The notes under the pieces are model-generated. The model had not been told where the DNA came from, did no database searches, and worked only from the letters and a program-made list of their open reading frames with translations. Shown here piece after piece: positions 1 through 64,000 of a stretch of DNA of 64,000 nucleotides (its first letter is position 1; every line of letters starts with the position of its first letter). Source of the DNA: Clostridia bacterium (lineage in GTDB: Bacteria; Bacillota; Clostridia; Oscillospirales; JAAYXM01); assembly GCA_017559855.1 (NCBI GenBank), contig JAFYQP010000016.1:4509-68508 (forward strand), in the 5' to 3' direction. The position numbers and the translations under genes were made by a program.

Positions 1-72
1 TGGGGAAATCTGTTTTAGGTAAATTAATTGTTGAGTTATAATCCTGAGACATATTACAAAAAACTCCTTGTC

Positions 73-909
73 TTATTCTTCGTCGTAATCGTAGTTTCTG
101 CCAAATTTCAGTACGCCATAATCGTCATCGTCATCATCGTCATCTTTCGGCGTATTTGTCGTTCCATCTATACCAAGGGTTACCTGGTCAAAATCTCTTG
201 TGTCATCAATGTTATCTGAAGCACTGTCGAAAATCGGAGTTTTCTCCTCTTTCTTAGTGGTTTCCTTCACGGGAGTTTTTGTTTCTTCAAAAACAGCGTC
301 AACATTCGGTGCAACAGATGAAATATCATCCACTTTTGCACGTTCTTCAAGCACCTTCATATTCTCAATCGCACTCTCTACACATTTGCTGATTTCACGT
401 GCTGCAAGTGTGAGTGTATCATCAAGAACGGTTGCGTTCTCGGTCACTTCAACGTCCGGGCGAAGAGCCTCAAGTTTCTCAGACTGAAGTCTGTAAGCCT
501 TGCTCATGGCATCTATAAAGATAGCAGCATCTGCCTTAAGTTGAGCAAGACGCTTCTCCTCGTCAGTAATCTGTGAAGCGAGATCTTTTACTTTACTTTG
601 TGCAATTGCACTTGCGTTTGCGATTATTTCATCAGCCTTACGCTTTGCCTCTTTAACCATATCGTTTGCAAGATTTTGAGCAGTAATGAGTGCCTTACGC
701 ATTGCTTCGTCAACTTCACGATACTCATCGATTGTTTTAGCAAGAAGTTTAAGTTTGCTCTTTAAACTTGCATTCTCCCTGACTACTTCGTTAAAGTCAG
801 ATGCAATTTCCTGCATTGTCTCATCAACAGCCGCCATCTCGTAGCCACCAAACATAACCTTATCAAACTGGATATTCTTAATTTCCTGCGGTGAAAGCAT
901 TCTTTCCAC
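73..909 (-). CDS. divIVA: Cell-division protein DivIVA with an acidic poly-Asp C-terminal tail
   Basis: The N-terminus LSPQEIKNIQFDKVMFGGYEMAAVDETMQEI is the DivIVA signature, followed by a long coiled coil. It follows sepF-yggT as in Firmicute dcw-distal clusters. Confidence 0.85.
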   Translation of the reverse strand: MERMLSPQEIKNIQFDKVMFGGYEMAAVDETMQEIASDFNEVVRENASLKSKLKLLAKTIDEYREVDEAMRKALITAQNLANDMVKEAKRKADEIIANASAIAQSKVKDLASQITDEEKRLAQLKADAAIFIDAMSKAYRLQSEKLEALRPDVEVTENATVLDDTLTLAAREISKCVESAIENMKVLEERAKVDDISSVAPNVDAVFEETKTPVKETTKKEEKTPIFDSASDNIDDTRDFDQVTLGIDGTTNTPKDDDDDDDDYGVLKFGRNYDYDEE

Positions 910-927
910 ATCCCTTAAATAATATTT

Positions 928-1194
928 TTATATAAATCCCCTTAGCACACTGAGCAACAGAAACACGACAAGAATGGAAAAATCTATCGGTATACTTTGC
1001 AGTGCCGGAATTTTAAACAGTACTCTACGCACGGGCTCAAGCACAGGCTCGGTCACGGCGTATAAAAATGAAACTATTGGGTTTGTCCCGTCAATGGGAA
1101 ACCACGACATCACTGCACGAGCGATTAAAATAAACTCATACACGTCAATTAACGTGTGTAAGATTCTGTAAATAATTACACCTAGCAAAATCAA
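928..1194 (-). CDS. yggT: YggT/YlmG family integral membrane protein
   Basis: An 88-aa two-TM protein with a YggT-like motif (ARAVMSWFP) lying between sepF and divIVA. Confidence 0.8.
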   Translation of the reverse strand: MILLGVIIYRILHTLIDVYEFILIARAVMSWFPIDGTNPIVSFLYAVTEPVLEPVRRVLFKIPALQSIPIDFSILVVFLLLSVLRGFI

Positions 1195-1210
1195 AAGACC
1201 CTTTCTTTAA

Positions 1211-1642
1211 TTAAAAATAGAGCCCGCTGTTTTCAAGTTCATCTATAAGATCGCCCTGAATATTCACGTTAAACGGTGTGACAATGTATGTGCTGTTTGC
1301 CACACGTTTTAAATTACCTTCCTGTGCATAAGCAACACCGGATAAGAAATCCAAAATACGACGGGCGGTCTCTTTATTTGCAGACTCAAGGTTTAAAACA
1401 ACCGTGCGACGATCTTTCAAATGGTCGGCAATCTCCTGTGCGGTTTCAAAACGCTCAGGCTTTACAAGTACTACCTGAAGTTGAGTTGTTGTGTGGATGT
1501 TAACAACTTTATTGTTCTTTCTTTCCACAGGCTTTACAACCTCTTCCTCACGTACCGGGGGAATAAATTCCTCAAAATCGTCATCCTCTTCATCGTCAAC
1601 ATCTAAACGAGCCCATTTTTTAAACTCATCCCATACACCCAT
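1211..1642 (-). CDS. sepF: Cell division protein SepF
   Basis: It has an acidic N-terminal linker. The conserved C-terminal core reads VVLVKPERFETAQEIADHLKDRRTVVLNLE...RRILDFLSGVAYA. Confidence 0.85.
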   Translation of the reverse strand: MGVWDEFKKWARLDVDDEEDDDFEEFIPPVREEEVVKPVERKNNKVVNIHTTTQLQVVLVKPERFETAQEIADHLKDRRTVVLNLESANKETARRILDFLSGVAYAQEGNLKRVANSTYIVTPFNVNIQGDLIDELENSGLYF

Positions 1643-1666
1643 GGTTTTATACCTCCGTAAATTAAA

Positions 1667-2374
1667 TTATACATAATTGCGACGGCCGAATATTCCGGTA
1701 CCGACACGAACCATATTGGCACCGTGCAGGATGGCATCATAATAGTCGTCACTCATACCCATTGACAAAAAGTCCATAATAATATTATCGTATTTTTTTG
1801 TGCTAATGTCAATAAAAAGCTTATGCATTTTTTCAAAATATGCAATATTTTTATTATCAGCACCTAAAATTGGCGGAATGGTCATAAGTCCTCGGACGAA
1901 AATACCTTCAATTTTCGAGACTTCTTCAATGAATGCATCCAACTCATGTGGCGGGATGCCTCCCTTACTCTCTTCTCCGCCGATGTTTATCTCAATTAAA
2001 ATATCCTGAACAATACCTGCTTTTACCGCAAGTCGTCCGATTTCACGGGCAAGTTTAATCGAATCTACTGACTGAATAAGAGCCACTTTACCGATAAGGT
2101 ATTTAACTTTATTGGTCTGCAGATTTCCTATAAAGTGAAGCGGTGCACCATCATACGCGTTCTGCTCGTACTTATCAAGCAATTCCTGCACACGATTTTC
2201 GCCCGATACGTCAATGCCCGCCGCTATCGCCTCGCGAACGCGGTCTGCATCGTTCATTTTTGTCGCCGCAACAAGGACAATATCCTCTGCACGTCTTCCA
2301 CTTTTTTCCGCAGCATCGGCAATCCGTGCACGGATTGTTTTTACATTTTCAAATATCTCGGACACCTTTAGCAC
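1667..2374 (-). CDS. yggS: YggS/YlmE family pyridoxal-phosphate homeostasis protein
   Basis: It shows alanine-racemase-N-like fold motifs (LVAATK, HFIGNLQTNKVK, LSMGMSDDY) and sits upstream of sepF. Confidence 0.85.
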   Translation of the reverse strand: MLKVSEIFENVKTIRARIADAAEKSGRRAEDIVLVAATKMNDADRVREAIAAGIDVSGENRVQELLDKYEQNAYDGAPLHFIGNLQTNKVKYLIGKVALIQSVDSIKLAREIGRLAVKAGIVQDILIEINIGGEESKGGIPPHELDAFIEEVSKIEGIFVRGLMTIPPILGADNKNIAYFEKMHKLFIDISTKKYDNIIMDFLSMGMSDDYYDAILHGANMVRVGTGIFGRRNYV

Positions 2375-2380
2375 TCCCCT

Positions 2381-3604
2381 TTATTTAACCATCTTTTTAT
2401 GCTCAAGTTCCTTTGCAGATACCACAATTTCGTCATAAAGCAAAAGGCTTTTCGTGTTCGTGCTGTCATATGCAACGATGTAGTAACTTTCTTTTTCAAA
2501 AATTGTTTCTACCGGCTTAAACTTAACCTGTGAGTCAATAAGACAATAAACGCCCTGTTCACCGTCTTCGTTCATTCGTAACGCCTCTCTCGGCACTTTT
2601 AATCCTTCGTAACTGCGAATAACAACATTCGCCCTAAGTTTACGTGCAAGTGTGAAATCTCCCACGTGTTCGTCAACTCTGAACACTACACATACCTTTC
2701 CGTTTTCCGGCTCACTCTTCCATTGCACTCGTGCTGTAACCTCAGGATAAACCGGATTTTCGAATGAAAGTTGTGCTTTTTTTCCGACACTTATGCGTTC
2801 TGCATCTTCAATGCTTACAAGAGTTGCATAATTCCAATAGAACTCTGTAACCAACTTGCCGAGTGTGCCGTCATTCTGCGAATTCAAGGTAATACCGTCA
2901 TCGATTTCTTTATAGCGTGACGGTGTAAGTTCCTCTATTTTCGAGCAAGATAAAACGGTCTCCAGACCATCGCTGTCTCCCGAATAATAGCCGGGATTTG
3001 GAGCATAAATCGCCTTGGTTGCACCTACGTTACCTATTGCTGTACGTTCAGCCTTAAGACCATCTATAACCGTCTTAAGATCACTCTTATCACGATATAC
3101 ATACTCTCTAGACAGAGTTTTATTCTTCATCTCATCTACTGTCTGCGGGATTTTGGAATAGTTGTTTGTTTCACAATACGAAGACAGTTCCTCACTCATT
3201 TTAACAATCGCGTTGTCAATTGTTTTTAAATCAACAACCTCATTGCCTTGATTCATAAGGTTTTCAAGTCGATCAATTCTCGCAGAAAGGTCTTTCTTTT
3301 TGTGGACTTTATCAAGGTCTGATTGACTTGCGTAAACGTATGCTACCGCATCGCCCTTTGCCGCACGTTCGCCCTCTGACACTTGCATTTCGACAACACC
3401 TGATGTAACGGCACCCAATATTTTTTCCTCACGGATAACAAATCCGTCAGTTTCTATTGAATCCTCCGCAGTTATGTGCAACGCAGTAACCGTGGAAACC
3501 GGATCGTAAACGTTGTTCCATACTACGCCCACAAGGTAAATTACGACAAACACCGCAAACAATACATATAAAATTCGTCCTAAAAAGTGACCTTTCATAG
3601 CCAT
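2381..3604 (-). CDS. HlyD/membrane-fusion-like protein (N-terminal TM, coiled coil, beta-barrel) with no cognate transporter nearby
   Basis: One N-terminal TM helix (ILYVLFAVFVVIYLVGVVW) is followed by lipoyl-like GDAVAYV, a coiled-coil segment and a beta-rich C-terminus. The family call is made by general architecture only. Confidence 0.45.
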   Translation of the reverse strand: MAMKGHFLGRILYVLFAVFVVIYLVGVVWNNVYDPVSTVTALHITAEDSIETDGFVIREEKILGAVTSGVVEMQVSEGERAAKGDAVAYVYASQSDLDKVHKKKDLSARIDRLENLMNQGNEVVDLKTIDNAIVKMSEELSSYCETNNYSKIPQTVDEMKNKTLSREYVYRDKSDLKTVIDGLKAERTAIGNVGATKAIYAPNPGYYSGDSDGLETVLSCSKIEELTPSRYKEIDDGITLNSQNDGTLGKLVTEFYWNYATLVSIEDAERISVGKKAQLSFENPVYPEVTARVQWKSEPENGKVCVVFRVDEHVGDFTLARKLRANVVIRSYEGLKVPREALRMNEDGEQGVYCLIDSQVKFKPVETIFEKESYYIVAYDSTNTKSLLLYDEIVVSAKELEHKKMVK

Positions 3605-3613
3605 TTACGCAGT

Positions 3614-3859
3614 TTACTGCGTATCCTCCTTTTCTTGCGGGATTTCAAGTTGTATCGGGCGTGCAGGAATTATTGTTGATATTGCGTGTTTATAAATAAT
3701 CTGCTGTCTACCTTCGGTATCCAACACAACAATAAAACAGTCGAATCCTCGCACTGTTCCTTTAAGTTGAAATCCATTGGTTAAAAATACTGTGACCGCC
3801 ATATGTTCACGGCGTGCCTGCATAAGTAAAATGTCCTGTAAGTTGTTTGTTTTTTGCAT
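3614..3859 (-). CDS. hfq: RNA chaperone Hfq
   Basis: Sm1/Sm2 motifs are present ([19 protein letters not shown]...[10 protein letters not shown]), and it lies immediately downstream of miaA. Confidence 0.9.
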
Positions 3860-3906
3860 AGTAATCGCTTCCTTTTTCTTTATTTGGAAAAATTTTCCTG
3901 CAATTA

Positions 3907-4827
3907 CTATACATTACCATTTTTGACGAAATCACACGAAGCTTGTAATACATCCTCAAAACTTTCACGGTTATCGAGATAAAACCACTTAATTCTCATG
4001 TCACGTCGAAACCAGGTAAGTTGACGCTTTGCAAGTCGGCGAGTTGCCTGCTTTAAAAGCAATACCGCGTCATCCAATGACATCTCACCTTTGATTGCCG
4101 GTATTATCTCCTTGTACCCGATCGCCTGCATTGACGTTGCCGTCTCGGAAATCCCGCTGCTAAGCAATTTTTCCGTCTCTTCAACAAGTCCCATTTCAAG
4201 CATTTCGTCAACTCGTTTTTCAATTCTGTCATACAAAATCTGCCTGTCCTGACAAGTAAGACCGATAATCTTAGCATCATATCTTGGTGGGAGTTTTTGC
4301 GTCATTTCATTGTGCTCACCAATGGTTTTGCCGCTTAAGTGAAAAATTTCAAGTGCACGTGTTATGCGTTTTATGTCCTTTAAATGTAATCTTTCCGCAC
4401 TTAAAGGATCAACCTGCCTTAACATATCAAAAAGTTCTTCCGGCGTCTTTGACATAAGATACGCACGGTAATCTTCATCATACTCGGCAAATCCGCCACC
4501 ACGGATGAGTGCGTCGATATAAAGTCCGGTTCCGCCGACGATTACCGGAAGTTTTCCTCTGTTTGCAATATCTTCTATTGCACGATCAGCATCCTCGACA
4601 AAACGCGACACAGAGTACGCCTCATTTGCATCTACTATATCAAAAAGATGGTGCGGCACACCGTCACGCTCCTCCAATGAGGGTTTTGCGGTGCCGATAT
4701 CCATACCTTTATAAATTTGCATTGAATCTGCGGAAACTACTTCACCGGAAAGTTTTTTGCAAAGTTCTATACCAAGTTTCGTTTTTCCCGATGCGGTGGG
4801 TCCCACAATACAAACGATTTTTTGCAT
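3907..4827 (-). CDS. miaA: tRNA dimethylallyltransferase
   Basis: P-loop [26 protein letters not shown] and a conserved C-terminal QLTWFR motif. Confidence 0.9.
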
Positions 4828-4838
4828 TGTTTTCTCCT

Positions 4839-6692
4839 TTATGAGCGTTTAAACATGCGCTCAAATTGGTATTTCGTAAGTGTTACGGCGACCGGTCTGC
4901 CGTGTGGGCAGTAACGAATATCTTCACGGGATAGCACTTCACGTGCAAGTTTTTCCGCTTCAAATCTATCGGTACGCATACCCGCTTTAATTGCCGCCTT
5001 ACAAGCAATGGAGTGTAATATTTCATCAAATCGCTCTTCATCGCTTATTTTGCGTTTATTTTGCAGTGAATAAGCAATTTCAGAAAGTGACGCGGCGACG
5101 CTACCTTCATCTATGCCGTCGGGCACCTGCCTTATCGCAACGTCACCAAAGCCCATTTCATCTATCTCAAATCCGAGACTTTCAAGTAAAGTTAAGTTTT
5201 CAAAAATAACCTCGTTCTCTTCATCGGCAAGTTTTACGTGCACGGGGGATAAAAGTCTTTGCGGTTGTGGTGCAATCTTTTGGTTTTTTAGTTTTTCAAA
5301 CAAAATACGCTCATGTGCCGCGTGTTTATCAATCAGGACAACCTCATTGTCACACTCGACTATAATATAAGTGTTTAACACTTCTCCGATAAATTTAAAA
5401 GCAGGTGCGTCTTTTTCTTTTGCCTGGACCTGTTCGACTATCGGTGAGAAAAGATCCAAAACAGGTCTTTCCTCAGACATGGGAATTGTAATTTGCTCCG
5501 GAACATTATCAAGCGGTTTGAATTCTGTTTTTTTCGGCGGTGTAACGGTAGTAAACGTAGTTTTTGCAGGTGTAAACGGTGTTTCGTCTTTCTTTACGGG
5601 TTCAACCTTGTTAAAATACGTCGGTTTGTTTGCAACCTTAGGCTCGTCCACTTTCTTTTCCGTTACGGTTTTTACAATGGGAAGTTGTGCCTCACTAATG
5701 GATGAATCATTTAGGATTGCATTCTTAACCGCATAGTAAACCGTGTCAAAAACTTCTTTTTCACGGGCAAATTTAATCTCGGTTTTTGTAGGATGAACAT
5801 TAACGTCGGTAAGTTCAACCGGTAATGTGATTTCGAGGACACAACTTGGGAATCTTCCCTTCATAATTACATTGGCGTATGCTTGTTCAAGTGCAGCCAT
5901 CAGCATTTTTGACTTTACATATCTGCCGTTTACATAGAAATACTGAAGAGCACGATTGCCACGGGAGGCAATGGGCTTTGTAACAAAACCGTTTACCTTT
6001 ACTACCCCGTTTTCACCCTCGGTTTTAAGCATTGAATTTGCTACATCCCGACCTAACACACTATATACGCAGGATTCTTTTTTACCATCACCCGGCGTGT
6101 GCAGTACAACTTTCCCCTCACGCGTCAGTTGGAAGGAAATCTCCGGGTGGGAAAGTGCAACCGCGGTTACAACCCCTTCTACCGCAGAACCTTCACTAGA
6201 ATCCTTCTTAAGAAATTTCATACGTGCAGGTGTGTTATAAAATAGGTCACGGACAATGATAGTAGTACCCTTGGGTGCACCAATATCATCTATTTCCAGA
6301 ATGTTTCCGCCCTCCTGATAAAGGCGTGTTCCCATTTCATCTTCTATGCGGTGAGTGATGATTTCCATTTTGGAAACCGCAGTAATCGCTGCAAGAGCCT
6401 CACCTCTAAAACCGAGTGTCGCTATATGATTCAAGTCGTTTTCGTCCTGAATTTTGCTTGTGGAATGTCTGAGAATGGCAAAAGGCACGTCATCCCGTGC
6501 GATACCGCAACCATCGTCTGTTACGCGAAGGTATGCGACACCACCGGATTTAATTTCAACGGAAATAAAGGTTGCTCCTGCGTCGATTGCATTTTCAACA
6601 AGTTCCTTTGCAACAGATGCAGGGCGTTCAACCACCTCGCCCGCCGCTATTAAATCCGCCACGTGTTGTGACAGCACCTTGATTCTCGGCAT
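4839..6692 (-). CDS. mutL: DNA mismatch repair protein MutL
   Basis: GHKL ATPase motifs are present (AAGEVVERPASVAKELVENAIDAG, LGFRGEAL). A low-complexity linker precedes a C-terminal endonuclease domain. Confidence 0.95.
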   Translation of the reverse strand: MPRIKVLSQHVADLIAAGEVVERPASVAKELVENAIDAGATFISVEIKSGGVAYLRVTDDGCGIARDDVPFAILRHSTSKIQDENDLNHIATLGFRGEALAAITAVSKMEIITHRIEDEMGTRLYQEGGNILEIDDIGAPKGTTIIVRDLFYNTPARMKFLKKDSSEGSAVEGVVTAVALSHPEISFQLTREGKVVLHTPGDGKKESCVYSVLGRDVANSMLKTEGENGVVKVNGFVTKPIASRGNRALQYFYVNGRYVKSKMLMAALEQAYANVIMKGRFPSCVLEITLPVELTDVNVHPTKTEIKFAREKEVFDTVYYAVKNAILNDSSISEAQLPIVKTVTEKKVDEPKVANKPTYFNKVEPVKKDETPFTPAKTTFTTVTPPKKTEFKPLDNVPEQITIPMSEERPVLDLFSPIVEQVQAKEKDAPAFKFIGEVLNTYIIVECDNEVVLIDKHAAHERILFEKLKNQKIAPQPQRLLSPVHVKLADEENEVIFENLTLLESLGFEIDEMGFGDVAIRQVPDGIDEGSVAASLSEIAYSLQNKRKISDEERFDEILHSIACKAAIKAGMRTDRFEAEKLAREVLSREDIRYCPHGRPVAVTLTKYQFERMFKRS

Positions 6693-6695
6693 TTT

Positions 6696-9302
6696 TTATT
6701 CCTCCAAACCAGAAATTTCTGAAATCAAATTATATAATACTCTCTGAGCATCAAGCGGAGTAAGTGAGTTTATATCAATCGACGTTACTCTCTTTAAAAG
6801 TTCCTCAACTTTAGGATTTACAACGTATTCTACCCGTGACTGTGACACGGTGGGCACATTGTCCCCACGCTCTAAATCGGTAAGTATCTCCTTTGCCCTG
6901 TGTATGATATTTTCCGGAAGTCCTGCAAGTTTCGCAACCTCAATACCGTAGCTGTCATCTGCACTTCCTCTCATTATTTTACGCAGGAAGGTGATGTCAA
7001 AGCCTACTTTCTTAACTGCGATGTTGTAGTTTTTCACACCGTCAAGTTGTCCTTCAAGTTCGGTTAGTTCGTGATAATGTGTTGCAAAAAGTGTCTTCGC
7101 ACCAATTTGACCTGAGTTTGAGATATACTCAATAACCGCACGTGCAATGGACATACCGTCAAAAGTGGATGTTCCCCTACCGATTTCATCTAAAATCAAA
7201 AGGCTTTTGCGTGATGCGTTTCTTATGATGTCTGCAACCTCGCTCATTTCCACCATAAACGTCGACTGTCCCGCCGACAAGTCATCCGATGCTCCAATTC
7301 TCGTAAACACTTTATCCACTACGCCGATTCTCGCACTATCTGCCGGTACGAACGAGCCGATCTGTGCCATAACTGTAATAAGTGCCACCTGACGCATATA
7401 GGTAGATTTACCCGCCATATTCGGACCGGTAATTACCGCCATACGGTTGTCACTGCAATCCAACAGTGTGTCATTGGGAACAAAACTCACGTCACGGAGC
7501 ATACGCTCAACTACCGGGTGGCGTCCTGCGATAATTTCAATCTCGTCGCTGTTGTCAACAATCGGGCGAACATAGTGGTAACGAACGGCGACTTCTGCAA
7601 GTGAAGTATACACATCCACTTTACTGATCGCCTGTGCCGTAATGCGGATACGGCTACGCTCACCAACGATCTGTGCACATACATTGCGGAACAGTTCCGC
7701 CTCTAATGTAACAATGCGTTCCTGTGCACTTAAAATAGTTGCCTCAAGATTTTTTAGTTCCTGAGTAATAAAACGCTCACCATTTGTAAGTGTTTGTTTC
7801 CTTATATATTCTTCGGGAACCTGAGATATATTGCTTTTTGAAACCTCGATATAATAGCCGAAAACACGGTTATAGCCAATTTTTAAATTCTTGATACCGG
7901 TCTTCTCACGCTCGGTCTCCTCGATTTTTCTTATGTACTCGGTTCCGCCGTTTAAAATGTTGCGGAGTTCATCCACCTCGGCATTATATCCTGCCCTGAT
8001 GAGTTTACCCTCGCGAATTGTTGCCGGTGGCTCGTCTGCAATAGATACCGATATGAGTTCACAGATATCTTCAAGTGTATCGATTTGTGCATTTACCTTA
8101 CATAACTCTTCGGATGTGAAGTTTGCAATGTAACTTTTAATCATCGGAAGATGGCATATTGCCTGTTTTAGCGAGATTAAATCTCTACCGTTTGCTATAC
8201 CGTATGCTGCCTTTCCGCACAAACGCTCAATATCAAGAACATTCTTGAGTATTTCACTAAGTTCGCCCCTGAGAACCGACGAGTCCACAAGGTCATTGAT
8301 TGCATCCTGGCGACGAGTGATTTCACCCACGTCCATAAGAGGGTTATCGATAAATCTTCTTAAAAGTCGGCTACCCATTGCAGTATGAGTTTTATCAAGT
8401 ACCCAAAGAAGCGTTCCCCTTTTCTGACGTTCACGCATAGTTTCGCAAAGTTCAAGATTCCGTCTTGCGGTATTGTCCATTTGCATAAAACTGTCTTTAC
8501 TGTAGAAATTAATACCTTCGATGTAGGATAAATCTCTCTTTTGCGTTGATGCAAGATAGATAAGCATAGCACCGACCGCACGGATTAATCTTCCGTCATC
8601 GGTAAATCCAAACGCTCTTAATCTATTGGTTTTAAACTTATTCTCAATAGCCTCTTTTGCACATCTTTCGTCAAAAAGATCGTCTCTGTCGCAGGTAGGA
8701 TAAAGATTTAGACGATACCTGATATAGTCTACAAGTTCCTTGTTTTCAGACTCGGAAATATTAATTATGATTTCACGTGGGAGGTATTTTCCAAGTTCAG
8801 ATGCAATTTGCATTTCCACATTGCCACTTGTGATTTCAACCGCATCAACCTCACCCGTTGAAATATCCGCAAAGCACAGACCTGCACCAAGTGCATCGAT
8901 GTAGAGTGTGCAGATATAATTATTCTTCTCGTTTTCAAGCATTGAACTTTCAATGACGGTACCTGGCGTAATTACACGCACAACGTCACGGGCAACAATT
9001 CCTTTTGCCGCTTTAGGATCCTCCGTTTGCTCACAGATTGCCACCTTGTATCCTTTGTCAATCAGACGGGCGATATAACTCTCGCATGAATGATACGGAA
9101 CACCGCACATCGGTGCACGTTCTTCCTGTCCACATTCACGACCTGTCAGAGTGAGTTCTAATTCACGCGATGCGACCTTCGCATCATCAAAGAACATTTC
9201 ATAAAAATCACCTAATCTATAAAAGAGAATACAATCACTATATTCATTTTTAATTTCAAAGTATTGTTTCATCATTGGTGAAAATTCTTTCGCCATATCC
9301 AA
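6696..9302 (-). CDS. mutS: DNA mismatch repair protein MutS
   Basis: N-terminal TPMMKQY...GDFYE, Walker A GPNMAGKST and STFMVEM motifs. Confidence 0.95.
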   Translation of the reverse strand: MDMAKEFSPMMKQYFEIKNEYSDCILFYRLGDFYEMFFDDAKVASRELELTLTGRECGQEERAPMCGVPYHSCESYIARLIDKGYKVAICEQTEDPKAAKGIVARDVVRVITPGTVIESSMLENEKNNYICTLYIDALGAGLCFADISTGEVDAVEITSGNVEMQIASELGKYLPREIIINISESENKELVDYIRYRLNLYPTCDRDDLFDERCAKEAIENKFKTNRLRAFGFTDDGRLIRAVGAMLIYLASTQKRDLSYIEGINFYSKDSFMQMDNTARRNLELCETMRERQKRGTLLWVLDKTHTAMGSRLLRRFIDNPLMDVGEITRRQDAINDLVDSSVLRGELSEILKNVLDIERLCGKAAYGIANGRDLISLKQAICHLPMIKSYIANFTSEELCKVNAQIDTLEDICELISVSIADEPPATIREGKLIRAGYNAEVDELRNILNGGTEYIRKIEETEREKTGIKNLKIGYNRVFGYYIEVSKSNISQVPEEYIRKQTLTNGERFITQELKNLEATILSAQERIVTLEAELFRNVCAQIVGERSRIRITAQAISKVDVYTSLAEVAVRYHYVRPIVDNSDEIEIIAGRHPVVERMLRDVSFVPNDTLLDCSDNRMAVITGPNMAGKSTYMRQVALITVMAQIGSFVPADSARIGVVDKVFTRIGASDDLSAGQSTFMVEMSEVADIIRNASRKSLLILDEIGRGTSTFDGMSIARAVIEYISNSGQIGAKTLFATHYHELTELEGQLDGVKNYNIAVKKVGFDITFLRKIMRGSADDSYGIEVAKLAGLPENIIHRAKEILTDLERGDNVPTVSQSRVEYVVNPKVEELLKRVTSIDINSLTPLDAQRVLYNLISEISGLEE

Positions 9303-9311
9303 TCACCCCGA

Positions 9312-10718
9312 TTAATCTACTATCCTGCCCTCCATTGACCACTTCGAGCAGACTTCTATTTTCGCATTCACAAACTTGCCCACAAGTTCAGAGCATCCGG
9401 TTAAACGAATGGGACGGTTTGTATCGGTTCTTGCAACAAGATTATATACATCGCCGCCCTCGTCATTTTCGATCAGGACACGAACTGTTTTACCGAGGAG
9501 TTCCTCTGCGTACTTTTCTGCTATCTTACTCTGCACTTTAAGCAAACGGTCAAATCTTTGTCCCTTTTCCTCACGAGTTGTAGGATCCTCCATTTCTGCA
9601 GCAGGAGTCCCTTTCCGTTTGGAATAAATGAATGTAAAAAGTGCATCGAAACCGATATCTTCAACAAGGGATATTGTCTCATCAAAGTCCTCGTTGCTCT
9701 CGCCGGGGAAGCCCACTATAACGTCACTTGTAAACGAAATGTCCGGCATATAAGTTCTTGCACATTTGATTAACTCCGCATATTTCTCCCGCGTGTAGCC
9801 ACGATTCATAAGTTTAAGTATTCGGTTACTGCCCGACTGAAACGGAAGATGTATATGGTGTGCCACTTTTTCGCACTTCGCCATCGTTTTAAAAAGTCTT
9901 TCGGTTGCATCTTTCGGATGGCTCGTCATAAAGCGGATTTTAAACTCACCGGGAATTGCATTTATTCTTTCAAGCAATTCCGCAAAGTCAATATTTTCAT
10001 CAAGGTCTTTGCCGTAAGAATTAACGTTCTGGCCAAGAAGAGTTACGTCACGAGCACCGTTTTCGATAAGTTTGGTTATCTCTGAAATAATCATCTCCGG
10101 TCTGCGACTACGCTCTCTGCCACGAACGTAAGGGACAATACAGTACGAACAAAAATTATTACATCCGTACATAATTGACACCCATGCTTTGGTACTGTTT
10201 TCCCGGTAAACGGGCATATCCTCGAAAATCCTGCCATCACTGTCAATAAGTTCGAAGACTCGCTTCTTCCCCGTCATTACACGGAAGAGAAGTTCAGGAA
10301 AACGGTAGAGTGCGTGAGTTCCGAACACAAGGTTTACATGGTGATAACTTTTTTTGATTTTTTCCACCATATGTCCCTGCTGCACCATACAACCACAGAT
10401 AGCAATAATTTGATTCGGCTTTTTATCTTTAGTGTGAACAAGTTGTCCAACATTTCCTAACACACGCATTTCCGCATGCTCACGCACAGCACAAGTGTTG
10501 ATTACAATAACGTCGGCCTCCTCCTCACTTTTAGTGAGTGTATAGCCCATTTCAATAAGCATTCCTCTTAGGATTTCACTGTCCGCTTCATTCTGTTGAC
10601 AGCCGTAAGTGTCAACAAAAGCATATTGCGTTCCGTCACCCTTGCGTGATTTCACCTTTTGCATATATTCTTTTTGGAGTAAAATTTCCTCCTGGGAAAC
10701 GAGTTTATCTTCTTTCAT
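9312..10718 (-). CDS. miaB: tRNA-2-methylthio-N6-dimethylallyladenosine synthase (radical SAM MTTase)
   Basis: UPF0004 N-domain (TYGCQQNEADSE), radical-SAM motif CNNFCSYC and a C-terminal TRAM domain. Confidence 0.9.
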   Translation of the reverse strand: MKEDKLVSQEEILLQKEYMQKVKSRKGDGTQYAFVDTYGCQQNEADSEILRGMLIEMGYTLTKSEEEADVIVINTCAVREHAEMRVLGNVGQLVHTKDKKPNQIIAICGCMVQQGHMVEKIKKSYHHVNLVFGTHALYRFPELLFRVMTGKKRVFELIDSDGRIFEDMPVYRENSTKAWVSIMYGCNNFCSYCIVPYVRGRERSRRPEMIISEITKLIENGARDVTLLGQNVNSYGKDLDENIDFAELLERINAIPGEFKIRFMTSHPKDATERLFKTMAKCEKVAHHIHLPFQSGSNRILKLMNRGYTREKYAELIKCARTYMPDISFTSDVIVGFPGESNEDFDETISLVEDIGFDALFTFIYSKRKGTPAAEMEDPTTREEKGQRFDRLLKVQSKIAEKYAEELLGKTVRVLIENDEGGDVYNLVARTDTNRPIRLTGCSELVGKFVNAKIEVCSKWSMEGRIVD

Positions 10719-11567
10719 CTACATATCCTCTTTGTCGAATAACAGAGCCGCACCGGTAGCGGTTGCATACTCTGAATGTTCGGGAATTATAAAGTTAATA
10801 TCATAAAGTTTTGCCATAATGTCAAAAATCTCGTTCGCTTGGGGTACATGTGTCAGATTACCCGTAAGAACGACGTTTTTCGTCTGCTCTTTTCTACTTG
10901 CAAACATTGCCATAACGCCGATTGTCTGGAACACGAGATTTACAATGCCGAGTGCAAGGTCACCCTGACTTGCAACGTCGCTTATTTTACCGAAATTTGA
11001 CGCCGTTATATGTTGTGGCAGGTTTTTCATCTCGGTATTGCTTATATCCTGGATACTTAAGTCAACATTGCTTAAGTTGCCCTCTTTTGCGGTCTCCACC
11101 AAAACGTCAAAACTTCTCACGTTCAAAATTCTGTTTGAGAGACCGAGCAGTGTACCTCCGCCGACACCCGTACCGCCTAAATGACGGGCAGAGTTTCCTT
11201 CCGCGGCAACAAATGCGGTACCCGTGCCCATGCTTACGATAATTGCTTTTTCAAGTTTGCTTAAAAAGAGTCCACCTGCACCGATTGCATTAAATTCTTC
11301 AATTCGTTTAGTACTGATGCCAAACAAGTCCTCTGTAAGACACGAAGAGCCTACGCCTGTAACAACGACCTTATGAACGTCATCAATGCGAAGTCCGTTC
11401 TCACTTAAGAACTTGCCGAAAGCACCGTATAATGACGCTTTCGGATCGTTTGCCTTAACCAAAAGCGGCGAGAAAATCTCTCCGTTACGGTAGCCGATAA
11501 TTTTAGTTGTACTTCCGCCGATATCAATACCGATTATATTTTTCACGGTGGGATCATCCCTTTCCAA
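10719..11567 (-). CDS. coaW: Type II pantothenate kinase
   Basis: ASKHA-fold motifs are shared with staphylococcal CoaW: IGIDIGGSTTK, SMGTGTA, GGTGVGGGT, ITASNFG. Confidence 0.7.
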   Translation of the reverse strand: MERDDPTVKNIIGIDIGGSTTKIIGYRNGEIFSPLLVKANDPKASLYGAFGKFLSENGLRIDDVHKVVVTGVGSSCLTEDLFGISTKRIEEFNAIGAGGLFLSKLEKAIIVSMGTGTAFVAAEGNSARHLGGTGVGGGTLLGLSNRILNVRSFDVLVETAKEGNLSNVDLSIQDISNTEMKNLPQHITASNFGKISDVASQGDLALGIVNLVFQTIGVMAMFASRKEQTKNVVLTGNLTHVPQANEIFDIMAKLYDINFIIPEHSEYATATGAALLFDKEDM

Positions 11568-11628
11568 ATGACATAAAAACAGATACTATCATTTTACCTT
11601 ATTTTAATCAAAAAAGCAAGGCAAAATA

Positions 11629-11660
11629 TAAAAAAACAGAGTGAGAAAACTCACTCTGTT
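11629..11660 (-). terminator. Rho-independent terminator after murC
   Basis: A 9-bp stem cagagtgag/ctcactctg with a 4-nt loop is followed on the minus strand by a T-run. Confidence 0.8.
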
Positions 11661-11664
11661 TTAA

Positions 11665-13014
11665 CTACTCACAAAGCATTTTTGAAAGTTTGGTAATATC
11701 TCCTGCACCCATCACAAGAACAATATCGCCGGAAGATGCAATTCTCTTTATATCCTCGGCAATCTCTTCCATTGAATGTAAATTACCTGCACCGTCTATT
11801 TTGCTTGAGATAAGTTCGCTATTTACACCTTCAATAGGCTTTTCCCTTGCAGGAAAAACGTCTGCAACGTAAACCACGTCTGCAATCGAAAGTGTTTTTG
11901 CAAATTCCTCCGCCAAATCTCTTGTTCTTGTAAACGTATGGGGTTGGAATGCACAAATGATACGTTTAAAACCCATACTCTTCACGGATTCGAGTGTTGC
12001 CCGTACCTCGCTGGGATGATGTGCATAATCATCATAAATCAAAGCATCGTTATACTTACCCTTAAGTTCAAAACGACGTGATACCCCATCGTACTTTGAA
12101 AGTCCCGTTGCAATACATTTGGGAGATACGCCGAGGACAAGTGCGGAGGCAATCGCCGCAAGGGCGTTATATACGTTATGCTTTCCGTGTACCGCGAGGT
12201 TAATTTCCACAAGTTCTTCGTTATCTCTAAAGAGTGTAAACGATGTCCCTTCTTCGCCCTCTTTAATTCTCTTCGCACGAAGTTCACCGTTATCAATACC
12301 AAAGGATAGAGTTTTTCTGTCAATGCCTTCAACCGCTTTGCAGGTGTTATCGTCATCTGCATTGTAAATAACACATCCATCCTCCGGCACAAGTTCGCAG
12401 AATGTTCTGAAAGATTTAATAATCGCTTCAATATTGGGGAAATAGTCGAGATGATCTTCCTCTACGTTCAAAACTACTGCAATTGTGGGGACAAAACTCA
12501 AAAAGGAATCACAGTATTCACAAGCCTCAGCGATAAATAAATCACTTGTTGCAAGGCGTAAATTTCCACCGATTTTCGCAAGATTTGCACCGACCATAAC
12601 CTGCGGATCAAGACACGCCTCAAGAGCGATATAGGTACACATGGATGTGGTTGAAGTTTTTCCGTGAGTGCCTGAAATGCAAAGAGCATTCTTGTAGTCA
12701 CGCATAATCTCACCCCAAGCCTGTGCACGTTCAAAAACAGGAATGTTCTTGGCAAGCGCGGCTGCAATTTCAGGGTTATCGTCGTGAATCGCCGCAGTTC
12801 TAATTACTAAATCTGCATCATCCACGTTTTCCGCACGGTGACCTACACTTATTTTAATTCCAATACAGCGGAGACGCTCAATATGCTCTCCATCATTCAT
12901 ATCCGATCCGGTTACAACAAAACCTTTATAGTTAAGTGCTTCGGCAAGAGCAGACATTGACACTCCGCCAATTCCCGCAATGTGTATTTTCTTACTTGTA
13001 TCATTAAATATCAT
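11665..13014 (-). CDS. murC: UDP-N-acetylmuramate--L-alanine ligase
   Basis: N-terminal IHIAGIGGVSMSALA plus Mur ligase motifs GTHGKTSTTSM and DDYAHHP. Confidence 0.9.
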   Translation of the reverse strand: MIFNDTSKKIHIAGIGGVSMSALAEALNYKGFVVTGSDMNDGEHIERLRCIGIKISVGHRAENVDDADLVIRTAAIHDDNPEIAAALAKNIPVFERAQAWGEIMRDYKNALCISGTHGKTSTTSMCTYIALEACLDPQVMVGANLAKIGGNLRLATSDLFIAEACEYCDSFLSFVPTIAVVLNVEEDHLDYFPNIEAIIKSFRTFCELVPEDGCVIYNADDDNTCKAVEGIDRKTLSFGIDNGELRAKRIKEGEEGTSFTLFRDNEELVEINLAVHGKHNVYNALAAIASALVLGVSPKCIATGLSKYDGVSRRFELKGKYNDALIYDDYAHHPSEVRATLESVKSMGFKRIICAFQPHTFTRTRDLAEEFAKTLSIADVVYVADVFPAREKPIEGVNSELISSKIDGAGNLHSMEEIAEDIKRIASSGDIVLVMGAGDITKLSKMLCE

Positions 13015-13149
13015 AATATTTCCCCCTAATGGTGCAAATAAAAAAGCATGTATAATACAGCCATAAATGGCAACAATATTTCTATCTTATTCTATTATAT
13101 TCTTTTTTAATCATACTGTCTATACTTTTTTGCATAAAGGAGAGAAAAA

Positions 13150-13419
13150 ATGGAAATTACAGACATCAAAATTCGCAAAATACTTGACACAACAAAAATG
13201 CGTGCAATAGTATCGGTTACCTTTGACAATTCACTTGCGGTGCACGATATAAAGGTTATTGAAAGTCAGGATAAACTTTTCCTTGCCATGCCGTCGAGAC
13301 AGTTACCTAACGGAAGTTTTGCGGATATTACACATCCTACAAGTTCTACTCTCAGAAGCGAACTTGAAGAAAAAGTAATATGTGAGTATCTGAAGGTAAA
13401 AAATACTCCGGTTGTATAA
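13150..13419 (+). CDS. spoVG: Septation/sporulation regulator SpoVG
   Basis: MEITDIKIRKI...RAIVSVTFDNSLAVHDIKVIE is the SpoVG signature. A GGAG ribosome-binding site lies upstream. Confidence 0.9.
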   Translation: MEITDIKIRKILDTTKMRAIVSVTFDNSLAVHDIKVIESQDKLFLAMPSRQLPNGSFADITHPTSSTLRSELEEKVICEYLKVKNTPVV

Positions 13420-13472
13420 TAAGCACTTGAATTTTTATAAGGATTATATTATCATTTACTATATGGTGGTGA

Positions 13473-14108
13473 ATGATTATGACAATGAAAGAAAGAGTTT
13501 CCGGCGTAATATCCGAACTTGCCAAATTATACCCCGATGCCGAATGTTCGCTTAAATACGAACACGCATATCAACTTCTGTTTTCCACACGTCTTGCAGC
13601 ACAATGTACCGACGCCCGTGTCAATATAGTGGCAAAGGAACTTTACACAAAGTTCCCTACTCTTGAAGCATTCGCAGAGTGTGATATAGAAGACCTAGAG
13701 GCTGTAGTTCATCCCTGCGGTTTGTATCGCACTAAAGCACGTGATTTAAAAGCATGTGCAAAGGTTCTTATCGAACGTTTTGATGGCATAGTACCGGACA
13801 CGATGGAAGAACTTCTAACCCTTCCCGGAATCGGCAGAAAAACCGCCAGTCTCATTTTAGGTGACGTATACGGCAAACCTGCTGTGGTTACCGATACTCA
13901 TTGCATCAGACTTTCCAACCGAATCGGCTTTGCAAACTCCAAAGTTCCCGTTCAGGTTGAACGGGAACTTACAAAAATCATCCCACCTGAGGAACAGGCA
14001 CTTCTTTGCCATAGATTTGTTTATCACGGACGTGCGGTTTGTACCGCACGTAACCCTAAGTGCAACGAATGCACACTCGCAACCTACTGCAAGTCATCAA
14101 AGGAGTAA
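13473..14108 (+). CDS. nth: Endonuclease III (HhH-GPD, 4Fe-4S)
   Basis: HhH motif LPGIGRKTA plus a C-terminal Cys cluster C..x..C..C..x..C. Confidence 0.9.
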   Translation: MIMTMKERVSGVISELAKLYPDAECSLKYEHAYQLLFSTRLAAQCTDARVNIVAKELYTKFPTLEAFAECDIEDLEAVVHPCGLYRTKARDLKACAKVLIERFDGIVPDTMEELLTLPGIGRKTASLILGDVYGKPAVVTDTHCIRLSNRIGFANSKVPVQVERELTKIIPPEEQALLCHRFVYHGRAVCTARNPKCNECTLATYCKSSKE

Positions 14109-14113
14109 TACAT

Positions 14114-14995
14114 ATGGATTCTCTCGACCTTCTGATGTTTAAAAGTGAACATACATTTAGTAATGAGGCGTTTCCTTTTATGATGTTTCGCACGCTTGGA
14201 GAAACACACCAGACAATGCACTCTCATGACTACGTGCAGATGTGGTATGTCAAAAACGGAAGTTGTCATCATTATTTCAACGGTTCGGACTTTGAACTTT
14301 CAAAAGGCAATTTATTTATAGTACCACCATATATGGAACACTATTTGGAAAGTACAAATCCCGACTGTGAACTTATAACTTGTGAATTCAGCGAAGAATT
14401 TATGCGTATCGCCGAAAAGGACGATGCGGAGCATCTGTTTGACATCGTCTATCTTGAGCCGATTCTGATTCACTGTAAGTCTTTAAAGCCATCGCTGTAT
14501 TTTACAGGAACTGCAGCGAAAGATTTAGAGTCGCTGTTTAATGAACTTGAACGTGAATACAACGCACAGGATACTTTTTATTCAACCATTATTCGCGCAA
14601 ACGTTTTACGCCTACTTACTCTCATTGCCCGTCAGTATGACGAGTTGAACAATTTGACAAGAAACGAGATGTTCTCCCGCTACAGAAACGCAATAAATCA
14701 GGCGTTGCAATACATCAATGAGCATTATTGTGAAAAGATATATCTAGACGACGTTTGTCGTATATCCCTTATGTCGCCAAGTGCGTTTTCATCGATTTTT
14801 AAACACATTACAGGAACCACTTTCACGGAATATTTGCTTCGCCTCAGGGTATCAAAAGCCCGTGATTTGATGATAAACACCACGCGACCAATTACCGATA
14901 TTTGTTTTGAATGTGGTTTCAATGACCCTGCATACTTCCATCGTGCATTCAAAAAAATTACCGGTGCATCTCCCGGAAAATACAGAAAAAACTAG
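14114..14995 (+). CDS. AraC family transcriptional regulator (cupin sensor plus HTH)
   Basis: The C-terminal AraC HTH reads FSSIFKHITGTTFTEYLLRLRVSKARDLM...GFNDPAYFHRAFKK. I chose the start at ATG 14114 behind AGGAG, because the track ORF start 14060 overlaps nth. Confidence 0.8.
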   Translation: MDSLDLLMFKSEHTFSNEAFPFMMFRTLGETHQTMHSHDYVQMWYVKNGSCHHYFNGSDFELSKGNLFIVPPYMEHYLESTNPDCELITCEFSEEFMRIAEKDDAEHLFDIVYLEPILIHCKSLKPSLYFTGTAAKDLESLFNELEREYNAQDTFYSTIIRANVLRLLTLIARQYDELNNLTRNEMFSRYRNAINQALQYINEHYCEKIYLDDVCRISLMSPSAFSSIFKHITGTTFTEYLLRLRVSKARDLMINTTRPITDICFECGFNDPAYFHRAFKKITGASPGKYRKN

Positions 14996-15030
14996 AAAAA
15001 CTGCGGTGCCATCAGCACCGCAGTTTTTTG
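14996..15030. terminator. Bidirectional terminator between the AraC regulator and galM
   Basis: Stem ctgcggtgc/gcaccgcag is flanked by an A-run and a T-run. Confidence 0.8.
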
Positions 15031-16062
15031 TTATACCGCAAATTCGTATACTGTTTTATGGTGATACTTTTCGCCTTTTTTGAGTATCGGTTGTTTTACC
15101 TGCGGACATTTAAGCGCATTAGGACAATAATTGGTTTCAAGACAGAAGCCCTCACGTGCCATATAAGCACGACCTAATTTTCCTTCAACCTCGTGTGTAT
15201 GAAGGAAATTACCGGAATAGAAAAGTATGCCGGGCATATCGGTATATACACGCATAATGCGTCCACTCTCTGGTGCTTTAATACTTGCGGCAAGTACGAA
15301 ATCTTTACCGTCCTGCAAGAAGTAATTATGGTCATATCCTCCGGCAAGTTTAATCTGCGGACAATCTGCATCAATATCACTACCTACAATTTTCGGCTCT
15401 TTAAAGTTCATCGTGCCGACCGCAGGACGCTTCTCACCCGTTACCATACCGTTATCAGCAAGAGGATAATATTCATCCGAGTTAATTGTGAGTTCGTGCG
15501 AGCAGATATCTCCCGTTACATTCAGGTTAAAATATGAGTGATTGATCAGGTTAATCGGTGTTGTTTTATCACATTCCGCAAAATATTCTATGTTAAGGCG
15601 GTTTTCGGCATCAAAATCATACTTTACCGTAATTTCTATATTGCCCGGAAATCCGTCCTCGCCATCTGGTAAAACGGTTTTCATTATTACCGTATCGCCA
15701 CATACTTCCGCATCAAAAAGTTTTGAGTCAAGGCCGATTTCACCGCCGTGCAACATATGCTGACCATTATAATTGGGTTTGAGTATGTATTCAACACCTT
15801 CAAGTGTGAATCTTGCGTCCTCGATTCTGTTTGCAACTCGACCGACCGTTGCACCGTGATATGCACCCTTGGTAAGGTATTTTGCACCATCGGTATAACC
15901 TAAAACCACATCGCCGAGGTTGCCGTTTTTATCCGGCACAACAACCGACACAATTGAAGCACCGACGTTGGTTACCGCAGCATAGGCACCTGTTCCGTTT
16001 TCAAGTATAAAAAGCGTTGCTTCACGCCCATCAGGGAGTTTTCCGAAATTTTTAATTTGCAT
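15031..16062 (-). CDS. galM: Aldose 1-epimerase (galactose mutarotase)
   Basis: Mutarotase motifs are present: GRVANRI, HGG, NHSYFNL, ETQ-like CLETN. The start is taken at ATG 16062 behind GGAGG. Confidence 0.85.
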   Translation of the reverse strand: MQIKNFGKLPDGREATLFILENGTGAYAAVTNVGASIVSVVVPDKNGNLGDVVLGYTDGAKYLTKGAYHGATVGRVANRIEDARFTLEGVEYILKPNYNGQHMLHGGEIGLDSKLFDAEVCGDTVIMKTVLPDGEDGFPGNIEITVKYDFDAENRLNIEYFAECDKTTPINLINHSYFNLNVTGDICSHELTINSDEYYPLADNGMVTGEKRPAVGTMNFKEPKIVGSDIDADCPQIKLAGGYDHNYFLQDGKDFVLAASIKAPESGRIMRVYTDMPGILFYSGNFLHTHEVEGKLGRAYMAREGFCLETNYCPNALKCPQVKQPILKKGEKYHHKTVYEFAV

Positions 16063-16104
16063 AAACTTACCTCCTATTCTATTTACTATTTTACCGCTTT
16101 TTTG

Positions 16105-16133
16105 TTGCGTATTCAAGAGGAATATTGTATAAT
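16105..16133 (+). promoter_or_regulatory. SigmaA-type promoter TTGCGT-17-TATAAT upstream of the thioesterase gene
   Basis: The hexamers were read directly, with 17-nt spacing. It overlaps the TTG start used by the ORF track. Confidence 0.5.
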
Positions 16134-16154
16134 AATATCAGAATTTATTATGAG

Positions 16155-16892
16155 GTGATTTTTCTGCGTAATTTTATAAAAACATATGAGGTTGGTGCCG
16201 GTGAAGGTGACCGTTTTGATTTATGTAAAACCTCGGCACTGCTGAATTTTATGCAGGATGCCGCCACCCGTCATTCCGAAATCATGGGCATTTCCCGCGA
16301 TGTCCTTATTACAAAATATCGCACCATATGGATACTTGCACGTTGTCTTATAAAACTCAACCGTCCGATCCGCACCTACGAAAACCTGCAAATCGAAACC
16401 TGGCATCGCGGTTTTCAAGGGCCGCTTTGGTATCGTGATTTCGAGTTTAAAATTGATGGTGAAACAGTCGGATATGCCACAAACGTATGGGTTACCGCAG
16501 ATGCGGTTACACATAAGATGAAGCGTCCCGAAGGATTTGAGGAGATAAACACGCTATCCGCCGCTCCCGACCGCTCTCTCGGAATTACGCTGGGAAAAAT
16601 CAAAACCCCTGATGATTTAAACACCGTTTGTGAGCGGATTGTACGCTTTAGTGACCTAGACGTAAACCAACATTTAAACAATGCAAAATACGGCGATTTG
16701 GTTTGCGATGCAGTACTTTTTAGTGCAGAAAAACCCTGTTATTTTTCCTCACTTCAAATAAACTATAACAATGAGTCATTAATCGGCGAGAAAATATTGC
16801 TTAAAGTTAATGATTCCCATACTTTTGTGACAGGGGTTGCCGATAGCGGCGACTGTAAATTTACCGCTGAATTTACTTTGAATTTTTCTTGA
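16155..16892 (+). CDS. Acyl-[acyl-carrier-protein] thioesterase
   Basis: Its double hotdog matches the FatA/B-like family (LLNFMQDAATRHS..., DLDVNQHLNNAKY). The start is uncertain: GTG 16155 or a non-canonical codon after GAGGTG. Confidence 0.7.
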   Translation: MIFLRNFIKTYEVGAGEGDRFDLCKTSALLNFMQDAATRHSEIMGISRDVLITKYRTIWILARCLIKLNRPIRTYENLQIETWHRGFQGPLWYRDFEFKIDGETVGYATNVWVTADAVTHKMKRPEGFEEINTLSAAPDRSLGITLGKIKTPDDLNTVCERIVRFSDLDVNQHLNNAKYGDLVCDAVLFSAEKPCYFSSLQINYNNESLIGEKILLKVNDSHTFVTGVADSGDCKFTAEFTLNFS

Positions 16893-16917
16893 CATTGCAG
16901 CATTTAAAGTGTATTAT
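16889..16917 (+). promoter_or_regulatory. SigmaA-type promoter TTGACA-17-TATTAT for guaB
   Basis: A consensus -35 and a near-consensus -10 lie about 60 nt upstream of the guaB ATG. Confidence 0.55.
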
Positions 16918-16941
16918 ATAGTTTAATAAAAATTTTTTTAA

Positions 16942-18438
<1,497 letters not shown>

Positions 18439-18489
18439 TCAAAAAGCCGTGGAGCGTTTGCTCTGCGGCTTTATTTTTGAGGTGATAAT

Positions 18490-19236
18490 ATGACGATGGT
18501 ATTGCTCACCGCCATTGGTGTTGGCGGTGCTACCCTATTGGGTGCAATAATCGGTTTTTTATTCAAGAATATTTCACACAAGTTCAATGATATCGTTATT
18601 TCCTTTGCCGCAGGCATTATGCTCGCCGCCGCAGTGCTTGGTCTTGTTATCCCGTCGGTTGAATACGGGAATATATGGGTTACTGTTATCGGTATTTTTT
18701 GTGGTGCAGTGTGTTTAAGTCTTATCGACAAGTTTACACCTCACATGCACAAACTTGTCGGAAGTGACACGGAAAGTCATCCTAAGTCTGAAAATCTAAG
18801 CAAAGTACTTCTCTTCGTTACGGCAATCGCTATACACAATTTCCCTGAAGGAATTGCAGCAGGTGTTGGTTTTGGCTCCGAAAATCCCTCCGATGCCTTT
18901 CTTATTGCAGGAGGTATTGCATTACAAAACCTACCCGAAGGTATGGTTATAATTGCACCCATGCTTGCAGCAGGTGTTTCCGGCAAACGAACCTTTTTAT
19001 GTGCACTTGCAACCGGATTGGTTGAAGTTGTGGGAACACTGTTAGGATATGTCGCCGTAAGTGTTGCAAGTGTAATTCTCCCCTTCGCACTCGCATTCGC
19101 AGGTGGGACAATGCTTTACGTTATAAGTGATGAAATGATTCCTGAGACTCACGCACACGGATATTCGCGTGGTGCAACTTACGCTTTACTTGCAGGTTTT
19201 TGTCTCATGATGATTTTCGATGTGTTTTTAGGTTAA
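18490..19236 (+). CDS. ZIP family metal (zinc) transporter
   Basis: A multi-TM protein with HNFPEG and LQNLPEG motifs typical of ZupT-like ZIP proteins. Confidence 0.85.
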   Translation: MTMVLLTAIGVGGATLLGAIIGFLFKNISHKFNDIVISFAAGIMLAAAVLGLVIPSVEYGNIWVTVIGIFCGAVCLSLIDKFTPHMHKLVGSDTESHPKSENLSKVLLFVTAIAIHNFPEGIAAGVGFGSENPSDAFLIAGGIALQNLPEGMVIIAPMLAAGVSGKRTFLCALATGLVEVVGTLLGYVAVSVASVILPFALAFAGGTMLYVISDEMIPETHAHGYSRGATYALLAGFCLMMIFDVFLG

Positions 19237-19269
19237 AAAAAAGAGAGGTCTGCGACCTCTCTTTTTTTA
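19235..19269. terminator. Bidirectional terminator between the ZIP transporter and rnj
   Basis: Stem agagaggtc/gacctctct is flanked by an A-run and a T-run. Confidence 0.8.
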
Positions 19270-20934
19270 TTTTTCATCAAGTTCCATAATGATAGGTAAA
19301 ATCATAGGTTTGCGCTTAGTTTTCTGGAACAAGAAATCAGACAACTTACTCTTTAATGTTGTCTTTATTGTTGACCAATCGCAATATCTGCTCTTTGTGC
19401 AGTCTTTTACTATTTTTATGGAAAGTTGTTTTAACTCCTCCATCAAATCTTCCGCCTCTTTTACATAAATAAAGCCACGGGAGATAATATCCGGTCCTGC
19501 AATAACCTTTCCGTTTTTGTCATCCAAAGTCATAACAATTGTAATAAGACCATCCTCTGCAAGGTGTTTTCTGTCACGGAGAACCACGCTTCCAACGTCT
19601 CCTACACCAAGACCGTCAACAAGCACTCTGCCGCACGGCACGGTACCCGTTAATTTTGCAGATTTTTCACCGATTTCAAACACACGACCAACGTCACTTA
19701 TAAATACGTTTTTAGCCGCAACGCCCATTTGTTTTGCAAGTTCGCAATGTTTTTGCATATGGCGATACTCACCGTGAATTGGCACGAAGTACTTAGGTTG
19801 TGTAAGTGCAAGCATAAGTTTCAACTCTTCACGACAAGCGTGACCGGAAACGTGAACGTCTGCCAACTTTTCATAAATTACCTCTGCACCTTTACGGAAA
19901 AGTTCATTTATAACCGTGCTTATGCCCTTCTCGTTACCCGGAATGGGAGATGCTGAAATAATTACTCTATCACCCGGCATAATCTCAATCTTCTTGTGTC
20001 CGTTGAAAGCAATACGGTAAAGGGCACTCATTGTCTCGCCCTGACTGCCGGTGGTTATAATACAAACCTTGTGTTTCGGATATTTAGACAGCATATTGAT
20101 ATCAATAAGCACATCGTTGGGTACATCCAAGTATCCCAGATTCTGTGCAACACCCATTATATTTTCCATACTACGGCCTGAAATTGCAACCTTTCTGCCG
20201 TATTTGTGTGCAGAATTTATAATCTGTTGAACACGATGAACGTTGGATGCAAAAGTAGTAACTATAATGCGTGAGCGGCAATCCTTAAACAGAGAATCAA
20301 ATGTCTCGCCTACCGTGCGCTCACTTAAAGTGTAACCCGGATGCTCGACGTTTGTGGACTCGCCAAAAAGTGCAAGAACACCGCTTTTTCCCAACTCACC
20401 CAGTCGGGCAATATCCATCATTTTGCCCTGAATGGGTGTGGTATCAAGTTTATAGTCTCCCGTGTGAATAACTGTGCCAAGAGGGGTTGTAATTGCAAGT
20501 GCAACCGCATCTGCAATCGAGTGGTTAACATGGATGAACTCCACCTTAAAGTTGCCCATACGCACGGTATCACCTGCGGCAACTATTTTGATTTTTGTTT
20601 TAGAAAGCAAAGTATGCTCCTCAAGTTTTGTAGATACGATACCTGCTGTAAGTTTGGTTGCGTATACGGGTACGTTTATTTCCTTTAACACATACGGCAA
20701 TGAACCAATATGGTCCTCGTGTGCATGGGTTAAAACTATACCTCGTACACGCTTCTTGTTTTTAATAAGATAGGTTATGTCGGGAATAACAAGATCAACG
20801 CCCAACATTTCATCATCCGGGAACGCAAGTCCCGCATCGACAACGATGATTTCACCCGCATATTCATACAAGTACATATTTTTGCCGATTTCATTAAGAC
20901 CGCCAAGTGCGATCATTTTAAGTTTTTTTGACAT
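19267..20934 (-). CDS. rnj: Ribonuclease J
   Basis: Metallo-beta-lactamase motif HAHEDHIG, beta-CASP and a C-terminal domain. The 555-aa length is typical of RNase J. Confidence 0.9.
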   Translation of the reverse strand: MSKKLKMIALGGLNEIGKNMYLYEYAGEIIVVDAGLAFPDDEMLGVDLVIPDITYLIKNKKRVRGIVLTHAHEDHIGSLPYVLKEINVPVYATKLTAGIVSTKLEEHTLLSKTKIKIVAAGDTVRMGNFKVEFIHVNHSIADAVALAITTPLGTVIHTGDYKLDTTPIQGKMMDIARLGELGKSGVLALFGESTNVEHPGYTLSERTVGETFDSLFKDCRSRIIVTTFASNVHRVQQIINSAHKYGRKVAISGRSMENIMGVAQNLGYLDVPNDVLIDINMLSKYPKHKVCIITTGSQGETMSALYRIAFNGHKKIEIMPGDRVIISASPIPGNEKGISTVINELFRKGAEVIYEKLADVHVSGHACREELKLMLALTQPKYFVPIHGEYRHMQKHCELAKQMGVAAKNVFISDVGRVFEIGEKSAKLTGTVPCGRVLVDGLGVGDVGSVVLRDRKHLAEDGLITIVMTLDDKNGKVIAGPDIISRGFIYVKEAEDLMEELKQLSIKIVKDCTKSRYCDWSTIKTTLKSKLSDFLFQKTKRKPMILPIIMELDEK

Positions 20935-21145
20935 AACTTTAAATCACTTCTCCAATTCTGAAATTTATGTATTTTGGCACAACTAAACAGGCATTACCAA
21001 AATGATAATACCGAAATATTCACTTTTTAAATCCGATGCAATACACAAAGTGTATTATAATTATATTTATTATATCACAAAATTATCCATTTGTATACAC
21101 CCTTTTTATTCTATCCCGAAACAGAGTCTGTCATCCGCCTTTTCG

Positions 21146-21174
21146 TTGACAAAAAATAGCAAAAATACTATAAT
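21146..21174 (+). promoter_or_regulatory. Consensus sigmaA promoter TTGACA-17-TATAAT for tex
   Basis: Both hexamers are perfect with 17-nt spacing, about 50 nt upstream of ATG 21224. Confidence 0.65.
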
Positions 21175-21223
21175 AGATATGTCTCCAAAGGTCAGAGACA
21201 TTTACTTGGAAAGGACAGTTTTT

Positions 21224-23344
21224 ATGGATTTTATCTCTGTTTTATCAAAGGAATTTAACCTCAATCCCCAACACGTCGAGAACATTATTAACCTGATTGA
21301 CGAGGGCAACACACTCCCGTTTATCGCTCGATACCGCAAGGAACTTACCGGTAGTATCGACGACCAGGTGCTTCGTGAATTTGCCGATAGATTAAACTAT
21401 CTCCGCAATCTTGAAAAACGTCGTGAAGAGATTATAAACAGCATTACCGAGCAGGAGAAGATGACCGACGAACTTCTTGGGGAAATCAATTCTGCAATTA
21501 CACTCACCGCCCTCGAGGACTTATACCGTCCATACCGTCCCAAAAGACGTACTCGTGCAACAATTGCAAAAGAACGTGGACTTGATCCCCTTGCAGATTT
21601 TATTCTTGCACAACAAGTTTCCGAAGATGAACTCTATACCGAGGCGGAAAAGTACATTGACGAAGAAAAAGAAGTTGCCGACGTTGATGCTGCACTTGCA
21701 GGTGCTTCCGATATTATTGCTGAAATTTTATCCGACGATGCGAAAATCAGAGATGCACTCCGTAAAATGTTAAATAAATTTGCAACACTTGAAGTTCGTG
21801 CTGCAAAAGAGGAAGACTCAGTATATCGTATGTACTACGAATATGACGAACCTGTTTCAAAGGTGCAAAGTCATCGGATTCTTGCAATCAACAGAGGCGA
21901 ACGTGAGGACTTTTTAAAAGTTGCCGTCAGGTGTGAACCGCCTCGTGCGATAGGAATAATCTTCTCGTCGGTTGCTCGTCTTGATTGTCAATACCCAACA
22001 TTTATCCGCACTATTTGCGAAGATGCGTGGTCTCGACTTATCTTCCCGTCACTTGAGCGTGAAATAAGAAACACATTAACCGACATTGCAAATGAACAAG
22101 CCATAAAGATGTTCGGCATGAACTTGTCACAACTTCTTATGCAGCCGCCGGTTAAAGGTCACACGGTTATGGGTGTTGACCCTGCATATCGTACGGGTTG
22201 TAAGATTGCTGTAGTAGATAAGACAGGTAAGGTTCTTGACACAACCGTCATCTACCCCACGCCGCCTCAGAATAAAACTCAAGAAGCGAAGGCTATTCTT
22301 TCCAAACTTGTAAAGAAACACAACGTCGAGATATTCTCCATCGGCAACGGTACTGCGTCTAAAGAAACCGAGATTTTTATAAGCGACCTTGTTCGAGAAC
22401 TTGACTGCGGACTCCAATATATGGTGGTAAATGAAGCAGGTGCGTCCGTTTATTCTGCATCTAAACTTGCAGCGGCAGAATTTCCTGATTTTGACGTTTC
22501 CTTACGAAGTGCGGTTTCCATTGCCAGAAGACTTCAGGATCCACTTGCAGAACTTGTAAAAATCGATCCGAAATCCATTGGTGTCGGTCAGTATCAGCAC
22601 GATATGCCCCCTGCACGTCTTGATGAAACCCTAGGCGGAGTTGTTGAAGATTGCGTTAACGGTGTAGGTGTTGACCTTAACACCGCCTCTGCTCCCCTTT
22701 TGTCCTACGTATCCGGTATTTCTTCTGCAGTTGCAAAGAACATTGTCGCATATCGTGAAGAAAACGGTGCATTTACTACCCGTGCTACGCTTAAAAAAGT
22801 TCCGAAACTTGGACCGAAGGCATATGAGCAATGTGCCGGCTTCATGCGTATTCCCGAAAGCAAGAACATTCTTGACAATACGGGTGTGCATCCGGAATCA
22901 TATGATGCTGCAAAGATAATCCTTTCGAAGGCAAAGACTCCCGATGAAATCGATGCACTTCTTAAAGAATGTGGCAGTGCAGCCCTTGCCGAAGAGTGCG
23001 GTGTCGGTATCCCCACCCTTCTTGACATTGTAAAAGAACTAAAAAAGCCCGGCCGTGACCCACGTGACGAACTTCCGCAGCCACTCCTTCGCACCGACGT
23101 TATGGATATGAATGATTTAAAACCCGGTATGGAACTCACCGGCACCGTGCGAAACGTTATAGATTTCGGTGCATTTATCGACATCGGTGTACATCAGGAC
23201 GGTCTTGTGCACATATCCCAGATATGCGACCGCTTTATAAGACACCCGTCTGAAGTTCTCAAAGTTGGTGACATTGTAAAGGTATGGGTGCTTGAAGTAG
23301 ATCCCGGCAAAAAGCGAATTTCCCTTACAATGAAGCAAAAATAG
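21224..23344 (+). CDS. tex: Tex-like transcription accessory protein (YqgF, HhH and S1 domains)
   Basis: N-terminal IARYRKE, a YqgF-like core and a C-terminal S1 domain (GTVRNVIDFGAFIDIG). The start is at ATG 21224, downstream of the promoter. The track ORF extension 21002-21223 is AT-rich leader. Confidence 0.9.
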   Translation: MDFISVLSKEFNLNPQHVENIINLIDEGNTLPFIARYRKELTGSIDDQVLREFADRLNYLRNLEKRREEIINSITEQEKMTDELLGEINSAITLTALEDLYRPYRPKRRTRATIAKERGLDPLADFILAQQVSEDELYTEAEKYIDEEKEVADVDAALAGASDIIAEILSDDAKIRDALRKMLNKFATLEVRAAKEEDSVYRMYYEYDEPVSKVQSHRILAINRGEREDFLKVAVRCEPPRAIGIIFSSVARLDCQYPTFIRTICEDAWSRLIFPSLEREIRNTLTDIANEQAIKMFGMNLSQLLMQPPVKGHTVMGVDPAYRTGCKIAVVDKTGKVLDTTVIYPTPPQNKTQEAKAILSKLVKKHNVEIFSIGNGTASKETEIFISDLVRELDCGLQYMVVNEAGASVYSASKLAAAEFPDFDVSLRSAVSIARRLQDPLAELVKIDPKSIGVGQYQHDMPPARLDETLGGVVEDCVNGVGVDLNTASAPLLSYVSGISSAVAKNIVAYREENGAFTTRATLKKVPKLGPKAYEQCAGFMRIPESKNILDNTGVHPESYDAAKIILSKAKTPDEIDALLKECGSAALAEECGVGIPTLLDIVKELKKPGRDPRDELPQPLLRTDVMDMNDLKPGMELTGTVRNVIDFGAFIDIGVHQDGLVHISQICDRFIRHPSEVLKVGDIVKVWVLEVDPGKKRISLTMKQK

Positions 23345-23442
23345 TATAATATGCAATGTTTTTCGTAAAAATCACAAAGTTTTTAAAATATCGCTATGAT
23401 ATTCTAAAAATATAAACTATACCAAAAATGGAGGTTTTTGAA

Positions 23443-24774
23443 ATGGCAAATTTAGCATTACTTGGCGGCGAAAAGACCGTCACTCTCGATTACGAGAAAG
23501 TTGGTAATTTACCTATTGTCGGTGCAAAAGCAAAGGCTGCAGTTAACGAAGTTATGGACAGAGACGAAATTTCTCTCTCCCCCATTGTTCAGGAATTTGA
23601 GAAAAAATTCTGCAAGTACGTTGGTGCAGAGTATGGTATCTGCTTATCCAATGGTACTTCCTGTCTTCAGGCTGCACTCTTCGGTTGTGGCGTAGGCCCC
23701 GGCGATGAAGTTATCGTTCCCAGCTACACTTTCTGGGCTTCTGCTGCTCCTATCGTTGCTACCAATGCTGTTCCGGTTTTCTGTGAAGTTAACCCCGATA
23801 CCCACTGTATCGATCCGGTTGACGTTGAGAAACGCATCACCAAGAAGACCAAGGCTATCATGTGTGTTCACGTTTGGGGTAACCCCTGCGATATGGATGC
23901 TATCATGGCTATCGCTAAGAAGTATGACCTTAAGGTTGTTGAGGACTGCTCACATGCACACGGTGCTATGTACAAGGGCAAGAAGGTTGGTACCATCGGT
24001 GATGTTGGTTGCTTCAGCTTACAGGGTTCCAAGATCCTTGTTGCAGGTGAAGGCGGTATCTTAGTTACCAATAACCGTGAATACTATGAGCGTGCTACCG
24101 CACTTGGTTCCTACGAGCGTCTCGGCTCTTTACCGGATGATTCTAACTACAAGCAGTATGCTCTTACCGGTATGGGCCACAAGTTCCGTCCGCATCCGCT
24201 CGGTATTGCTATCGCTAATGCTCAGCTTGATGAGTTAGATGAGAGAAATGCAGTACGTAACGGAAACGCTAAGTACTTTGAGGAATTAATCGCTGATATC
24301 GACTTTATCAAGATTCAGGATACATACGAAAACTGCGAGAAGATGTATTCTTACCACTATGCTCGTTATGACCACGAGAAGTTCGGCGGCATCCGCCTTG
24401 TTACTCTCTTAAAGGCTCTTGCTGCTGAGGGTGTTACCTGTGGTCTTTGTGGTTATGGTCGTCTCCACCAGGCTCCGCTCTTTACTAAGGGCGACGTATT
24501 CGGCAAGGGTTGTCCGGTTAAGTGCCCCTACGCTGACGAGAATCGCACAAGCGAAGGTTTAGAACTTCCGGTTACCGAGTATCTTGCTGATGCATCTTTC
24601 ATGCTTGCTCCCCGTTTTGAGCAGCCCTGCAAGGAACTCATCGAGCAGTTCTCCGCTGCATACCACAAGGTTGCTGCAAATCTCGATGAACTCAAGGCAT
24701 ATGAAGTTGAGCACGAGGAAGAACTCAAAAACTACAAGCCCAAGAGCGGACGTAGTATCAACATCTTCAGATAA
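23443..24774 (+). CDS. DegT/DnrJ/EryC1/StrS family PLP aminotransferase
   Basis: Fold-type I sugar-aminotransferase motifs are present (EFEKKFCKYVGAEYG, SLQGSKILVAGEGG). The start is ATG 23443 behind GGAGG. Confidence 0.8.
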   Translation: MANLALLGGEKTVTLDYEKVGNLPIVGAKAKAAVNEVMDRDEISLSPIVQEFEKKFCKYVGAEYGICLSNGTSCLQAALFGCGVGPGDEVIVPSYTFWASAAPIVATNAVPVFCEVNPDTHCIDPVDVEKRITKKTKAIMCVHVWGNPCDMDAIMAIAKKYDLKVVEDCSHAHGAMYKGKKVGTIGDVGCFSLQGSKILVAGEGGILVTNNREYYERATALGSYERLGSLPDDSNYKQYALTGMGHKFRPHPLGIAIANAQLDELDERNAVRNGNAKYFEELIADIDFIKIQDTYENCEKMYSYHYARYDHEKFGGIRLVTLLKALAAEGVTCGLCGYGRLHQAPLFTKGDVFGKGCPVKCPYADENRTSEGLELPVTEYLADASFMLAPRFEQPCKELIEQFSAAYHKVAANLDELKAYEVEHEEELKNYKPKSGRSINIFR

Positions 24775-24787
24775 TAAGTTGCAAATT

Positions 24788-24822
24788 AAAAGACCGAGCG
24801 GTTTTACCGCTCGGTCTTTTTT
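24788..24822. terminator. Bidirectional terminator between the DegT-like gene and hslO
   Basis: Stem aaaagaccgagcgg/ccgctcggtctttt with a tttta loop. Confidence 0.85.
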
Positions 24823-24823
24823 A

Positions 24824-25705
24824 TTATTTTGCCTTTTTAATTAATTCATCAATGTCCTCAGGGGTAAATTTATAAACGGCGTCGCAGAATTGGCAGGTTA
24901 CCTCACTTACCTTACCGTCATCACGAATCTCCTGCAGATCCTTTACACCGATACTTATAAGAACCTTTTCCGTACGTTCACGGGAACAATAGCAGCGATA
25001 CTCAGCAGGATTTTCTTCCAGGAATTTAACCTCGAAACCGTCAAGCACTTCAAGCATTATATCCTTCATTGAAGCACCTTCGCTCAATCTTGACGTAATC
25101 GCCTTGCATTTTGATAAATTTTCTTCAAGTTTTGTGATAAGGCTATCCTCCGCACCCGGCATAAGAGATAATATATATCCTCCTGCCGCAAGTACAGAAT
25201 AGTCACGGTCAACAAGAACGCCCAATGCACATGCACTAGGTACTTGCTCACTTTCTGCAAGATATTTTGTTATATCTTCGGCAATCTCACCCGTGGCAAG
25301 TTCAATTTGTCCAACATACGGCTCACCAATACCAATGTCCTTTATTATAACAAGAGAACCATCTGAGCCAACTGCACCGGAAACATCCAATTTACCGTCA
25401 CTTTCGCGGAGAGGTAAATCCACCTGTGGACGTGCACAGTAACCTCGAACATTTCCCGACTCATCACTTGTAACGATTATATTGCCGATAGGTCCGCCTC
25501 CACGCACCTGCACGGTGAGTGAGTTACCATCGCCTTTTAAATCATTTCCAAGCAAGGATGTTGCAAGAAGCGTTCTACCAAGTGCGGCAGTCGCTACCGG
25601 TGACGTTTGGTGGATTTGTCTTGCACGCTCGACTATATCACGACCTTCGATGGCTGCAAATTTTACCATTCCATCATTTGTCATTCCTCTGATTATTGTT
25701 CCCAT
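24824..25705 (-). CDS. hslO: Hsp33 family redox-regulated chaperone
   Basis: Hsp33 core plus the C-terminal zinc centre CYCS...CQFC. Confidence 0.9.
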   Translation of the reverse strand: MGTIIRGMTNDGMVKFAAIEGRDIVERARQIHQTSPVATAALGRTLLATSLLGNDLKGDGNSLTVQVRGGGPIGNIIVTSDESGNVRGYCARPQVDLPLRESDGKLDVSGAVGSDGSLVIIKDIGIGEPYVGQIELATGEIAEDITKYLAESEQVPSACALGVLVDRDYSVLAAGGYILSLMPGAEDSLITKLEENLSKCKAITSRLSEGASMKDIMLEVLDGFEVKFLEENPAEYRCYCSRERTEKVLISIGVKDLQEIRDDGKVSEVTCQFCDAVYKFTPEDIDELIKKAK

Positions 25706-25708
25706 TTT

Positions 25709-26446
25709 CTATTCCCTCTCTATTACCCAAAACACACGCTCTGACGTGTTCGTTACATCTTCAAAACTAAGTTCATCATACTTTGCAACAAGTTTAAAAC
25801 CTGCATTTTCAAACGCATTTCTTATCTCATGATCTGTATGTGCACGTTCAATATGCTCCTCTTGACTTCTCTGCCACAGATCACCCACACAATTAAAGAT
25901 ATCCATTGTCATACGGCATATGCTGTTCTCAAAATCCGCACTCCATGCACAGAAATAGTCTGCCTCGTCCCTTATGTATGACATACCATTCATTTTATTA
26001 AACTTAAACTCGGTATTAACATCAAAAATAACAATTCCACCCGGTCTCACAAAGTATTTAAGGCGGTCGAAGGTGGCGTTTAGTGCATCAACACTCAAGA
26101 GATAATTCAGACTATCCAAAGAACATATTACCGCGTCCATAGTGCCGTAGAGGTCGAGTTCTTCCATTGTCTGACATAGAAAAAGCGGCTGATTATCGCA
26201 CAACTCACCCGCTTTTTGCATTGCAACAGAAAGCATTTCGGGTGAGGCATCAACTGAAGTCATATCATAGCCACGATTTGAAAGTTCAATACTGAGAGTG
26301 CCCGTGCCACAAGCAAGATCCAATACCAACTCCGGCTTTATATTATGAACTTTAAAAATCTGTTCGTAATAGTCCGCCCAGAGTTTATAGTTTACATCTG
26401 TCGTGAAAAGGTCATAACTTTCCGCCAGGGATTCATAACTACTCAT
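25709..26446 (-). CDS. Class I SAM-dependent methyltransferase
   Basis: Motif I VLDLACGTGTLS and a Rossmann-type layout. The substrate is unknown. Confidence 0.75.
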   Translation of the reverse strand: MSSYESLAESYDLFTTDVNYKLWADYYEQIFKVHNIKPELVLDLACGTGTLSIELSNRGYDMTSVDASPEMLSVAMQKAGELCDNQPLFLCQTMEELDLYGTMDAVICSLDSLNYLLSVDALNATFDRLKYFVRPGGIVIFDVNTEFKFNKMNGMSYIRDEADYFCAWSADFENSICRMTMDIFNCVGDLWQRSQEEHIERAHTDHEIRNAFENAGFKLVAKYDELSFEDVTNTSERVFWVIERE

Positions 26447-26738
26447 CTGTGTTGTCTCCCTGTTTTGATATTACAGACTTATAACCGTCTTCGCCATAAC
26501 TGAGTGCACGGTTAACACGGCTTATTGTTGCGGTAGACGCACCGGTTTTAGCAACAATCTCACTATAAACCTTACCTTCTGATAAAAGTCGCGCTACGTG
26601 GTAGCGTTGTACCATAGACTCAAGTTCCTTAATCGTACATAAGTCAAGAAAAAAGTCACGACATTCATTGCTACTTTCAAGCGAACTTATTGCTTCAAAG
26701 AAAAGTTTTGCTTGTTTATCATTAAAAAGTTCCGCCAT
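26439..26738 (-). CDS. YerC/YecD family TrpR-like DNA-binding protein
   Basis: A 99-aa protein with LCTIKELESMVQRYHVARLL...GASTATISRVNRAL, the Trp-repressor-like HTH. Confidence 0.75.
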   Translation of the reverse strand: MAELFNDKQAKLFFEAISSLESSNECRDFFLDLCTIKELESMVQRYHVARLLSEGKVYSEIVAKTGASTATISRVNRALSYGEDGYKSVISKQGDNTDE

Positions 26739-26800
26739 TATATTCCACAGCTCCTTTTTTATTATCTTATTTAGAGTTTATCACACTAAATTGTAAAAGT

Positions 26801-26830
26801 AAAGAAAAACGCACGAAAAACGTGCGTTAA
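26801..26830 (-). terminator. Rho-independent terminator after the small-peptide pair
   Basis: Stem aacgcacg/cgtgcgtt with a 5-nt loop is followed on the minus strand by a T-rich run. Confidence 0.75.
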
Positions 26831-26833
26831 TTC

Positions 26834-26914
26834 CTATGTATTTTTTGTAATCCCAAAGATTTTGCCGAGTATGCTGCCGATTGTTTTAGGCGATTTCCAG
26901 ATAACGATTTTCAT
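26834..26914 (-). CDS. spoVM: 26-aa amphipathic peptide resembling stage V sporulation protein M (not in the ORF track)
   Basis: My own translation is MKIVIWKSPKTIGSILGKIFGITKNT. It has the same length as B. subtilis SpoVM as I recall it (MKFYTIKLPKFLGGIVRAMLGSFRKD). It shares M1, K2, K7, P9, K10, G13, I15 and G21. A strong AGGAGG sits 6 nt upstream. Confidence 0.5.
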   Translation of the reverse strand: MKIVIWKSPKTIGSILGKIFGITKNT

Positions 26915-26924
26915 ATATATCCTC

Positions 26925-27074
26925 CTAGCATCCGAAGATTATACTTGCACCTATTATTATACACACGATACAAGCAACAAAAAGGAGGAAGGTGCTCGGC
27001 ATAATCACGCCAAAAAGAAGTCCCGTTATAAACGCAACACTAACACATATAGTGCGATTTGATTTGCCTGACAT
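26925..27074 (-). CDS. 49-aa Cys-rich two-TM membrane peptide, translationally coupled to the SpoVM-like ORF (not in the ORF track)
   Basis: My own translation is MSGKSNRTICVSVAFITGLLFGVIMPSTFLLFVACIVCIIIGASIIFGC. AAAGGAGG lies 8 nt upstream, and its TAG stop overlaps the ribosome-binding site of the next ORF. Confidence 0.45.
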   Translation of the reverse strand: MSGKSNRTICVSVAFITGLLFGVIMPSTFLLFVACIVCIIIGASIIFGC

Positions 27075-27096
27075 ATACCACGCCTCCTTTCACTTT

Positions 27097-27125
27097 ATTA
27101 TATGTAAAAGGATAAAACCGGTGAA
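27097..27125 (-). promoter_or_regulatory. Possible promoter TTCACC-17-TATAAT (CATATAAT -10) for the small-peptide operon
   Basis: The hexamers were read on the minus strand. The leader would be very short because the transcription start falls near the ribosome-binding site, so this is tentative. Confidence 0.3.
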
Positions 27126-27153
27126 TAAAAAGCGTTGAGTATCTCAACGCTTT
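27124..27153 (-). terminator. Terminator of the his-rlmA transcription unit
   Basis: Stem agcgttgag/ctcaacgct contains the rlmA stop codon. A T-run follows on the minus strand. Confidence 0.7.
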
Positions 27154-27929
27154 TTGTATTCAAGGATTCTAAAGGATATAGGCGTTACTAGTTTTTGCAA
27201 AGTGCCAAGTTTTGATACCGCATCACGGGGTGTACGCCAAAAATATGGTGTCATACTGAAAAGATCCAAAATTTCATCGTTTGAATTCAGATTAATTGCA
27301 AAGTCAACGCAATCACGGGATACCAGATCAAAGCCCGGTAAATCATACCCTTTTTCATCATTTAAGTATGGCTTTTCATACAGCATCTCTTTCAATCCAA
27401 AGAGATGTTTTTCTCCCGGAATTACCGCAACCACACGTTTTGCCACTCTATAAAACTCATTAGACGAATACGGTGCAAAAATTGAAGTAATTACGTCGAT
27501 TGAATTATCAAAAACAGGCAAGTCGAATATTGAAGATACGCAATAAAGTCCTTGTTTATCACGCTTGGATGCACGAAGAACGGCATCTTTTGATAAATCA
27601 ACACCTATAGTTTCTGCCATAAAGGAAAACTCAGAGGTATAATACCCCTCACCCGCACCCGCATCAAGCAAAGTCTCAGGCGATATTTCTTTCACTTTTG
27701 AAACGAGAGCAGTTCTAAGCGGTGCGTAGTACCCCGCATCCAAAAATCTACGGCGTGACAGAACCATATCACGACTGTCGCCCGGATCTTTTGTATACTT
27801 ATTTTGAGATAAAAGAAGGTTTAAGTAACCGGATGCAGCACGGTCGAAGCGATGACCTAAGGCACACTCCGCCATTTTCTCCGTAACATTAAGTTCCCCA
27901 CCGCAAACCGGACATTTAAGTTTTAGCAT
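27144..27929 (-). CDS. rlmA: 23S rRNA (guanine-N1)-methyltransferase RlmA family
   Basis: N-terminal zinc finger CPVCGGEL...C..GHRFD..ASGYLNLL followed by a SAM MTase domain (LDAGAGEGYY). Confidence 0.75.
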   Translation of the reverse strand: MLKLKCPVCGGELNVTEKMAECALGHRFDRAASGYLNLLLSQNKYTKDPGDSRDMVLSRRRFLDAGYYAPLRTALVSKVKEISPETLLDAGAGEGYYTSEFSFMAETIGVDLSKDAVLRASKRDKQGLYCVSSIFDLPVFDNSIDVITSIFAPYSSNEFYRVAKRVVAVIPGEKHLFGLKEMLYEKPYLNDEKGYDLPGFDLVSRDCVDFAINLNSNDEILDLFSMTPYFWRTPRDAVSKLGTLQKLVTPISFRILEYKKR

Positions 27930-28252
27930 TAGGTATTCTTGTCGGTGACACGCATCTGTTTTAAGTTGCCGATTTTCTGTCTTCTATCTTCCAGAACGGC
28001 AATAACGTCCGCAATATCAATGTTACTTTCTGCCATCATTACAAGCAAATGATACAAAAGATCGGAGATTTCCTGAACGGTCTCGTTGTTATCACCGTTT
28101 TTTGCGGCGATAATTGTCTCGCTACACTCCTCGCCTACTTTTTTGAGGATTTTATCCAAACCCTTGTCGAAAAGATAGCAAGTATAGGAGCCTTCCTGGG
28201 GATTTCCCTTGCGGTCAAGTACCACTTCGTATAAACCTTTTAAAACATCCAT
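27929..28252 (-). CDS. hisE: Phosphoribosyl-ATP pyrophosphatase
   Basis: GSYTCYLFDKGLDKILKKVGEECSETIIAAKN...ISDLLYHLLVMM. Confidence 0.9.
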   Translation of the reverse strand: MDVLKGLYEVVLDRKGNPQEGSYTCYLFDKGLDKILKKVGEECSETIIAAKNGDNNETVQEISDLLYHLLVMMAESNIDIADVIAVLEDRRQKIGNLKQMRVTDKNT

Positions 28253-28254
28253 TT

Positions 28255-28578
28255 TTAATTCTCCTTATAAATTTCATTAAAGAAACAACTCTCTCGCCCC
28301 GTGTGACAAGTAGGGCCTTTAGGTGTAGCCAGGATAAGTATTGTATCGTCGTCACAGTCACCGTAAATTTCCCTTACGAAAAGGAAATTACCCGACGTTT
28401 CACCTTTGTTCCACAGTTTATTCCTGCTTCTGCTATAAAACCAAACGGTCTTGGTTTCCAATGTATTTTTAAAAGCCTCCTCGTTTGTATATCCGAGCAT
28501 AAGAACTTTTTTGGTGTCAACGTCCTGAACAATAACGGGGATAAGTTCACTTTTTTTAAAATATTTAGATAAATCCAT
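28255..28578 (-). CDS. hisI: Phosphoribosyl-AMP cyclohydrolase
   Basis: LIPVIVQD...WFYSRSRNKLWNKGETSGN...CDDDT...GPTCHTGRESCF. Confidence 0.9.
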   Translation of the reverse strand: MDLSKYFKKSELIPVIVQDVDTKKVLMLGYTNEEAFKNTLETKTVWFYSRSRNKLWNKGETSGNFLFVREIYGDCDDDTILILATPKGPTCHTGRESCFFNEIYKEN

Positions 28579-28584
28579 AATCTC

Positions 28585-29340
28585 TTACCTCACAGGAATA
28601 TTGTTTCGTCTAAGTTCCTCTTTTACCTGACGGATAGAGAGTTCTCCAAAGTGGAACACACTTGCCGCAAGAGCAGCATCCGCACCCGCTTCATTGAAAA
28701 CCGGTGCAAAGTGTTCCAACTTGCCGCAACCGCCGGAAGCGATAACCGGTATACCTACCGCATCTGATATCGCCCTTGTCATCTCCAAATCGAAGCCGTT
28801 TTTTGTTCCGTCGGCATCGATTGAGTTTAGCATAATTTCACCGGCACCAAGTTTCTCTGCTCTTATTGCCCATTCGATAGCATCAAGTTCTGTAGCGATA
28901 CGTCCGCCGTTTAGGACAACTTCAAAATGTCCGTCATGTGCACGACGAGCATCAATGGCAAGTACAACACACTGACTGCCGAATCTGCGTGCGGCTTTTG
29001 AAATCAAATCCGGATTTCTGACCGCAGCAGAGTTTACCGATATTTTATCCGCACCTGCACGAAGTATTTCGTAAAAGTCATCCTCTGTGCGAATTCCGCC
29101 ACCGACGGTGAGGGGAACAAAAACCTCACGGGCGGTTTTTTCAACAATATCTACAACTGTACGTCTTGCACCGTGTGTCGCCGTTATATCAAGAAATACA
29201 ATCTCATCGGCACCCGCCTCGCTGTATGCACGGGCAAGTTCAACAGGATCCCCCGCATCACGCAGATTGACGAAATTAACACCCTTTACCACACGCCCGT
29301 CATTTACGTCAAGGCACGGTATAATTCTCTTTGCGAGCAT
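28585..29340 (-). CDS. hisF: Imidazole glycerol phosphate synthase cyclase subunit
   Basis: [22 protein letters not shown] and a TIM-barrel HisF pattern. Confidence 0.95.
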
Positions 29341-29354
29341 AAAAGTTTTCTCCT

Positions 29355-30068
29355 TTAATTATATGTCTCACACGCCGCCTTCAGGTCGATTTTACCCGAA
29401 TATAACGTTTTACCCAAGATTGCGGCATCTATTCCGCCATCATCGAGTGCTTTTAAGTCGTCCATGGTAGTAACGCCGCCGGATGCTACAATTTCACAAG
29501 AAACCGCTTTTCTCAATTCGAGAAGTCGTGGCATACACGGACCTGCAAGAGTTCCGTCCGAGTCAATGTCGGTAAAGATTATCGTCTTTACGCCAAATGA
29601 CTCCATCTGTTTTGAAAATTCAATGTAATTAATGCCACTACCTTCAATCCAGCCGCGTGTCTTTACTTCACCGTTTTTGGCATCAATTCCCACGGCAATT
29701 TTATCGCCGTATTTTTTTACCGCCATTTCAACCAAATCCGGATTTTCAACTGCGGCAGAGCCAATAATAACACGTGATACGCCAAGTGCAAGTACCGACT
29801 CTATATCCTCCATGGTTCTAATACCACCGCCAAGTTCAACGGGGATTCCTACCTTATCAATAACCTCTTTTACAACACGGCGGTTCTTTCCCTCACCTGC
29901 AAGTGCACCGTCTAAATCCACCATGTGAAGAAGTTTTGCACCGGCATTAAGAAAACCACGGGCTGTTTCAACCGCACTTTCAGCGACCTTATGTACCGTG
30001 TTAAACTCACCTTTAAGCAGACGAACACACTGCCCGTCTTTTAAATCAATTGCAGGAATTATAAGCAT
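29355..30068 (-). CDS. hisA: ProFAR isomerase
   Basis: [37 protein letters not shown]. Confidence 0.95.
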
Positions 30069-30079
30069 ATACGCTGCTC

Positions 30080-30691
30080 CTAACCGATAATATTTTTAAA
30101 ATTCTCAAGAATTGCAAGACCTACATCACCGCTTTTTTCCGGATGAAATTGGCAACCATAGGCATTTCCGTTTTTTACGATTGCGGTAATTTCCGTGCCG
30201 TAATCGCAAGTTGCAATCAGTTGTTCAGGCTTATTTACCGTTGCACAATATGAATGAACAAAGTAAACGTACGGATGCTCAGGAAGTCCCTTTGTAAGAT
30301 CACAAGGATTTTTAATTTCAAGTTCATTCCAACCAATCTGTGGAAGTTTAAACTCGGTTTCTATTCTCTTAACTTCACCGGATACAAGTCCTAACCCTTC
30401 ACACTCTTCATCTTCAAAGCCACGATCCAGAAGTAATTGCATACCGAGGCAAATGCCGAGCAGCGGTTTTTTCTTAACTTCACTGCATACAATGTCACGA
30501 AGACCTGCATCCACAAGTGCTCTGTAAGCCATGGGGAACGAACCTACCCCCGGAAGCAAAAGAGCATCAGCACGGCAAATTTCATCTACATCTCCGGTGA
30601 TGATATTCTTCGCACCGACAAAATCCAGTGCTTTTGCAACACTATGTAAATTGCCGACACCGTAGTCAATTATCGCTGTATATCCGCTCAT
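30080..30691 (-). CDS. hisH: Imidazole glycerol phosphate synthase glutaminase subunit
   Basis: GNLHSV, LPGVGSF, catalytic GICLGMQ and HSY...QFHPEKS. Confidence 0.95.
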   Translation of the reverse strand: MSGYTAIIDYGVGNLHSVAKALDFVGAKNIITGDVDEICRADALLLPGVGSFPMAYRALVDAGLRDIVCSEVKKKPLLGICLGMQLLLDRGFEDEECEGLGLVSGEVKRIETEFKLPQIGWNELEIKNPCDLTKGLPEHPYVYFVHSYCATVNKPEQLIATCDYGTEITAIVKNGNAYGCQFHPEKSGDVGLAILENFKNIIG

Positions 30692-30693
30692 TC

Positions 30694-31269
30694 TTAAAGT
30701 GCTCCTTTTGTACTGGGGATTTTATCACCTGTAATACGGGTGGCAACTTTAAGCGAACGGCCAACCGCCTTATAAATTGCCTCGGTTATGTGATGCGCGT
30801 TCTCGCCATACTCTGAAATTATATGTAAGGTAAGTCCTGCATTGGTGGAAAGTGCACGCATAAACTCAAGAGTGATACAGGAGTCATATTCCCCTATTAC
30901 CTCTTGCGGCATATCAGCAAAGAACACAAGGTAAGGTCTGCCGGAAATGTCAAGAATTGCATCTGCAAGAGCCTCATCCATAGGCACACGGGCATTGCCG
31001 AAACGCTCAATACCTACTTTATCGCCAAGTGCTATATTTAGTGCCTGACCGATAACGATACCGGTATCCTCTACCGTGTGATGGCAATCGACTTCAAGAT
31101 CGCCTTTGACCGAAACTTCAAGTCCGAACCCTGCATGGGTTGCAAATGCGGTCAACATATGATCAAAAAAACCAATTCCGGTGGAAACACAGATTTTACC
31201 ACCGTCAAGATTCATCTTTACCTGAATATCTGTTTCTTTGGTTTTACGGCTTACACTAGCCTCTCTCAT
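30694..31269 (-). CDS. hisB: Imidazoleglycerol-phosphate dehydratase
   Basis: RKTKETDI, FFDHML, DCHHTVEDTGI, NAHHITEA. Confidence 0.95.
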   Translation of the reverse strand: MREASVSRKTKETDIQVKMNLDGGKICVSTGIGFFDHMLTAFATHAGFGLEVSVKGDLEVDCHHTVEDTGIVIGQALNIALGDKVGIERFGNARVPMDEALADAILDISGRPYLVFFADMPQEVIGEYDSCITLEFMRALSTNAGLTLHIISEYGENAHHITEAIYKAVGRSLKVATRITGDKIPSTKGAL

Positions 31270-32294
31270 TATAAAACCTCCTTAAGTGCAGAAACAACAC
31301 GTGCATTTTCCTCATCACTACCTGCAGTAATTCGCAAATAGTCACCCATTATATTACGCACGGAAATTCCCTTTTCACGAAGTTTTAACCAAACTTCTTT
31401 TGCATTGCTTAATTTAATTAAAACAAAGTTTGTCTTACAAAAAATCGGATTTACGCCAATTTCACAAAGGGCATTAAATAATTTTTCCCTGGATTGCAAA
31501 ATAGACGAAATACTATTACTAATATACTCCGAATCACGGAGAATTTCAAGTGCCGCCGCCTGAGTGAAACCGTTCACATTATACGGAGATTTTGCCTTTT
31601 TAACATTGTCGACAATCTCTTTTGTCGAAATGACAAAACCGCAACGTGCAGCGGCTAAACCAAATGCTTTTGAACAAGTTTTCAGAACAATCAGATTGGG
31701 ATATTTGCCTACGCAATCGAGCACACTTTGATCCCAGAACTCCATATACGCTTCATCAACTATTACAAGGCAGTCACAATTTTCTACAACACGGATTACC
31801 TCATCTCTTTCAAGCCCTTGTCCGCTGGGATTACAGGGATTTGAGAAGATGAGCAGGTCTGCACTGTTTTCACGCACGGTGTTTATCATTGCGTCTGCGT
31901 CGAGAAAAAGACCGTTTTTACCTGCACTTATAACCGGATGTTCAGAAAGTTCAGCATAAAAGGCATACATTGAAAAGTCCGGTGCAGATATTACAACCTT
32001 GCCATCCGTTTCAACCATTGTAGACATCACAAGGGATATAAGTTCATCAGAGCCGTTACCTGCAACCACCTGCTCCGGTAAAACGCCATAACGCTCTGCC
32101 GCCGCCGTACAAAGTGCTTTTGCAGTAGGATCAGGATAACGGTTTAATGCAACCTGACTTAACGCTTTATCAATTTTATCCTTAAGTTTTCCGCTTGGCG
32201 CGAGAAAACTTTCATTTGCATCCAAAACAACCTCGAACTTTTCAATTGTTGGCTCGTAAGGTGCAAGTTTTTCAAGTTTACTTGCAATTCTCAT
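31269..32294 (-). CDS. hisC: Histidinol-phosphate aminotransferase
   Basis: A class-II aminotransferase with NRYPDP, NPCNPSG and TCSKAFGLAAARCG (PLP Lys). It sits between hisD and hisB. Confidence 0.9.
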   Translation of the reverse strand: MRIASKLEKLAPYEPTIEKFEVVLDANESFLAPSGKLKDKIDKALSQVALNRYPDPTAKALCTAAAERYGVLPEQVVAGNGSDELISLVMSTMVETDGKVVISAPDFSMYAFYAELSEHPVISAGKNGLFLDADAMINTVRENSADLLIFSNPCNPSGQGLERDEVIRVVENCDCLVIVDEAYMEFWDQSVLDCVGKYPNLIVLKTCSKAFGLAAARCGFVISTKEIVDNVKKAKSPYNVNGFTQAAALEILRDSEYISNSISSILQSREKLFNALCEIGVNPIFCKTNFVLIKLSNAKEVWLKLREKGISVRNIMGDYLRITAGSDEENARVVSALKEVL

Positions 32295-33565
32295 TTCTTT
32301 CTCCTGACCGTTATTGAGTTTGCATGGGCATCAAGTCCCTCTGCATATGCAAGAATCTCAATTTTCTCCGCAAGTTCCATAAGTGCTTCCTGCGTGTACT
32401 CAATAACACTTGATTTTTTTAGGAAACTATCTGTTGACAGTGGTGAGAAAAACCGTGCAGTACCTGACGTAGGAAGTACGTGGCAAGGTCCTGCCATATA
32501 GTCACCAAGTGGCTCCGGTGAATACTGACCGAGGAAAATAGCACCTGCATTTTCGATAAGTTCCATATCCGCCCTAGGATTTTTGGTAATAATCTCAAGG
32601 TGTTCAGGTGCAACCTCATTTGCAATTTCAGCCGCATTTTCAATTGAGTCAACAACAATAATGGCACCGAAATTCTCAAGTGACTCCTTAATGATCTCTG
32701 CCCTTTTGCGTTCTTTCAACTGCTCTGAAACCGCCTCTTTTACTTTTATTGCGAGTTCTTCACTTGTGGTGAGCACGATTGAGGACGCGAGTTTATCATG
32801 CTCTGCTTGGCTTAACATATCCGCCGCTACATATTCTGCATTTGCACTTTCATCCGCAATTATAAGTATCTCAGACGGTCCTGCGATCATATCGATATCA
32901 ACCGTACCGTAAACAAGACGCTTTGCCGCCGCTACGTACGCATTACCGGGGCCTACGATTTTGTCAACACGGGGAATATCCCCTGCACCATAACTGAGTG
33001 CACCTACCGCTTGAACACCGCCGATAGCAAAAACTCTGTCAATACCTGCAATTTTAGCAGCGGCAAGTACCGCGGTGTTCAGGTTTTCCGTAGGTGGTGT
33101 TACCATTATTATTTCTCCAACGCCCGCAACCTTTGCAGGGATAGCGTTCATCAAAACAGATGACGGGTATGCGGCAGTGCCGCCCGGTACGTAGATGCCG
33201 ACACGTGAGAGACCTCGTACCCGCTGTCCGAGTTTCGTACCGTGATTTTCCCACTCCCAAGTTTTTGCAAGCATTTTTTCGTGATAAAGCCTTATATTCT
33301 CTGCTGCCGTTTCAAGAGAGTTACGAACGTCTGCATCACAGTCTGAATATGCTTTTTCAAGTTCTTCTTTTTTAATTTCACGAGGTAAAACCTTATCAAA
33401 TTTTTCCGAATATTTACAAACTGCGTCATATCCGTTTTTGGCAATGTCGGCAAGAATTTCCGAAACTGCGGCATTTACCGCACTTCCTACCTCACCTGCA
33501 CGGGCACGCATATCCGCGAGTAATTCCTTCTCTACAACACCGTCTGCATATATAATCTGTGGCAT
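32291..33565 (-). CDS. hisD: Histidinol dehydrogenase
   Basis: YVPGGTAAYPSSVLM, GPGNAYV, QAEHD, APEHL. Confidence 0.95.
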   Translation of the reverse strand: MPQIIYADGVVEKELLADMRARAGEVGSAVNAAVSEILADIAKNGYDAVCKYSEKFDKVLPREIKKEELEKAYSDCDADVRNSLETAAENIRLYHEKMLAKTWEWENHGTKLGQRVRGLSRVGIYVPGGTAAYPSSVLMNAIPAKVAGVGEIIMVTPPTENLNTAVLAAAKIAGIDRVFAIGGVQAVGALSYGAGDIPRVDKIVGPGNAYVAAAKRLVYGTVDIDMIAGPSEILIIADESANAEYVAADMLSQAEHDKLASSIVLTTSEELAIKVKEAVSEQLKERKRAEIIKESLENFGAIIVVDSIENAAEIANEVAPEHLEIITKNPRADMELIENAGAIFLGQYSPEPLGDYMAGPCHVLPTSGTARFFSPLSTDSFLKKSSVIEYTQEALMELAEKIEILAYAEGLDAHANSITVRRKK

Positions 33566-33570
33566 AGCAT

Positions 33571-34203
33571 TTAGTCCTCCAGGTTATCCTCAAGTTTTTT
33601 AAGGAAATCAAAAATCTCTTCCTTGTAAAGTTTCATAGATGCAATATTTACAATAAGCCGTGCACTAATTGGGTGGATGTCCTCAATAGGATGGAGACCG
33701 TTCTCCTTCATCGTTGTTCCGGTCTCTACAATATCCACAATTGCATCGGCAATACCGAGAAGCGGTGCAAGTTCAACCGAGCCTTCAATTTTTATAATAT
33801 CAACGTCCATACCCTTTTTTGCAAAGTATTCCCTTGCAACCTTGGGGTATTTTGTAGCGATTCTTCGAGTTTTACAACCGCTGTAGAAATCATCCTCAAC
33901 CTTTGTAGCAAGAGCAAATCTACACTTGCCAAAGCCCAAGTCAAGCATTTCATAAAAGGAATTACCGTTTTCCATAATGGTATCCTTACCTACAACACCG
34001 AGATCGCACACGCCGTGTTCTACATAAGTTATTACGTCTGCCGCCTTTGCAAGAACTATTTCAAGGGGGTAGTTCGGAATCTTATAAATAAGTTTGCGGC
34101 TACCACTTTCAAGTTCACTACAGTCAAGTCCCATTTTTTTAAGTACGGCAAGAGTCTTCTTTTCAAGTCGTCCCTTGGTTAATGCAATTTTTAGTACACT
34201 CAT
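33571..34203 (-). CDS. hisG: ATP phosphoribosyltransferase, short form
   Basis: A 210-aa HisG(S) with LKIALTKGRL and DIVETGTTMKENGL. It is paired with hisZ. Confidence 0.95.
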   Translation of the reverse strand: MSVLKIALTKGRLEKKTLAVLKKMGLDCSELESGSRKLIYKIPNYPLEIVLAKAADVITYVEHGVCDLGVVGKDTIMENGNSFYEMLDLGFGKCRFALATKVEDDFYSGCKTRRIATKYPKVAREYFAKKGMDVDIIKIEGSVELAPLLGIADAIVDIVETGTTMKENGLHPIEDIHPISARLIVNIASMKLYKEEIFDFLKKLEDNLED

Positions 34204-35346
34204 TTATTTCACCTCCAAAATGGTGCCATCTGCATATATAACAAGCAGTCTTAGATTGTTTTTCTCTGCATACGCACGGCTTTCCTCAATGGTTTTGCAT
34301 GAAGAGAGGGTTGTATTATCATGTTTGTCGAGGTATTCAAATCCACAACGAACAGCACCCTGTGTTATGTGAAGAAGAGTGTCGTACTTCATTTCCTCAA
34401 CGCCAACACATTCTGCAACAGCATCAATATCAATAGCAAAACCTACTGCCGGAACTTCTTTTCCAAAGGATGTAATAAGGTTATCATATCTTCCGCCTGA
34501 AAGTACCGGTGTACCGACACCTTCCATATAGCCTCTGATAATGATACCGCTATAGTAGTCAATCTGGTGTACAAGTCCTAAATCAATGCTTATAACATCT
34601 GCAACGCCCGCCTCTTCAAGCCCACGATACAGTTCCTTTAAGTAAGCAAGTTCGCCATCTGTATTATCCAGAATTTCAATACCGCCAAACATTCTCGACA
34701 AGTTCTTAAGTGCACGAGTTGCATCACTATCGCCAAATCCGTCAAGCATATCGGAAAGAGCCGCAAAATTCTTGTTCTCAATATACGTTCTCATACGCTC
34801 AAACTCTGCATCACTCATCGAAAGACGACCTGCAAGCATCTTGAAATAACCGGAAAAACCAAGTTCAATTGCAATTTTCTTATCGGTGCAGGCACGCAGT
34901 GCATCAACAGCCATTACAATCATCATAATGTCCGCTTCTATTCCACGATAACCTAAAAGTTCAATACCACCCTGCAGGATTTCCGTAGACATACCCTTGT
35001 CTTCTCTGCACGCACGATAAACTTTCTCCACATAGCAAAGACGTGCGGGTAGCATCTGTTCAGGTAATTTTGTTGCCGCAATTCGTGCAATGGGGGTTGT
35101 CATATCCGGGCGAAGTACCAAAAGTTTTCCGGTACATTCGCTCATTTTATAAAGCATTTCCTGCGGAATCGGATTTTCCGGTGCAAGACATGCGTCAAAA
35201 TATTCAAAACTCGGACTGCTTACCTCAGAAAAACCACGACGCAGAAACAAACTGCGAAGAGAATCCTCAACACGTCTGCGTGCACGACACTCGTCAAACA
35301 ATCTGTCACGAGTACCAATCGGAGTTTTAATATCATTCTTTTTCAT
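34204..35346 (-). CDS. hisZ: ATP phosphoribosyltransferase regulatory subunit (HisRS paralogue)
   Basis: It has a class-II aaRS-like core (GTRD, LRPDMTTPIAR, GGRYDNL) without an anticodon domain, and it is the first gene of the his operon. Confidence 0.9.
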   Translation of the reverse strand: MKKNDIKTPIGTRDRLFDECRARRRVEDSLRSLFLRRGFSEVSSPSFEYFDACLAPENPIPQEMLYKMSECTGKLLVLRPDMTTPIARIAATKLPEQMLPARLCYVEKVYRACREDKGMSTEILQGGIELLGYRGIEADIMMIVMAVDALRACTDKKIAIELGFSGYFKMLAGRLSMSDAEFERMRTYIENKNFAALSDMLDGFGDSDATRALKNLSRMFGGIEILDNTDGELAYLKELYRGLEEAGVADVISIDLGLVHQIDYYSGIIIRGYMEGVGTPVLSGGRYDNLITSFGKEVPAVGFAIDIDAVAECVGVEEMKYDTLLHITQGAVRCGFEYLDKHDNTTLSSCKTIEESRAYAEKNNLRLLVIYADGTILEVK

Positions 35347-35388
35347 AACAATTCCTCAATTCATCAATTTATCACTTTAACACACTAA

Positions 35389-35417
35389 ATTATAACATAC
35401 GTATTTCCCTATGTCAA
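35389..35417 (-). promoter_or_regulatory. Consensus sigmaA promoter TTGACA-17-TATAAT for the his operon
   Basis: Perfect hexamers were read on the minus strand about 40 nt upstream of the hisZ ATG. Confidence 0.65.
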
Positions 35418-35496
35418 CATAAATTATACCATTTTTTTGAAAATAAATCTACGAATATTGAATGGATTAACGCACAAAATATCTCGGTGAAAGGAA

Positions 35497-35946
35497 GTGT
35501 TTTTTGTGCTTAAAATCAATGTTTTACAGAATGACGACGAACTTTTGCGTGAGGTGCTTATAAACGCATTCAAGGAATGTAAAACCGACGTTGAGATAAG
35601 CCAAGATTCCGATGTCTGCATTTTTTCGGCAAGTACACCGAACAGTATGTGCACATCAAAAATCGCAATTTCTCCTGACGCAAAAAACATCTCCACAGAT
35701 GCAGTTGAAATAATAACTTACGGATTATGTTGCAAAAATACACTTACAATATCAAGTTACATTGAAAACAGAATGGTCATCTCCCTTCAACGTTCGGTTA
35801 AAACTTTAAATGGTAACGAAGTAGAGGTTCAAGACTTCCCTGTAATTATATCTGATCCGGACGAGCCGGAACTTGTACTTGCTGCAGTTGCTACATTAAT
35901 CGTCTGCGACGTACCGATAAGTCAAATTTCAAAACTTCCCTTTTAA
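35497..35946 (+). CDS. Hypothetical protein with no recognisable motifs
   Basis: This open frame of 149 codons uses GTG starts at 35497 or 35506 behind AGGAAG. Composition and codon use resemble the neighbours. I recognise no family. Confidence 0.45.
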   Translation: MFFVLKINVLQNDDELLREVLINAFKECKTDVEISQDSDVCIFSASTPNSMCTSKIAISPDAKNISTDAVEIITYGLCCKNTLTISSYIENRMVISLQRSVKTLNGNEVEVQDFPVIISDPDEPELVLAAVATLIVCDVPISQISKLPF

Positions 35947-35987
35947 CATATTTGTCCCATCATGTGAATATACTGTAACAAAAACTT

Positions 35988-36611
35988 GTGACAAAGGACG
36001 TGTTATTTAAAATGTTTCAAGCGAAAAATTCACTTGTTCTGTCGGGACAAATTTCAGACTCCCCCACACTTTCGCATCAAACCCACGACATAACCTTTAT
36101 GCGTTTTACCTTAAATGTTTCCCGCCTGTCGGGGGCATATGACAAAATAACGATACTTACAGATAGCCGGCTCTTATACAATCTTGACGTTACACCGGGT
36201 GCATACGTGGAAGTTGAGGGCGAACTTCGCTCGTATAATAACAAAAGCGGCATTGGCAACAAACTTCTTATCTGTGCTTTTGCAAAAACAATTACGCAAA
36301 CCGATGAAACACACAAAAACGACCTGCACCTGTGCGGTACCATTTGCAAAGCACCCATATATCGCCGCACACCACTCGGTCGTGAAATATGCGATTTGAT
36401 GATTGCAATCAACCGTCGTTACGGCAGAGCAGACTATATCCCCTGCATCGTTTGGGGTAAAAACGCACAAATTGCATCCGATTTTTCCGTTGGGGAAAAT
36501 GTAGAAATCTCAGGCCGTATCCAAAGCAGAGAATACATAAAAAGTACGGATGAGGAAAACACAATTCGAACGACTTATGAAGTATCTGTGACCACCATAG
36601 AACTTCAATAA
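35988..36611 (+). CDS. SSB/PriB-like protein with two tandem OB-fold halves
   Basis: Each half carries an SSB-like pattern. Half 1 reads LVLSGQI...FMRFTLNVSR...VEVEGELRSYN. Half 2 reads LHLCGTICKAP...LMIAINRR...IPCIVWGKNA...VEISGRIQSREY...TYEVSVTTIE. The start codon is uncertain. Confidence 0.55.
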   Translation: MTKDVLFKMFQAKNSLVLSGQISDSPTLSHQTHDITFMRFTLNVSRLSGAYDKITILTDSRLLYNLDVTPGAYVEVEGELRSYNNKSGIGNKLLICAFAKTITQTDETHKNDLHLCGTICKAPIYRRTPLGREICDLMIAINRRYGRADYIPCIVWGKNAQIASDFSVGENVEISGRIQSREYIKSTDEENTIRTTYEVSVTTIELQ

Positions 36612-36690
36612 ATTTCCAGTATATTATATTGTTTTATACCAATAATAAACTTGGTAACAAACCAATATAATAACAAGGAGATGAATTAGA

Positions 36691-36870
36691 ATGGCTAAAC
36701 TCGTTCCCGGTGCAAAGGACGCATTAAACAAGTTCAAGATGGAGGCCGCAAATGAAGTCGGCGTAAATCTTAAGCAGGGCTATAACGGCGACCTTACTGC
36801 AAAGCAGGCAGGCAGTATCGGCGGTCAGATGGTCAAGAAGATGATCGAAAGTTACGAAAAGGGTATGTAA
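36691..36870 (+). CDS. Small acid-soluble spore protein, alpha/beta type (59 aa, below the ORF-track cutoff)
   Basis: My own translation is MAKLVPGAKDALNKFKMEAANEVGVNLKQGYNGDLTAKQAGSIGGQMVKKMIESYEKGM. Both conserved alpha/beta-SASP blocks are present, AAGGAG lies upstream and a terminator follows. Confidence 0.9.
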   Translation: MAKLVPGAKDALNKFKMEAANEVGVNLKQGYNGDLTAKQAGSIGGQMVKKMIESYEKGM

Positions 36871-36890
36871 TTTAACTTTTAAATAAATGA

Positions 36891-36923
36891 GGGTGTGTGA
36901 CGTAAGTCACACACCCTTGTTTT
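36891..36923 (+). terminator. Terminator after the SASP gene
   Basis: An 11-bp stem gggtgtgtgac/gtcacacaccc with loop gtaa is followed by ttgtttt. Confidence 0.8.
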
Positions 36924-37263
36924 AATATTTTATGATAAGTGGGAAGAAGATAAGCGGATCATCACCTATGTTTTTAATGCCATGGCCTTCACCGTCTGCC
37001 GTAAAGGTTAAATCCCCTGCACTTACCTCAACAATTGTTCCGTTGTCATTGTACTCTGCCGTTCCCGACAGAATATAATAATACTCACATTCTCCTTCAT
37101 GTACGTGGAAATCAACTGCACCGCCCGGTTCAACGGTTGCGAGTGCATACGTTCTGAGTTTTTCGGGTTGGTTTTCAAATGTGTTCAGTTTAAAAATTGT
37201 AAGTTCAGGTTTTCCGGGATCGGGTGTTCCGCATTTTGCAATTTCATCTGCTCGTCTAATCAT
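36922..37263 (-). CDS. Cupin domain protein
   Basis: A 113-aa protein with the cupin motifs DFHVHEGECEYYYILSG and GHGIKN. Confidence 0.7.
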   Translation of the reverse strand: MIRRADEIAKCGTPDPGKPELTIFKLNTFENQPEKLRTYALATVEPGGAVDFHVHEGECEYYYILSGTAEYNDNGTIVEVSAGDLTFTADGEGHGIKNIGDDPLIFFPLIIKY

Positions 37264-38308
37264 TTTTATCGCTCCTCACCATATATTCAAGAATCATATT
37301 AGTTGTGCCAATCAGTCCGTCAATATGTGTTCGTTCAACACCATGACTGCATATTACCGCCATACCGAATGCCGCGGCACGAAGATTATTACCCATTTTA
37401 AAGGAGGCGGAACCATCGGTACCGTAACGATAAAACACGTCAAGTGCATATCCGCAACCGACTTCCTTTGCACACTCAATAAGTTTATTTGTCAAATCAT
37501 AGTCGTACGGCATATTTGCATCTGCCGAACAAATGCTTACCTTATCTTCTGCACCATCCAGGTCCGGGCCTACAAGTCCGATATCAACTGCAATGTATTC
37601 GCTTACTCCCTCAGGTACATATGCACCGCCGCAACTTTTTTCTTCATAATACGGAAAAGCGAAAATCGTATCACATTCGGGAGTTAATTTATTCTCAGCA
37701 ATGTATTTTAGTGCCGCATAGGAACAAGCAATTGCACCTTTGTCATCAATATATCGGGATTTTAAGTAGCCGTTCTTGGTTAATGTTGTTCGAGGATCGG
37801 GGTAAATAAAATCACCGTTTTGTATTCCAAGTGCTTGAACGTCTTCTTTTGATTTTACCGGTTCATCAAGGAAAACAACCATATGCTCCTGGTCACGCGG
37901 CATGGATCTGCAATCCTCGAAAACGTGAGGTGAGTGTGATTTACAAGCGATAAGTCCGGTATATTCCCTCCCGTCACGAGTCATAATGCGAACACTTTCT
38001 CCCTCATAACTTTGAAACATAACCCCACCGAACGTACGCATCTGCAGAGTACCGTCATTTTCAATTTTATAGACAACCATACCAATTGTGTCGGCATGTG
38101 CGCCAAAAACAATCTTCTTTTCACGATTTTTACCCGAAACGGAGATATACGCAGTGTTTCTGTTATCATATGTAACGGAAAAGCCCAACTCTTTCGCCAA
38201 GTCTTCAAAAACCGGATTTAATTTTTTCGCATATCCCACTACACTTGGGACATCTGCAATCCTTTTAAAAGTGTCTACAAGATATTCGGCATCTATGTTA
38301 TACTTCAT
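37256..38308 (-). CDS. M42 family metallopeptidase (glutamyl aminopeptidase/FrvX-like)
   Basis: FGAHADTIGMVV, IDDKGAI and EE..GGAY-type metal ligands in a 350-aa protein. Confidence 0.8.
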   Translation of the reverse strand: MKYNIDAEYLVDTFKRIADVPSVVGYAKKLNPVFEDLAKELGFSVTYDNRNTAYISVSGKNREKKIVFGAHADTIGMVVYKIENDGTLQMRTFGGVMFQSYEGESVRIMTRDGREYTGLIACKSHSPHVFEDCRSMPRDQEHMVVFLDEPVKSKEDVQALGIQNGDFIYPDPRTTLTKNGYLKSRYIDDKGAIACSYAALKYIAENKLTPECDTIFAFPYYEEKSCGGAYVPEGVSEYIAVDIGLVGPDLDGAEDKVSICSADANMPYDYDLTNKLIECAKEVGCGYALDVFYRYGTDGSASFKMGNNLRAAAFGMAVICSHGVERTHIDGLIGTTNMILEYMVRSDKND

Positions 38309-38441
38309 ACTTTCACCTCCGCTTCAATTCTGCCTTTAGTCTAACATTTAATGCAAAAGATTGCAAGTGCAAATATGCCACCGGCATATTTTCTTAACAC
38401 AAAACCCCCCTTGGGGTTCAAGTCCCTTTTGATTTAAAATT

Positions 38442-38475
38442 AAAAGACAGATACCCGTTGGGGTATCTGTCTTTT
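38442..38475. terminator. Terminator hairpin immediately 3' of tRNA-Thr
   Basis: A 15-bp stem aaaagacagataccc/gggtatctgtctttt with loop gttg. Confidence 0.8.
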
Positions 38476-38477
38476 AT

Positions 38478-38553
38478 TGGAGCTGGAAAAGGGACTTGAA
38501 CCCTCGACTTCCTCATTACGAGTGAGGTACTCTACCAACTGAGTTATTCCAGC
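38478..38553 (-). tRNA. tRNA-Thr (anticodon CGU) with encoded CCA
   Basis: I folded a 76-nt cloverleaf by hand. Acceptor GCTGGAA/TTCCAGC, D stem ACTC/GAGT, anticodon stem CCTCA/TGAGG with loop CTCGTAA, T arm GAGGG-TTCAAGT-CCCTT and 3' TCCA. Confidence 0.9.
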
Positions 38554-38757
38554 AACGCTATTTCATAGTCTACCATAAATTAACCCTTCAGTCAATTATA
38601 TTTTGAACTTCATTGTTAAAAAAGTCGAAATCAACAAATACTTTTTTTAATCATTGTTTAAGATAAACATTGATAAATATTTTGTCGTATGATATTATAT
38701 TGTAGTAAACGTGTGCCTATCCAGGCTATGAATTTCAAATCGGAGGAGATGTTAAAA

Positions 38758-39933
38758 ATGTCAAGTTCTTTTAACGCCGCACCTGAAGATAAAATCCCTT
38801 TTGCCCCGTTGGGTCTTATTTCCCTTACAGGTAGCCGTGAACTCGGTGATTTGGTTGACAAAAACCTTGTGCAACAGCGTCGCAGTTATGTGGAAAACGG
38901 TTACGTTCCCCTTCACTTCCCGGCATATATGCGTGATTCTTACTTAATCGACCATATTACCCCCCGTTTCGCATCAGGTGAAGGTAAAGCAATTATCAAA
39001 GAGACCGTTCGTGCTCACGACTTATTTATTTTAGCCGACATCAGCAATTACAATTGCACCTACAAGATGTACAGCAAAGATTGTCCCATGAGTCCTGATG
39101 ATCATTTCCAGGATATCAAGCGTATTATCGCTGCAGTAAGCGGTAAGTCCCGCAGAATCACGGTTATTATGCCTCTTCTTTATGAGAGCCGTCAGCATAA
39201 GAAATCTGACCGTGAGTCTCTTGACTGTGCACTCGCTCTTCAAGAACTTGAGCATTTAGGCGTAACCAACATCATAACCTTCGATGCTCACGACCCCCGT
39301 GTTCAGAATGCAATTCCTCTTACAGGATTTGAGAATATTCAGCCTACATATCAGGTAATCAAGGCACTCTTAAAAGAAGTTCCCGACCTTGAGATCAATA
39401 AGGACAAGATGATTGTTATCAGCCCTGACGAAGGCGGTATGCATCGCTCCCTTTATTATGCAAGTATGCTTGGTCTTGACGTTGGTATGTTCTACAAACG
39501 CCGTGACTATACCAGAATCGTAAACGGACGCAACCCCATCGTAAGTCACGAGTTCTTAGGCGATTCCGTCGAAGGCAAGGACGTTTTGATTATTGACGAT
39601 ATGATTTCATCCGGCGATTCCGTTATCGATATCGCATACGAACTCAAGAACAGAAAAGCTAACCGCATCTTCATTGCAACTACCTTTGGTCTCTTTACCG
39701 AAGGAACCGCTGCTTTTGACAAGTGCTTCGAGGAAGGCGTTATCTCCCGTGTATTTACCACCAACTTAAATTACCGCACACCTGAGGTTTTAAATGCACC
39801 TTGGTACGTTAACGTTGATATGTCAAAGTTCTTATCTCTTGTCATTGATACATTGAACCACGACTTATCCATCAGTCCTCTCCTAAATCCTGCAGATAAG
39901 ATCAACGCACTTCTTGCAGAATACAGAAAATAA
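38758..39933 (+). CDS. Ribose-phosphate pyrophosphokinase family protein (long, divergent form, 391 aa)
   Basis: PRPP-binding loop VLIIDDMISSGDSV, FDAHD and SPDEGG motifs are present. The start is ATG 38758, 9 nt after GGAGGAG. Confidence 0.8.
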   Translation: MSSSFNAAPEDKIPFAPLGLISLTGSRELGDLVDKNLVQQRRSYVENGYVPLHFPAYMRDSYLIDHITPRFASGEGKAIIKETVRAHDLFILADISNYNCTYKMYSKDCPMSPDDHFQDIKRIIAAVSGKSRRITVIMPLLYESRQHKKSDRESLDCALALQELEHLGVTNIITFDAHDPRVQNAIPLTGFENIQPTYQVIKALLKEVPDLEINKDKMIVISPDEGGMHRSLYYASMLGLDVGMFYKRRDYTRIVNGRNPIVSHEFLGDSVEGKDVLIIDDMISSGDSVIDIAYELKNRKANRIFIATTFGLFTEGTAAFDKCFEEGVISRVFTTNLNYRTPEVLNAPWYVNVDMSKFLSLVIDTLNHDLSISPLLNPADKINALLAEYRK

Positions 39934-39984
39934 AAAGTTACAGCCCGGTCGATTTTCGTCCGGGCTGTTTGTTGAGGTAGAACT

Positions 39985-40803
39985 ATGAATTTTCACGATA
40001 AAATTAAACTCTCCGATGAAAACTTCATCCCCACCTTCGGCTTCGGTTGTTGGAATGCATATGGTGATGAAATTAAAAATGCAGTAGCGTGTGCACTTAA
40101 TGAGCAATATCGTTATATCGACTCTGCGTCCCGATATAATAACGAGGTCGAAGTAGGTCTTGGAATCCGAGATTCCGGTGTTTTGAGAGATGAGATTTTT
40201 ATATTATCAAAACTTTGGCCGCTTGATTTTGACAAACCGCAGGTGGCACTTGAAAAATCTCTTTTTGATTTAAATTGCGATTATCTCGATTGCTATCTGT
40301 TGCATTGGCCGGGTAGCGATGACGACATAAGGTCTCGTGCAATTGACTCTATCCTGCCCTTACAAGGAACTCTTTACAAAACTTTTGGCGTTTCGAATTT
40401 TCAAATTGAGCATCTTAAAAAATTCAAAGATGAATTTGGTTTTTATCCCGCGGTAAATCAAATCGAGTTACATCCTTTTTATCAGGAACGTGAGCTTACC
40501 TCTTTTTGCAAAGACAACAACATCGCACTTATTGCTTGGGGACCTCTTTACCGTGCAAGAGGCATGGAAAGTGATGTGATACAAGAACTTTCTCGCAAGT
40601 ATTCCAAAACACCTGCACAGATCCTTCTCCGTTGGCAATTACAAAAAGGACACATTCCAATACCGAAGTCAAAAGATCCACAAAGAATCAAAGAAAATCG
40701 TTGTGTGTTTGACTTTGATCTTTCAAACGACGATATGCACCGTTTGGATTCCCTGGATTCAAATCTGCACATCGGTGCCGATCCCTACACATTTAACGGA
40801 TAA
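39985..40803 (+). CDS. Aldo/keto reductase
   Basis: GFGCW, YRYIDSASRY, LSKLW, LHWP and NQIELHP motifs. Confidence 0.85.
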   Translation: MNFHDKIKLSDENFIPTFGFGCWNAYGDEIKNAVACALNEQYRYIDSASRYNNEVEVGLGIRDSGVLRDEIFILSKLWPLDFDKPQVALEKSLFDLNCDYLDCYLLHWPGSDDDIRSRAIDSILPLQGTLYKTFGVSNFQIEHLKKFKDEFGFYPAVNQIELHPFYQERELTSFCKDNNIALIAWGPLYRARGMESDVIQELSRKYSKTPAQILLRWQLQKGHIPIPKSKDPQRIKENRCVFDFDLSNDDMHRLDSLDSNLHIGADPYTFNG

Positions 40804-40838
40804 AAAAGAGTTCGAGGTAACTACCTCGAACTCTTTTT
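40802..40838. terminator. Bidirectional terminator between the AKR gene and lysC
   Basis: Stem agagttcgaggta/tacctcgaactct is flanked by an A-run and a T-run. Confidence 0.85.
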
Positions 40839-40840
40839 GA

Positions 40841-42046
40841 TTAGTTAAAGAACTTTTCGTGAATAGCAGAGAGTGCCTTGTCTGCGTCTTCCTCGTCGAT
40901 TAAGACGGAAACCTTAAGTTCACTTGTAGAAATCATCTGAATATTGATGTTTGCATCAGCAAGTGCCTCGAACATTGTTGCTGCAACCCCCGGATTATTT
41001 ACCATACCTGCACCAACAATGGACACCTTGCAAACCTTCTCATTGACAAGAATGTTTTCGAATCCGATTTTGTCCTTGTTGTCATTTAAAATATCAAGTG
41101 TTGCCTGAACATTGTCAGCAGATACGGTGAAGCTGATATCCTTGGTGCCTGCACGGCCGATGGACTGAAGAATAATATCCACGTTAATTTTCTTTGCAGC
41201 AAGGACTGAGAAAATCTTAAATGCAATACCGGGAACATCTGCTAAATTCACAAGTGAAATGCGGGCAATATTTTTATCTTTTGCAACGCCTGAAACATTC
41301 ATTTTTTCCATGTTGGGTGCCTCCTTAATCTTTGTACCGGGTTGTTTTGTGAAACTTGAAATAACCTCTAAATCTACGTTATAACGCTTTGCCATCTCAA
41401 CAGAGCGGTTATGAAGAACATTCGCACCGAGCGATGCAAGTTCAAGCATTTCATCGTAAGTAATTTCTTCTAACTTGCGAGCATCTTTGACAAAACGGGG
41501 ATCTGCGGTGTAAACACCGTCAACGTCAGTATAAATCTGACAAAGGTCAGCCTTAAGTGCAACCGCAAGAGCAACCGCAGTTGTATCAGAGCCGCCACGG
41601 CCAAGAGTTGTTACGTCATCGTATTTGTTGATACCCTGGAAACCTGCGACCAAAACGATCTTCTTACGTGCAAGTTCGGTCTCAACTCTGGTGGGGGTAA
41701 TCTTCTCAATCTTTGCGTTACCATAGTTGGAGTCGGTATGCATACCAACCTGCCAACCGCAGAGAGAAATTACCGGGTAACCTAACTTTTCAATTGCCAT
41801 TGCCATAAGTGCAATTGACATCTGCTCACCGTTTGCGAGCAACATATCCATCTCACGCTTTGAGGGATTGGGGTTGATTTCTGCGGCCTTTTCAATCATT
41901 TCATCGGTTGTATCACCTTGAGCAGAAAGAACAACAACAACATCATTTCCCGCCTTGAACGTATCGGTAATGATTGATGCAACGTTGAAAATTCTCTCAG
42001 TATTGGCAACCGAACTGCCGCCGAATTTCTGTACAATAAGGGACAT
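40841..42046 (-). CDS. lysC: Aspartate kinase
   Basis: VQKFGGSSV, LGRGGSDTTA and two C-terminal ACT domains. Confidence 0.9.
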   Translation of the reverse strand: MSLIVQKFGGSSVANTERIFNVASIITDTFKAGNDVVVVLSAQGDTTDEMIEKAAEINPNPSKREMDMLLANGEQMSIALMAMAIEKLGYPVISLCGWQVGMHTDSNYGNAKIEKITPTRVETELARKKIVLVAGFQGINKYDDVTTLGRGGSDTTAVALAVALKADLCQIYTDVDGVYTADPRFVKDARKLEEITYDEMLELASLGANVLHNRSVEMAKRYNVDLEVISSFTKQPGTKIKEAPNMEKMNVSGVAKDKNIARISLVNLADVPGIAFKIFSVLAAKKINVDIILQSIGRAGTKDISFTVSADNVQATLDILNDNKDKIGFENILVNEKVCKVSIVGAGMVNNPGVAATMFEALADANINIQMISTSELKVSVLIDEEDADKALSAIHEKFFN

Positions 42047-42076
42047 TGTATATACTCCTTCCGAAAAACTTTGCTA

Positions 42077-43306
42077 CTATAATACCATCATATTAGACAG
42101 TAGTGCAACATGGTTTTTAATTTTTTCCAATTTAGCATTAAGTTCGCTAACCGTCATCTCATCGGTGATAAACGCACACTCATTACTATCTGCATCGGCA
42201 CAAGAAAGGAACTTAACTTCGCCGAAGGTATCAATAGCAGCGGAACGGGCATTGTCACCTGAAACTCTTACATAATACTTAGACTTAAATTCGGAAAGGT
42301 CCGCAACGCAAGAAGCGTCTCCGTCATCCCAACTTAAGTATTTTCTTGCATTTAAATGTTTTGCCGCATCAATTACATCGGCAACAACTGCAGATGCGGT
42401 GGGATATTTTCCTGCACCTCTGCCGTAGAACATTACGTCATCTACCTGATTACCGGAAACCATAATGCTGTTGAACACGCCGTTTACACAAGCAAGGGGT
42501 GATTCACGACTTACAAGGTGCGGTGCAACAAACACATACGCACGACCTTTGTCATCCACACGACGTGCACGACCTAAAAGTTTAATAACTTTGTCGTCAG
42601 ACTCAGCATATGCAACGTCTTCGAGAGTGATTTTTGTAATACCCTCGGTTTTTACGTATTCAGGATAAACGTGGCGTCCGAAAGCAAGTGCTGCAAGGAT
42701 ACAAATTTTGCGACAAGCATCATGTCCTTCAACGTCTGCAGCAGGATTACGCTCTGCATATCCTTTTTCCTGTGCCTCTGCAAGTGCCTTTTCAAAGGAA
42801 AGCCCTGCATTTATCATACGATTTAATATATAGTTTGTTGTGCCGTTTAATATTCCGCATACCTCGTCAATTCTGTTTGCGGCAAGACATTGTGCCATCG
42901 GACGAATAATCGGAATACCGCCTCCTACGGCAGCCTCGAAGAGATAATTTACATTGTTCTCTTTCGCAATCTTTATAAGTTCAGCACCATGAGTTGCAAC
43001 AAGTTCTTTATTGGAGGTTACAACACTCTTCCCTGCAAGAAGTGATCTCTTCGTAAACTCATAAGCAGGCTTTGTACCGCCGATAGTCTCTACAACTACA
43101 GAAATGCTATCATCATTTATGATTGTCTCAAAATCGTGAATGACCTTTCCTGCAAAAGGTGAGTCCGGATAATCACGAATGTCAAGGATGTACTCAACCT
43201 CAATTTTATCCGCCGCATTCTTTGCAACGATGTCTGCATTGTCGTAAATTACGTCAACAACGCCGGCACCAACCGTGCCGAAACCGAGAACTGCTATTTT
43301 AACCAT
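42077..43306 (-). CDS. hom: Homoserine dehydrogenase
   Basis: N-terminal GFGTVG, NKELVA, GILNGTTNYIL and a C-terminal ACT-like domain. Confidence 0.9.
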   Translation of the reverse strand: MVKIAVLGFGTVGAGVVDVIYDNADIVAKNAADKIEVEYILDIRDYPDSPFAGKVIHDFETIINDDSISVVVETIGGTKPAYEFTKRSLLAGKSVVTSNKELVATHGAELIKIAKENNVNYLFEAAVGGGIPIIRPMAQCLAANRIDEVCGILNGTTNYILNRMINAGLSFEKALAEAQEKGYAERNPAADVEGHDACRKICILAALAFGRHVYPEYVKTEGITKITLEDVAYAESDDKVIKLLGRARRVDDKGRAYVFVAPHLVSRESPLACVNGVFNSIMVSGNQVDDVMFYGRGAGKYPTASAVVADVIDAAKHLNARKYLSWDDGDASCVADLSEFKSKYYVRVSGDNARSAAIDTFGEVKFLSCADADSNECAFITDEMTVSELNAKLEKIKNHVALLSNMMVL

Positions 43307-43320
43307 TTTATATTTTCCTC

Positions 43321-43764
43321 CTATTCTCGTGCAAGAAGTTCGATACGGACGATGCCGTCAAGCCCCTGTGCAATATCCATAAATTTGTCAAGGCCGGTTT
43401 TCATATTCATAGTCTCAGCCGAAACCGTAAGTGCCGCCTGACCGTTAATCGGGATAGTTTGATTTATCGTCAGAATATTTGCACCGTTTTCCGCAAATAT
43501 TTTAAGCATACCCGAAAGAACACCCGGACGATCCTCCAACATTATATGAAATGTGATGATCTTTCTGACACCCATTTCATAAAACGGTCTGACGGAATCC
43601 TTATACTTATAAAAAGCACTTCTGCTGATACCAACCATACTCACGGCATCTGCAACCGTCTTTGCCTTCCCTTTTTCCATCAGGCTTTTTGCTTCGCAAA
43701 CCTTATGAAAAACCTCAGGCAATGATGACGCTTCTACAATATAATATTTTGTACCGTCATTCAT
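43321..43764 (-). CDS. ACT domain protein (UPF0735/PheB-like)
   Basis: An HTH-like segment (VGISRSAFYKYKD) precedes an ACT domain (ITFHIMLEDRPGVLS). The start is ATG 43764 behind GGGGGA. Confidence 0.7.
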   Translation of the reverse strand: MNDGTKYYIVEASSLPEVFHKVCEAKSLMEKGKAKTVADAVSMVGISRSAFYKYKDSVRPFYEMGVRKIITFHIMLEDRPGVLSGMLKIFAENGANILTINQTIPINGQAALTVSAETMNMKTGLDKFMDIAQGLDGIVRIELLARE

Positions 43765-43910
43765 AGGTTTATCCCCCACAGAAAATCATTTGTCCACGTG
43801 CTATGGATACTATGATACTATATCCCAACGCATTTTGCAAGTAGCAGTTTGCTAAATTTCAAAAATTTTTTCAGCTTCTCTTAGGTAAATATATACATTT
43901 TATCAAATAC

Positions 43911-43940
43911 TTGACTAAACCTTATTACATGAACTAGAAT
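43911..43940 (+). promoter_or_regulatory. Promoter-like TTGACT-18-TAGAAT upstream of ytvI
   Basis: The hexamers were read directly about 20 nt upstream of the ytvI ribosome-binding site. Confidence 0.4.
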
Positions 43941-43957
43941 ATAATATATGAAAGGAG

Positions 43958-45025
43958 TTGAATAAATTGCCGGAAAACAAACATCTGCGTTTCTTCGTAA
44001 TAATTTTATACTGTTTACTCGGTGCACTTGGCATATGGCTTTTCTTCCGCTATGCGTTGGGTTTACTTATGCCTTTTATAATTGCTTTTCTGGTTGCAAA
44101 AGCAATTGATAAGCCGGTTAATTTCTTCACCAAAAGACTCCGGATACCCCGTGCACTTTCAAGCGGAATTTGGACGATTGTTGCGTTCGGCGGTGTGGGT
44201 AGTCTTATTTACCTTTTGATTTCAAAACTCGTTCGAGAAGTTTATGCTTTTTTAACTTCCCTGCCCGATCCCAAGATTATTATCACAAAACTATTTTCAT
44301 CACTTAATAGTCTGCTATCCTTCTTGCCGGACGAGATTAACAATTGGCTGACACAAACCGCAAACAATATATCAGACGGCGGCTTTTCCTTACCGGACGG
44401 ACTTATATCCTCTGTTGGCAGTGTTACCGCATCAGCGGCAGTAAGCGTTCCGTCGGGACTTCTCGCAATAATAATCACACTTGCGGCAACCTATTTCTTT
44501 AGTGCAGATTATTACAATCTTCGTACTGCACTCATCAAAGTAATGCCTACAAAATGGCGTGAGTTATACGGTAAAATGCGTTTGCACAGTGTAAAAACAC
44601 TTGGAAAATATATAAGAGCACTTGGAATCCTGATGTGTATAACCTTCGTTGAACTTTCCATAGGTTTTTCCATATTAGGTTTTGATTACGCCCTTGTTAT
44701 TGCGTTTTTCACCGCATTTATCGACGCGATTCCCGTATTTGGTGTTGGCGGTGTGCTTATCCCATTGGCTCTTTACAATCTTATAACCGGAAACTTTTTC
44801 CTTGCCGCAGGTCTTGCCATTTTATATGCGGTCATCGTGGTTATGCGAAACATTTTAGAGCCGAAAATAGTCGGCGTTCAGATTGGACTTCACCCGATAA
44901 TCACGCTTCTTTCCGTTTATATCGGTCTTAAAGCCTTTGGTCTTTGGGGTATTTTTACTCCTATATTTGTGGTTTTGGGAAAACAACTCTATATATGTTT
45001 CAAACAAGAGGAGCTGCAAGAATAA
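43958..45025 (+). CDS. ytvI: Sporulation integral membrane protein YtvI (AI-2E/PerM family)
   Basis: It has a multi-TM PerM-like topology with conserved FIDAIP and LEPKI motifs. The start is probably TTG 43967 rather than 43958, judging by ribosome-binding-site spacing. Confidence 0.7.
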   Translation: MNKLPENKHLRFFVIILYCLLGALGIWLFFRYALGLLMPFIIAFLVAKAIDKPVNFFTKRLRIPRALSSGIWTIVAFGGVGSLIYLLISKLVREVYAFLTSLPDPKIIITKLFSSLNSLLSFLPDEINNWLTQTANNISDGGFSLPDGLISSVGSVTASAAVSVPSGLLAIIITLAATYFFSADYYNLRTALIKVMPTKWRELYGKMRLHSVKTLGKYIRALGILMCITFVELSIGFSILGFDYALVIAFFTAFIDAIPVFGVGGVLIPLALYNLITGNFFLAAGLAILYAVIVVMRNILEPKIVGVQIGLHPIITLLSVYIGLKAFGLWGIFTPIFVVLGKQLYICFKQEELQE

Positions 45026-45088
45026 CATCTTGCGGCTTTCATTTTTTATTGGTAAAATATAAATACTTCATCAGAAAGGAATATTTTT

Positions 45089-45580
45089 ATGATTTTAGAT
45101 TTTAACGGAGTTTCCCCTATTATTGACGAGGATACCTACATCAGCGAAAATGCGTCTATTATCGGTAGTGTTACACTAAAAAAAGGTGCTAACATCTGGT
45201 TTAGTGCCGTGCTCAGAGGCGACGAGGCAGAAATCGTAATTGGCGAGGACAGCAACGTGCAGGACAACGCAACCGTACATGGTAAAGTGACCGTCGGCAA
45301 AGGCGTGACCGTCGGGCACAACGCAATTCTTCACGGTTGCACTGTTGGCGACAACTCCCTTATCGGTATGGGTGCAACCGTACTTGACGGTGCAGTTATC
45401 GGCAAAAATTGCATTATCGGTGCAGGTGCGCTGGTAACGGGAGGCACTGTAATCCCCGATGGTTCTCTTGCCCTCGGTGCACCGGCAAAAGTCAAACGGG
45501 AATTAAGCGATACCGAAGTCGAAGCAAATTCCAAAAATGCTAGAGAATATTTACACTTATCTGCTCTTTATAAAAAATAA
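45089..45580 (+). CDS. Gamma-carbonic-anhydrase-like left-handed beta-helix protein
   Basis: Hexapeptide repeats plus a VLRGD...I.IG..SNVQDN..VH pattern. Confidence 0.8.
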   Translation: MILDFNGVSPIIDEDTYISENASIIGSVTLKKGANIWFSAVLRGDEAEIVIGEDSNVQDNATVHGKVTVGKGVTVGHNAILHGCTVGDNSLIGMGATVLDGAVIGKNCIIGAGALVTGGTVIPDGSLALGAPAKVKRELSDTEVEANSKNAREYLHLSALYKK

Positions 45581-45622
45581 ATTTGCTCCATCTTGCAAAT
45601 AATAACCACCGAGGTGGTTATT

Positions 45623-46987
45623 GTGAACAAAACACGTGGTCAATGGTCTTCCAACATAGGTTTTATATTTGCGACCGCAGGTAGTGCAATTGGCTTGGGA
45701 AACATATGGAAATTCCCCGGTAAAGTTGGCATGGGTGGCGGCGGTGCATTTATGGTGATATACTTTGCCATTGTTTTTACCGTTGGCATATCAATAATGC
45801 TAACAGAACTTGTTGTAGGCCGCAAAACGCAAAAGAATGCAGTGGAGGCGTTTAATGACCTTAATCCGAAATGGAAATTCACCGGCATTTTGGGTGTACT
45901 TTCCGCTTTTATCGTCCTTTCCTATTACTGTGTCATTGGCGGTTACGTTTTAAAATACGTAGTCACTTATATTGCGGGTGCGAATTTCTCAGGCGGATAT
46001 GAACAGTATTTTAACTCATTTGTCACAAATCCTATTACCCCTATAATTTATTTGATTCTTTTTATGGCACTTACTTCATTCATCGTTACTTGTGGTATTT
46101 CAGGTGGTATTGAAAAGGCAAACAAACTACTTATGCCAACGCTTTTTATTCTGTTGTTCATTCTTTTAATCCGCTCACTTACCATAAAGGGAGCGAGTGA
46201 GGGAATTTCCTTTCTTTTCACATTTGATTTCGGCAAAATAACACCCAATATTCTACTTACTGCATTGGGACAAGCCTTGTTTTCACTTTCAATCGGTTTG
46301 GGAACCGCGTGCACTTATGCTTCATATCTCGGAAAGAAAGAAAATCTTGCTAAAAATGCAGGGGTAATTTGCACACTCGATACTTTCGTTGCTTTCTTAT
46401 CCGCATTTATAATTATTCCTGCAGTTTTTGCGACGGGTACTCCGCTTACAAGCGGAAACAGTTTTGCATTTATTGCTCTACCCGGAATTTTTGACAAAAT
46501 GCCCGCAGGAACTTTCTTCGGAGGACTTTTTTATATACTGCTCACCTTTGCTGCCCTTACAAGTTCAATATCCCTTATGGAAACCATAGTCGCATATGTC
46601 AGCGAAAACATGAAAATGTCACGAAAAAAAGCCGCTGTTATTATTTCTTCATCTATGCTTTTTCTTGGCATTCTGTATTCTTTATCGCAGGGAGCACTTC
46701 CCCTACACGGCATTTGGTACACAGTCCGTGACGGTATAACCTTCCCAACCTTTGGCGTTATGATGGAGCATATAACCGACTACATTATGATACCGCTTGG
46801 CGGTTTGTTTTTCTGTGTTTTTGTAGGTTGGATTTGGGGTTCAAAAAATGCAATTGATGAAATAACACAGAACGGGACAATTAAATTCAGATTACAAAAG
46901 ATTTGGTCTTTCACGATTAAATATATCGCTCCGATTCTAATAGCGATTGTTATGATAATGGAATTTGCAGGTAATATTAAGTTTTAA
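45623..46987 (+). CDS. Sodium-dependent transporter, SNF (neurotransmitter:sodium symporter) family
   Basis: N-terminal WSSNIGFIFATAGSAIGLGNIWKFP motif and about 11-12 TM segments. The start is taken at GTG 45623 after GAGGTGG. Confidence 0.85.
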   Translation: MNKTRGQWSSNIGFIFATAGSAIGLGNIWKFPGKVGMGGGGAFMVIYFAIVFTVGISIMLTELVVGRKTQKNAVEAFNDLNPKWKFTGILGVLSAFIVLSYYCVIGGYVLKYVVTYIAGANFSGGYEQYFNSFVTNPITPIIYLILFMALTSFIVTCGISGGIEKANKLLMPTLFILLFILLIRSLTIKGASEGISFLFTFDFGKITPNILLTALGQALFSLSIGLGTACTYASYLGKKENLAKNAGVICTLDTFVAFLSAFIIIPAVFATGTPLTSGNSFAFIALPGIFDKMPAGTFFGGLFYILLTFAALTSSISLMETIVAYVSENMKMSRKKAAVIISSSMLFLGILYSLSQGALPLHGIWYTVRDGITFPTFGVMMEHITDYIMIPLGGLFFCVFVGWIWGSKNAIDEITQNGTIKFRLQKIWSFTIKYIAPILIAIVMIMEFAGNIKF

Positions 46988-47020
46988 AAAAAGAGTGAGG
47001 TATTTACTACCTCACTCTTT
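46986..47020. terminator. Bidirectional terminator between the SNF transporter and pncB
   Basis: Stem agagtgaggta/tacctcactct is flanked by an A-run and a T-rich run. Confidence 0.85.
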
Positions 47021-47024
47021 AACT

Positions 47025-48473
47025 TTAGCCTTCAAGTAATTTTTCACGTATGGTCCAGAGTTTGCTTGACATATCAACATAATACTTATGCGGATTTTCA
47101 AAGCGGAGAACCTCACTCCAGAGATTCTCAAGACTCTTTGCACAGAATGCTCTTATTTCCTCAATTGAAGGACTTTCGTATACACATTCGCCATTTTTAA
47201 ATATCTGTGTAAGAAGGGGTTTTGCCGTAAAGTTTGTAATCTCCTTCTTTTTCCACGTGTATTCCGGGTCAAAAAGATTATAGGGTTTATCGCTATCAAT
47301 CTCCTCATCGAAGAGCGTCATAACGTCAGCCATTGCCTTACCCGACTCGTTATCAAACAAACGCCACACCTGTTTAAAGCCCGGAGTTGTAATCTTCTCA
47401 ATATTCTCGGAAATTTTAATTTTCGGAATAATTTCACCGTTTTTCTCAACGGCAACGAGTTTGTAAACACCTCCGAAAACAGGCTCGGAACGAGAGGTGA
47501 TAAGTCGCTCACCAACGCCGAACGAATCAACCTGTGCACCTTGCATAATAAGGTCACGAATAATATATTCATCGAGTGCGTTGGATACGATAATCTTACA
47601 ATCCTCAAAACCTGCTTCATCGAGCATTTCACGGGCTTTTCGTGAAAGATATGTAATATCACCGCTATCAATGCGGATACTTGCAGGACGTTTTCCCATA
47701 GGAATAAGAATATCGTTAAATGCACGAATTGCATTGGGCACACCGGACTTTATAACATTGTAGGTATCAACAAGCAGAGAACAACGATCCGGCCATGCGT
47801 TAGCATAAGCACAAAACGCTTCATACTCGCTATCAAACATCTGAACCCACGAATGTGCCATAGTGCCAAGTGCGGGGATGCCGTAATCACGCTCACAAAT
47901 CGTACAGGCGGTACCGACACAACCGCCGATATATGCCGCTCTCGCACCAAAAATAGCACCGTCATAACCTTGTGCACGGCGTGAACCAAACTCCATAACC
48001 GGTCTGCCCTGTGCCGCACGGACAATTCTTGTGGCTTTTGTGGCAATAAGGCTTTGATGATTGATGGTAAGAAGCACCATTGTTTCAACAAGTTGTGCCT
48101 CGATTGCCGTACCTCTTACGGTTACAATCGGCTCACCCGGAAAAATCGGTGTTCCTTCCGGAATTGCCCAGACATCCGCTTTGAATTTAAAGTTCTTAAG
48201 GTAATTTAAGAACGCCTCGTCAAACATCCCTTTTGAGCGAAGAAAATCAATATCTTCCTCTTCAAATGAAAGATTCTTAAGATAACCTATAAGTTGCTCG
48301 ACACCTGCCATAATTGCGTAACCGCCCTTATCAGGAGTCTTGCGGTAAAACATATCAAAATACGCAATCTGATCCTGCATATCGTGATCGAAATAACCTT
48401 TGGACATCGTAAGTTCATAGAAGTCCATAAGCATTGTCAGATTCATTCTTCTTTCCATTTTGTTCATCCCCAA
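47025..48473 (-). CDS. pncB: Nicotinate phosphoribosyltransferase
   Basis: LMDFYELTM, FGSRRAQG, GTMAHSWV and RIDSGD motifs. Confidence 0.85.
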   Translation of the reverse strand: MGMNKMERRMNLTMLMDFYELTMSKGYFDHDMQDQIAYFDMFYRKTPDKGGYAIMAGVEQLIGYLKNLSFEEEDIDFLRSKGMFDEAFLNYLKNFKFKADVWAIPEGTPIFPGEPIVTVRGTAIEAQLVETMVLLTINHQSLIATKATRIVRAAQGRPVMEFGSRRAQGYDGAIFGARAAYIGGCVGTACTICERDYGIPALGTMAHSWVQMFDSEYEAFCAYANAWPDRCSLLVDTYNVIKSGVPNAIRAFNDILIPMGKRPASIRIDSGDITYLSRKAREMLDEAGFEDCKIIVSNALDEYIIRDLIMQGAQVDSFGVGERLITSRSEPVFGGVYKLVAVEKNGEIIPKIKISENIEKITTPGFKQVWRLFDNESGKAMADVMTLFDEEIDSDKPYNLFDPEYTWKKKEITNFTAKPLLTQIFKNGECVYESPSIEEIRAFCAKSLENLWSEVLRFENPHKYYVDMSSKLWTIREKLLEG

Positions 48474-48926
48474 TTATGCTTTAAATGTCTTATTCTCGAT
48501 TTCAGTAATCATATTTACACGTACTGCATGACGTCCACCCTCCGCAGGGGTATCAAGGAAGGTATCTACCAACTCAATCGCCAGACCTTCGCCGATTACA
48601 CGTGCACCTAAGCAAAGCACGTTTGCGTCGTTATGAAGTCTTGTGTAACGAGCAGAAAAATGCTCACTTACAACAGACGCACGAATACCCTCAACCTTAT
48701 TTGCGGCAATGGACATACCAATACCCGTACCGCAGACGAGGATACCGAAATCCACTTCCTTATCCGACACTTTTTTAGCAACAGAATAAGCAAAAACAGG
48801 ATAGTGGCAACTCTCGGTACTGTTCGTGCCGCAATCTACAACCTCGAATCCTCTGTCCTTTAAATGTGCCACAATAGCACCTTTCATTGAAACTCCCGCG
48901 CTGTCTGCACCAATTGCGATTTTCAT
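48474..48926 (-). CDS. rpiB: Ribose-5-phosphate isomerase B
   Basis: KIAIGADSAG, GILVCGTGIGMSIAANK, NVLCLGARV. Confidence 0.9.
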   Translation of the reverse strand: MKIAIGADSAGVSMKGAIVAHLKDRGFEVVDCGTNSTESCHYPVFAYSVAKKVSDKEVDFGILVCGTGIGMSIAANKVEGIRASVVSEHFSARYTRLHNDANVLCLGARVIGEGLAIELVDTFLDTPAEGGRHAVRVNMITEIENKTFKA

Positions 48927-48931
48927 TTAAA

Positions 48932-49615
48932 TCACTCCTTATTTAATCTCGCAAGTCGCTCACGCTCTGCCTGCGGCTTACGTAAATATTCAAGTTTTAA
49001 TTCATAAGCGTGGCTGCCCTCTTTATCTTTTGCAACCTCGCACACACCCCACGCACGTGGGTATCGCACATTTTCATATGTAAGACAAAGATTTGTATGC
49101 GTTAAGTTTTTATAACACAACTCTGCCCCGTCGCCTAAAAGAACAACTCTTTCTTCATTTTTTATTTCAGTATCAAGGTCGGCAATTGTTATTGCACGAT
49201 CATCACATACCCGAACAATTTCACCGTCCTGCCACTTAAATGAAGCCTGATACACTTGCCCTGCACGGGCATCCATAACCGGACATAAAAGCCCGTCAAA
49301 GCCCCTGACGTTCTGCACCATTGCCTCCAGAGTGGAAACGCCCACACAAGGGATGTCCTTCGACCAGGAAAGTCCCTGCACAACGGCAGCACCTATCCTG
49401 AGACCTGTAAATGAACCCGGTCCTGCAGATATGGCAATTTTGTCAATACTATCAATGGATATATCACTTTGACGCATCATATCCTGAATCATGGAAAGTA
49501 CGGTCTTGCTATGGGTAAGACCGTTATTGGAAAACGTCTCGCAAAGGATTTTTCCGTCATCCCACATGCAGACCGATGCCGCTTTTGCCGACGATTCAAT
49601 ACCTAATATTCGCAT
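48932..49615 (-). CDS. tsaB: tRNA t6A biosynthesis protein TsaB
   Basis: ILGIESS..., GPGSFTGLRIG motif, adjacent to tsaE. Confidence 0.85.
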   Translation of the reverse strand: MRILGIESSAKAASVCMWDDGKILCETFSNNGLTHSKTVLSMIQDMMRQSDISIDSIDKIAISAGPGSFTGLRIGAAVVQGLSWSKDIPCVGVSTLEAMVQNVRGFDGLLCPVMDARAGQVYQASFKWQDGEIVRVCDDRAITIADLDTEIKNEERVVLLGDGAELCYKNLTHTNLCLTYENVRYPRAWGVCEVAKDKEGSHAYELKLEYLRKPQAERERLARLNKE

Positions 49616-49619
49616 TTGC

Positions 49620-50081
49620 TCATTTCACTTTCTTAATAATAATTTTTCTCTCCGATTCGTCTATTCCCTGTGATATATGCACCTCATAGTCCGGTGAATA
49701 TGCACCCTCTGCATTTTCAAACCATTCGATTACGCATGTACCGCCACGGGTTAAATAGTCATCAAAGCCAATATCAAAAAGTTCATCCGCACCTGAGAGG
49801 CGGAAAAGATCAAAATGGAAAAGAGAGAGATTCCCATAATACTCATTTACAATTGCATAGGTCGGGCTTGTAACACGGTCACTTATACCGAGTCCTCGTG
49901 CAATACCACGGGTAAAGGCTGTCTTGCCCATTCCCATACCGCCGTACATTGCAACAATGTCACCGGCCTTTAAACTTTTGGCAAAATCCTCGCCTATTTT
50001 TTCCGTCTCGCACTCATTCTGTGCCGTAAGTTCCGTTATTTTAGAAAAGTCCATCAATTTCACCGTTTTTGTCAATATCAA
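49620..50081 (-). CDS. tsaE: tRNA t6A biosynthesis ATPase TsaE
   Basis: Walker [26 protein letters not shown]. The true start is probably the internal Met at 50054. Confidence 0.85.
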
Positions 50082-51711
50082 TTTTCTCAGCAGCAGGAAT
50101 TTTGGGAAGGCCCGGCATTGTCATAATGTCCCCCGCAAGTGCAACCACAAAACCTGCACCTGCACTAAGGCGAACACTCTTAATGTTAAGAGTAAAGTTC
50201 TTTGGACGTCCGAGCAAGGTCTGGTCATCAGAGAGAGAATACTGTGTTTTTGCGATACAAACCGGACATTTGGAATATCCGAGTTTTTCAATCTGTGCAA
50301 TCATCTTTGCGGCAGCAGGTGCAAAGTTAACGCCGTCTGCACCGTAAATCTCCGTTGCAATTTTGCGGATTTTATCTGCAATTGAAAGATCATCCTCGTA
50401 AATCGGCTTGTAGTTTGACTTACCGGAATCCGCAACCGCAATAACCTTTTCGGCAAGTTCAATTCCACCCTCGCCGCCTTTTGCGAACACCTCACTGAGT
50501 GCATATTCCGCACCTAATCTGTCGCAGGTTTCTTTGATAAATCCAAGTTCCGCATCACTATCTGTGTGGAAACGGTTAATTGCAACGATTACAGGAATGT
50601 TATACTTTGATAAATTCTCAATGTGTGCCTCTAAATTTACAATACCCTTTTTAAGTGCATCAAGGTTCTCAGCCGCTAAATCTGCCTTTGCTACGCCGCC
50701 GTTATACTTAAGTGCACGAACGGTAGCAACAAGCACTACGCAATCGGGTTTAAGTCCTGCCATGCGACACTTGATGTCAAGGAACTTTTCAGCACCCAGA
50801 TCCGCACCGAAGCCCGCCTCTGTAATAACGTAATCTGCAAGTTTAAGAGCAAGTCGGGTTGCTCGAACAGAGTTGCAGCCGTGTGCGATATTTGCAAAAG
50901 GTCCACCGTGCATGATGCAGGGAGTTCCCTCTAGAGTCTGTACGATATTGGGGAGAATTGCATATTTCATAAGTGCGGTCATAGCACCTTCCGCCTTTAA
51001 ATCACGGGCATAAATCGGCTCACCTGCGTATGAATATGCAACGAGAATCTCACCGAAACGGCGTTTTAAATCCTCAAGGTCACGGCTTAAGCAAAGAATA
51101 GCCATAATCTCACTTGCAACGGTAATCATAAATCCGTCCTCACGGGGTACGCCGTTTGCTTTTCCGCCGAGACCGATGGTTATATTGCGAAGTGCACGGT
51201 CATTCATATCGAGAACACGTTTAATCTCAATTCGTCTGGGATCAATTTGCAGAGTGTTCCCCTGCTGTATATGGTTATCGATAAGTGCACACAAAAGATT
51301 GTTCGCACTTGTGATTGCGTGCATATCACCGGTAAAGTGAAGGTTAATGTCCTCCATGGGAAGCACCTGAGCATAGCCACCGCCTGCCGCACCGCCTTTA
51401 ACACCGAAAACAGGGCCGAGAGACGGCTCACGCAGAGCGATAACCGCATTTTTATTAAGTTTGCCCATTGCTTGTCCAATACCTACGGTTGTGGTTGTTT
51501 TTCCTTCACCTGCAGGGGTTGGGTTAATTGCGGTAACTAGAATAAGCTTACCATCACGGTTTCCCTCAACACGAGAAATAAAATCCTCACTTACTTTTGC
51601 CATATAGTGACCATAGGGCACAAGGTCATCTTCATTTATGCCGAGTTTTTTTGCAACTTCGGTTATTTTAAGCATCTTAGCACTTTTAGCAATTTCGATA
51701 TCTGTTAACAT
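50041..51711 (-). CDS. fhs: Formate--tetrahydrofolate ligase
   Basis: SDIEIA-like [18 protein letters not shown] and a PEGVP-like core. The 556-aa length is typical. Confidence 0.95.
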
Positions 51712-51793
51712 GTGCGGTCACCCCTCAATATAATCAAGATAATTATACTCCTCTTTTTTCCATCTATCAAGCATTTTTACGGAAATATAAAAT

Positions 51794-51821
51794 AAAAAAG
51801 GCGGAATATACCGCCTTTTTT
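51794..51821 (-). terminator. Terminator after the TIR-RCC1 gene
   Basis: Stem ggcgg/ccgcc with loop aatata is flanked by an A-run and a T-run. Confidence 0.7.
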
Positions 51822-52025
51822 ATTTTAATAATCTTTTGGTTTGCCGCATTTTACGCATTTTTTAGATAAAAAGCCTTTTAACTCACCACCGCAGTGCTGA
51901 CATACACCTGCATTACGGTACTGTTCTCTTTGCTTTCTTTCAGGTTCAGTTTTCTTCCATTGTTCTGCTCTGATTTTCTGCAGTTGCTCTAATGTAATAT
52001 ATTCTTTTGGCAGCATAATATTTTG

Positions 52026-52781
52026 CCAAGTTGATACATCACAAGCTCCACAAGAATTATCACCTGTAGCAACAACCGTTCCATCCGACTTCAAACCAAC
52101 GGTTTGAAATAATGCGGCAGAAATTGCAACTATATTTCTCCATTGATCTACATCACATTGACCTTTATATGTAAAGCCTAGGGGTTGTATATATTTTGTA
52201 GCTACAACTGCTCCATCCGATTTCAAACCAACGGTATGATGTACTCCGGCAGAAACGGCAACAATGTCATTCCAAGAAGAGACATCGCATTGTCCGGCTT
52301 GGTTCATTCCTGTAGCAACAACCGTTCCGTCAGCTTTAAGACCAACTGTGTGCCAAGATCCGGCCGCAATTGCTACTATATTACGCCAACCGCCTACATC
52401 ACAAGCTCCACAAGAATTATTACCATCAGCAACAACCGTTCCATCACGTTTAAGTCCAACTGTGTGCCGATAACCGGCCGCAATTGCTACTATATTACGC
52501 CAACCGTCCAAAGCACACTGGCCGTCAACATTATTGCCAACAGCAACAACCGTTCCGTCGGATTTAAGACCAACCACATGCGACGAACCTGATGAAATTG
52601 CAATTATATTTTCCCACTCAGAAACACCCTTCCACTTGGTTGAAACAACTGTACCGTCTGCCCTGAGTCCCGCCAATGTGCCATCTCCTGCAGAAACTGC
52701 GACTATATCCCGCCAATTTGCAGTCTTTTTCGTCTTTGTCGAGACAATCGTGCCGTCAGACTTAAGTCCTACGGTTATAGT
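52026..52781 (-). repeat. Coding tandem repeats (period about 111-120 nt) encoding seven RCC1-like blades
   Basis: Recurring DNA blocks (gcaacaaccgttccrtc..., attgcwactatattacgccaac...) match peptide units W.NIVAI.AG..HTVGLK.DGTVVA.G.N..G.CDV. Confidence 0.8.
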
Positions 52782-53439
52782 TGTTCCTGCATCAATGCAT
52801 GTCTGTAGGCTTTTTACAATTGCATTTTCTTTTTTCCGAGTTTGAATTATCAGGTGTTCCGCTTCTTTTTCCTTTTTTAATTGCTCGATTTTCGCACTAC
52901 ACTTTTCAAGCAATTCCTTTGAGTCTTTGTATTCAGCAATATCATTCAAAAGAGACCATGCTTTTTCATAGCATTCAAGTGTATCAGCTTTTATTAGTGA
53001 AGTTGCTTTAGCGTACGCTTTTTCTCGCATTTGTTCAGCTTCTTCTTGGCGTCTTTTTTCTGCCTCTCTGCGTTTCTCTTTGATTCGTTCATTTATCTTT
53101 TTCAATAAGCCTTCAACTTCTGCCTTCAGAGCATCATTTGCAAAGCGAATAATTTTTGGATAATTGGGATTATCTTCAAACGAAATTTCACATTTTGCCA
53201 AATCATTACGGCCTTTAACCTTTAAATCCGCCATGAGTTTACCCATGTATGCTTCTGCACACTCAGGATCAAGATCAAGGACTTTTTCTGCATATTCATT
53301 GGCACTGCCCCACTCGCCGTCCTCTAAGAACATAAACATTCTTTTTAAAAGAGGTGCGGTTGTGGCTGTTGCACTTGCAACACTTTGTGGTTCAACTACA
53401 ATCACGGTTTCCTTCTGTATAAAACGGCTGATATTTTCC

Positions 53440-54302
53440 ATTAAGTTCTTATAGAAGGTTACGTCGCCCATATCAAGTGCTTGTAGGTTTTTAAACGCCT
53501 TGGGGATATCGTATGCGTCGAGATTTTTGATACACGGGATAAGATGCTTGGATGAATCCTCCTGCATCATAGCAAGGTATCTGCCCCATTCATTCTTTAC
53601 CCAGGGTGCATCATAATACTCAAATTTTGTACCGATTGCAAGCATTACCTTTGCAGACTTAAGTGCGGCGTAGATATACGGTTCATACTCTGTTCCTGCT
53701 TTATCACGGAGTGTAACACGAGAAAAGAACACCTTGTATCCCGCTGAAATGAGTTCGGTATAAATATCCTGTGCGATACCACTGTCCTCGGTTCTTCCTT
53801 TTGTTACGTCATCGGTTTCTTTGTAGCAGATGAAGATGTCATACGGCTCCTCGCCCTCAACTACCTCGATAATTTTTCTCTGTAATTTGTCAATAGCCTT
53901 TGCTTCCTCGCGGTAGACGATACGTGCAGACGTGTCCGCACAATCGTATGCATAGGTAAAGTTCGCATCATCCATAATTGATGCGGTAATTGTACGATGA
54001 CAGGTAGGGATTTTCTTGCCGGTAACGCTATCATCAACATATTCAATTCCCTATGTACAGAGAACTAAACCCCAATAGCCTTCCGACTCCTCAGGATATT
54101 CTGCAACGATACTTTCATAAACGCCCGCCGCCTTATCGAACTCATTATCCATACGAAGGCGATTTGCACGATTGAATAGATTTGCCTTCTTCTCGTCATC
54201 CGCACCCGCCACGGTTTGTGTCGAGCCACAATATTCACATTCTATTACCCTTTCGTCGGTTACCTTAAGGTCGCCGCCGCACATTTTACACTTGAAAACC
54301 AT
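53440..54302 (-). repeat. Conserved 5' module (Zn ribbon, TPR and TIR), copy 1, direct repeat of 56680..57539
   Basis: I aligned the copies by eye. I count about 10 mismatches between 54008-54299 and 57245-57536, with lower but clear identity through the TIR domain. Confidence 0.8.
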
Positions 54303-54331
54303 ATCATTTCCTCCGCACAATTATTAGCATA

Positions 54332-54360
54332 ATTATACACCTTTCCCCTTAACTGTTCAA
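54332..54360 (-). promoter_or_regulatory. SigmaA-type promoter TTGAAC-17-TATAAT upstream of the interrupted TIR-RCC1 gene
   Basis: The hexamers were read on the minus strand about 30 nt upstream of ATG 54302. Confidence 0.55.
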
Positions 54361-54368
54361 GTTAAAAC

Positions 54369-54397
54369 TTGATAGCGGGGAGAAAATATGATAGTAT
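54369..54397 (+). promoter_or_regulatory. Promoter-like TTGATA-17-TAGTAT upstream of the SEDS gene
   Basis: The hexamers were read directly. It is divergent from the TIR-RCC1 promoter. Confidence 0.4.
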
Positions 54398-54419
54398 AGT
54401 TTTGTGAGGTGAAATTACA

Positions 54420-55544
54420 GTGCAGGATTTTTTAAAAAACCTTGGCATTTTTATTAAAAAACTTGATACCTGGCTTTTGATTCTTTCAATAATCGCATCG
54501 GCTTTCGGTATTCTTTTAATATCAAGTGCTACAAAAAGTTTTAACTCATCCACTTTTGTTACGGTGCAGTCTGTTGCCGCACTACTTGGCATAGTCCTTT
54601 ATGTAGTTATATCTCTTGTTGATTTGGACTCGGTTTGCGGTGCGTGGAAGATTCTTTATATTCTTAACGTTATCCTTATCGGCTCTCTCCTTATTTTCGG
54701 TACAGGTGGTGAGAGTACGGGCAACCGTGCGTGGATTCGTTTCGGCCCTATCGGCATACAGCCGGGTGAGTTTGGAAAAATTCTCTTTATTTTGACCTTA
54801 TCGGGACATATCTATCAAATGCGTGAAGGACTCCCCTCCCTTAAATGTATCGGTATGCTTATCTTACACGCCGCAATTCCAATCGGTATGGTTATTTTAA
54901 TTTCAAAAGACCTCGGTACCGCACTTGTGTATCTTTTCATCTTTCTTGTGATGCTTTTTTTTACCGGTCTTAAAGCCCGTTGGTTTTTAGGTGCGGGAGC
55001 ACTTGTGGGTGCCGCAACACCGCTTCTGTGGCCACTACTTAACAACTACCAACAGATGCGTATTCTGGTTGTTTTCAACCCCGAACTTGACCCTCTCGGC
55101 AAAGGTTATCAAGCGATACAAAGTAAGATCGCCTTGGGTAGCGGCGGTCTTTTCGGACGCGGATTATATAACGGTACGCAGACGCAATATGGTTACCTTC
55201 CCGCTAAACATACCGACTTTATTTTTGCCGCCGCAGGTGAAGAGTTGGGTATGGTCGGATGTATTGCCATTTGTATTTTGATTATTATGATAATCATTCA
55301 TTGCATACGTATTGCACGTCGCTCTATGGGTACGTCTGCAGCTTACGTTTGCATCGGCGTTTCCGCAATGCTTATTTTCCAATTTGTCGAAAACGTCGGT
55401 ATGTGTCTGGGTATGCTTCCCGTAATCGGTATTACTCTGCCGTTTTTCAGTTACGGTGGCTCGTCGGTGCTCACAATTTTTATGGCAATGGGCCTTATAA
55501 GTTGTGCAAAGATGAGGTCGGCACCACTTTGGATATCACAATAG
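54420..55544 (+). CDS. FtsW/RodA/SpoVE (SEDS) family peptidoglycan polymerase
   Basis: About 10 TM segments with SEDS motifs RAWIRFGPIGIQPGEFGK, AKHTDFIFAAAGEELG and LPFFSYGGSS. It uses a GTG start behind GTGAGGTG. Confidence 0.85.
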   Translation: MQDFLKNLGIFIKKLDTWLLILSIIASAFGILLISSATKSFNSSTFVTVQSVAALLGIVLYVVISLVDLDSVCGAWKILYILNVILIGSLLIFGTGGESTGNRAWIRFGPIGIQPGEFGKILFILTLSGHIYQMREGLPSLKCIGMLILHAAIPIGMVILISKDLGTALVYLFIFLVMLFFTGLKARWFLGAGALVGAATPLLWPLLNNYQQMRILVVFNPELDPLGKGYQAIQSKIALGSGGLFGRGLYNGTQTQYGYLPAKHTDFIFAAAGEELGMVGCIAICILIIMIIIHCIRIARRSMGTSAAYVCIGVSAMLIFQFVENVGMCLGMLPVIGITLPFFSYGGSSVLTIFMAMGLISCAKMRSAPLWISQ

Positions 55545-55545
55545 T

Positions 55546-55583
55546 AAAAAGGATGCTATCGGTTCACGATAGCATCCTTTTTT
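55546..55583. terminator. Shared convergent terminator between the SEDS gene and the second TIR gene
   Basis: An 11-bp stem ggatgctatcg/cgatagcatcc is flanked by an A-run and a T-run. Confidence 0.85.
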
Positions 55584-55586
55584 ATT

Positions 55587-57539
55587 TTAATAATCTTTGG
55601 GTTTGCCGCAGTTTACACATTTTTTAGAGAAAAAGCCTTTTAACGCACCGCCGCAGTGCTGACATACACCCGCATTACGGTAGTGTTCTCTTTGTTTACG
55701 TTCACGTTCAAGTTTCTCGCTTTCCTTCTGTGCTTTTTCTGCCATTGCCTGTTCCTGCTTTTCTTTTGCAATTGCTTTTTCTTCACATTCGCGTAACTTC
55801 TCAGCAGAATCTTTCCATTCGCCAATTTCCTTAAATAGTTTAATTGCCATTAAATATTCATTCAGGTCATTTCCACTCATAAGTTCACATGCATTATAAT
55901 ATTTTAAGTCTTTTTCTTTTGCAATTGCTTTTTCTTTATATCCCTTCATGCCATAATGTACAACATTATCTATTCTGACCGTTTCAATAATTCCAAGTTC
56001 AAGAAGTTGTCGCAAGTCATCTTCTAAAGTTCTTTCAATAAATAAGAAGTTGAAATACTTACTTTTTTTAATATCTTTCAGAGTATACGCCCGATCATTA
56101 GAAAGTAAACGTAATATATCCGTTTGACGCAATAGTGACTCTTTTTTACTATGTGTAAAAACGTTTTTGTCAATCTGTTTCAAATACGCAGAATGGTATA
56201 ACTTTACACCTTTTTCAAAAGCTTCAACGGTTCCTTCTTTTAAGAGCCTTGTAACTTCATCTATTGTAATTTTGCTTTCAAATTTTTTCTCGTATTTCCT
56301 TAACCCATTGATCAAACAAGTTACAAGGTATTTCTTTTCCGCTTTTGCCTTAATTTCTTCTAGTAGTGCTTTTTCTTGTGCATCGGCAAAACGAACTGCT
56401 CTTGCGAAATCTTTAAATGTATCTATTCTTATCATGTAGTTATCAATTTCTTCAACCGAAGAGATTTGCATTGTTGCAAGGAACTTTCCAAGATATGCTT
56501 TTGAATCTTCCGGATTTTCATCAAGTGCCTTATCAAAATATTCATCTGCTTTTGTAAAATCTTTATCTTCCAAATAAATATATCCACGTTTTGTCATCGC
56601 TCCGCTTGAAGAAATTGTTTTCTCAATCACGTTATGTTCTTTGGCTTCTTTTTGAATAAACCTTTCAACATTATCAGTTAAGTTCTTAAAAAATGTAACT
56701 TCTCCCATATCAAGTGCCTGGAGATTTTTAAACTCCTTGGGGATATCGTATGCATCGATATTCTTAAAACACGGGATAAGATGCTTTGAGGAATCATCCT
56801 GCATCATAGCAAGGTATCTGCCCCATTCGTTCTTTACCCAGGGTGCATCGTAATAGTCAAACTTTGTACCGATTGCAAGCATTACCTTTGCAGACTTAAG
56901 TGCTGCATAGATGTACGGTTCATACTCCGTACCCGCTTTTCCTCGCAGTGTTACACGAGAAAAGAACACCTTGTATCCCGCTGAAATGAGTTCAGTATAA
57001 ATATCCTGTGCGATACTGCTATCTTCGGTTCTTCCTTTTGTTACGTCATCGGTTTCCTTGTAGCAGATGAAGATGTCATACGGCTCTTCGCCTTCTACAA
57101 TTTCAATAATCTTCCGTTGTATTTTATCGATGGTCTTCGCCTCGTCACGGTAGATTGCACGTGCGGTGGTATCCGCATATTCACATGCAAGGTCGAAATT
57201 GGGATCGTCCATAACAGACGTGGTTATGGTTCTGTGGCAAGTGGGGATTTTCTTGCCGGTAACGCTATCATCAACATATTCAATTCCATATGTACAGAGA
57301 ACTAAACCCCAATAGCCTTCCGACTCCTCAGGATATTCCGCAACGATACTTTCATAAACTCCCGCCGCCTTATCGAAGTTATTTTCCATACGAAGGCGAT
57401 TTGCACGATTGAATAGATTTGCCTTCTTCTCGTCATCCGCACCCGCCACGGTTTGTGTCGAGCCGCAATATTCACATTCTATTACCTTTTCGTCGGTTAC
57501 CTTAAGGTCGCCGCCGCACATTTTACATTTGTAAACCAC
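55587..57539 (-). CDS. Zn-ribbon/TPR-TIR protein with an AT-rich helical C-terminal region and a C-terminal Zn ribbon (intact paralogue)
   Basis: This 650-aa ORF uses a GTG start behind AGGAGGGG, 18 nt after the paaI stop. N-terminal motifs are CKMCGG...CEYCG. TIR-like motifs are YDIFICYKETDD...APWVKNEWGRY. The C-terminal motif is CQHCGG...CVNCG. Confidence 0.85.
   Translation of the reverse strand: MVYKCKMCGGDLKVTDEKVIECEYCGSTQTVAGADDEKKANLFNRANRLRMENNFDKAAGVYESIVAEYPEESEGYWGLVLCTYGIEYVDDSVTGKKIPTCHRTITTSVMDDPNFDLACEYADTTARAIYRDEAKTIDKIQRKIIEIVEGEEPYDIFICYKETDDVTKGRTEDSSIAQDIYTELISAGYKVFFSRVTLRGKAGTEYEPYIYAALKSAKVMLAIGTKFDYYDAPWVKNEWGRYLAMMQDDSSKHLIPCFKNIDAYDIPKEFKNLQALDMGEVTFFKNLTDNVERFIQKEAKEHNVIEKTISSSGAMTKRGYIYLEDKDFTKADEYFDKALDENPEDSKAYLGKFLATMQISSVEEIDNYMIRIDTFKDFARAVRFADAQEKALLEEIKAKAEKKYLVTCLINGLRKYEKKFESKITIDEVTRLLKEGTVEAFEKGVKLYHSAYLKQIDKNVFTHSKKESLLRQTDILRLLSNDRAYTLKDIKKSKYFNFLFIERTLEDDLRQLLELGIIETVRIDNVVHYGMKGYKEKAIAKEKDLKYYNACELMSGNDLNEYLMAIKLFKEIGEWKDSAEKLRECEEKAIAKEKQEQAMAEKAQKESEKLERERKQREHYRNAGVCQHCGGALKGFFSKKCVNCGKPKDY
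56680..57539 (-). repeat. Conserved 5' module (Zn ribbon, TPR and TIR), copy 2, direct repeat of 53440..54302
   Basis: See copy 1. A second short conserved block covers the last 38 codons plus the stop (55587-55703 versus 51825-51941). Confidence 0.8.
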
Positions 57540-57557
57540 ACTTTTCCCCTCCTAAAA

Positions 57558-57965
57558 TTATTTTAGATATTCTATCTCACCTTTTTTAAAGCCTGTTACA
57601 CTCATTTTTGCAACGAGTTTTTCGCTATCGTCAAAAACCTCAACATCGCAGAATGCAACGCTTCTTGTTTCACGGCACACTTTAGCGATAGCAGTCATTT
57701 TGCCCTTTGGCGGTGATATGAAAGAAATATTATTCTCTAGTGACACGGTAAGGTTACCTGTACAATTTGTTGCAACAGCAAACGCAAAATCAGCAAGGGT
57801 GAAAGTAAGGCCGCCTTGAACGGCATTTCCCGCATTCATATGATTTTCATTGGGCACGACCGTGCACTTAGCATAACCTTCGTCTACCTCTTCAATCACA
57901 ATTCCCTGTCCCATTGCGAAGGTGTCTGCTAAAAAGAATTTTCTTACTTTTTCAATATCTACCAT
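57558..57965 (-). CDS. PaaI-family hotdog-fold thioesterase
   Basis: A 135-aa protein with the NAGNAVQGGLTFTLADFA motif typical of PaaI/YigI-type thioesterases. Confidence 0.75.
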   Translation of the reverse strand: MVDIEKVRKFFLADTFAMGQGIVIEEVDEGYAKCTVVPNENHMNAGNAVQGGLTFTLADFAFAVATNCTGNLTVSLENNISFISPPKGKMTAIAKVCRETRSVAFCDVEVFDDSEKLVAKMSVTGFKKGEIEYLK

Positions 57966-57971
57966 TTTAAT

Positions 57972-59714
57972 CTATCCTTTTCTAAGTTTGTTTATTAGTT
58001 CCTCATCCGGAGTTACGTATGCGGTATAGTATTTGTCATAGGTCACCATACCGGGTTTTGAGCCGGGCGGTTTCTTAACGTTACGCACTTGTGTATAATC
58101 CACCGGCACCATTGAAGATGACTTTGCACGTGAGTAATACGCCGCAATCATTGCCGCCTCGGTATAGGTACGGTCAGGCAATTCCCTGCCCGAACACTCA
58201 ACTATTACGTGACTGCCCGGAATTTTTTGCGTATGGAACCACAAATCGCCCTTCATTGCACTCTTCATCGTGAGAAGGTCGTTTTGCTTATTATTGCGTC
58301 CTGCATAAATTCTGAAACCGTCGCTTGATAAAAATTCACGAGGAGCAAGAGGCCGCACTTTACGCTTACTAAATTGTGCACGAAGATACCCCGCTTCCGC
58401 AAGTTCATCGCGGATTTCGGCTATATCACGTTCGCCCTCTGCCTGAAGTAACATCTGCATAACGCTATCTAAATATGCAAGTTCATCTTCACCTATTTTA
58501 ATTTGTTCGTTTAAGTAAAGTTCCGCATTTTTCATTCGATGATAGGTTTTATAATACTTTGCGGCATTTTGTTGCGGACTTAGACGAACGTCAAGTTTTA
58601 TCTCGATTTCTTCGCAATTATCAGTAAAGAAATTCTGTGCTATCAGTTTATCGTCACCTTTGCTTAACCGATAGATATTAGCGGTTATTATATCGCCCCA
58701 TTCACGATACTTTTCTCTGCCTAATGCCTCCTGAATTTCCTTTTTCTGTGTCCAGAGTTTTCGCTCTACCCTTGCATATGCGTTCTTAACCGTTTTAAGA
58801 AGTGTCTGGGATTTTGAACGGATACGTTCATCCCCGTCTCTTTTTGAATAAAACATATCAAGCAATACAGAAAGGTCCGATACCGTCTCTTTCTTATAAT
58901 GCCCATCATATTGTGTAATATCACAGAAAGAAAAATCCACCGGTTTATTTTCATCAAATAAAATCGTCGGAGTACATTTACCGCAGGCAATTTCATTTAC
59001 TGCATTTGCAATCCTCTCACGGGTTGCAAGGTCTGCCTGACACAAATATACATCGGTATTACCGCAGGCTCTAAAGGAGACCTCACGTGCGGTAAGGGGT
59101 GAAAAGCCAAGAAAATTTGAAACTACCCATTTATCAATGGTGACTTCCGAATCGTCATTTACCAGCATATTCAGGATATCCGCACGACTCATATCCCGTG
59201 CGTCACGCTTATCCTGTGCCGGCGGCAGTTCATAAAAAAGACCGGGCAACACCTGATGACGGTCGCTTGTATCAAAATCAACTCGTTTTAATGAGTCTAA
59301 AATTCTGTCCTCAGCGTCACGGAGCACGATGTTCGAGTATCTTCCCATAAGTTCAACCGTTATTGTCTTTTTACTCGCAATGCCCATCTCGTCGTTCACC
59401 TCGACGGTGATATCGATTATTCTTTCAAGCCTCGGCTGGGTAATCGAAACGATTCTGCCACCTGCAAAATATTTACGCAAAAGCATACAGAACATAGGCG
59501 GAGTTTGCGGATTTTCACGGGTTTTATCCGTTAAATGAACACGGGGATAGTTTGCCCCTGCAGAAAGTAAAAGTCTGCAACTGCCACTTGTGCCACGTAA
59601 ATTTGCAACAATCTCATCACGTTCGGGTTGGTGAATTTTATCAATTCGTGCAAGTGCTAACTTACTATTTAATTCGACGGCGAGATGTGACAGAAAAAGT
59701 GCATCAAGTGCCAT
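57972..59714 (-). CDS. rqcH: Ribosome quality control protein RqcH (NFACT / fibronectin-binding protein A family)
   Basis: NFACT-N (MALDALFL..L...L...RIDKIHQP), a coiled coil and NFACT-R (GRNNKQND...DLWFHTQKIPGSHV). Confidence 0.85.
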   Translation of the reverse strand: MALDALFLSHLAVELNSKLALARIDKIHQPERDEIVANLRGTSGSCRLLLSAGANYPRVHLTDKTRENPQTPPMFCMLLRKYFAGGRIVSITQPRLERIIDITVEVNDEMGIASKKTITVELMGRYSNIVLRDAEDRILDSLKRVDFDTSDRHQVLPGLFYELPPAQDKRDARDMSRADILNMLVNDDSEVTIDKWVVSNFLGFSPLTAREVSFRACGNTDVYLCQADLATRERIANAVNEIACGKCTPTILFDENKPVDFSFCDITQYDGHYKKETVSDLSVLLDMFYSKRDGDERIRSKSQTLLKTVKNAYARVERKLWTQKKEIQEALGREKYREWGDIITANIYRLSKGDDKLIAQNFFTDNCEEIEIKLDVRLSPQQNAAKYYKTYHRMKNAELYLNEQIKIGEDELAYLDSVMQMLLQAEGERDIAEIRDELAEAGYLRAQFSKRKVRPLAPREFLSSDGFRIYAGRNNKQNDLLTMKSAMKGDLWFHTQKIPGSHVIVECSGRELPDRTYTEAAMIAAYYSRAKSSSMVPVDYTQVRNVKKPPGSKPGMVTYDKYYTAYVTPDEELINKLRKG

Positions 59715-60509
59715 CTATTCTGCCTCCTCTATTTTAAAATGACAAAAAGGTACGCAACTATTCTCCGCACAGTTAATATTAAGTTCGGGGAATTTTCCAC
59801 GTAATTTATCGCAAAGTTTGCTAACAATTACGTTTTCCGTTGAAAAATGACCTGCGTCTATAAGGTTAATTTTACGTTCAATCGCTTCAAGCCATACGGA
59901 ATGTTTTACGTCCGCTGTGATAAAAGTGTCACAACCTGCATTTACTGCATCCTTTAGCATACCACCGCAGGAGCCGCCACCTACCGCGACTCGTTTAACC
60001 TTGTCATTTGCTTTTGAATAACGAAGCCCGTCAATGCCGAGTTTCTCCGCTACATTTGCAAGAAATTCATCAAAATCCGTTTCACATTCAAGGTCACCAA
60101 ATCTTCCGATACCCACATCTTCAATGGGTTCTAAATATCCTTCTTTGGATATTCCGATAATGTCTGCAAGAGTGTCGTTTACTCCATCGATTGCAGCGTC
60201 AAGATTTGTGTGCATACAAATTGCAGAAATTTTGTTTATCAAAAGGCCGATAACGTGATTGGCTGTACTATCGCCTACCACCACACTTTTCATAGGTTCA
60301 AAAATTACCGGATGGTGGGAGACGATAAGATTGGCACCCTTTTCCTTTGCTTCACGAATCACATTATCTGTTATGTCAAGTGCTACAAGTATACCGGCGA
60401 CTTCTCGTTCACCATGTCCTACAAGCAGTCCCACATTATCAAACCCAAGTGCATATTTCATCGGTGCAATTTCATTTAAAAAATCCAAAACTTCTTTTGT
60501 TCTTATCAT
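59715..60509 (-). CDS. Nif3-like dinuclear metal centre protein
   Basis: SHHP, HTNLD and GGGSG-like motifs. The start is ATG 60509 behind GGGAGGG, abutting the trmK stop. Confidence 0.85.
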   Translation of the reverse strand: MIRTKEVLDFLNEIAPMKYALGFDNVGLLVGHGEREVAGILVALDITDNVIREAKEKGANLIVSHHPVIFEPMKSVVVGDSTANHVIGLLINKISAICMHTNLDAAIDGVNDTLADIIGISKEGYLEPIEDVGIGRFGDLECETDFDEFLANVAEKLGIDGLRYSKANDKVKRVAVGGGSCGGMLKDAVNAGCDTFITADVKHSVWLEAIERKINLIDAGHFSTENVIVSKLCDKLRGKFPELNINCAENSCVPFCHFKIEEAE

Positions 60510-60510
60510 T

Positions 60511-61185
60511 TTATTCCCTCCCGTCACGTCGTCTCGCAAGTTGTGAAATTAATTTTTTCATATTTTCAATTTCAATCGCATCTGCGTTTTCCGCCATTTC
60601 CATACCTTTTAAAGCGGCTGTCATTCTTTTTATCGTCTTATTAAGAAAAACAGGTGCATCCGGGTGTGAAAGGTCGGATAAATACAAGTCGGCAACCGTC
60701 CACGCCTTACATTCACCGCCCTCGGCAACGATTATTGCATATACTCTGTCCTTTTCAACCGCAATATCCTCTTTTATTATCTTATATCCGTTTTCAAAAA
60801 GAAAACGACGGAGAACATCACCCATTGACATCGGTTGCAGAATAAGCCGTGTGCCGTTTTTCGTCCACTCTGCACGTTTTAATATATCTCGTATCAACTC
60901 TCCGCCCATACCGGCAATTATCACCGTATCGCAGGGCAGGATGCCGTCCAGACCGTCACAACGGATGCAAGTGATTTTACCGCAAAGTCCTGCATCAGAA
61001 ACCGCAGAACGTGCTTTTTCAATAGGCCCCTCGTTTACGTCACTTACGGTCATATTTTTAACTTTATCCGTTTGTGCGAGGAAAATACCAACTTGTGCGT
61101 GGTCGCAACCTACGTCCACGGCGGTATTACACGGTATTACATTGTCAACAATCGCCTTTAAGCGAGGTGTAAGTGATACATTCAT
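60511..61185 (-). CDS. trmK: tRNA (adenine22-N1)-methyltransferase
   Basis: LTPRLKAI...VDVGCDHAQ...IAGMGG pattern, with conserved pairing to nif3. Confidence 0.8.
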   Translation of the reverse strand: MNVSLTPRLKAIVDNVIPCNTAVDVGCDHAQVGIFLAQTDKVKNMTVSDVNEGPIEKARSAVSDAGLCGKITCIRCDGLDGILPCDTVIIAGMGGELIRDILKRAEWTKNGTRLILQPMSMGDVLRRFLFENGYKIIKEDIAVEKDRVYAIIVAEGGECKAWTVADLYLSDLSHPDAPVFLNKTIKRMTAALKGMEMAENADAIEIENMKKLISQLARRRDGRE

Positions 61186-61275
61186 ATTTTTTCTCCTGTT
61201 ATATATCTATAAAAAAACCCTTGCCTCTTCACATTAGCCGGAAAAGGCAAAGGGTTTTGCTGCTTGACCTATTAA

Positions 61276-61473
61276 TTATGCAAGGTGAGCGTTAATTTTA
61301 GCAAGTAATGCGTCCATGTCAACACCGTGAACCGCACAAGCCTGCTCAATGGTCTCACCACGGGATGCGGGGCAACCTAAGCAATGCATACCGATTTCCA
61401 AGAAATAAGCCGCAGTACTGGGATCAAAATCCAGAACGTCGCCAATAATGGTATCTTTGGTAACTTCAGTCAT
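61276..61473 (-). CDS. DUF1858 (hybrid-cluster-protein-associated redox disulfide) domain protein
   Basis: A 65-aa protein reading TIIGDVLDFDPSTAAYFLEIGMHCLGCPASRGETIEQAC. Confidence 0.75.
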   Translation of the reverse strand: MTEVTKDTIIGDVLDFDPSTAAYFLEIGMHCLGCPASRGETIEQACAVHGVDMDALLAKINAHLA

Positions 61474-61534
61474 TTCAAAAACCTCCTTTACTAATATTAT
61501 GATACATTAAAAATCATTATTTTTCAATAGTTTT

Positions 61535-62251
61535 TTAAGATTTATTTTCCGCACGTCGCTTTGCAATTTCCTCGTGGAGATAATCAAGTGCATCACTAAG
61601 ACCGCCAAGCGTATCCACAAGGCCTACCTTTACCGCTTCATTTCCGTCTATAACACTTCCCACATCGGTTGCAAGTTCCCCCACTCGCAACATATATTCC
61701 CTGAATTTATCCTCACCGATATTAGAATTTTTGGTTACAAAAGTCACTATTCGCTCCTGCACACGCTCGAAATAGTTATAGGTTTGCGGTGTCCCAACGA
61801 CAAGTCCGTTCATTCGCACCGGGTGAATTGTCATAGTGGCACTCGGTGCAATCATTGATTTTTGTGCCGCAACAGCAAGAGGGACGCCGATTGAATGACC
61901 ACCGCCTAAAACAAGTGATACCGTGGGTGTTTTCATACTTGATATAAGTTCCGCAATGGCAAGTCCTGCTTCAATATCACCACCAACAGTATTAAGGAGT
62001 ATTAAAAGACCGTCTATGTCGTCACTTTCTTCAATTGCGGCAAGTTGCGGACACACATGCTCATATTTTGTTGTTTTGTTTTCAGACGGCAGTACCATAT
62101 GCCCCTCTACCTGTCCCGCTATTGTGATGCAATGGATATTGCCTTTTGACGAGTGTGCGGTTATTGAACCGTATTCAATTATTTCCTCTCTATCCTGCTC
62201 TCTTATGTCGGTATTTTTTTCGTGCATATTAACTCTTCCCCTTTGGAACAT
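61535..62251 (-). CDS. tepA: ClpP-class peptidase, TepA-like
   Basis: ClpP/crotonase fold with [14 protein letters not shown] and GGGHSIG motifs. Confidence 0.7.
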
Positions 62252-62318
62252 ATTTTAATTTATTTTAACCACATGTGCACAAAAAAATACAAGGCAGGTA
62301 TTCACCCGCCTTGACAAT

Positions 62319-63707
62319 TTAATTTTTAAAGAATGCCTTTGTTGCTTTATATGCCATATAAACATCAAGTTTTGACACAACCTCAAAAGGTGCGTGCATA
62401 CTGAGTACGGGAACGCCCGCATCAATTGTGCTTATATTACGCTCTGCCATATACATAGCAACCGTTCCGCCGCCGCCCTGGTCTACTTTACCAAGAGCAC
62501 CCATCTGCCAAATTACACCGTCTGCATCAAAAACATTCCGCATATGTGCAACAAGTTCTGCCGCCGCATCACTTGCACCGGATTTTCCACGGGATCCGGT
62601 ATATTTACAAAGGGTAATGCCCGAGTTTATAAGTGCACCGTTGCGTTTATCCAGAACTTCAGGGAAATTAGGATCAAAACCAACAGCAACGTCTGCGGAC
62701 ATACAGGTAGAGTTTTCATAGCATACACGCACTCTTGCATTCTGCATTTCACAAAGATCCTCCATAAAGGTATCAAAGTGAGCACTCTTCATACCACTTA
62801 CACCTTCAGAACCGATTTCCTCTTTATCTGCAAGGATGCAAATTGACGTATACTCCGGTGTGTCACCCTCTGCAATTGCACGAAGTGCAGGGTATGCACA
62901 TACGCGGTCGTCGTGACCGTAAGCCCCAATAAGAGATCTGTCAAATCCCACGTCACGTGCGTCAAAAGCAGGTACAACCATAAGTTCGGCAGAAAGGAAG
63001 TCCTCCTCCACAATACCGTACTGTTCATTTAATATGTTAAGGATATTGAGTTTGACAAGTTCATCACCCTCACCCTCAAGAGGACGGCTTCCGATTAATA
63101 CATTAAGACTCTCGCCCGGAACACCTTCAGATAAACTCTTCTGCATTTGGTCTTTGCCAAGATGCGGAAGAAGGTCGGTAATTGTAAAGATCGGATCATC
63201 AGGATTACTGCCAACGGAAATTTTAACGGTTTTTCCGTTTTTGAGAGCAACAACGCCACGAAGTTCAAGGGGAATTGTGGGCCATTGATATTTCTTTATA
63301 CCGCCGTAGTAGTGGGTTTTGAATAGGCAAAGTCCGCTATCTTCATACACGGGATTTTGCTTCAAATGTATACAAGGAGCATCGATGTGAGCCGCAGCAA
63401 TACGAGCACCGTCTTCCATCCCTTTATTACCGATTACCGCGAATATGACCGCCTTATTTCGATTGTTTGCGTACACCTTGTCACCGGTTTTTAACGTCAT
63501 ACCCCGTTTAAATTCTTTGAAACCGCGACCTTCCGCATAAGCAATCGCAAATTCAACCGCATCACGCTCGGTCTTGGCAATATTTAAAAATTTCTTGTAG
63601 CTCTCGCAAAAGTCGTTGATTTCTTTTAAATCAACCTGTTTTTTATAACCGCTCTCCCTCTTATAACAGAGTTTTTCTTTTAATTCTTCATTTTTCACGA
63701 TAAACAC
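62319..63707 (-). CDS. M18 family aminopeptidase
   Basis: AAHIDAPC, HYYGGIKKYQW, GHDDRVC, DKEEIGSEG and SMHAP motifs. Confidence 0.8.
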   Translation of the reverse strand: MFIVKNEELKEKLCYKRESGYKKQVDLKEINDFCESYKKFLNIAKTERDAVEFAIAYAEGRGFKEFKRGMTLKTGDKVYANNRNKAVIFAVIGNKGMEDGARIAAAHIDAPCIHLKQNPVYEDSGLCLFKTHYYGGIKKYQWPTIPLELRGVVALKNGKTVKISVGSNPDDPIFTITDLLPHLGKDQMQKSLSEGVPGESLNVLIGSRPLEGEGDELVKLNILNILNEQYGIVEEDFLSAELMVVPAFDARDVGFDRSLIGAYGHDDRVCAYPALRAIAEGDTPEYTSICILADKEEIGSEGVSGMKSAHFDTFMEDLCEMQNARVRVCYENSTCMSADVAVGFDPNFPEVLDKRNGALINSGITLCKYTGSRGKSGASDAAAELVAHMRNVFDADGVIWQMGALGKVDQGGGGTVAMYMAERNISTIDAGVPVLSMHAPFEVVSKLDVYMAYKATKAFFKN

Positions 63708-63715
63708 TCCGTTTC

Positions 63716-64000
63716 TTATAAAACTTTGGAAATAATATTTCTTATTTGACCGTCAACATCGGTCTCGCCGTTATTTTCTATTATATAATCGCATTTTCTG
63801 CGATAATAATCCTCTTTTTGCTGTGCTCTCACTCTTGTACGAGCACGGGGCACACTTAAATCATCCCGTTCTACAATACGGTCTATACGCAGATTTTCAT
63901 CGGCAATTACCCCGATTGTAACGTCACATATATTAGAAAGTCCGCTCTCAAATAATGCAATGGCATCAATAATAACGAACTCATCATTCACGCAATAACA
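63716..64000 (-). CDS. coaE: Dephospho-CoA kinase, 3' part (the gene runs off the window)
   Basis: It shows the C-terminal CoaE pattern (VIIDAIALFESGL...R..R...RD). The P-loop is absent and the frame stays open to position 64000. Confidence 0.7.
   Translation of the reverse strand, partial: CYCVNDEFVIIDAIALFESGLSNICDVTIGVIADENLRIDRIVERDDLSVPRARTRVRAQQKEDYYRRKCDYIIENNGETDVDGQIRNIISKVL

Follow-up and report, generated by a model that had tools for sequence, protein, structure and literature searches.

Two neighbouring TIR-protein genes of a gut Clostridia bacterium share a front half and carry swapped sensor-like back halves

The TIR domain is an NAD-cleaving immune module common to bacteria, plants and animals. 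In a gut Clostridia bacterium, we examined two neighbouring genes encoding TIR proteins with a common front half and swapped, sensor-like back halves. The open reading frames, Pfam matches and alignment of the two copies bear out the description, in an earlier note made from the DNA letters, of two paralogous zinc-ribbon/TPR–TIR genes. The remaining genes of the window (the whole 64-kb stretch of DNA analysed) look like housekeeping genes by their Pfam matches. The genes and their candidate regulatory sites are:

51825-54302, minus strand: copy 1, 825 codons, one of them an in-frame TAG (translation)
55587-57539, minus strand: copy 2, intact open reading frame of 650 amino acids (aa)
54332-54360, minus strand: promoter-like site upstream of copy 1, TTGAAC-17-TATAAT, 10/12 matches in a consensus scan (pattern match only)
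57560-57589, minus strand: promoter-like site upstream of copy 2, 9/12 matches in the same kind of scan (pattern match only)
51788-51827: hairpin terminator directly 3′ of the copy-1 stop, 17-bp stem followed by a T run
55546-55582: hairpin terminator between copy 2 and a convergent rodA-like gene, 16-bp stem followed by a T run

Both proteins consist of three sections: an invariant N-terminal chassis, an exchangeable module, and a coiled coil with a second zinc ribbon. Copy 2 runs from a zinc ribbon through TPR-like helices, a β-hairpin, the TIR domain and a TPR repeat to a winged-helix-bearing helical region, a coiled coil and the closing ribbon; in copy 1, the same chassis leads into a charged coiled coil and then the seven blades of an RCC1 propeller, with a coil and a zinc ribbon at the end. 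The AlphaFold model of copy 2 had a pLDDT of 80.5, and no transmembrane segment was predicted in either protein, both being soluble. The parts are:

57450-57539, minus strand: copy 2 N-terminal Cys4 zinc ribbon, aa 1-30, CKMCGG...CEYCG; modelled as four short strands
57231-57431, minus strand: copy 2 three-helix TPR-like unit and conserved β-hairpin, aa 37-103 (...YWGLVLC.YGIEYVDD...PTCHR); model and weak TPR_14 match
56655-57083, minus strand: copy 2 TIR domain, aa 153-295, motif W234-x3-E238; Pfam TIR_2, E 2.9e-11
53418-53846, minus strand: copy 1 TIR domain, aa 153-295; Pfam TIR_2, E 2.6e-11
56472-56600, minus strand: copy 2 post-TIR TPR repeat, aa 314-356, with which the shared chassis ends; Pfam TPR_2, 33.5 bits (cut-off, 27 bits)
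55947-56153, minus strand: copy 2 winged-helix-like domain in the variable middle, aa 463-531; helix-helix-helix-strand-strand in the model
51978-52805, minus strand: copy 1 RCC1-like seven-blade β-propeller, aa ~500-775; RCC1_2, E 3.1e-36
55590-55808, minus strand: copy 2 C-terminal coiled coil (aa 578-622, one long helix in the model) and second Cys4 ribbon (aa 626-650, CQHCGG.LKGFFSKKC..CGKPKDY); weak DZR match
51828-51902, minus strand: copy 1 C-terminal Cys4 ribbon; translation, copy alignment and weak DZR match

Alignment of the copies confirmed a common chassis with exchanged sensor-like middles, as previously proposed: residues 1-300 are ~90% identical (TIR segments, 91%) and the last 43 residues 84% identical, with middle regions that are unrelated to each other. 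At the DNA level, identity is 85-88% over the chassis and 90% over the 3′ 142 nt. The shared architecture lies far beyond chance and recurs in thousands of proteins. Among 26 homologues, C8, C22 and C25 of the N-terminal ribbon are invariant and C5 is conserved in at least 90%, and the ribbon itself is found in most of the best 120 matches. The same homologues keep C82, G85-V89 and P99-R103 of the TPR-like unit and hairpin (helices 37-51, 55-68 and 73-83, strands 86-90 and 97-101 in the copy 2 model) without exception, and the window proteins retain all family-invariant chassis residues. For the post-TIR repeat, the PDB matches were consensus TPR proteins. Both Cys4 ribbons of the earlier description hold up, given the modelled strands, the conserved N-terminal cysteines and a weak Pfam double-zinc-ribbon match at the C-terminus.

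The flavodoxin-like block that had been read as a TIR domain is one: Pfam TIR_2 scored 44 bits against both copies (gathering cut-off, 28 bits), and a TIR-only AlphaFold model (pLDDT 88.9) retrieved in Foldseek against the PDB a top 50 made up exclusively of TIR domains, including SARM1, L7, SPARTA and AbTir. The glutamate of WVKNEW also occupies the catalytic position assigned to it. It supplies the E of WxxxE where helix αC begins, and lines up with the L6 'WCLMEL' Glu and with SARM1 E642. The WxxxE motif is present in 125 of 126 family members.

The variable middles differ in kind. The seven RCC1-like blades claimed for copy 1 start at aa 512, 545, 578, 616, 654, 692 and 736, and are backed by the RCC1_2 match and by seven G[LV][KR].DG[TA][IV]V motifs, with a DNA repeat spacing of 114-132 nt; WD40_RLD was a further Pfam match beside TIR_2 and RCC1_2. 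The middle of copy 2 had been described as ~300 aa of helical sequence; it is helical, but not featureless, since aa 463-531 form the winged-helix-like domain. This domain matched no Pfam family, and a profile of aa 455-545 matched the winged-helix-turn-helix regulators HlyU (E 0.003), RosR, PerR and AdcR.

Copy 1 carries a nonsense codon next to a trace of recombination between the copies:

54051-54053, minus strand: in-frame TAG, codon 84 of copy 1; TAT (Tyr) in copy 2 and Tyr in the sister strain
54018-54048, minus strand: short tract of copy 1 gene-converted from copy 2, lying 3 nt away from the nonsense codon; base comparison with contig L001 of the sister strain

TAG is an ordinary stop codon in the window, where it ends 13 of 53 genes, and no Shine–Dalgarno sequence was found before the next Met after it. 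Contig L001, 99.8% identical, carries an intact 825-aa copy 1, which makes the TAG a strain-level lesion. Within the tract, each of the 11 positions that differ from L001 has the copy 2 base, as do those at 53628 and 53648, and the G at 54051 occurs in neither copy 2 nor L001. Two ENA metagenome contigs encode an identical copy 2. The window genes are two members, one intact and one a strain-specific nonsense allele, of a very large modular TIR family of Clostridia.

This family comprises ~3,900 clusters at 50% identity, and its named records are spread broadly across Clostridia, all falling within that class except for one Solobacterium. Its genes usually lie in same-strand arrays of 1-5 paralogues that combine the conserved chassis with unrelated C-termini; within a locus, paralogue pairs have a median identity of 64% over the chassis and 20% over the C-terminus. 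The C-terminal modules include RCC1_2 (32 members), DUF6273 (29 members), and LRR, Flg_new, WG and MORN repeats. Transmembrane segments occur in 57 of 129 members. About a third (43/129) are single-pass proteins, 37 of which extend 170-1,100 aa beyond the segment, with predicted ectodomains that include DUF6273, RCC1 and LRR/Flg_new modules. At what is apparently the same site in three species, downstream of a shared block that is apparently the his operon, there are 2, 1 and 3 gene copies. One array sits on an element bearing relaxase/FtsK, and some arrays are interspersed with SIR2_2/AbiH-like, DUF2971, DUF4760 and weak HEPN genes.

The family norm is an array in which genes for alternative sensors surround one membrane module, a gene pair encoding a YdjI-like Band_7_1 SPFH/zinc-ribbon protein and a four-transmembrane (4-TM) protein. 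The pair was found in 46 of 82 loci when searching from the TIR side, and a search starting from the SPFH gene turned up TIR genes at 52 of 80 independent loci. Pair and TIR genes are all co-directional and operon-like (median gaps, 3-26 bp), with never more than one pair per locus. Where TIR genes are missing, the SPFH gene is paired with a small zinc-ribbon protein resembling the chassis N-terminus (hhalign probability 72%). The earlier note regarded the proteins as self-contained and without partners, which fails family-wide; its idea that the zinc ribbons clamp the TIR enzyme is speculative. The pair was not found in the window, one of a minority of such loci (7 of 16 among fully flanked family loci), so the module part of our model is not observable here. 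As that note had stated, the partners it lists (SIR2/SLOG ThsA, CD-NTase, cyclase, Argonaute/APAZ, STAND NTPase and reverse transcriptase) were not seen among the Pfam matches shown for the 64 kb.

PADLOC gave no significant match to either window TIR protein, as anticipated, and none to the SPFH and 4-TM proteins; NCBIfam gave no equivalog-level match for the TIR proteins. A check for enrichment near defence systems, as the earlier note had proposed, was negative: in a sample of 150 flanking genes, most were housekeeping genes and no known defence system was enriched. A single published activity test concerns a family member, Eubacterium eligens EUBELI_RS07950, 44% identical over the chassis, whose isolated TIR domain yielded no NADase product when assayed in E. 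coli lysate (PMC9092222, Table S2). In that screen 28 of 152 TIR domains were positive, and its authors caution about false negatives (PMC9092222). An immune NADase role of the family is plausible; with no defence system enriched and no product from the homologue's isolated TIR domain, the immune part of this reading remains an inference.

Thoeris (types I-XI; ThsB together with ThsA or another effector) likewise uses a bacterial TIR with a catalytic Glu, often has several divergent TIR paralogues around one non-TIR module, and places a variable, presumably trigger-sensing, part on the TIR protein. Some Thoeris loci carry several thsB genes, and the many-sensors-to-one-module layout of the family parallels them. 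In contrast to Thoeris, SIR2-SLOG, Macro and other known signal-binding effectors are missing from the window and most family loci, the recurrent neighbours being the SPFH/zinc-ribbon and 4-TM proteins instead; the chassis is far larger than a typical ThsB, and the NCBIfam ThcB4 score is only 20 bits against a cut-off of 220. In a 2025 survey covering 29 types of Thoeris, the text is silent on SPFH, Band and RCC1, and the supplements contain no mention of Band_7, SPFH, PF13421 or RCC1. No description of the linkage between TIR genes and the SPFH/4-TM pair was found in defence databases or the literature.

SpbK of Bacillus subtilis ICEBs1 joins a TIR NADase and a phage-protein-recognizing non-TIR region in one polypeptide and needs no partner gene, as in the window layout. 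However, no sequence relationship to it was detected beyond the TIR fold, and the family here is chromosomal and mostly linked to the SPFH/4-TM pair. To our knowledge, SpbK has been described with neither zinc ribbons nor a TPR chassis, nor with exchangeable repeat modules or paralogue arrays. TIR-STAND/NLR receptors (plant TNLs and bacterial TIR-Avs-like proteins) also combine an N-terminal TIR effector with C-terminal TPR, LRR or β-propeller sensors in diversifying paralogues, but the window proteins lack the central STAND NTPase that defines NLRs (no NACHT, NB-ARC or AAA domain by Pfam in either copy), so oligomerization would need the coiled coils, TPR units or ribbons.

The best Foldseek match of the TIR model was SARM1 (7cm7, E 1.8e-5), whose motif, WVHKE, is nearly that found here, WVKNE. 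Both proteins join a helical-repeat region to the TIR domain, which suggests autoinhibition; the ARM and SAM domains are missing here, lineages and biology are unrelated, and the likeness is mechanistic only. The membrane-bound third of the family recalls animal Toll-like receptors, in that a single transmembrane helix joins an ectodomain of repeats (LRR among them) to a cytoplasmic TIR. Unlike these, the family has an inverted orientation with the TIR N-terminal, ectodomains that are mostly DUF6273 or RCC1, and a TIR that retains the enzyme-type WxxxE; both window copies, moreover, are soluble. The recurrent neighbour shares Band_7_1 plus a zinc ribbon with YdjI of the Bacillus PspA operon (PMC11237479), but no conserved cluster of PspA-, YdjG- or YdjH-like neighbours emerged around the TIR loci, where the SPFH partner genes are the TIR-chassis genes and that for the uncharacterized 4-TM protein; the SPFH/4-TM pair is missing from the window.

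We suggest that the proteins are modular TIR sensors with an exchangeable trigger module and an NAD+-cleaving TIR, arrayed across the family around the SPFH/4-TM module and serving in conflict or immunity, a reading to which we give an even chance. The variable module would sense a ligand or trigger, and the coils and TPR units would keep the TIR domains apart until binding unites them; the assembled domains would then cleave NAD+, resulting in NAD+ depletion or a nucleotide signal. Since the membrane module is missing from the window, the two proteins would either deplete NAD+ by themselves or work in trans with a module encoded at another place in the genome. In favour of this reading are the TIR fold with its near-invariant WxxxE, the constant chassis with divergent C-termini, the arrays and their turnover, the two-way linkage to the SPFH/4-TM pair and the transmembrane members. 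Counting against it, besides the negative NADase test, the lack of database matches, the housekeeping neighbours and the pairless loci, the SPFH and 4-TM proteins have no recognizable nucleotide-signal-binding domain, and the family is missing from phage and plasmid collections and nearly so from IMG/VR. An unlikely but serious alternative is that these are self-contained abortive-infection NADases, in which each protein's own C-terminal module senses a phage or plasmid component, NAD+ depletion kills or arrests the cell, and the SPFH/4-TM pair is optional or unrelated. The lack of a partner within 64 kb and at the pairless flanked loci, a promoter-like site and terminator for each window gene, the intact catalytic motif and the single-protein precedent of SpbK (PMC12847820) all favour this idea; yet the two-way, operon-tight linkage is stronger than a chance co-resident would show, membrane proteins are numerous in the family, and the homologue's TIR was inactive in vitro (PMC9092222).

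That last result also speaks for non-immune, membrane-proximal sensing or scaffolding, which we rank next and regard as doubtful. Here, receptors, some with ectodomains and some cytoplasmic, would report envelope or environmental cues to an SPFH-organized complex resembling the YdjI context of the Bacillus PspA system, the TIR being an assembly or adaptor domain, or a second-messenger source for physiology rather than defence. The mostly housekeeping neighbours, the spread of the family through Clostridia, the long extensions of the single-pass members, the YdjI architecture with its tie to envelope stress (PMC11237479) and the chassis-like ribbon protein of TIR-less SPFH loci are consistent with it. 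Against it, the near-invariant WxxxE favours an enzyme over a passive adaptor, and conflict systems characteristically show hypervariable arrays, copy-number turnover, pseudogenization and SIR2/Abi-like genes lying between the paralogues. It is very improbable that the window pair is merely a non-functional relic, cut off from its membrane module and turning into pseudogenes: a nonsense codon with no restart signal and the missing module would fit, but copy 2 is intact on two independent contigs, copy 1 is intact in the sister strain, the invariant chassis residues are kept and the copies have recently undergone gene conversion.

A membrane-scaffold gene pair, for which we found no earlier TIR link, thus usually accompanies this very large, uncharacterized TIR family, and the role of the window genes is most likely conflict or immune surveillance.

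The two minus-strand genes at 51825–57539 are paralogues with common ends and unalignable middles, one of them interrupted by a single TAG, and the earlier note's description of the pair holds. Copy 1 and copy 2 are ~90% identical over residues 1–300 and 84% identical over the last 43 residues; their DNA is 85–88% identical in the 5′ 900 nt and 90% identical in the 3′ 142 nt. The locus comprises:

51825–54302, minus strand: copy 1, 825 codons, interrupted by one TAG at 54051–54053
54420–55544, plus strand: FtsW/RodA-family gene, between copy 1 and copy 2
55587–57539, minus strand: copy 2, intact open reading frame, 650 aa

TAG is the stop codon of 13 of the window's 53 genes, so recoding was ruled out and the copy-1 TAG, at the position of a Tyr in copy 2, is a genuine nonsense codon. 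Restart at an internal Met of copy 1 is unlikely, as no Shine–Dalgarno sequence lies ahead of the next Met. The stop codon is a strain-level lesion, because the locus also occurs on an ENA contig from a sister strain (L001, 99.78% identical over 18.4 kb), where copy 1 is uninterrupted (825 aa; L001 13238–15715). In the chassis, the N-terminal part common to the family, copy 1 differs from L001 at 14 nucleotides, 13 of which have the copy-2 base, and 11 of these 13 form a tract at 54018–54048. A metagenome-assembly artefact between the paralogues is a less likely source of this copy-2-like tract; the G at 54051 that makes the TAG lies 3 nt from the tract and occurs in neither copy 2 nor L001. 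Together, the copy-2-type bases and the private G indicate putative recent gene conversion from copy 2 to copy 1 plus a private point mutation in copy 1.

Elsewhere at the locus, 12 of the 41 differences from L001 fall inside the FtsW/RodA-family gene (window 54957–55436, plus strand), six of them crowded into 25 nt (55316–55340), and this cluster looks like a recombination patch. A gene for nicotinate phosphoribosyltransferase (NAD salvage) lies at 47025–48473 on the minus strand, 3.3 kb downstream of copy 1, with FTHFS, tsaE, tsaB and rpiB genes in between (Pfam labels, identical L001 locus). That it lies so close to the two genes for putative NAD-cleaving proteins may be fortuitous; it does not recur among the sampled neighbours of other family loci. 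Histidine-biosynthesis genes are located at 28585–35346, ~17 kb from the TIR genes.

Both window proteins belong to the TIR superfamily. Pfam TIR_2 (PF13676, clan STIR) matches both copies at aa 156–279 with 44.3 and 44.5 bits, versus a gathering score of 28, and a TIR-only AlphaFold model (pLDDT 88.9, pTM 0.86) has the flavodoxin-like alternating β/α TIR fold. The best 50 Foldseek matches of this model in the PDB were all TIR domains (TM-score ≤0.74), including SARM1, flax L7, AbTir and SPARTA TIR-APAZ, the last at up to 0.74, which together with the Pfam match bears out the original TIR reading. Matches of the TIR-only profile to PDB sequences were weak, yet were TIR domains; the full-length profile matched only TPR and WD40 sequences in the PDB, and the full-length copy-2 model retrieved only TPR solenoids in Foldseek, uninformative on the TIR domain.

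The W234-x3-E238 motif of copy 2 is positioned at the start of helix αC (helix 86–101 of the TIR-only model). In the HMMER alignment, W234 and E238 face the W and the E of 'WCLMEL' in flax L6, a motif whose Glu acts as the catalytic residue in plant TIR NADases; hhalign placed them against W638/E642 of SARM1 (WVHKE), at low probability. The WxxxE motif is retained in 125 of 126 family members. Judged by these sequence features, the TIR domains of both proteins look enzymatic (NADase type). An hhalign comparison of the TIR profile with AbTir was discarded as unreliable (probability 6%, register off by five residues).

The full-length copy-2 model (pLDDT 80.5) begins with a Zn ribbon, three TPR-like helices, a β-hairpin with an invariant PTCHR, a long helix and the TIR domain, followed by a TPR repeat, a helical region, a helix-helix-helix-strand-strand unit (aa 463–531), a coiled coil and a second ribbon. 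Both ribbons are thus present in the model, and they had been read correctly from the sequence. Pfam also finds the TPR repeat C-terminal to the TIR domain. In copy 1, RCC1_2 repeats (E 3.1e-36, five stretches over threshold) and seven RCC1-type blade motifs agree with the seven-blade RCC1-like propeller proposed earlier. Pfam matched no family in the copy-2 middle; a profile of aa 455–545 matched wHTH regulators (HlyU/ArsR-type, RosR, PerR, AdcR) at E 0.003–0.5, and the secondary structure of aa 463–531 is compatible with a three-helix bundle plus a β-hairpin wing. What the earlier note described as AT-rich helical sequence thus contains a probable winged helix. In the N-terminal module, C82, C101 and H102 (the latter two within PTCHR; copy 2, window ~57234–57296) are invariant and could constitute a further metal or active site.

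The family to which the pair belongs is large. A word-indexed search gave at least 7,998 significant matches among 8,000 candidates scored, an exhaustive phmmer search with the 300-aa chassis recovered 3,936 cluster representatives (50% identity) at E ≤ 1e-30, and a one-genome-per-species scan yielded at least 590 loci, with a best match 63% identical to copy 2. Carriers, among loci with a family or genus name, were Oscillospiraceae, Acutalibacteraceae, Lachnospiraceae, Ruminococcus, Blautia, Pseudoflavonifractor, Faecousia and Solobacterium. Two to five chassis genes, always on one strand, were present in 42 of the 89 loci examined, and within-locus paralogue pairs had a median identity of 64% in the chassis versus 20% in the C-terminal part. 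The C-terminal modules of 113 members included RCC1_2 (32), DUF6273 (29), LRR_5/LRR_8, Flg_new, WG repeats and MORN, and many members had a C-terminal part without any known family. Therefore, the 'same chassis, swapped sensor' pair of the window is the family norm, and the conserved chassis with exchanged C-terminal modules seen there recurs family-wide. Three species carry 2, 1 and 3 paralogues at apparently one chromosomal site (L020, L023 and L064 among the surveyed loci), the TIR arrays being directly downstream of a common gene block, apparently the his operon. TIR-less paralogues occur inside the same operons (L026 4493–5551, L034 9800–11389, L039 14967–16895 and L145 2825–4816); they contain a Zn ribbon, a β-rich linker, TPR and usually RCC1, some sharing the C-terminal ribbon or having a coiled tail with 'GLF..KK', and could be decoys or regulators.

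A part of the family is membrane-bound. Among 129 members, 72 are soluble, both window copies included; a single transmembrane helix is present in 43 and more than one in 14. Six members are tail-anchored. The single helices are preceded by 3–8 Lys/Arg in the 15 residues on their N-terminal side (5–8 in most members), which predicts that the TIR domain is cytoplasmic and that the C-terminus lies outside the cell. In 37 members, 170–1,100 aa follow the transmembrane segment, and the ten tails scanned contain TPR-like helices ahead of DUF6273 or RCC1, or Flg_new with LRR. The membrane-bound members resemble Toll-like receptors in topology only, a likeness that does not extend to the two window proteins. 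The most Toll-like-receptor-like architecture seen belongs to L077 2770–7854, a 1,694-aa member with a single transmembrane helix, whose tail of 1,100 aa is made up of Flg_new, LRR_8 and BspA-type LRR_5 repeats.

Clustering of neighbour genes over 82 loci revealed two dominant families, an SPFH protein and a four-transmembrane-helix (4-TM) protein, in 46 and 41 loci, respectively. The SPFH neighbour matches Band_7_1 (E 1e-37) and has several Zn ribbons, an architecture like that of YdjI, a Band-7/Zn-ribbon protein (PMC11237479); the 'TIR' in that PSP paper is an unrelated CesT/Tir chaperone. The 4-TM protein is ~230 aa long and, besides its four transmembrane helices, has a conserved 'FRYSDP' domain on the cytoplasmic side; a marginal Pfam match of its C-terminal domain to DExH14_plug (27.4 bits versus a cut-off of 27) was dismissed as an unrelated family. 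The usual gene order is [RHH]–TIR × n–SPFH–4TM–TIR × n, with median gaps of 23 bp (TIR–SPFH), 3 bp (SPFH–4TM), 21 bp (4TM–TIR) and 26 bp (TIR–TIR), and never more than one SPFH/4-TM pair per locus. Conversely, a search with the SPFH profile over 80 metagenome loci found same-strand chassis genes in 52 and the 4-TM gene in 60. The 28 loci without a chassis gene were mostly short contigs; seven longer SPFH contigs also had none, and most of these represent a TIR-less subtype, in which a gene for a ~270-aa Zn-ribbon protein lies immediately upstream of the SPFH gene:

L098, 8156–8959: ~270-aa Zn-ribbon protein
L150, 8196–8996: ~270-aa Zn-ribbon protein
L133, 6711–7535: ~270-aa Zn-ribbon protein
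L119, 3910–4734: ~270-aa Zn-ribbon protein
L157, 136–948: ~270-aa Zn-ribbon protein

The N-terminal ribbon of this protein (KCKVCGGDIVN...C..CGN.W) resembles that of the TIR chassis, and the protein could be aligned to chassis residues 2–103 (hhalign probability 72%), a hint that the chassis N-terminus may be the SPFH-docking part. The ~270-aa protein and SPFH may represent an ancestral Zn-ribbon/SPFH pair. A motif 'G[LF]F..KK' common to the TIR C-terminal and SPFH N-terminal ribbons was not confirmed by regular expressions. In the window itself, tblastn with 8 SPFH and 8 4-TM representatives found no homologue of either, and the locus is a 'solo' variant, like the 7 of 16 fully flanked loci from which the pair is absent. 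The view of the two genes as self-contained and partner-less thus stands for the window and fails for the family, in which TIR proteins usually operate beside an SPFH/4-TM membrane module.

The pair was compared with known TIR systems. PADLOC gave no significant match for either TIR protein, as the earlier note had expected, and none for the SPFH and 4-TM proteins; NCBIfam gave no equivalog-level match for the TIR proteins (ThcB4, 20.6 bits versus a cut-off of 220). The defining features of Thoeris are missing from the window proteins: no PADLOC ThsB model matches either of them, and no signal-binding effector of the Thoeris type (SIR2-SLOG, Macro or other ThsA-type) is among the window Pfam families shown. 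Family loci do resemble Thoeris with multiple ThsB in having many TIR sensors per module. The 2025 Thoeris survey does not list the SPFH/4-TM module as an effector. Unlike STAND/NLR proteins (Avs, TNL), neither protein has a central NACHT/NB-ARC NTPase by Pfam, and the resemblance to SPARTA and short pAgo TIR-APAZ is structural and confined to the TIR domain, with no APAZ or Argonaute match in Pfam or PADLOC and none among the window families shown. The absence of known-system partners claimed for the window is therefore upheld for Thoeris effectors, APAZ and Argonaute among those families. In its single-gene logic, the window pair resembles SpbK. Small SIR2_2/AbiH-like genes lie within TIR arrays at two of 82 loci only (L034 6299–7171 and L054 5373–6293); both match the N-terminal SIR2 region of PADLOC LmuA, and that of L034 alone also matches ThsA. 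The motifs WVKNEW, FICYKET and YGIEYVDD were in no main text of the papers searched, literature searches returned nothing relevant for the DUF6273/RCC1_2/TIR_2 combination and only an incidental citation for TIR with SPFH in a phage context, and no paper describing the SPFH/4-TM pair beside TIR genes was found. The family is functionally blank, its members being named just 'TIR domain-containing protein' in curated databases, and as a system it is undescribed in the papers searchable for this report.

Several features argue for a conflict or immune role: an apparently enzyme-type TIR domain; hypervariable paralogue arrays with copy-number turnover; the putative gene conversion and the nonsense allele in the window; one array on a relaxase/FtsK-bearing element; and the presence, between the genes of some arrays, of SIR2_2/AbiH-like, DUF2971, DUF4760 and weak HEPN genes. 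Against such a role, or neutral to it, the 150 sampled neighbour genes were mostly housekeeping and no known defence system was enriched among them. The lack of significant PADLOC and equivalog-level NCBIfam matches and the near-absence of homologues from phage and plasmid collections count on the same side. So does the only published datum on NAD+ cleavage in the family, from a TIR NADase screen. The isolated TIR domain of Eubacterium eligens EUBELI_RS07950, a clear family member (44% identical over aa 4–372), gave no NADase product in E. coli lysate (PMC9092222 Table S2); only 28 of the 152 domains screened were positive and the authors caution on false negatives (PMC9092222), and the assay would also miss an enzyme that is active only when assembled at full length or triggered. 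On balance, the most likely function, at about even odds, is that of a trigger-activated TIR NADase which serves as sensor-effector or generates a signal, in conflict or surveillance. A phage- or plasmid-borne origin was rejected, with homologues numbering 0 in INPHARED phages, 0 in PLSDB plasmids and 2 in IMG/VR. L003 1–19310 (also L004 and L005) contains a four-gene TIR array with DUF2971, SPFH, 4-TM and YhcG-nuclease genes, flanked by a relaxase gene and an FtsK/DUF87 gene, and is probably on a conjugative element.

More speculatively, and with a lower though fair probability, the family could be the sensor arm of an undescribed, widespread Clostridia-wide TIR immune or surveillance system, with receptor arrays feeding one SPFH/4-TM module. 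The SPFH (Band_7_1)/4-TM membrane module would then be the effector or signalling platform for interchangeable TIR receptors, either cytoplasmic (RCC1, winged helix) or Toll-like-receptor-like and single-pass with LRR, DUF6273 or RCC1 ectodomains. If true, this would be a bacterial TIR pathway sensing extracellular events and acting at the membrane, distinct from every listed Thoeris type, CBASS and NLR-like systems.

Innate immunity in animals, plants and bacteria alike draws on TIR domains as a common currency, and the present family is large (~3,900 clusters at 50% identity), widely distributed among the Clostridia of gut and rumen, and unrecognised by PADLOC. If its members are trigger-activated NADases, they would add a widely occurring TIR architecture that has Zn ribbons, TPR units and coiled coils in the place of a STAND NTPase, with an SPFH scaffold and a 4-TM protein as a new candidate partner module. 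The Toll-like-receptor-like topology of the membrane-bound members makes outside-in TIR signalling in bacteria directly testable, and the window pair offers a natural domain swap, with an intact allele of the damaged copy 1 in the sister strain. Because gut TIR enzymes produce cADPR-type metabolites that reach the host (PMC9092222), this abundant Clostridial TIR family also matters for NAD metabolism in the microbiome.
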